From: Promethearchaeota archaeon
GTDB lineage: Archaea > Asgardarchaeota > Lokiarchaeia > Sigyniarchaeales > SOKP01
Direction: 5' to 3'
Assembly: GCA_013375475.1 (NCBI GenBank)
Contig: JABXKD010000085.1
Location: 1 to 11,724 of the forward strand
Length of the DNA stretch: 11,724 bases
The notes beneath the pieces are model-generated. The model worked only from the letters and a program-made list of their open reading frames with translations, was not told where the DNA came from and did no database searches. Every line of letters begins with the position of its first letter. The stretch's first letter is position 1. The translations under genes were made by a program, and so were the position numbers. Of the stretch, positions 1-11,724 are shown piece by piece.

Positions 1-3000
1 AGTTTTAGTTTGTTTTTCTTATATTGGTTTAGTCAAAATGTATTTCCTGATAATGTGGTGATAACGAATATCGTGTTTGTTGTTTTCGCTATATCTTTAT
101 TGGTACCTTTGATCTACCGATTAAGAATGTGGAAGATTATTACTATTCTATGGCTAATTTACACCGGCGTTAACATTACATTTCTCTTCGCTTTATTTTT
201 GGAAATCGGTTTACCCTTAGAGATTATTTTATCAATCAATATAATCATATTAGGTTTATTTTTTCTGATTTTATCATTTTTCCCCAATCTTAAAAACATT
301 AAAAATATAGTTCTCGTAGGATCTTATCTTACATCTCTAATTGGACTTTTCCTTACAATATTTTACATCATAAATGGAATAATCTTTAATATTTACATAT
401 CAATCAATTTAGCCTTTATAACAATTGCTTTAAGTTTATTTTCATCAAGACTACTTAAATTCAACAAGACTTTTTTTAATGTCTTAATCTCATCAATATT
501 GGTTGTAAATTTCTCGCTCTTTACTTACAATACGCTTGTTCTGATTCCGGATTTCGAATTTTTTTCAATATTTCTAGCAATTACGGTATTTGGAGGTTCT
601 CTTTTCATATTTAATAAATACAGAATGATTATTCCGATAAAAAAGATAATCCCCTTGACGATTTTATCGCTTGGTGTGTCTTTAACATTATCTTTACTAA
701 CATATGTGTTCCTCCCTGGCTTTATTTATTTAACAATTGCCGTTTTTATCTTAGTAAATTCAATTTTTCTTAGATCGGTACTCTATGAATACCGTTCTAT
801 TTTGTGGTATGCCTTTCCAATTCCATTAATCTTAATATTTTTGCAATTTATGGTATTAATTGATTTATTTCAATCTCCTTTTATTATATCTTTATTATCT
901 CTGCTATTTTATACTGCTTTATTTCAAATTCCTTGCATGGTGTACAGGAAAAATGTTAAGAAACAAGAAGATCTTAAAGATTTTGGTTTACTTAAAGTTG
1001 AATCAATTCTCTCATTGTTTTTACATTTTGAAATAGGATTATTGAGTTTTAGTTTAATCAGTGAAAATTTGGATATTAGTTTCTTTGAAACAGCTTTACT
1101 CTCTGCAATAATCTTCTTCGTCTCAACTTTATTCGAAATCCATATTATTAAGAAAGTTAACGAAAAAATAATATATTCCTTTAATATTATTGCCTACATC
1201 TTTATTTCCATTGGTTTATTCATATTTTTAAACCAATTTATCGCGATAGATGTATCTATATTCGTCTTAAATCTAGTAATACTTTTAACATTACAATTCT
1301 ATACGCTTTATGCGTTATGCCATTACATTGGAAAACTAACTCAATACGAGGAAAGTGTAATAAAGAAAGTTAGAAAACAGATACAAAATATTTTACTAAA
1401 TTCAATTTTCGTAATAGTTAGTTTGTACATTTCATTATTATTGAGCAATTTACTAATCGCATATAATCCATCATTAACGGGATATCCATCATTAAGTTTC
1501 TCTGGAATGATATTTTCTCTATTGATGTTTATCCTTAACGGATTAGTGAATCGCACAATAGAAATTAAAATCAAAAATATTATTTTATTAGGCGCTTATA
1601 TTTTCTTTCAATTCTTTTTTGCCGCCTTTTGGATAGCTTTTTTCACAATATTTGATCTTTTTGATGTATTTAGAATTCTCTTAATTATAATATCTGAAAC
1701 AATCTTTACCTCCTTTACGATATACATATCAGGAAAAGTAACTAAAAGCGAGAAATGGAAGGAAACCATAAAGAAAATATATTCGTTTATTATATTTTGC
1801 ATTTATCTAGAAACCTCATTCTTGTTTTTAGGATTATTTCAATTATTCCTAGGCTTCTATGAAAGCTTACTGTTTTCACAGATCATATTATTCTTGATAA
1901 GTATAATAGAAATTTATGCTATTAAGCGTCTTAAGGAAGGATCTATGGAAATAGTACACACAATAAGTTTCGTAAATATCTCCTGGATTCTTTTTATCAT
2001 TTTATATAGCATGTTTAGTTATTCTACGCTCTTTTTAGTTTTAATAGTGTTTTTAATGATTTTATTGCAATTTTACACGAATTATTCATATTTTGATATT
2101 AGGCGAAAGTTCAATCCAGAAAAATTGAATGTATTCTTAAAATGGAAGGATTTTAGAAAAAATATATTAGGATGGGGTGTTTACATACTTCTTTTGGGGA
2201 GTATTTTTAACTTATTCGCAATTTTAGGCTTTGAATTTTATTTAATTATCTTAATTATAAGCCTGACCACACATTTACTAGCTCTATTTGATAAATATAT
2301 GTTAAAGTTTTTAGGAAACGCATCGAATTTCTTTATAAGCTTTTCTTGGATCATATTGATTGGCTTTTCAATTTTATTCTATCTTGAATGGATTTCTATA
2401 TCCTTTATCCAGATAATACCGATAATTATTTTTATCTTAATAATTCAATTCGCCTACCTATTTAGATTATTGAAGGATTGGGAGTTTATCAAAAAAAACC
2501 AATCAAAAATTAACATTTCTCTTGTGAAGCTGGTTTATCTTAACTTAATCACTTGGCCTTTATATTATATTAGCTCTGATTTGTTTATTTCACTGAATTT
2601 AGTTCTTTTTTCGTTTATAGTTTTGCTGGTGTTAACATTCCTGGACGATTACGTTAAAACAATAACAGAAAAGAATAGGAAATATCTAAAGGTCACGAGT
2701 TTCGCCATTACTGAAGTTTTGTTATCCTCTGATATATTTTTGGCTTTAGAATTATTTGTAAATCCTAATATAATTCTTAACATTAGCATTGCTTTATGCT
2801 TCTTTATGATTGTAAATTTAGGGTTATTTAAACCTTTTAAACGCAAGAAAATAAGTTCTTTCCTCTATACTTTAGCTTTGTTTTTGTTGTTAAGTATAAT
2901 TACATTTAATATGTCATTATCGGGCTGGAGTTTCTCATTGATTTTTGTAGGAATTTTGCTATACCTATTTGTTTTTATGCTGGAAGAATTGAAAGCCTTT

Positions 3001-3564
3001 TTCAACAATATCGTAGATAATTTAAGATTAATGTTTATAAAGTTGAAGAACTTCCTTCTAAGAGGATATTATAAGCTCGTTAATTTCTTAAAAAATAACA
3101 TTAGGTTTATAATGTATATTCTTTGTGTGTTCGCGGGTATAATTGTGGGAATAACTTTTTCTGAAATTGGTTTATGGCCATTGCTAAGATGGGATCATGC
3201 AACCTTATTAGCCCCGGCAACTTCTGGAATTTTAATTTCTTTAATCCCACCTAAGAAAACCGACGACCTAGATATAGTTTTTAGGAAACGGATGCAACGA
3301 TTTATAACTCTTTGGGTTAGTTTTACAGCTTTTGTGTTTGTACTAATACTACCATATATTACATCATTTCTTTTCGGTTTGATTCTGATTCTTTCATCTG
3401 TAATTATATTAGGAGCAATATTGGCTATTTATATATACAGAATTGAAAAAAAACAGAAGATTTCAATCAAGTGGAGGTTTTACACAACAATAGTTTTAAT
3501 AACCCTAACGATTACTTGGGCTCTGTTATTAGTTGTTTTTTACCTTACTGAAGTTGCAGTATAA
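1..3564 (+). CDS. Giant polytopic membrane protein of unknown function, 5'-truncated by the window edge, with internal ~260-aa repeats
   Basis: The frame is open from base 1 (AGT TTT AGT TTG...), so the TTG at 10 is probably not the true start. More than 1180 aa of ~20-aa hydrophobic stretches separated by Lys-rich loops (roughly 30 TM segments by eye). Stop TAA at 3562-3564. No catalytic or transporter motif recognised. Confidence 0.85.
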   Translation, partial: SFSLFFLYWFSQNVFPDNVVITNIVFVVFAISLLVPLIYRLRMWKIITILWLIYTGVNITFLFALFLEIGLPLEIILSINIIILGLFFLILSFFPNLKNIKNIVLVGSYLTSLIGLFLTIFYIINGIIFNIYISINLAFITIALSLFSSRLLKFNKTFFNVLISSILVVNFSLFTYNTLVLIPDFEFFSIFLAITVFGGSLFIFNKYRMIIPIKKIIPLTILSLGVSLTLSLLTYVFLPGFIYLTIAVFILVNSIFLRSVLYEYRSILWYAFPIPLILIFLQFMVLIDLFQSPFIISLLSLLFYTALFQIPCMVYRKNVKKQEDLKDFGLLKVESILSLFLHFEIGLLSFSLISENLDISFFETALLSAIIFFVSTLFEIHIIKKVNEKIIYSFNIIAYIFISIGLFIFLNQFIAIDVSIFVLNLVILLTLQFYTLYALCHYIGKLTQYEESVIKKVRKQIQNILLNSIFVIVSLYISLLLSNLLIAYNPSLTGYPSLSFSGMIFSLLMFILNGLVNRTIEIKIKNIILLGAYIFFQFFFAAFWIAFFTIFDLFDVFRILLIIISETIFTSFTIYISGKVTKSEKWKETIKKIYSFIIFCIYLETSFLFLGLFQLFLGFYESLLFSQIILFLISIIEIYAIKRLKEGSMEIVHTISFVNISWILFIILYSMFSYSTLFLVLIVFLMILLQFYTNYSYFDIRRKFNPEKLNVFLKWKDFRKNILGWGVYILLLGSIFNLFAILGFEFYLIILIISLTTHLLALFDKYMLKFLGNASNFFISFSWIILIGFSILFYLEWISISFIQIIPIIIFILIIQFAYLFRLLKDWEFIKKNQSKINISLVKLVYLNLITWPLYYISSDLFISLNLVLFSFIVLLVLTFLDDYVKTITEKNRKYLKVTSFAITEVLLSSDIFLALELFVNPNIILNISIALCFFMIVNLGLFKPFKRKKISSFLYTLALFLLLSIITFNMSLSGWSFSLIFVGILLYLFVFMLEELKAFFNNIVDNLRLMFIKLKNFLLRGYYKLVNFLKNNIRFIMYILCVFAGIIVGITFSEIGLWPLLRWDHATLLAPATSGILISLIPPKKTDDLDIVFRKRMQRFITLWVSFTAFVFVLILPYITSFLFGLILILSSVIILGAILAIYIYRIEKKQKISIKWRFYTTIVLITLTITWALLLVVFYLTEVAV

Positions 3565-3654
3565 TTTGCGTCAGCTTAAAATTTAAGATCGAAATGGATT
3601 ACATCACTAAGTTTTAAATTAGAGTTGCAAAAAAAGTTCAGGTTATAATATTTT

Positions 3655-3819
3655 CTAAAGGTTGCTGTTCTTCCATTTCTTTAAATGTTTCTTAAAATCA
3701 TCATCACTCATTCCAATAGAATTCAAGCTAATTATTTTCGTACTCGAAATCTCTGATCTCGGGTTTTTAAATCCAAGTTCCCAATCGAAAAAAGAAACTA
3801 CTTTTGATGACATAATCAT
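3655..3819 (-). CDS. Possible small protein (54 aa) or gene remnant, below the ORF-track length cutoff
   Basis: Manual translation: MIMSSKVVSFFDWELGFKNPRSEISSTKIISLNSIGMSDDDFKKHLKKWKNSNL*. It sits in an otherwise empty 400-bp gap. A TTTATAA element lies ~60 nt upstream on the minus strand (about 3877-3884). No family recognised. Confidence 0.3.
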   Translation of the reverse strand: MIMSSKVVSFFDWELGFKNPRSEISSTKIISLNSIGMSDDDFKKHLKKWKNSNL

Positions 3820-3965
3820 AATTCAACATTAGACAAAAATAAAGGGATACAGACTGATAATTTACTAAAAAATCACTTATAAAATGATATTAGAAGGCGT
3901 GTAATTATAAAATAATTTTTAAAAAAAAGTGAATTAAAAGAAAACCTTGATAAAATCCTATTTTG

Positions 3966-4928
3966 TTATTTGATACTTTCGATCGAAATTTTAGGATTGG
4001 TTAGGTTTATACCTATCTCCCTGAGTTCATTAATGATTTTATCGACAATTTGTTTTGCTTCAGAATTTCTCTTCAAACCACTTATCATCATTTTACCCTT
4101 AGAAAATAAAATGATTGTAGCGCTTGGGTTCTGGTTTTTAATAATCAACCCGGGAAATTTCTCTGGATTAAACTCAGCATTTTCGATTTTTTGAGCGATT
4201 TGACTCAGGTCTAACTTTTTTTCAATCTCCAATGACACGGTTATTTCATGCTTCGAAATTCTTTGATGTAACACTATCTCTATTTTTTTATAGAATTCTT
4301 TTAAATTACCTTTCAAATCTTCATAAAATCTTCTAACATCTGCTTGTTCTTCTTCAGAAAATGAATCTAAATCATTTATGTATAAAGCTTTGAAATTATC
4401 TTGAGTAGCACTTAATTGCGATTCAAAATCAGTACAGAGAGAGTGAATTATTTCTTCAATCGCTTGATTAATTTTCCGATCTAAACTTACACTGATCATT
4501 AACATTTCTTTATTTCCACGAGCCCAATCCGAGTGGAGTTCAAAATAATAATTTGCGGAAGATATAATACTGGATTGATTGATGAAAAATCTTTCTTTAG
4601 AAGCTTGAATCATTATTTCAGCGATACTTTCTTTTTCTAAATTATTCAGAACATTCTCTGGAAATGAATAGAATACATGAGGACCACTTCTTCTTTTAAA
4701 GAAGGTCAATGTAACAGTAGTTTTTGTAGCGAGTTTCGCTTCAGGGATTAAAATAAGAGTATAAGAAACATCAGGATCAAGGAGTTCATCATCAATATAC
4801 GCTTTACTTATAGGAAATTTAGCCCCATTCTTATGTACCCTTAACATTTGACGCCTTAGGCTTATGCCCCCAAATTTATGTGAATCTACGATCATTTTTT
4901 TTCTATCTTTTTCATTCATGATTTCCAT
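3966..4928 (-). CDS. Three-domain fusion: AbrB/MazE-like N-terminus + longin/uDENN-like domain + one TATA-binding-protein (TBP) repeat
   Basis: aa ~224-320 match one archaeal TBP repeat (LDLSQIA...AEFNPEKFPGLIIK..NPSATIILFSKGKMMISG.K). aa ~70-220 show the uDENN/longin pattern TFF...GP...YSFP plus YYFELHSDWARGNKEMLMISV. aa ~20-63 resemble a swapped hairpin (GAKFPISKAYID..LL.P...YTLILIP). RBS-like GAGGT lies 8 nt before the ATG. Confidence 0.85.
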   Translation of the reverse strand: MEIMNEKDRKKMIVDSHKFGGISLRRQMLRVHKNGAKFPISKAYIDDELLDPDVSYTLILIPEAKLATKTTVTLTFFKRRSGPHVFYSFPENVLNNLEKESIAEIMIQASKERFFINQSSIISSANYYFELHSDWARGNKEMLMISVSLDRKINQAIEEIIHSLCTDFESQLSATQDNFKALYINDLDSFSEEEQADVRRFYEDLKGNLKEFYKKIEIVLHQRISKHEITVSLEIEKKLDLSQIAQKIENAEFNPEKFPGLIIKNQNPSATIILFSKGKMMISGLKRNSEAKQIVDKIINELREIGINLTNPKISIESIK

Positions 4929-4962
4929 AATAAATTACCTCTATAAGATCAATTGAAATGAT

Positions 4963-4972
4963 TATTTATAAA
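4963..4972 (-). promoter_or_regulatory. Putative archaeal TATA box for the TBP-domain fusion gene
   Basis: Minus strand reads TTTATAAATA ~35-45 nt upstream of the ATG at 4928, in a divergent AT-rich intergenic region. Confidence 0.45.
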
Positions 4973-5108
4973 TTTATGTTATATTTAATGAATTATTAAT
5001 TGAACAATTAGATGAACATATAACGCAAATATCAGAATTTGCTTAGATTTTCTATATTTTGATATAAAAGAGAAAATTAAATATTAATCGAAGTTTTTAG
5101 TGAATATT

Positions 5109-5654
5109 ATGGAACAAAATAACAATGCTAAAAATTTAAATGTTCGAGACTGGATTGTTCTTAGCACAACTATGATTGCTGCGGTCTTAACGATCCTCGC
5201 TTTAATTTGGCAAGCGCGTCCTTCCACAGGTATTGTCAGTATCACATTCTTACTAATGCTTTCGTTTGTGTTTTTCGTCAATTCCGTCTCATCTAATTCT
5301 AGAGCTAATTTTGAGGCCAAAGTGGGGAAGATATCAGAAAAAAAAATTAGTAATTTTGTTACTTTTGCGGAGTATTCGTTCGGATTCGGTTTCACTCTGG
5401 TCATTAATGCGTTTTCTATCCTAGGTTATAAGTATCTCTTAGATTTTATGGGACGAGAGGTTTACGTTTTGATCTTACCGATAGCATTCCTGTTAACAGC
5501 ATGGATTATAATCATAATTTACAATTTTATAAACTATTCTGGAAAAGTATGGAGAGGTTTGAGGAGTTTAAAGCGAAATCTTTGGACACTCCTAGAAATA
5601 ATTTGTTTAGTATTTATAGTGCTTGATTTCTTTGGTATATTAGTAATTCCTTAA
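5109..5654 (+). CDS. Hypothetical membrane protein (~5 TM helices)
   Basis: ORF 5100(GTG)/5109(ATG)-5654 with about five hydrophobic segments; ATG at 5109 preferred. No recognisable motif. Confidence 0.75.
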   Translation: MEQNNNAKNLNVRDWIVLSTTMIAAVLTILALIWQARPSTGIVSITFLLMLSFVFFVNSVSSNSRANFEAKVGKISEKKISNFVTFAEYSFGFGFTLVINAFSILGYKYLLDFMGREVYVLILPIAFLLTAWIIIIIYNFINYSGKVWRGLRSLKRNLWTLLEIICLVFIVLDFFGILVIP

Positions 5655-5682
5655 ATTTTTCTTATAATTAAAGTGATAAAAA

Positions 5683-6306
5683 ATGCCAGTCAAAGTAGAC
5701 TTCAAGAAAAGTATGAAGGAGTATTATCAACCCAAACCAAATGAAGTTGTGTTAGTTAACGTACCTGAAATGCAGTTCCTAATGATTAATGGTATGGGGT
5801 CTCCTGGAGATTCAAAAGAGTATCAAGATGCTCTCGCTGCTTTATATCCTATATCATTCAAAACAAAATTCTTAAGCAAGGCGAATGGAAAAGATTATGT
5901 CGTACCTCCCTTGGAAGGATTATGGTGGGCTGATAATATGGATGATTTCATCGAGGGAAACCGAGATAAGTGGAAGTGGACAATGATGATTATGCAACCT
6001 GATTGGATTACCCAAGATATGATTAATGAAGCTATAACTATTACTGAGGAGAAGAAACCTGAACTTTCAAATCTAATTTCAAAACTTAGGTTAGAAAAAT
6101 ACAATGAAGGAAAAGCAGCTCAAATTATGCACATTGGTCCCTATTCAGAGGAGGGTCCTACAGTTCAGAAAGTTCACGATTTTATTCAAAAAGAAGGGGG
6201 TAAATTTGATGGCCAAAAAAATAAGCATCATGAAATCTATCTTAGTGACCCGAGGAAAGCTAACCCCGCTACTATGAAAACTGTTATCAGACAATCATTT
6301 ATTTAA
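5683..6306 (+). CDS. GyrI-like small-molecule-binding domain protein (COG4832 / Lin2189-YtkR7-like)
   Basis: Characteristic motifs VVPPLEGLWW, W.WTMMIMQP, HIGPYSEE and HHEIYLSDPRK. GTGAT RBS upstream. Confidence 0.9.
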   Translation: MPVKVDFKKSMKEYYQPKPNEVVLVNVPEMQFLMINGMGSPGDSKEYQDALAALYPISFKTKFLSKANGKDYVVPPLEGLWWADNMDDFIEGNRDKWKWTMMIMQPDWITQDMINEAITITEEKKPELSNLISKLRLEKYNEGKAAQIMHIGPYSEEGPTVQKVHDFIQKEGGKFDGQKNKHHEIYLSDPRKANPATMKTVIRQSFI

Positions 6307-6308
6307 TA

Positions 6309-6340
6309 TTTTTCACATATTTTTTTTCGTTATTTTTTTT
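6309..6340 (+). terminator. Putative archaeal oligo-T terminator
   Basis: Several T-tracts (T5, T9, T8) immediately after the GyrI-like gene stop. Confidence 0.55.
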
Positions 6341-6419
6341 GATCTTAAAGTATATTAATTTTTTTGTTTAAATGAAATCTTCTTCTCTCCCTTTTCCTTA
6401 AACACATCGTTTCAATACT

Positions 6420-6427
6420 TTTAAATA
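6420..6427 (+). promoter_or_regulatory. TATA box (TTTAAATA), probably driving a leaderless or short-leader transcript of the 6448 gene
   Basis: Exact TTTAAATA ending 20 nt before the ATG at 6448. The same octamer occurs at 7092(+), 9713(-) and 10569(-). Confidence 0.5.
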
Positions 6428-6447
6428 TCCTATTTCTTATTGGGTGA

Positions 6448-6765
6448 ATGGACTTGAAAAAAGAAATCCTAACTGTTAAAGGATATAACACAGACCAAGT
6501 AATTGAGGAGTTTTGTCTTTATTTTGGCTCAGATGCTAAAATAGTGTTTTCTAATGAGAGCGTGCGCGTAGTTGTGGTAGAAAAGTTCTTTTTTAGAATA
6601 AAGAACGATGTAGCTGCGACTGTAATTTTTGAACTGAGAAGTCAAGACATCATGGATGTTCATATTATTGTAGCTGGGGGGAGTGATATGATGGGTTTCA
6701 CGTTCGGAGTGTATAAATCTATGATCAAAAAGATATGTAAATTTTTTGAAAGATATGGAGTTTAA
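6448..6765 (+). CDS. DUF6054-like small alpha/beta protein
   Basis: 105 aa. The pattern VVVEKFFFR..N.VA.TVIF...VHIIVAGGS....F.FG resembles the DUF6054 family as I recall it. Confidence 0.6.
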   Translation: MDLKKEILTVKGYNTDQVIEEFCLYFGSDAKIVFSNESVRVVVVEKFFFRIKNDVAATVIFELRSQDIMDVHIIVAGGSDMMGFTFGVYKSMIKKICKFFERYGV

Positions 6766-6792
6766 AAAACTTCTAAAATTTTGTGACTAAAT

Positions 6793-7029
6793 GTGAAAAA
6801 ACCACGATGTGATAATTGCGGACAGAAAGTTCACCCCGCAAAATCCGCTATACAAAGTTTTGATACCATATTATCAGAAATTCCTTCTTATTGTCCTCAC
6901 TGTGGAGCGAAACTTTCAGATACAAAGCAAAAACAAGTGGATAAATATACAGATCATCTTACTATTGTTAAATGCATTCCCATTATAGGGTTCATCATTC
7001 TTATTATAATTCTAATTATGATATATTAA
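6793..7029 (+). CDS. Zinc-ribbon protein with a C-terminal transmembrane anchor
   Basis: CDNCG...CPHCG (two CxxC knuckles) and hydrophobic C-terminus IPIIGFIILIIILIMIY. GTG start preceded by GTGA. Confidence 0.75.
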   Translation: MKKPRCDNCGQKVHPAKSAIQSFDTILSEIPSYCPHCGAKLSDTKQKQVDKYTDHLTIVKCIPIIGFIILIIILIMIY

Positions 7030-7091
7030 ATAGCGTAAGTTAATTCAGGCAATAATAAATAAGGACATACAGAGATGCTAATAAGCAAACA

Positions 7092-7099
7092 TTTAAATA
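7092..7099 (+). promoter_or_regulatory. TATA box of the padR-radical SAM unit
   Basis: TTTAAATA preceded by the purine-rich, BRE-like AAGCAAAC. Confidence 0.6.
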
Positions 7100-7116
7100 T
7101 ATTTTAATGATTATAT

Positions 7117-7140
7117 CAGTCACTGGTAGTCCAGTCACTG
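7117..7140. promoter_or_regulatory. Putative PadR operator: two CAGTCACTG palindromes forming a 24-bp imperfect inverted repeat
   Basis: CAGTCACTG at 7117-7125 and 7132-7140. Full element CAGTCACTGG-TAGT-CCAGTCACTG. It covers the expected transcription start ~25 nt downstream of the TATA box. Confidence 0.65.
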
Positions 7141-7190
7141 TAGTATTTTTTGCTCATAGAAGTACAATTATTCATTATCTTAGATTAATT

Positions 7191-7775
7191 ATGGTTGAAA
7201 ATTACAACAAGAATTTCGAAAAAGTGATGAAAAAAAATTTTACTAATATCTTTATTCTTTCTATTCTTGAAAAAGGGCCTTCTCATGGTTATAAGATAGG
7301 AAATGAAATTGAAAAGCGTAGTCTAGGAATGTGGAACCCATCTGCATCGACATTATATTGGATCCTAAATAATTTAAGGGAAAAGGGATTCATTCGACTC
7401 CTTGAAGAAGATAAGGTTAAGAAAGTATATGAAATTACAGATATGGGTGAAGAAGCATTAAGATTAATGAAAGCAACTCAAAAAAAGATAAGAAATACCT
7501 ATCGTCGGTTTTTAGCTGCATCGATAGATATTAGAGATTCAAGTGATTTAGAGGATCTCGAACGGTTTGAAGAAATTCCTTCAATCCAAGTGTTACCAAC
7601 CGCATTAAGACCAGAACGATTTAAAGGTAATATATCCCTTAATGAAAGAATCACACTTCTTGAAACTAAAAAAGCAGCACTTGTAGAAACTCGAGATCGG
7701 ATGGATGAATATATCAAGGACTTTGATAATACAATCTTAAAACTCAGAAATGAACTGGGCAAACAGGAAAATTAA
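7191..7775 (+). CDS. PadR-family winged-helix transcriptional regulator with C-terminal coiled coil
   Basis: Motif ILSILEKGPSHGY.I..EIE.RS.G.W.PSASTLY..L..L.EKG.I......KKVYEITD.G.EAL. ATG at 7191 is preferred over 7107, whose extension overlaps the promoter and operator. Confidence 0.92.
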   Translation: MVENYNKNFEKVMKKNFTNIFILSILEKGPSHGYKIGNEIEKRSLGMWNPSASTLYWILNNLREKGFIRLLEEDKVKKVYEITDMGEEALRLMKATQKKIRNTYRRFLAASIDIRDSSDLEDLERFEEIPSIQVLPTALRPERFKGNISLNERITLLETKKAALVETRDRMDEYIKDFDNTILKLRNELGKQEN

Positions 7776-7809
7776 AAAAAGTTATGAAATATTGAGAGTT
7801 GATAAAAAA

Positions 7810-8784
7810 ATGAGTAATGATACAACTAAAAAAGCAATTAATTTCCTTAGTTTTCTCATATCCTATAAATGTACTAATGAATGCAAACATTGTGCTCTTC
7901 TAGCATCTCCAAATCAGGATGATATCAAAATAGAATTTGGAGATTTAAAAAGATATTTGGAAGACATAACATCAAACTATATCGTTCAAGAAGTCGGATT
8001 TTTTGGAGGAGAACCCCTACTTAATTTTGATTTACTAATCAGTTTTATCGAAGAAGTAAAGAAATATGATATTCCAAAAATTGGATTACCAACTAATGGA
8101 TATTGGGGAAAAAGTGATTCAATTGCTAAGAAATATGCCCTAAAACTGAAAAAAGCAGGTTTAAATAGCATAGGGTTTAGTGTTGATGCATTTCATCAGG
8201 AGTTTATTCCACTCGATGATGTAAAGATAGCAGTAAGAGCGTGTCATGAAGCGGGAATAGAAATAATATATTTGATATCACAAAAGCTTGGAGGCCCAGG
8301 AGCAAAGAACATATTTAATGAAAAAACCAACGAAATTACCGATATCCTTTCAGATGAATTTGATTATGGCCAATTAATAACTAGTGATTTACAAGTGAAA
8401 GGTCGGGCTGCAAACCATTTAACAGAATATTTCTCAATGGTAACAATCCCTTCAGATAAATGTCTAATTTTTAAGGTCCCGATGTTCATGATAGATCCTA
8501 ATGGATGGGTTTTTCATCAACTATGCGACGGGATTACAATCGGGAATGCCAAGAAAAAGTCTTTATCGGAGATAATTAGTGAATTTAGCTACAGAAAACA
8601 CCCTATTATAGGAAAAGTAGTGACTAAGGGAGGACCTCAAAATCTCCTTGAGATGGCGATTGAAAAAGGGTATGAGCCTTTAAGTGGATATGCTGACAAG
8701 TGTCACGTCTGTTATAGTGCTCGTAATTATCTTCGTCCTTATTATCCAAATATCCTTGAACCTTCAAATTTGTACTTCCAATGA
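7810..8784 (+). CDS. Radical SAM protein with C-terminal SPASM/Twitch-like Cys-containing extension
   Basis: CxxxCxxC (CTNECKHC, 7870-7893), GGEP, TNG and SVD motifs. C-terminal C...IDPNG.V...C...IGN and CHVC. ATG at 7810 follows GAGTTGATAAAAAA, 34 nt after the padR stop. Substrate unknown. Confidence 0.9.
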   Translation: MSNDTTKKAINFLSFLISYKCTNECKHCALLASPNQDDIKIEFGDLKRYLEDITSNYIVQEVGFFGGEPLLNFDLLISFIEEVKKYDIPKIGLPTNGYWGKSDSIAKKYALKLKKAGLNSIGFSVDAFHQEFIPLDDVKIAVRACHEAGIEIIYLISQKLGGPGAKNIFNEKTNEITDILSDEFDYGQLITSDLQVKGRAANHLTEYFSMVTIPSDKCLIFKVPMFMIDPNGWVFHQLCDGITIGNAKKKSLSEIISEFSYRKHPIIGKVVTKGGPQNLLEMAIEKGYEPLSGYADKCHVCYSARNYLRPYYPNILEPSNLYFQ

Positions 8785-8814
8785 TGTATTATTTTCTGGC
8801 AGTTTATAATTTTT

Positions 8815-9666
8815 TTATGGTTTTACAATATCATCTACATTTGTTCTGTTCTCCGAGTAGAATAGAATCAGTATAATCCCTACTATCGCAATTAGAACCA
8901 TCAAGATGAAGATACCCTGAAATGTGTTCACAGCAAGAAATAATGAGCTCTCATTTACGGTTACATGAAGTAAAGCAGTGAGAAGGATGCTTTGTGTCTT
9001 ACTATAAAGCCAAGTGACTAAAAAAGTGAAGATAACAACCCTAATAGTGTATATTAAAAATACTAGCAAATCTATAGAACCCTCTTCAATTAGAAACATC
9101 GGAATATGCCATAAAGCATGGGGTAAGCCAATAATAAAACTCATTTTAATTGGGCTTTGCGTCTTCTGTAGATGATGCTGAGCAAATCCTCGCCACCCTA
9201 TCTCTTCTTCATAATTACCTAGTAAGAGTCTAACCAAAAAATGGAAAATGAAACCTAAAAGTCCATATACTACTATTGTATTTGGAAACGATTCCCCTAG
9301 CATGAGCTCAATACTTAGTGGAATCATAAAGATCGCTATTGGCATGAGGAGAGCAAACACATAATAGATGGGGTTAACTCTCCATCTGAAGATTCGGTTA
9401 ACTAATTCTCGGAGTTCACTTTTTCCATACAACATTAATGTGAGAATGATAGCAGCAATCCCTGGTCCGCACGCTCCAATTTTTGCTAAGATTTCCAAGA
9501 TAATAAGAAGCGTTGCTGGTGCCAACTCAGGTAATGCTCTATAAGGTTCAAATACCATAAATACTGTGAGCCAGCATGTCCAAGTTATAACAAATGTTAA
9601 GAAAAAATACGCTAAAACAGGATGTTTATGTACGAAAGATTTCATAGGGGATTTTACCAAATCCAA
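8815..9666 (-). CDS. CPBP-family (Abi / type II CAAX) intramembrane glutamic endopeptidase
   Basis: EEEIGWRG (EExxxR), HALWH and LLHVTVN (HxxxN) motifs with multiple TM helices. Start is TTG 9666 or ATG 9645. Confidence 0.92.
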   Translation of the reverse strand: MDLVKSPMKSFVHKHPVLAYFFLTFVITWTCWLTVFMVFEPYRALPELAPATLLIILEILAKIGACGPGIAAIILTLMLYGKSELRELVNRIFRWRVNPIYYVFALLMPIAIFMIPLSIELMLGESFPNTIVVYGLLGFIFHFLVRLLLGNYEEEIGWRGFAQHHLQKTQSPIKMSFIIGLPHALWHIPMFLIEEGSIDLLVFLIYTIRVVIFTFLVTWLYSKTQSILLTALLHVTVNESSLFLAVNTFQGIFILMVLIAIVGIILILFYSENRTNVDDIVKP

Positions 9667-9712
9667 TTTTCTTTTTAATTTTAGTTTTTAATTCTAACAT
9701 TAATTAATCTAA

Positions 9713-9720
9713 TATTTAAA
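9713..9720 (-). promoter_or_regulatory. TATA box for the CPBP gene
   Basis: TTTAAATA on the minus strand ~47 nt upstream of TTG 9666. Confidence 0.45.
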
Positions 9721-9804
9721 ATTAATTTGGACCGTTTTTTACCAGATATTCAAATTAGGATTTATTCAAGTTACCTATATAGAAGAATTCTAATGAAACG
9801 GTAT

Positions 9805-9817
9805 TGAAGAAAAAAGG
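9805..9817 (-). terminator. Candidate U-tract terminator / 3' end of the structured RNA
   Basis: Minus strand CCTTTTTTCTTCA, the first long pyrimidine/T-tract after the structured region. Confidence 0.35.
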
Positions 9818-9895
9818 TTCAAGAAGTTGCAATGAGTTTCTGATGGGTTTTTGCGTAGTATTGTAGCAATGTAATTTAAGATTGTTCAACAAGTT

Positions 9896-10011
9896 CGAAA
9901 ACCCGTCGTCCAATCCGTATCCGAAGATACATCAGGCTCCAGAGAAGCTTGATTTACCAATTTCATTACCGTTAGGTAGTTCAATTGGTAGCATTACATT
10001 GATTGCGATAC
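9896..10011 (-). repeat. Degenerate ~115-nt direct repeat, copy B (3' copy in the RNA)
   Basis: Shares the blocks CGAAAACC, CCAA, TATCCGAAGATA, ACCAATTT, TACC..AGGTA.TTCAA and CATT.CATTGA....ATAC, in the same order, with 10396-10513 (offset ~500 nt). Confidence 0.75.
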
Positions 10012-10395
10012 CTTTTCCTATGACCACACTATCATTCACGACCCGATGGAATAAGCAATTAAATCCCCGAAAGAATTTGTTGCGAGATATTGCCATTCCT
10101 TACGAGGTAAGGAAAGTCCCCATTCAATGCATTCAAACAATTGGTTGTGAAACCTCCTGTCAGAATCACTCCGGAGATTTAGTCGAAATTGCTAGCATAG
10201 CTCGACTTACCGAAATAGCATACCCGTTAGGATAACATTCGGTAGCATCTCATGAGGTTGCTATATCTTTTCCGATGATCATGTATTCAAGCATGATTTG
10301 AGAAAATACAAATATGCCCGAAGGCTCATTGCTAGTATTTCATTCTATATTTTCATATAAAATGTCTCAATGACCAACTCTTTTTAGCATTAATC

Positions 10396-10513
10396 CGAAA
10401 ACCAATGAACCAAACTTATATCCGAAGATATAATCTTTCCGATAAGGAAAGAAAGTTTAACCAATTTTTCATACCAGAGGTATTCAAATTGATCATTCCA
10501 TTGAGGTAAATAC
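10396..10513 (-). repeat. Degenerate ~115-nt direct repeat, copy A (5' copy in the RNA)
   Basis: Colinear with 9896-10011. Exact 12-mer TATCCGAAGATA at 10419-10430 and 9918-9929. Indels between the copies are not multiples of three. Confidence 0.75.
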
Positions 10514-10568
10514 TACTTCTCGATATTCACACCGCGAGGTATGAACAATATATATTTTGAACGGATCA

Positions 10569-10576
10569 TATTTAAA
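10569..10576 (-). promoter_or_regulatory. Putative TATA box for the candidate ncRNA
   Basis: TTTAAATA on the minus strand ending 21 nt before the first hairpin (10547). It is identical to the TATA octamers in front of three genes in this window. The upstream sequence is not a canonical BRE. Confidence 0.5.
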
Positions 10577-10648
10577 TGGGACTATTAAGGGATTACTAAA
10601 AAATTTTGTCGCTAGGATTCGGTTAAAATTTTTTTAAGTCGGATTCAT

Positions 10649-11724
10649 CTATTCGATATAGCACGATAAATCCTTTTGTTCAGATTTCCTCATAATATTC
10701 GATTTTATCAGTTCCTCAAGTTCGGGAAACTCGAAAGGAAAAATGTTTTCAAAGGCTCTTTTAAGTAATTCGACATATTTCTTTCTGTCGTACTGATGCT
10801 TTTTCTCGTCGTAAAGATCTGAGAGAATAACCTTATTCTCAGGAAATTCCGGGTTAGCATCTGCATTGAGTATAATATATCGTACATTTTTGCCAGGGGT
10901 TACCACTACCCCCGATCTCTCCAATTGTTTTGCCGCAACAGCTTGATAGGAGTTTACTTTATATTGAGATGGTTTCCTGGAAACTCTTTGGCGAATTGTA
11001 AGTTCTTCTCGCGAAATTTTTCCTGTCTCTATTTTGTCAATGTAATTGTAGAGTGTTTTCTTCGCTTTTGGCATTCTTCTCATAAATTCTTTGGTGGTAG
11101 TTGCTCCTTGAAAAACATCTATAAACGCATATTGTGCGACTTTAACAATTTTTGGTGCATCTCTACGGCGAACTTCAATTCCTCGGACTTTTACTTCTCC
11201 GTCGCTCTTAATACCCCAGTAATGACTTAACGCAGGAATATCGGATTCCGCTTTCGAAGGGAGAAAACAAATAACATTATAACGCCCGTCCCAACTCATA
11301 GGAATACCCACGCTTTCGGTTATTTCAGCAGCTATTTCTCTTGTTACTTCTTCAAACTCTTCGGGAGTCCGGTTTTCAGTGTCTTTCAGCCAAATCGAAT
11401 CTACAATTCCATGAATAATTTTGCAGCCGCGTTCTTCAGCAATCTCAGCAGAGCGCATTAAAAATTCCCTAGCAAAAGCACAAACGGTTTGATGCGCTTC
11501 AATCTTCCCAAAACGGGCGTTTTTGAAACCTAAATAGCCAAAACTCACTACAAGCACCCATTTGAGAGCGATATCCACAAAGTTATAACGAACGCTTCCG
11601 GTTTTGCGGACATATTCTTTGTACTTCAGCCTCTTATTCAAAGGCAGACTTATTGATTTTGATATTATACCTTGCCTTTTTGTGCAGATGTGAAAGTCCA
11701 ATCCTGGAACTTTTATGCCAGTGC
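10649..11724 (-). CDS. polB2: Archaeal family B DNA polymerase, PolB2 (Dpo2-like) group; C-terminal part only, 5' end outside the window
   Basis: The frame stays open to the window edge (TGIKVPGLDFHIC...). Motif B ALKWVLVVSFGYLG, motif C HGIVDS (11396-11413; PolB2-type, versus canonical YGDTDS), thumb motif RGIEVRRRD, and C-terminal PIP box QKDLSCYI (10655-10678). Confidence 0.9.
   Translation of the reverse strand, partial: TGIKVPGLDFHICTKRQGIISKSISLPLNKRLKYKEYVRKTGSVRYNFVDIALKWVLVVSFGYLGFKNARFGKIEAHQTVCAFAREFLMRSAEIAEERGCKIIHGIVDSIWLKDTENRTPEEFEEVTREIAAEITESVGIPMSWDGRYNVICFLPSKAESDIPALSHYWGIKSDGEVKVRGIEVRRRDAPKIVKVAQYAFIDVFQGATTTKEFMRRMPKAKKTLYNYIDKIETGKISREELTIRQRVSRKPSQYKVNSYQAVAAKQLERSGVVVTPGKNVRYIILNADANPEFPENKVILSDLYDEKKHQYDRKKYVELLKRAFENIFPFEFPELEELIKSNIMRKSEQKDLSCYIE

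Follow-up and report, generated by a model that had tools for sequence, protein, structure and literature searches.

A conserved fusion of an N-terminal domain, a longin and a single TBP repeat in Lokiarchaeia-type Asgard archaea, with an operator-like array in its own promoter

A single open reading frame on the minus strand, at positions 3966..4928 of the window (the whole stretch of 11,724 nt that was analysed), encodes a protein of 320 aa in which an N-terminal domain, a longin domain and one TBP repeat follow one another. The fusion is conserved in a group of Lokiarchaeia-type Asgard archaea, its TBP lobe has a single origin, and its promoter carries a conserved operator-like array; this array, a set of TGTTCA direct repeats upstream of a conserved TATA box, is newly found here. 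At a probability of about 45%, we take the protein to be a homodimeric and probably self-regulating DNA-binding regulator, built from a core of 220 aa and a clade-specific TBP lobe; that it binds DNA, a GTPase and the basal machinery is what we infer from the features described below.

The gene and the conservation of the fusion

The frame, translated with table 11, runs without interruption to a stop codon at 3966-3968. The first ATG, M1 (4926-4928), is ATA in two of the homologous loci (L010 and L011), and the start common to all homologues is M4 (4917-4919), yielding a protein of 317 aa, the length of many homologues. Judging from this comparison, the conserved start is M4, which corrects the assignment to M1. 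A Shine-Dalgarno-like element GAGGT lies 8 nt before M1 (4937-4941, minus strand) and is kept as (A/G)GGT in 9 out of 10 aligned promoters, the exception being AAAGT in L014. Further upstream, the TATA box TTTATAAAT (4964..4972, minus strand) is kept in the alignment of the 10 homologous promoters. Since the genome has a G+C content of 32.5%, GAGGT- and TATA-like strings are common by chance; despite this composition, both types of element are retained across the 10 promoters. The original prediction, made from the letters of this DNA, had described three segments in one ORF equipped with its own ribosome binding site and TATA box, and the ORF, the segments and both promoter elements were recovered.

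Since this DNA belongs to a metagenome-assembled genome of 288 contigs with 6.41% contamination, we considered that the fusion could be an artefact of assembly or gene calling joining two genes. The probability of this is negligible: the frame is uninterrupted, and the same architecture, sought in other Asgard MAGs, was found in 55 full-length homologues or clusters of 316-324 aa from several sources, among the 120 proteins listed, and at 6 named MAG loci. Moreover, the junction at position 4260 is bridged with no differences by a contig of run X3 (record 12, 4141-4520) and by a contig of run X4 from a different study (record 18, 4097-4397). A misassembly at the junction was rejected on these grounds. 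The public records examined annotate the protein as a hypothetical protein.

The history of the fusion was followed in a tree of the core built from 55 rows of long forms, 59 of short forms and 6 of outgroups, with 6 rows dropped. Short forms are basal in this tree, and the long forms make up one clade with 8 short forms nested in it, a distribution that needs 3 changes. One short form, L018, shares its gene neighbourhood with the long forms. On the evidence of this tree, the core of 220 aa (N-terminal domain and longin) is ancestral, with a single gain of the TBP lobe and one or more losses of it. Such a loss, with the core kept, indicates that the lobe is not essential to the function of the family.

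The longin domain and its small-GTPase context

In the AF2 model and by Foldseek, the middle segment is a longin domain (aa 69-190; 4359..4724, minus strand) of the GAP class, similar to NPRL2, FLCN and SMCR8. Its predicted elements are strands 71-78 and 82-89, helix 96-111, strands 114-117, 124-132 and 140-148, and helices 155-174 and 178-189, with a pLDDT of about 90; this beta-beta-alpha-beta-beta-beta-alpha-alpha order matches the longin fold. A long helix (aa 191-222; 4263..4358, minus strand; AF2 helix 192-221, pLDDT >90) joins the longin to the TBP repeat. When the longin was compared with the PDB using Foldseek, 3 matches were obtained at E <= 0.001, all of them chains of GATOR1-KICSTOR entries. 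The next matches were SEAC, DENND1A and FLCN-FNIP2 chains and a Lokiarchaeota longin dimer, the top matches having a probability of 1.00; the Lokiarchaeota longin 8yqg_A matched with a TM score of 0.58 on the target. Against viral models, Foldseek returned no match at E <= 0.001 and weak longins only.

Two sequence features accompany the fold. A GP motif, G82-P83 (4680..4685, minus strand), stands immediately before longin strand 2; in a set of 43 sequences G82 never varies and P83 is conserved to 90% or more. According to PMC12290439, a GP motif that closes the loop preceding strand 2 is specific to GAP-type longins. In the S-x-W-A-R-G-x-K-E loop between strands 4 and 5, R137 (4518..4520, minus strand) reaches a conservation of 90% or more in A1 and A2 and is found too in the paralogues L005 and L006; it is a candidate for a catalytic arginine finger. 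The fold and the GP motif thus bear out the FLCN/SMCR8-type longin that had been proposed, and the assignment of the middle domain to the FLCN/SMCR8/NPRL2 (GAP) class is supported by its modelled fold.

The longins of GATOR1/SEACIT (NPRL2/3), FLCN-FNIP and C9orf72-SMCR8 share with this protein the longin fold, to which they are its best structural matches, and the GP motif before strand 2 (PMC12290439; 10.1101/2020.10.19.343400). GAP-complex longins and 'FLCN/SMCR8-type' Asgard longins have a conserved arginine in a nearby loop, of which R137 is a candidate counterpart. In contrast to the GAP-complex longins, no DENN or NPRL C-terminal domain follows the longin, its place being taken by the helix and the TBP repeat, so that the longin is combined with an unclassified domain for dimerisation and with a TBP repeat. 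Nor is there any match to the longin, folliculin or NPRL families of Pfam, either in the query or in any of the 43 family members; the sole related signal is a weak match to Afi1 in 3 of these members (best E 0.031).

Asgard archaea encode dozens of small GTPases together with longin and Roadblock proteins, and to our knowledge nobody knows which processes these control. The genome studied here has 73 Ras-family matches. No GTPase gene was found within the window, nor any conserved GTPase neighbour at the homologous loci compared. Profile searches showed that the paralogous longin L006, in the same genome, is fused to an Arf/Ras-like GTPase, and that another paralogous longin, P0134, located elsewhere, carries a Roadblock domain. 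Because of these fusions the link to small GTPases, which the original prediction had advanced, stands as plausible. The Asgard Roadblock-longin and longin-GTPase fusions (Tran et al. 2024, PMC10933270; PDB 8yqg) involve the same longin family; they join the longin to parts of the GTPase cycle, whereas the present protein joins it to modules of a nucleic-acid type.

A GAP-class longin with a GP motif, and with paralogues fused to a GTPase or to Roadblock, would also suit a protein that is chiefly a small-GTPase regulator, acting as a GAP or GEF platform and not as a DNA binder. Its N-terminal domain would then serve dimerisation only, its TBP-fold lobe would be a platform for protein interaction, and the array in the promoter would be bound by another factor. 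We regard this reading as rather unlikely, for reasons that lie in the TBP repeat and in the promoter.

The N-terminal domain and the TBP repeat

The N-terminal domain (aa 1-66; 4731..4928, minus strand), the candidate DNA-binding module of the proposed regulator, is predicted by AF2 to consist of helix 6-17, strands 22-28 and 35-40, helix 42-46 and strand 55-60; the two AF2 models underlying the segment boundaries have mean pLDDT values of 81.5 and 88.9. It is well conserved, with 28 of 68 columns invariant among 14 sequences. Prediction of a homodimer gave an ipSAE of 0.58 (median of three runs) versus 0.00 for the best control. Among proteins solved as same-chain pairs, 20 of 30 reached the mark; among those solved as single chains, 1 of 23 did. 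The runs share at least 85% of their contacts, with a partner pLDDT of at least 76. In the predicted interface, formed by residues 1-63, positions 59, 58 and 37 each meet their own counterpart (59:59, 58:58, 37:37), and strand 24-28 of one chain pairs with strand 55-57 of the opposite chain. No contact is named by the model beyond residues 1-63 and 119, and it is neutral on any pairing between TBP repeats. The N-terminal domain is therefore predicted to form an intertwined homodimer, in agreement with the earlier proposal of a dimeric protein; the model favours binding and is no proof of it.

This domain had been called AbrB-like. Like the swapped-hairpin regulators AbrB, SpoVT and MazE, it has a strand-strand-helix-strand order in its model and is predicted to form an intertwined homodimer. 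The AbrB/SpoVT/MazE fold is a beta-beta-alpha-beta-beta obligate intertwined dimer, whereas the AF2 model of the N-terminal domain is without the fourth strand, and the two have no sequence or profile similarity. A search with PF04014 (E <= 0.001) retrieved 93 sites from 13 genomes, the present locus not being among them; no PF04014 match was obtained in any of the 43 family members, and hhalign of the domain against 30 AbrB (PF04014) domains returned probabilities of 0.2-0.3%. Because no Pfam, PDB-sequence or AbrB-profile match was found, the label describes topology only: the topology and the predicted intertwined dimer are reminiscent of AbrB, and membership by sequence is not supported. 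More widely, searches of Pfam, PDB sequences and the AbrB profile found no relatives of the domain outside its own family. Profile searches against the PDB gave nothing meaningful for aa 1-222 (best E 0.043, to FliG) and a best E of 0.55, to designed proteins, for aa 1-68, for which the Protein Atlas had no usable match either. That the domain resembles no known DNA binder by sequence is a further point for a protein acting chiefly on GTPases.

The C-terminal segment (aa 223-320; 3969..4262, minus strand) is a true single TBP repeat, as the original prediction of a TBP at the C-terminus implied, and takes in the linker between repeats as well as the first part of the strand that follows. Residues 228-304 match Pfam PF00352 with 70 bits for a cut-off of 22.9 (E 1.5e-19, profile positions 6-84 of 85). 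Among PDB TBPs the best match of aa 223-320 is 2z8u (E 4.2e-30, 39% identity over 90 columns), and the top Foldseek matches are TBPs over about 90 columns. The chain contains one TBP stretch only, aligning to both repeats of each PDB TBP, and is thus not a protein of two tandem repeats; NCBIfam TBP models scored 51-75 bits for cut-offs of 181-347, that is, below the cut-off for a whole TBP.

The genome also encodes a canonical TBP of 215 aa with two repeats (contig C214), to which the fusion repeat is 47% identical in the N-repeat and 34% in the C-repeat. In a tree taking in 19 of the 55 fusion rows and 31 of the 82 canonical TBPs, the fusion repeats form one group (SH-aLRT 99), placed inside a set (97) with 11 N-repeats, that of the genome's own TBP included. 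Identity and tree together identify the N-terminal repeat of the lineage's own TBP as the source of the fusion repeat. Being a recent copy of a true TBP repeat, the lobe argues against its service as a mere platform for proteins.

Each repeat of a TBP has a pair of DNA-kinking phenylalanines, and the conserved Asn and Val of its strand 1 face the DNA. In the 55 fusion sequences the phenylalanines are kept (F258 in 100%, F275 in 95%), as are the FPGL and F-S-x-G-K motifs, none of which pure protein binding would need. The strand-1 residues are not: Asn at N228 (96% and 89% in canonical N- and C-repeats) is replaced in the fusions (I58/V22/E11), and so is Val at V230 (90% and 89%; T56/K25/R15 in the fusions). 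The loss of these two central DNA-facing residues favours a lobe that binds proteins, as does the TBP fold of the helix-grip domains of adaptin appendages, which serves protein binding according to PMC11188069. Compared with archaeal TBPs (M. jannaschii 2z8u, S. acidocaldarius 1mp9, P. woesei 1pcz and the genome's own TBP), aa 223-320 have FPGL, F-S-x-G-K and both phenylalanines in common; those proteins have two repeats, while the fusion has one, behind two other domains and with the strand-1 Asn and Val replaced. Single repeats are known from the halobacterial TbpA and other single-TBP-domain proteins, in which, according to Brindefalk et al. 2013 (PMC3597702), one repeat is closely similar to the full-length TBP of the host, as here. 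The TbpA-type proteins described there are stand-alone proteins of Euryarchaea, whereas here the repeat is the C-terminal domain of an Asgard longin protein.

The half-TBP could instead be a decoy, pairing with or capping the cell TBP or another N-lobe partner, and thereby damping or redirecting basal transcription according to a GTPase state sensed by the longin. Its closeness in sequence to the N-repeat of the genome's own TBP speaks for this, and its helix 1 and stirrup are more conserved than in canonical TBPs (Q246 98%, I248 100%, F253 100%, N254 91%). We find it improbable, as the lobe was lost while the core persisted and as its stirrup, FNPE, is of the N-type and not of the type that binds TFB. 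TFB uses the C-terminal stirrup of TBP. The competition for TFB suggested beforehand accordingly found no support, the repeat deriving from the N-terminal lobe.

The operator-like array and the proposed regulator

Just upstream of the TATA box, the promoter contains three direct hexamers with a period of 12 nt (4989..5018, minus strand): TGTTCA at 5013-5018, TGTTCA at 5001-5006 and AATTCA at 4989-4994. A further hexamer-like element, ATTTCA (4954..4959, minus strand), lies just downstream of the TATA box and is TGTTCT in short forms. Of the 12 loci encoding the N-terminal domain, 11 have the pair TGTTCA-N5/6-TGTTCA a single time, at 75-90 nt before the start, with a conserved TATA box downstream of it. 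Five of these 11 are short-form loci sharing no neighbouring gene, and among the short-form loci L013-L017 no conserved neighbouring genes were found. The pair is absent from all 20 loci (20/20) with longin proteins that are without the N-terminal domain, and from the remainder of the 319 kb of loci.

Over the whole genome, the exact TGTTCA-N6-TGTTCA is present in 2 copies, as is its backwards control. With a spacing of N5-7 there are 4 exact pairs, the other 3 of which are inside ORFs; the protein's own promoter is the sole intergenic region of this genome with an exact hexamer pair, which fits an autoregulator better than a factor shared with other genes. When up to 1 mismatch was accepted at N5-7, 74 pairs were counted, for 41-193 with five control words; relaxed pairs are thus not enriched and no regulon is visible.

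The position of the array in the gene's own promoter suggests autoregulation, and such conserved repeats add support to the putative DNA-binding role. The array is inherited with the gene, so its co-occurrence with the N-terminal domain is not independent evidence for binding by this protein, and another factor could occupy it. Symmetric dimers usually bind inverted repeats, and the repeats here are direct. MraZ belongs to the AbrB superfamily. For MraZ in Mollicutes, PMC8475190 describes a series of direct repeats in the gene's own promoter that is essentially the only such site in the genome, an arrangement also seen for the present protein. The resemblance concerns the arrangement of promoter repeats only, with no Pfam match to the MraZ family (PF02381) at E up to 10.

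In the homodimeric regulator that we propose, the dimer of N-terminal domains would bind the TGTTCA hexamers, 12 nt apart, just upstream of its own TATA box. The longin platform would dock one of the many small GTPases of the genome, possibly as a GAP through the GP motif and R137, and occupancy of the promoter would depend on the state of the GTPase, or the reverse. The copy of the TBP N-terminal lobe that was appended in one clade would be an accessory output module; with both phenylalanines kept, it would probably touch the adjacent TATA DNA or basal factors there.

A more specific version, which we hold to be improbable, makes the long form a promoter-specific TBP with a built-in GTPase switch. 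With the dimer seated at the TGTTCA operator, its two identical TBP N-lobes would together shape a symmetric saddle over the TATA box some 30 bp further downstream, and formation of this saddle would be controlled by a small GTPase docked on the GAP-type longin. A homodimeric single-repeat TBP has been postulated as the ancestor of TBP. If this version were true, the protein would be a living example of that ancestor, and would for the first time connect small-GTPase signalling in Asgard archaea directly with the initiation of transcription.

In the literature searched, the combination of longin and TBP was not found described for Asgard or other archaea, though supplementary tables and Data S1 of PMC12290439 may list the family. 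The main text of the Liu et al. preprint does not contain 'TBP', 'TATA' or 'AbrB', and the nearest co-mention of Asgard, longin and TBP is in an ESCRT paper in which 'TBP' denotes the fold of adaptin appendages.

For the homodimeric regulator, the significance lies in a GAP-class longin wired to a likely DNA-binding dimer with a defined, conserved operator-like array in its own promoter. It offers a concrete testable output: a single promoter, a single hexamer motif and a protein that exists naturally with and without the TBP repeat. A natural single-repeat TBP drawn from a modern TBP bears on the origin of the two-lobed factor and on the ways in which activators of archaea act at the TATA box. 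The protein may tie GTPase signalling directly to a promoter.

Gene setting and history of the fusion

The longin-TBP protein (320 aa) is encoded at 3966-4928 on the minus strand, between the gene of a very large polytopic membrane protein (1-3564, plus strand; at least 1187 aa, the frame leaving the window start, no Pfam match) and that of a small membrane protein (5100-5654, plus strand; 184 aa, no Pfam match). The latter is divergent from it and is followed by the gene of a GyrI-like small-molecule-binding protein (PF06445), the pair occupying 5100-6306 on the plus strand and sharing a 170-nt intergenic region with the longin-TBP gene. Further on lie a PadR-family regulator gene and a radical-SAM/4Fe-4S protein gene (7107-8784, plus strand), which overlap by 26 nt at the start of the latter and look like a regulator-enzyme pair, and a segment encoding the C-terminus of a family B DNA polymerase (PF00136; 10649-11722, minus strand), its frame leaving the window end. 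The window forms contig C272 in a genome of 3.92 Mb and 288 contigs (32.5% G+C), which has its nearest named relatives among Promethearchaeota/Promethearchaeia MAGs (Lokiarchaeia-type Asgard). Among the compared loci, the large membrane protein is a conserved convergent neighbour in L007-L009, L011, L012 and L018 (37-93% identity), and the divergent membrane-protein gene persists in L018 and L007-L012, all of which except L012 also retain the GyrI-like gene. The frame of the large membrane protein leaves the end of locus L018 (1766 aa from the first start, 1860 aa open).

An assembly artefact was excluded. Among the best 120 of 250 homologous proteins at E <= 0.001, 55 have a length of 316-324 aa and a TBP domain, most others (about 220 aa) ending before that domain. 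In one-per-species genomes, 6 loci encode the long form (N-domain, longin and TBP lobe), 6 the short form without the lobe and 19 the longin alone. The domain junction near 4260 is crossed without difference by contigs of two sediment sequencing runs, X3 (4141-4520) and X4 (4097-4397, from another study). The three-part architecture of the original prediction is thus continuous at this junction and recurs in other MAGs.

A tree of the 220-aa core was calculated from 55 long forms, 59 short forms and 6 distant outgroup rows, leaving out six rows of odd length (P0035, P0057, P0067, P0075, P0079 and P0114). Short forms were basal and the long forms made up one clade with 8 nested short forms, requiring 3 changes. 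One nested short form, L018, lies in a long-form gene neighbourhood, and the roughly 400 nt after its stop codon hold no TBP remnant. Together with a single origin of the lobe, these sequence relationships point to a single gain followed by one or more losses. The two-domain protein is older, with the TBP lobe as an accessory; a profile search with aa 1-222 detected no separate short copy in the same genome. In P0128, a distant member of 409 aa, N-domain and longin are followed by about 170 residues with no Pfam match; the family therefore tolerates C-terminal additions other than the TBP lobe.

The longin domain and its possible link to small GTPases

The AF2 model of aa 1-222 (43-sequence alignment) has a mean pLDDT of 88.9. 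It contains strands at 71-78 and 82-89, a helix at 96-111, strands at 114-117, 124-132 and 140-148, and helices at 155-174, 178-189 and 192-221; as modelled, the order over aa 71-221 is that of longins. A Foldseek search of the PDB gave 3 matches at E <= 0.001, each to a chain in a GATOR1-KICSTOR entry, followed by chains of SEAC, DENND1A-Rab35, FLCN-FNIP2-Rag-Ragulator and more GATOR1 entries (chains being named by complex entry, not by subunit), and then by 8yqg_A (TM 0.58 on target), which represents the dimeric longin of a Roadblock-longin protein from Lokiarchaeota. Pfam longin families matched neither the query nor any of the 43 family members, 3 of which gave a weak Afi1 match. A 2025 paper (PMC12290439) places the GP motif where the loop before longin strand 2 ends and reports it as specific to GAP longins (C9orf72, SMCR8, FLCN, NPRL2) and to an Asgard 'FLCN/SMCR8-type' class, which it describes as also retaining the arginine finger. 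G82-P83 stands exactly at this position, with no variation at G82 and conservation of at least 90% at P83. R137, in a conserved S-x-W-A-R-G-x-K-E loop and at least 90% conserved, is a candidate arginine finger. The fold, the structural matches and the GP motif therefore support the FLCN/SMCR8-type label given to the middle domain in the original prediction. In the sediment runs, contig depth has its maximum at 4504-4547 (up to 322 in X3), with many loose ends; this peak coincides with the conserved longin motif N-Y-Y-F-E-I-x-S-x-W-A-R-G-N-K-E and is probably due to paralogues or relatives in the same samples.

The profile search with aa 1-222 recovered two paralogues in the genome. The first (L006:1501-2541, contig C88; 346 aa) joins the same longin type, with GP motif and an L-A-R-G-G-K-E loop, to a domain matching Pfam Arf (7.2e-07) and Ras (1.3e-06). 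The second (L005:1501-2922, contig C222; 386 aa) has an N-terminal longin and an unassigned C-terminal part of 230 aa, in which visual inspection suggests two winged-helix repeats. The latter gene is followed by an ORF of 84 aa that weakly matches a winged-helix family (HTH_45, E 0.012). Outside this genome, in P0134, the same longin type is preceded by a Roadblock/LC7 domain. Longin-GTPase and Roadblock fusions are described in Asgard archaea, generally outside the operons of their partners (PMC10933270; preprint 10.1101/2020.10.19.343400). None of the 73 Ras-family matches of the genome falls on contig C272, and no GTPase gene was found among the neighbours in the window. We thus infer the small-GTPase link from family membership. 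The main rival explanation gives this link the whole function: the protein would be a pure GTPase regulator, its other domains serving protein-protein contacts, which we consider unlikely. Elsewhere in the genome (L001, contig C214), the canonical TBP gene has small Ras/Rab-like GTPase genes on both sides.

The TBP lobe

As predicted, the C-terminus is TBP, in the form of a single repeat: one stretch, aa 228-304, matches Pfam TBP (E 1.5e-19; 70 bits, cut-off 22.9), NCBIfam whole-TBP models scoring 51-75 bits, below their cut-offs of 181-347. Top Foldseek matches of the whole-protein AF2 model (mean pLDDT 81.5) were TBPs, over about 90 columns. Among PDB sequences the region aligns with both repeats of archaeal TBPs, better with the first (2z8u: 61.0 bits versus 47.9 for the second). 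The single canonical two-repeat TBP of the genome (215 aa) is 47% identical to it in the N-repeat (102 bits) and 34% in the C-repeat (59 bits). A quick maximum-likelihood tree over 101 columns, built from 19 of the 55 fusion rows and, for 31 of 82 canonical TBPs, the N and C halves as separate rows, placed the fusion repeats in one group (SH-aLRT 99), inside a set (97) with 11 N-repeats, including that of the same genome. By identity and tree, the lobe is copied from the N-terminal half of a TBP of Asgard type and includes the inter-repeat linker.

We compared the columns of 55 fusion repeats with those of canonical N-repeats and C-repeats (82 each). In both canonical repeats, 11 columns hold an identical residue that is at least 80% conserved; the fusion repeats keep 7 (L241, P255, F258, P259, G260, F275 and G278), and G284, present in the window, is loosened to 42%. 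The canonical Y at 253 is F in all fusion repeats, the strand-1 Asn is I/V/E (E228 in the window) and the strand-1 Val T/K/R (T230). In TBP-DNA structures, two phenylalanines kink the DNA, and the strand-1 Asn and Val point towards the middle of the TATA box. With the phenylalanines kept and the strand-1 pair replaced, nucleic-acid binding by the lobe appears plausible and canonical TATA recognition doubtful. The stirrup is of N-repeat type (FNPE), 71% of C-repeats having E there; TFB uses the C-terminal stirrup of TBP. That the lobe acts as a TBP decoy seems improbable to us.

N-terminal domain, promoter repeats and proposed role

Conservation is highest in the first 66 residues (across 14 sequences, 28 of 68 columns do not vary), which have no relatives in Pfam, PDB sequences or Protein Atlas. 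Likeness to AbrB lies in the strand-strand-helix-strand order of the AF2 model and in a homodimer supported by prediction (score 0.58, median of three runs; best control 0.00), the mark being reached by 20 of 30 solved one-chain pairs and 1 of 23 solved single chains. At least 85% of contacts agree between runs, with partner pLDDT at least 76; the confident interface covers residues 1-63 only. In it, residue pairs 59:59, 58:58 and 37:37 touch symmetrically, and strand 24-28 of one protomer packs along strand 55-57 of its partner. Family similarity did not hold: a search of this genome and 12 relatives with the AbrB/MazE model (PF04014) gave 93 sites at E <= 0.001, none of them at the longin-TBP locus, and profile-profile comparison with 30 PF04014 domains gave probabilities of 0.2-0.3%. 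The term 'AbrB-like' is therefore used for a possible mode of action and implies no family membership. The boldest reading, a promoter-specific, GTPase-gated homodimeric TBP, we consider improbable.

Aligned upstream regions of the homologues share a GAGGT-like element and a TATA box (TTTATAAAT in long forms, ATATAAATA in short forms). TGTTCA direct repeats with an 11-12-nt period stand immediately upstream of the TATA box (5013-5018 and 5001-5006, then a degenerate AATTCA at 4989-4994, all minus strand). A related hexamer directly follows the box, and short forms and L018 have an extra TGTTCA at the ribosome-binding site. Exact TGTTCA-N5/6-TGTTCA occurs once, on the gene's strand and 75-90 nt before the start, in 11 of 12 N-domain-encoding loci. 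The exception, L012 (1560-1800), is a long-form gene lacking its first 18 codons in frame, with a stop just upstream and no TGTTCA pair; this copy (P0114 in the public record, 229 aa) may be decaying or re-started. The exact pair is absent from all 20 loci with longin proteins lacking the N-domain and has no other copy in the 319 kb of compared loci; five positive loci have no neighbour gene in common with one another or the window. In the whole genome, the N6 pair occurs twice, as does its backwards control; at N5-7 spacing there are 4 exact pairs, the other 3 within ORFs, and relaxed pairs are not enriched. As judged from its conservation, the array is a phylogenetic footprint of an operator staying with its gene; since promoter and gene share their inheritance, this is no proof of binding by the longin-TBP protein. 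The array could also control the divergent membrane-protein and GyrI-like genes. In its repeats the longin-TBP gene resembles the genes of autoregulators: MraZ of Mollicutes, for example, is reported to have a genome-unique site in its own promoter (PMC8475190).

All folds are individually known except the unclassified N-domain; their combination was not found in the main texts of the literature searched. In the reading we favour, at a rough probability of 0.45, the dimer would bind DNA and regulate its own gene, the longin domain would couple it to a small GTPase, and the TBP lobe, acquired in one clade, would work at or near the adjacent TATA box.

Follow-up and report, generated by a model that had tools for sequence, protein, structure and literature searches.

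We report a structured non-coding RNA that is encoded by its own stand-alone gene and belongs to an apparently undescribed family, located at positions 10546-9810 on the minus strand of an 11,724-nucleotide stretch of DNA from a Promethearchaeota archaeon (contig JABXKD010000085.1; the whole stretch is referred to here as the window). An initial annotation had drawn attention to an ORF-free stretch with dense minus-strand hairpins, bounded at 9805 and 10548; both features are present, and those bounds agree with our RNA ends within a few bases. Its proposal of an archaeal large ornate RNA belonging to no matched family is supported by the absence of an Rfam match, by covariation and by relatives found solely among Asgard archaea. 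Taken as a whole, the explanation that we consider probable is that of a stand-alone RNA gene from a new family restricted to one Asgard family, the product of which is processed, clamped at its ends and a putative scaffold. As to function, a stable and multivalent scaffold RNA is the guess that we favor.

The gene is accompanied by conserved signals at both ends. An upstream element, TTAATAG (10582-10588, minus strand), lies inside the conserved stretch AAYCCCTTAATAG; in an alignment of 27 members from different loci and two genera, every position of the element is invariant except the last, which is nearly so. It was present 5' of each locus whose upstream sequence was displayed and, judging from this conservation, probably acts as a promoter element. 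The TATA box, TTTAAATA (10569-10576, minus strand), is invariant in 27/27 aligned members, and a conserved purine occurs at 10546, ~26 nt downstream of it. Archaeal promoters obey an established rule for the distance from TATA box to start site; from this rule and the TATA-to-purine spacing, we infer that transcription starts at ~G10546. At the other end, the 3' ends of all 32 extracted members consist of the 3' strand of a terminal helix (P2, described below), 0-2 nt and then CCUUU. The corresponding CC and oligo-U run of the window occupies 9810-9817 (minus strand), and the homology of relatives ends at ~9807. Archaeal transcription is terminated by oligo-U, and this tail is a likely terminator. 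BLAST and regular-expression searches for the handle and for the promoter all gave a genome copy number of one; the promoter expression had seven further genome matches, which are chance-like in AT-rich DNA. The motif was absent upstream of the RNase P, SRP and 5S genes, and a promoter shared with other stable RNAs was accordingly rejected.

Folding of the minus strand is markedly more stable than expected. RNAfold gave -225.7 kcal/mol for 9805-10548 (minus strand) versus -170.4 +/- 5.2 kcal/mol in 20 dinucleotide shuffles (z -10.7), whereas the plus strand gave a z of -4.3, so the folding z-score proposed earlier as a check falls far below shuffles and is strongly strand-asymmetric. In the consensus fold, the window row contains 205 Watson-Crick, 30 G-U and 5 mismatched pairs. 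The 30 G-U pairs would become A-C mismatches on the opposite strand, which bears out the contention that they point to one strand, and together with the folding asymmetry they indicate selection at the RNA level. A protein-coding reading was rejected: a 117-aa antisense ORF has no Pfam match and is not conserved, being open over at least 100 aa in only 3/6 homologues; codon-position bias is absent; and a check for protein or transposase homology across the region found none. These results bear on whether the RNA is independent at all, as the stretch could be conceived of as the 3' UTR of a polymerase mRNA, as a replication or recombination site acting at the DNA level, or as a decayed gene. 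The gene does lie directly downstream of a family-B polymerase gene, and on its strand, in 22/35 loci, and the polymerase gene of the window has a Pfam DNA_pol_B match. However, the RNA gene is preceded by an invariant TATA box and upstream element of its own, and the same promoter occurs unchanged in the 13/35 loci where no polymerase gene was found within ~1.5 kb upstream (less at contig ends). With RNA-level selection indicated and no coding signal, such a reading is already largely refuted and we regard it as exceedingly improbable.

The local hairpins originally listed were all found, namely the P1 hairpin (10547-10524), UUAUAUC-UUCG-GAUAUAA, CAUUUUAUAU-GAAA-AUAUAGAAUG, GCC-UUCG-GGC, both UAAC hairpins, UUCCUUAC-CUC-GUAAGGAA, AAAUUCU-UUCG-GGGAUUU and the second copy of a three-hairpin domain. 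Several counts and enclosing helices required revision. There are six UUCG loops instead of four. The enclosing helix CAAUGGA/UUCAUUG had been mis-paired: UUCAUUG sits inside a fourth hairpin, and it is CUCAAUG that pairs with CAUUGAG (10505-10498 with 10373-10366), a pairing that covaries in relatives. Two further enclosing helices, UUGAGA/UCUCAA and UUCACAACC/GGUCGUGAA, are not retained in homologues. GGUCGUG would instead pair with CAUGAUC, and 2/12 sequences carry an A-U to G-C change there; this long-range helix and the local hairpin AUCAUG/CAUGAU are mutually exclusive, and either may be the true pairing.

Homologues had been called for as a check, and relatives both exist and covary. 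We define the family by a TTAATAG-N-TTTAAATA promoter, a P1 hairpin, the strand GAGAAG-NN-GUA, a terminal GCAAUGA..UUCG..UCAUUGC hairpin, and CUUCUYG with CCUUU at the 3' end; R2 and R1 give the window 102 and 138 bits, respectively, and its 3' end is that of 32/32 extracted members. Monomers of 258-382 nt occur with two types of interior (A and B), alongside A-B fusions of 662-667 nt and A-A-A trimers of 735-742 nt, to which the window RNA belongs; one relative has two complete tandem genes rather than a fusion. All share a frame in which a P1 leader hairpin comes first, followed by P2, which joins the 5' and 3' ends, a P2/P3/P4 three-way junction with few unpaired bases, and a variable, hairpin-rich interior closed by P5. 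The junction sequence GAGAAGUAGUAU is invariant, and loops are mostly GNRA and UUCG. In 11 type A monomers, drawn from two genera, paired cells make up 96.0% of the total versus 87.9% when shuffled, and 30/79 pairs show compensatory changes versus 15.2 +/- 2.3 in shuffles, a value that 0/500 shuffles reached; slid controls yielded 6-9 compensatory pairs. Compensatory changes were likewise seen at 24/89 pairs in 13 type B members, at 14/242 pairs in 12 long forms (RNAalifold), and at 11/257 pairs in 6 long forms versus 4.8 +/- 1.8 in shuffles (1/500 reached this value). The 12 long-form sequences are 91% identical, and helices specific to these forms accordingly show little covariation.

The two terminal helices are supported in a different manner. 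P1, UGUUCAUACC-UCGC-GGUGUGAAUA (10524-10547, minus strand), would be the start of the primary transcript; it is paired in all homologues, has compensatory changes at 2/9 pairs and is tandemly duplicated in six members of the second genus. The 3' strand of P2, (A)CUUCUUGA (9819-9827, minus strand), pairs with the 5' end at 10523-10515 in the 12 long forms and 11 monomers; P2 is paired in 12/12 long forms except for one cell, and its 3' strand is nearly invariant in 11/11 monomers, where the changes are G-C to G-U alone. As P1 and P2 are mostly conserved without covariation, support for their pairing comes from conservation more than from compensatory change. A G3-U70-like alanine identity pair in P2 was rejected, the position being G-C in 9/11 monomers, as was a K-turn in P4 or hairpin a, the candidate bases of which were unconserved on inspection.

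The initial annotation had envisaged a ~740-nt multi-domain RNA with two copies of a three-hairpin domain. The size stands, but rather than one unique multi-domain fold the RNA is a head-to-tail trimer of a ~250-nt RNA, a unit that occurs as a monomer in relatives; the module count is three. Module 1 (10301-10523, minus strand) was delimited by R1, the type A profile and RNAalifold on the 12 long forms. On the minus strand it comprises the 5' strands of P2 (10523-10515) and P3 (10514-10509), P5, which encloses hairpins a-d (10505-10498 with 10373-10366), the P6 hairpin with a GAAA loop (10364-10341), the 3' strand of P3 (10339-10334), the 5' strand of P4 (10332-10325) and an apex, CC-UUCG-GG (10324-10317), followed by a degenerate linker, UUUUCU. 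R1 matched it with 138 bits on 10548-10416 and the type A profile with 103 bits on RNA nt 1-247; covariation of its helices was also seen in the 11 monomers. Module 2 (10059-10300, minus strand) is a complete nested copy, identified by R1 (10300-10165, 28.9 bits, E 2.3e-5), the type A profile (nt 283-493, E 1.5e-7) and direct repeats at 254-255 nt spacing, with its pairs taken from RNAalifold. It contains a P1-like hairpin, AUCAUG/CAUGAU (10297-10278, minus strand), the helices GGAA/UUCC and AGAUAU/AUAUCU, hairpins with UAAC, CUAG and UCCG loops, and the hairpins UUCCUUAC-CUC-GUAAGGAA and GCAA-AAAUUCU-UUCG-GGGAUUU-UUGC. Module 3 (9828-10058, minus strand) starts with a degenerate P1-like stretch and was placed by R1 (10058-9915, 39.2 bits, E 3.1e-7), the type A profile (nt 539-734, E 7.4e-15) and RNAalifold pairs. 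Its AGGAAAA pairs back to the UUUUCU of module 1 and is followed by hairpins whose loops are UAAC, UCUG and, twice, UUCG; the module ends with the 3' strand of P4, CUCAUUGC (9836-9829, minus strand). Units 1 and 3 exchange their closing strands, so that all three units are nested within a single fold of 735 nt. The triplication is carried by the profile and covariance-model matches rather than by global alignment of the units with MAFFT, which gave only 44-55% identity and 105-126 matched columns versus 91 +/- 13 when shuffled. Tandem Repeats Finder did not detect a 250-nt repeat, the copies being too diverged.

This architecture lends itself to two readings other than that of a single processed scaffold. 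In one, the RNA would be a protein-free, self-assembling multimer, much as has been reported for ROOL, GOLLD and OLE, in which monomers might swap P2/P4 closing strands or make loop contacts, and the fused A-A-A and A-B genes would be covalent versions of such assemblies. The occurrence of monomers, A-B dimers and A-A-A trimers is in keeping with this idea, as is the exchange of closing strands between units 1 and 3, by which units are able to pair mutually; the mostly GNRA and UUCG loops resemble those of large folded RNAs, and one study reports RNA-only complexes formed by large bacterial RNAs (10.1101/2024.12.08.627333). However, the fusion argument is borrowed from proteins, the intermolecular contacts are hypothetical, and no match of sequence or structure links the RNA to ROOL, GOLLD or OLE; we judge self-assembly to be unlikely. 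The trimer might otherwise be a precursor in which P1-like hairpins mark cleavage sites, to be cut into three active ~230-nt RNAs. Each of the three units opens with a P1-like hairpin and then a GAGAAG-like strand, the contig ends described below are suggestive of a cut immediately 3' of the first P1, and there are the two complete tandem genes in one relative. Against these points, an RNA-library contig spanning 10029-10349 without differences (run X10) runs across both P1-like sites inside the trimer, these two P1 copies are degenerate (28.9 and 39.2 bits versus 138 for the first), and units 1 and 3 have interlocked closing helices, such that cut pieces would remain paired. We therefore consider it quite unlikely that the trimer is cut apart in this way.

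Transcription had been named as a check, and contigs assembled from RNA libraries cover the gene. Such contigs cannot show the strand, nor are true ends or expression level readable from them. In total, 14 RNA runs from seven studies, with records labeled sediment, estuary or soil, contain 0.3-0.54 of the sampled words. Contigs on 9780-10563 came from four runs of four studies, with 1556 contigs in run X1 alone; the flanking bins (8800-9779 and 10564-11724) were uncovered in these four runs, an outcome without evidential weight because the runs had been selected by the RNA stretch. In three RNA runs, contig ends fall at 10521-10523, in two cases against a sequencing adapter or contig end: contigs of run X2 adjoin adapters at 9819 and 10523, and one contig of run X10 ends at 10522. 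This is a weak hint that the mature RNA has lost its P1 leader. One contig of run X1 (word depth 5458) joins 9813 head-to-tail to 10524 (...GAACCUUU to AUCGAGAAG...), and the DNA contigs that match it are linear, hinting that the RNA ends are sometimes joined. The junction depth is a small part of the summed nearby depth, so that reverse-transcriptase template switching could explain the junction; with one contig from one run, circularity is not established. A bulge-helix-bulge motif, with two 3-nt bulges around a 4-bp helix, was not seen by eye in the leader, P2 or the trailer, and the 3' partner of the junction lies within the oligo-U tract. The genome has a gene for RtcB ligase, and a search for an Rnl-type RNA ligase gave only a 23-bit match, below the cut-off.

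In the preferred reading of a processed scaffold, transcription would begin at ~G10546, the 23-nt P1 leader would be cut off at the P1/P2 boundary, and P2 would keep the new 5' end clamped to the 3' end, with occasional ligation of the two. The product would be a nearly fully paired, nuclease-resistant RNA that accumulates, and its repeated modules with UUCG, GNRA and UAAC loops could offer one or more proteins a multivalent scaffold or sponge. Nothing points to a particular partner protein. Neighbors differ among loci. It is also conceivable that the P2/P3/P4 junction is a ribozyme that cleaves the P1 leader itself or performs another reaction, given that GAGAAGUAGUAU is invariant, that the apparent cut falls exactly at the base of P2, and that RtcB, which joins ends of the kind left by ribozymes, is present. 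Set against this are the lack of an Rfam match to hammerhead, HDV-like, twister, hatchet or pistol ribozymes, a strand order unlike the HDV fold and junction strands unlike the hammerhead core (both by inspection), and the fact that the cut itself is merely hinted at; we give catalysis a slim chance.

The distribution of the gene is narrow and patchy. R2 matches were found in 54/151 genomes of the class, all inside one Asgard family, and 51/54 carrier genomes hold a single copy. The exact handle pattern occurred at 30 loci among 185,579 species genomes, 27 of which were loci already found in the family, and all 30 records are from Asgard groups or MAGs labeled 'uncultured archaeon'. At E <= 1, R2 found no gene in five genomes of the same genus, four of which are rated 100% complete, and the polymerase loci of two such non-carriers had no RNA gene. 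Absence from complete genomes of the same genus implies that the gene is dispensable or replaceable, which is a poor fit to a core housekeeping scaffold. Neighboring genes vary among loci; a gelsolin-repeat gene adjoins one relative's copy, which marks the host as Asgard.

These observations raise the possibility of a selfish or mobile-element RNA, for example a circle, viroid-like or retrozyme-like, that also has a copy in the chromosome, or a mobile cassette that takes its promoter along. Presence within the genus is patchy, promoter and RNA travel together across at least four genomic contexts, the same polymerase locus occurs as filled and empty sites, internal duplications are common, and there is one head-to-tail RNA junction. 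However, 51/54 genomes carry one copy, as does the genome studied here, for which a multi-copy mobile element was rejected; no reverse transcriptase, transposase or integrase adjoins the gene, and no terminal repeats or target duplications were recognised. The exact handle pattern was found in 0 viral contigs, and no known self-cleaving ribozyme matched. Taking both sides together, we hold a mobile element to be very unlikely.

Comparison with Rfam 15, which includes OLE, GOLLD, ROOL, HEARO, raiA, group I and II introns and self-cleaving ribozymes, yielded no match at gathering score in the window, in answer to a further check proposed at the outset. At E <= 10, three chance-level matches were obtained for 9500-10800, the best of which (E 0.42) was on the other strand and outside the RNA; at E <= 1, five loci with short, type B and fused forms gave no match. 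Individual candidates were rejected as follows. RNase P RNA (RF00373) has a full-length 137.5-bit match on another contig, C22; SRP RNA (RF01857) has a match on contig C166 (62.9 bits, E 1.5e-13, below the curated cut-off) and none in the window; and a canonical 5S rRNA gene (RF00001) lies at C263:6954-7076 (51.9 bits, over the cut-off). For tRNA-like RNA and tmRNA, ARAGORN found no genes in the window, the spacing from P2 to CC varies from 0 to 2 nt, and a U follows the CC, unlike the N-CCA expected after a 7-bp acceptor stem. Y RNA was dismissed because TROVE/Ro60 (PF05731) had no match at E <= 0.01 in the genome, which is rated 100% complete (G000), and hammerhead and HDV-like folds were rejected on strand order and junction lengths by inspection only. 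A literature search among openly accessible articles returned no description of this RNA or of any large structured RNA family of Asgard archaea.

Several known RNAs nonetheless offer instructive comparisons. OLE RNA (RF01071) is a bacterial RNA of ~600 nt that is linked to oap protein genes and is not made of repeated modules. The RNA described here resembles it as a large, ornate, stand-alone non-coding RNA with many conserved helices in a narrow group of anaerobes, and differs in being archaeal, in its repeated modules, and in having neither a cmscan match nor a conserved neighbor gene seen. ROOL and GOLLD are bacterial and often reside in prophages; they share its size class, multi-domain organization and stable loops, and the fused forms could echo the RNA-only complexes reported for them, whereas our RNA has an archaeal host, one copy per genome, no Rfam match and no viral contig. 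Y RNAs are abundant, ~100-nt, Ro60-binding RNAs with a bacterial counterpart, YrlA, and here too the ends are paired in a conserved stem, with a variable modular interior, a U-rich 3' end and possibly abundance; however, the present RNA is far longer, no TROVE/Ro60 gene was found in the genome, and there is no Rfam match. The 5S rRNA of Halococcus carries a large insertion, and the end-pairing helix leading to a three-way junction with two arms, together with growth by arm insertions, is reminiscent of it, yet there is no RF00001 match here and the canonical 5S gene lies elsewhere in the genome. The RNA is also missing from some complete relatives, and in this respect it is unlike ribosomal RNA. 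Archaeal circular RNAs (PMC12918454, PMC12558985) include rRNA processing intermediates, C/D-box sRNAs and omega-RNA circles; the head-to-tail junction absent from DNA and the RtcB gene are points of likeness, while the absence of a bulge-helix-bulge motif on inspection by eye, the 3' partner in oligo-U and the single contig set the present case apart.

New large structured RNA families are rare and most known ones are bacterial. As a computational find, this family has unusually clean support in the form of an invariant promoter, strong covariation, length variants and several RNA-library studies. Its natural monomer, dimer and trimer variants dissect the architecture, and the ~260-nt monomers suit in vitro transcription, chemical probing and cryo-EM despite their uncultured hosts. 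As for annotation, nothing is currently marked at these loci, which pass for intergenic DNA, and reads from this RNA may make up a sizeable fraction of sediment metatranscriptomes. Proof of a scaffold, circular RNA or self-assembling particle would pose a testable question of RNA cell biology in the lineage nearest eukaryotes. The boldest proposal, which we find doubtful at present, is that this is the first Asgard-specific class of large non-coding RNA, end-joined or end-clamped, among the more abundant transcripts of these cells in sediments, and with units that assemble together. If true, the fused A-A-A and A-B genes with their strand-swapped closing helices would be 'Rosetta stone' evidence for particles built from monomers, and such RNA or RNA-protein particles would represent a new kind of RNA architecture for cells, in those known prokaryotes that are most closely related to eukaryotes.

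Between the family-B DNA polymerase gene (10649-11722, minus strand), which runs off the contig end, and the Rce1-like/CPBP membrane protease gene (8815-9666, minus strand) lie ~980 nt without a convincing ORF, densely packed with hairpins when read on the minus strand. The initial annotation had proposed a structured minus-strand RNA at 9805-10548, and folding bears this out: RNAfold yielded -225.7 kcal/mol for that strand versus -170.4 ± 5.2 for 20 dinucleotide-preserving shuffles (z = -10.7), compared with a z of -4.3 for the plus strand. The sole sizeable ORF of the stretch (9882-10235, plus strand, 117 aa) has no Pfam match, is open for at least 100 aa in only three of six close homologues, and has its variable columns spread 31/41/41 over the three codon positions; the stretch is therefore non-protein-coding. 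Farther off in the window, a 1187-aa ORF (1-3564, plus strand), open at the contig start, had no Pfam match at E <= 0.01, and a 320-aa protein (3966-4928, minus strand) combines a lone C-terminal TBP repeat (residues 228-304) with a long N-terminal region of no clear family, an unusual TBP-domain architecture.

A BLAST search of 61 related genomes recovered full-length copies in five places (82-94% identity) and, elsewhere, copies sharing only the RNA ends; homology extends from the polymerase gene across the RNA and breaks off abruptly at ~9807. The RNA family, then defined by profile and covariance-model searches, is an independent gene. Every member carries a conserved upstream stretch, AAYCCCTTAATAG, and an invariant TTTAAATA 4-5 nt downstream of it; ~22 nt farther come a purine and the leader hairpin P1 (UGUUCAUACC-loop-GGUGUGAA), followed after 1-3 nt by YGAGAAG-NN-GUAU. 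All 32 members that could be extracted finish at the 3' end with the hairpin GCAAUGA..CC-UUCG-GG..UCAUUGC, CUUCUYG, 0-2 nt and CCUUU(U). Given the usual spacing of archaeal TATA box and start site, transcription is predicted to start at about G10546; it probably ends in the oligo-U run at 9815-9810. In polymerase-linked copies of a second genus (L045-L050), P1 is duplicated in tandem (UUCACAU..GUGUGAA-GCAA-UUCGCAU..AUGUGAA). At the 3' border of the RNA, an otherwise collinear relative locus (L002:1455-1501) lacks the entire CPBP/Rce1-like gene: the ~1 kb at 8782-9806 is replaced by 46 bp between the RNA end and a radical-SAM gene, marking an insertion or deletion exactly at that border.

A model comprising the promoter, P1 and the first strand each of the end-joining helix P2 and of P3 (R2) was run on 151 genomes of the class and matched 54, all within one family: 18 of 39 in the window's genus (its own genome left out), 34 of 50 in the second genus and 1 of 6 in a third. 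It matched none of 31 genomes from ten other genera of that family and none of 24 from six other families. The gene is present once in 51 of the 54 carrier genomes and twice in three. Even at E <= 1, R2 had no match in five genomes of the window's genus, of which four are rated 100% complete, and in two of the five other genes occupy the stretch after the polymerase gene; the RNA gene, though single-copy, is thus dispensable. In 22 of the 35 examined loci the polymerase gene immediately precedes the RNA gene, and unrelated neighbours are found elsewhere (a GNAT acetyltransferase, a gelsolin-repeat protein, HSP20, a thioredoxin-reductase-like enzyme, a methyltransferase and a ferredoxin); the RNA gene has changed genomic place together with its promoter. 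The family's exact handle pattern was found at 30 loci among genomes of 185,579 species (27 identical to loci already found), whose record titles all name Asgard groups or 'uncultured archaeon' MAGs, and in 25 metagenome contigs; it was found in no viral contig. We consider it quite improbable that the RNA belongs to a selfish element. Just past the polymerase stop codon (10608-10640, minus strand) are the words GAAUCCGAC and GAAUCCUAGCGAC, spaced by 20 nt, the former recurring at the empty site of a relative without the RNA gene; the pair may be a trace of cassette insertion. At one further locus (L094, G016:C10:28817-29884), the orthologous polymerase match holds one in-frame TAA, for which a sequencing error, pseudogene formation or recoding may account.

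The core fold is that of the monomers. In an alignment of eleven type A monomers (258-294 nt, two genera), RNAalifold predicted 79 pairs, 30 with compensatory double changes, versus 15.2 ± 2.3 when 3' partners were shuffled; the observed number was reached by 0 of 500 shuffles, so the covariation sought in homologues is present. Likewise, 96.0% of cells were paired versus 87.9 ± 0.6% in the shuffles, and sliding the partners by 1-3 columns left 6-9 compensatory pairs and 35-41% pairing. Behind P1, the almost invariant P2 joins the 5' and 3' ends by pairing, P3 follows two bases later, P5 closes an interior of four hairpins (a, b, c and d), P6 is capped mostly by a GNRA loop, and P4 is the terminal hairpin; the P2/P3/P4 three-way junction has few unpaired bases. 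The same frame is occupied in other members by an alternative, type B interior (13 sequences, 349-382 nt), for which 24 of 89 predicted pairs are compensatory. One locus (L115, minus strand from ~5435) has the promoter and handle of the family, but the type A profile matches only its first 67 nt and the type B profile nothing; it may represent a third interior type or a truncated gene.

The window RNA is a trimer of type A units. A 140-position covariance model spanning P1 through hairpin c (R1), searched with filters off, gave three minus-strand matches: 10548-10416 (138.3 bits), 10300-10165 (28.9 bits, E 2.3e-5) and 10058-9915 (39.2 bits, E 3.1e-7). A full-length monomer profile, searched with nhmmer, matched RNA positions 1-247, 283-493 and 539-734, and direct repeats within the RNA are spaced by 254-255 nt. 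Unit 1 is broken at the P4 hairpin apex, the 3' strands of P4 and P2 coming only after unit 3, and a degenerate UUUUCU after unit 1 is the pairing partner of the GGAAAA strand in unit 3. Unit 2 is a complete nested copy whose own P1-like hairpin is the AUCAUG/CAUGAU hairpin initially annotated. The simplest history would be a head-to-tail triplication, followed by one fused transcript that became fixed with swapped closing strands. Modularity extends to A-B fusions of 662-667 nt in some other genomes and, in one (G122, L046:1440-2340), to two complete tandem RNA genes, each with its own promoter. These tandem copies, 512 nt apart and each with a doubled P1 hairpin, may be a stage preceding the fused forms.

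Twelve long forms, 91% identical, share 242 predicted pairs, 14 of them compensatory; for six of them, 11 of 257 pairs were compensatory versus 4.8 ± 1.8 in shuffles, 1 of 500 reaching 11. In the consensus fold the window's row has 205 Watson-Crick, 30 G-U and 5 mismatched pairs. All local hairpins of the initial annotation are retained; three of its enclosing helices are not. CAAUGGA, formerly joined to UUCAUUG, pairs with CAUUGAG (10373-10366) in the covarying P5, which displaces the UUGAGA/UCUCAA helix; UUCAUUG belongs to hairpin d. The proposed UUCACAACC/GGUCGUGAA helix is broken in homologues, which mostly have GCC where the window has GAA, one differing at several further positions. The partner of GGUCGUG is CAUGAUC, a helix in which 2 of 12 sequences replace A-U by G-C, this long-range pairing and the local AUCAUG/CAUGAU hairpin being mutually exclusive alternatives. 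The annotated one GAAA and two UAAC loops are correct, but UUCG loops number six instead of four.

The RNA is present in RNA libraries. Part of the stretch is contained in twenty public runs, 14 of which, from seven studies, are recorded as RNA (0.3-0.54 of sampled words). Logan contigs from four RNA runs, each of a different study, which carry no information on strand, level or true ends, were compared with 8800-11724; those on bins 9780-10563 numbered 1556 (X1), 71 (X2), 4 (X10) and 43 (X12). One X10 contig spans 10029-10349 without difference and bridges both unit boundaries; that the transcript is a precursor cut into its units appears unlikely to us. Sequencing adapters border the X2 contigs at 9819 and 10523, both ends of P2 (each with an ambiguity of one base), and one X10 contig ends at 10522. 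In a 179-nt X1 contig (word depth 5458), ...GAACCUUU at 9813 runs straight into AUCGAGAAGUAGUAU... (10524 onward), the junction depth being a minor share of the depth summed over its surroundings. DNA contigs carrying the variant with the joined sequence (L129 and L147) are linear and have P1 ahead of the sequence and oligo-T after it, which places the origin of the junction at the RNA level. Together these ends and the junction hint at RNA processing; the head-to-tail junction may reflect a circular isoform or template switching on a plentiful RNA. The window's own genome (G000) encodes RtcB, an Rnl-type ligase was not clearly found in it, and inspection by eye showed no bulge-helix-bulge motif at the junction.

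We suggest that the primary transcript would begin with P1, which would be removed by a cut at the P1/P2 junction; a ribozyme seems very improbable to us. P2 would hold both ends together, sometimes allowing their joining, and the outcome would be an accumulating RNA that is almost entirely base-paired and has few free ends. Its repeated modules could present several copies of the same surfaces. An RNA that self-assembles free of protein is rather unlikely in our judgement.

RNase P RNA (137.5 bits), SRP RNA (62.9 bits) and 5S rRNA (51.9 bits) were rejected as identities, each sitting on another contig of G000, as were tRNA and tmRNA, neither of which ARAGORN finds in the window. A Ro60/TROVE gene was not found in G000. 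The SRP RNA (C166:40735-40970) scores below the cut-off of 96.5 of the archaeal Rfam model and aligns to model positions 67-307 only; this model seems to fit the lineage poorly. The initial claim of no known family agrees with Rfam 15, which gave no match for the whole window at gathering score, chance-level matches only for 9500-10800 at E <= 10, and no match at E <= 1 for five loci with shorter forms. In the portions of the literature covered by a full-text search, no description of the RNA was found, and we know of no counterpart to its frame, two interchangeable interiors and natural monomer/dimer/trimer series. We therefore regard it as a new kind of RNA, with the reserve that knowledge of its function may yet group it with an existing class. 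As that function we rank a stable multivalent scaffold or sponge for one or more proteins first, though at less than even probability. The main fact that a scaffold or sponge leaves unexplained is the patchy presence of the RNA within the genus, which argues against an essential housekeeping role.

Follow-up and report, generated by a model that had tools for sequence, protein, structure and literature searches.

Several large, ornate noncoding RNAs (ncRNAs) of bacteria, namely GOLLD, ROOL, and OLE, are reported to form homo-oligomers (PMC12286853). According to the published accounts, they share with the raiA motif RNA (PMC12968392), and with the RNA analyzed here, the features of being large, branched, abundant, and encoded by stand-alone genes. 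The present RNA measures 250–720 nt and, as reported for ornate orphan RNAs, was found through its structure and its excess of G+C in an AT-rich genome. Unlike GOLLD, ROOL, OLE, and raiA, however, it is archaeal, has no match in Rfam 15, combines a fixed trunk with a swapped or multiplied head, and is patchily distributed (57 of 135 genomes of its taxonomic family); and whereas oligomers have been reported for the first three, it is known from its sequence, its predicted fold, and assembled contigs. Duplicated RNA domains are also found in tandem riboswitch aptamers, such as those of glycine riboswitches, in which, likewise, two or more homologous ligand-type folds are kept by covariation within one transcript. 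Unlike tandem riboswitches, the RNA analyzed here has neither the position of a 5′ leader nor an expression platform: the gene stands alone, with a terminator of its own, and the modules are nested in a trunk hairpin instead of lying side by side before an ORF. From archaea, stable circular RNAs have been reported in a circRNA-seq survey (PMC3326292), as have Rnl-dependent circular C/D box sRNAs (PMC9014305) and circular omega RNAs (PMC12558985). In the literature that we searched, we found neither a description of the present RNA nor any large, intricately folded RNA of unknown function described from archaea.

Here, we analyzed a stretch of 11,724 nt from a Lokiarchaeal genome (hereafter the window), in which the original prediction had placed a structured RNA module present in two diverged copies, A and B. 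The RNA is built of a fixed trunk with interchangeable, sometimes multiplied heads and, as a structural and genetic statement, we are fairly confident that A and B are paralogous heads within a single structured ncRNA, which is highly expressed from a stand-alone gene on the minus strand.

Repeated head modules and trunk architecture

The RNA gene is a single locus of the 3.9-Mb genome. It covers ∼712 nt of the minus strand, from about 10524 to 9813, in a gap of 980 nt between two minus-strand genes, that is, a family-B DNA polymerase (polB-like) gene upstream (10649–11722, and on to about position 13025 of the contig) and a gene for an Rce1-like membrane protease downstream (8815–9666). The host genome is archaeal and AT-rich: G+C content is 25–30% across much of the window and reaches up to about 40% in the gap, and the window has a TBP-domain gene, the closest relatives of which carry the source names Lokiarchaeota or Promethearchaeota. 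The TBP-domain protein (3966–4928, minus strand) is 320 aa long, with one TBP repeat at residues 228–304 and a long N-terminal part that has no Pfam match; its homologs, of about 317–320 aa and about 220 aa, are common across Loki-type metagenomes. At the far side of the window (1–3564, plus strand) lies an open frame of at least 1187 aa, whose start is cut by the window edge and which has no Pfam match at E 0.001.

To compare the copies, we used R1, a covariance model made from copy A only at 12 relative loci, the alignment of which has four hairpins and 28 consensus pairs, 10 of them with compensatory change. With filters off, R1 recovers copy A at 113–140 bits in 12 of 12 sources searched (127.5 bits in the window, at 10388–10514 on the minus strand). 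It also recovers copy B, at 9888–10012 on the same strand, with 58.8 bits (E 5e-9 in the window and 1.7e-6 in the whole genome), and does so in all six three-unit relatives (36.9–63.2 bits), while an nhmmer profile of A alone reaches B with an E of 1.1e-10 in the whole genome. Direct comparison by blastn yields only a 12-nt identity and 52 nt at 73% (pairwise E 0.06). In the model alignment, A and B are identical at 65 of 121 aligned bases (54%), and 25 of the 28 model pairs form in both copies: 16 are the same, three have changed on one side, and six have changed on both sides and still pair, the last three being unpaired in one copy. The structural match also appears in a control independent of the model, in which the separate minimum free energy (MFE) folds of A and B, aligned by sequence only with MAFFT, share 12 pairs, when 200 dinucleotide shuffles of B share 0.3 on average, 6 at most, and never 12; by MFE alone, B folds into four hairpins that follow one another as in A. 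Finally, in a 20-row alignment fitted to the model, which favors the score (seven A, six B, and six rows of a third copy, M, described below, plus one spurious plus-strand fragment), 89.9% of the cells pair against 30–47% with slid partners, 18 of 28 pairs show two-side change, and none of 500 shuffles reaches the covariation score; this covariation evidence is drawn from few, closely related sequences. R1, the pair counts, and the shuffle control thus uphold the original prediction of a duplicated RNA module whose helices have been kept despite substitutions and non-triplet indels, and its structural alignment, once set against shuffled controls, stands well apart from them. Internal copies of this kind supply covariation evidence from one genome, which is useful where relatives are few.

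At a finer scale, the three pairs of hairpins first described are all in the sequence, on the minus strand and where they had been placed, as is the motif UUGG-N6-GGUUUUCG that follows both copies (10413–10396 in A and 9913–9896 in B). The description of each copy as three consecutive hairpins was nevertheless incomplete, for each also has a fourth hairpin (H4) and closing stems of its own, and the limits initially drawn end inside the H4 loop (H4 at 10407–10388 in A and 9908–9887 in B). Head A comprises H1 (10493–10459), H2 (10452–10434), and H3 (10433–10416) in addition to H4, within a closing stem that pairs 10505–10498 with 10373–10366; it is accompanied by a hairpin H5 (10341–10364; alifold columns 173–182 with 187–196) that has no counterpart in module B. 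Head B comprises H1 (9990–9955), H2 (9953–9931), H3 (9930–9917), and H4, within an outer stem (10012–10008 with 9861–9857) and a closing stem (10001–9993 with 9875–9867). A head is a multi-helix junction with four hairpins, two of which, H3 and H4, bear UUCG loops, and short stems of similar sequence close this junction in every copy.

Where two copies had been proposed, the comparisons of sequence and predicted fold indicate that the RNA probably has three. The additional one, M, is a diverged and remodeled copy at 10139–10267 on the minus strand (about 10300–10016 for the whole domain with its outer stems), which R1 finds at the equivalent place in every three-unit relative; it scores 22.9 bits in the window (E 0.0065) and 12.7–27.2 bits in five relatives (E from 0.0034 to 0.99 across genomes). 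M is the weakest of the three, with a remodeled H2 and weak H3 and H4, and it is tied to the family through B: blastn aligns B and M over 84 nt at 72.6% identity, and their MFE folds share 10 pairs, a number reached by two of 200 shuffles. A and M share no MFE pair, so that M has no direct support through A.

In the alifold consensus of seven long forms, which has 234 pairs (28 with compensatory change), the heads are placed on a trunk. All elements of this consensus lie on the minus strand. The ends of the RNA are joined by the 9-bp helix P1 (10523–10515 with 9827–9819; alifold columns 8–16 with 742–750), P2 (10514–10509 with 10339–10334) carries head A, and the trunk hairpin P3 (10332–10325 with 9836–9829; alifold columns 205–212 with 733–740) has, in this lineage, a loop that holds a domain with module M and then module B, after which the 3′ strands of P3 and P1 follow each other at 9819–9836. 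Since B and M sit inside this one expanded trunk hairpin, the suggestion that copies near the 5′ and 3′ ends make up a symmetric design had to be given up.

The transcript and its ends

The assignment to the minus strand rests on the UUCG loops, the many consensus G·U pairs of the seven long forms, which are workable on that strand only, an upstream TATA-like box, and a downstream run of six T. Folding agrees with it: over 9813–10524, MFE is −213.9 kcal/mol (z −6.05) for the minus strand and −170.3 kcal/mol (z −4.40) for the plus strand, a difference of 43.6 kcal/mol, and over 9860–10580 the minus strand reaches −213.8 kcal/mol (z −8.3).

Upstream of the RNA, a conserved promoter element (10569–10590, minus strand) includes the TATA-like box TTTAAATA at 10576–10569, which is invariant in an alignment of 29 sequences, the upstream part of the element being mostly near-invariant. 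Between this promoter and the polB-like stop codon, two CGAC(N)AAAA-type direct boxes about 30 nt apart were recognized by eye (10642–10631 and 10612–10604, minus strand); again by eye, relatives from both genera have boxes of this type in the equivalent position, and these could be the binding sites of a regulator. The 22-nt promoter pattern occurs a single time in the genome, and the notion of a promoter motif shared by stable RNAs was discarded on that account. Across the genus, 12 new matches to the pattern were found, of which four are family members with another head and eight are unrelated. In four genomes (G028, G005, G016, and G026), another intergenic element lies behind the similar promoter pattern TTAATAG-N5-TTTAAATA; it is near-identical over about 150 nt in the four and unrelated to the RNA studied here.

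Expression was assessed from assembled contigs, from which strand and true ends cannot be read. Parts of the window are contained in 20 public runs of seven studies, 14 of these runs being recorded as RNA. When the contigs of four metatranscriptomes from four studies are placed on 8800–11700, they cover about 9813–10523 only: contig depth is zero over 8800–9769 and 10546–11700, neither neighbor gene is covered in these four runs, and the summed depth over the RNA is very high in one run. Run X1 by itself contributes 1482 contigs, and the metatranscriptomes contain many strain variants. Uncovered flanks are no proof against transcription there, but they show that the RNA is discrete in the assembled material. 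Together with fold energy, this contig cover defines an abundant, mature form of about 712 nt (9813–10524, minus strand), the 3′ side of which coincides with the run of six T at 9810–9815 on the same strand, a likely terminator where contig cover ends at 9813. The CC before this T-run is kept in all family members seen.

The 5′ side is less straightforward. Immediately 5′ of the abundant RNA lies a conserved hairpin of the predicted fold (10525–10546, minus strand), which, by eye, shows G·U pairs and C–G to U–A exchanges between relatives, and among the 28 contig pieces listed from a total of 1594, not one reaches past 10522. Because the hairpin has such pairs and exchanges and yet lies beyond the listed contigs, it is probably a processed leader transcribed from the box at 10576–10569. 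Alternatively, it may be untranscribed promoter DNA, in which case transcription would start near 10524 from a second AT-rich box (10547–10558, minus strand), a possible alternative TATA box whose spacing would put the start near 10524–10526.

Two observations concern the joining of the ends. In run X2, two contigs carry sequencing adapter directly at 9819 and at 10523, which are both ends of helix P1. In run X1, the first 17 trunk bases from 10524 directly follow the 3′ end at 9813 in one contig (179 nt, depth about 5458), an arrangement that hints at a circular or permuted RNA, this being a single contig in one of the four runs and possibly a library artifact. Like the reported circular RNAs of archaea, the RNA has its ends paired in a helix. 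By contrast, no canonical bulge–helix–bulge motif was seen at its ends by inspection, although the leader (10533–10526) could pair with the trailer (about 9806–9798), itself not conserved among relatives. As to enzymes, the host genome encodes RtcB; a Pab1020-type RNA ligase was considered for the circularization and dropped, as none was found in this genome.

Family forms and the possible role of the extra heads

The family was delimited with R2, a sequence-only model of the promoter, the leader, and the 5′ trunk derived from 29 sequences. R2 finds the RNA in 57 of the 135 genomes of the taxonomic family and not in the other 78; by genus, it is present in 20 of 42 genomes in g1 (this genome included), 36 of 54 in g28, one of six in g21, and none of 33 in ten other genera. 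The window is the top R2 match at 81.3 bits, which holds by construction given that it is one of the 29 training sequences. In the window and in relatives, the two trunk strands pair with each other, and CC and the T-run come after the 3′ one. The head model R1 has a narrower reach, with matches in only 21 of the 135 genomes, in two genera, and none in 19 genomes of three other families of the order. Lengths, taken from the end pattern with few loci falling outside it, cluster at about 246–250 nt (one head of the type described here), 327–358 nt (another head type), 642 nt (expanded), and 712–717 nt (three heads). The trunk with a different head type was read in G029, G019, G017, and G018, and three-head forms were seen only in the genome of the window (G000), G014 (two loci), G002, G024, G012, G023, and at one locus of G106. 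In G127 (C76:5140–5885), two complete one-head RNA genes, both equipped with a promoter and a terminator, form a tandem at a spacing of about 512 nt, which represents a gene duplication, unlike the internal module duplication of the window. A search for further three-head relatives in metagenome contigs through an exact 14-mer of module M returned at least 120 stretches, and since none of the 80 examined matches R1, these are chance matches; a narrow test of viral carriage through a trunk 15-mer returned 26 viral contigs, none of which matches R1.

The relatives also indicate which parts can be spared. The first 267 nt of the one-head RNA of G005 are 88% identical to the window RNA; its P3 is capped by a short loop, M and B being gone through a clean deletion between the P3 strands. 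The diverged three-unit relative G023 has a module B without H1. Within the RNA, conservation is lowest in B: across the six close forms its mean identity is 0.81 (A, 0.88; M, 0.89), and against G023 it falls to 0.36. From these observations, the extra heads look dispensable; more precisely, M and B are not indispensable, because one-module relatives exist and one of them has cleanly lost both. The three-unit form has nonetheless persisted, given that it is present in the diverged G023 as well.

How, then, might such an RNA work? We infer that one head on its trunk would be the working unit, that the conserved joining strands and hairpins of the head would offer a binding surface to a protein or to another RNA partner, and that three heads would make this scaffold multivalent, while the paired ends, and possibly circularization, would keep the RNA stable and abundant. 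We regard the binding surface and the multivalent scaffold as a tenable role, if somewhat short of a probable one.

A first competing explanation is that the extra copies are evolutionary baggage, i.e., that a tandem or nested duplication of the head, arisen in one lineage, has been tolerated, adds nothing, and leaves M and B to decay. The clean loss of M and B in G005, the loss of H1 from B in G023, the fast evolution of B, which changes faster than any other segment, and the remodeled H2 and weak H3 and H4 of M would all be expected under this explanation. Eight pairs of module B, on the other hand, show two-side change between genomes, so that its helices have been kept by compensation, and six of six close three-unit forms keep B above 36 bits; we consider baggage unlikely, without being far-fetched.

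According to a second explanation, extra copies would serve an RNA-only assembly: the head would self-associate, so that one-head RNAs would oligomerize, an arrangement that the three-head RNA would reproduce, with pseudo-symmetry, in one chain. The natural variation between one and three heads on the same trunk and the very high metatranscriptome abundance are in line with this possibility, as are the homo-oligomers reported for GOLLD, ROOL, and OLE (PMC12286853). Against it, no complementary loop pairs were identified between heads, and B decays faster than A, a poor fit to a symmetric assembly. UUCG loops, moreover, are usually structural caps, and it is these that H3 and H4 carry. By our assessment, such an assembly is quite unlikely.

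Gene neighborhood, excluded identities, and significance

In 23 of the 26 loci tested, the RNA immediately follows the polB-like gene and shares its strand. This position, and the fact that tandem aptamers are a known design, would fit a cis-acting leader or a tandem riboswitch-like sensor for the downstream Rce1-like gene or the upstream polB-like gene. A cis-regulatory role is however largely refuted, and we deem it very improbable: the RNA has its own conserved promoter and T-run terminator, contig cover stops at both of its ends (at 9813 on the 3′ side), the downstream gene varies between genomes and is often convergent, many g28 genomes have the RNA gene and the polB-like gene on separate contigs, and in G105, a genome in one contig, the two are about 515 kb apart. 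We likewise rejected a functional link between the RNA and the polB-like gene, in view of the RNA being elsewhere in many g28 genomes and, in 38 of 40 further ones, missing from its usual site after that gene. Within g28, the polB-like stop codon is followed by one and the same convergent gene (about 189 aa), from which it is separated by about 22–25 nt where the RNA is absent; where the RNA occurs at this site, a cassette of roughly 560 nt has been inserted between the two. On the gene orders compared, we read the adjacency to polB as lineage synteny of a presence/absence cassette and not as a functional pair. Because the RNA gene is absent from 78 of 135 genomes by R2 and from the usual polB site in 38 of 40, it is accessory and not housekeeping.

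As for the polB-like gene itself, it is a single-copy ortholog in 112 of the 135 family genomes, and the best NCBIfam match of its protein, NF004416, stays below cut-off (326 of 516 bits). Its frame is broken in this genome at a short N run, at the window's edge. Its motif C reads IVD where the Pfu polymerase has DTD; inactivation of the polymerase was considered for this reason and is not claimed, the aspartate of motif A being retained.

The remaining reading, that of a dispersed DNA repeat (MITE/REP) or of a plus-strand protein-coding region, has next to no chance of being correct: a 117-aa ORF (9882–10235) is indeed open on the plus strand, but it has no Pfam match and is broken by stops or frameshifts in five of seven relatives, while R1 gives two matches in the whole genome, both at this locus, and the nhmmer profile of unit A and blastn searches with A, B, M, and the full RNA against the 288 contigs return this locus alone, so that the mobile-repeat outcome initially envisaged is set aside. 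By eye, neither target-site duplications nor terminal inverted repeats were seen at module borders or at cassette borders, the latter by comparison of g28 genomes with and without the RNA, a tentative observation in flanks as AT-rich as these.

Known RNA classes were searched in the same way. The models of Rfam 15 include GOLLD, ROOL, OLE, HEARO, raiA, RNase P, SRP, tmRNA, introns, and self-cleaving ribozymes. None of its 4227 models matches the window at gathering threshold, and permissive filters give, over 9600–10750, just three noise matches (E 0.37–4.3, with 13–18 bits against thresholds of 44–60). ARAGORN finds no tRNA or tmRNA gene in the window, following which we dropped a by-eye idea of a tRNA-like end, with an acceptor-like P1 followed by N-CC. 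The archaeal RNAs classically known to vary in size, those of RNase P and SRP, have in common with the present RNA a conserved core with lineage-specific expansions; unlike it, both are encoded elsewhere in the same genome (RNase P RNA on contig C22 at 137.5 bits, and an SRP-like match on C166 at 62.9 bits), and as the present RNA matches no model of either, both identities were rejected. The SRP-like match (G000:C166:40735–40970) is the only one of this genome, falls below the gathering score of 96.5, and spans model positions 67–307 only; the SRP RNA of this lineage seems to be divergent, or 5′-truncated relative to the model. Judged by these model comparisons, the RNA is a member of no catalogued RNA family.

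Orphan RNAs of such size and intricate folding are rare. The one analyzed here belongs to the archaeal lineage nearest to eukaryotes and is present as a discrete RNA in four metatranscriptome studies of sediments and estuaries. It also amounts to a natural experiment, in that one trunk is found with a single head, with another head type, or with three heads, and a near-identical relative lacks two of them, which makes the question of head binding and valency directly testable. Extending the proposed multivalent scaffold, one may picture a very abundant, possibly circular, modular RNA whose one or three heads would determine how multivalent an RNA-only or RNA–protein assembly is, a picture that we hold to be rather improbable as a whole. 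If it were true, internal triplication would do within one chain what homo-oligomerization does for the ornate RNAs of bacteria, and archaea would have, in this family, their first described class of large ornate RNAs.
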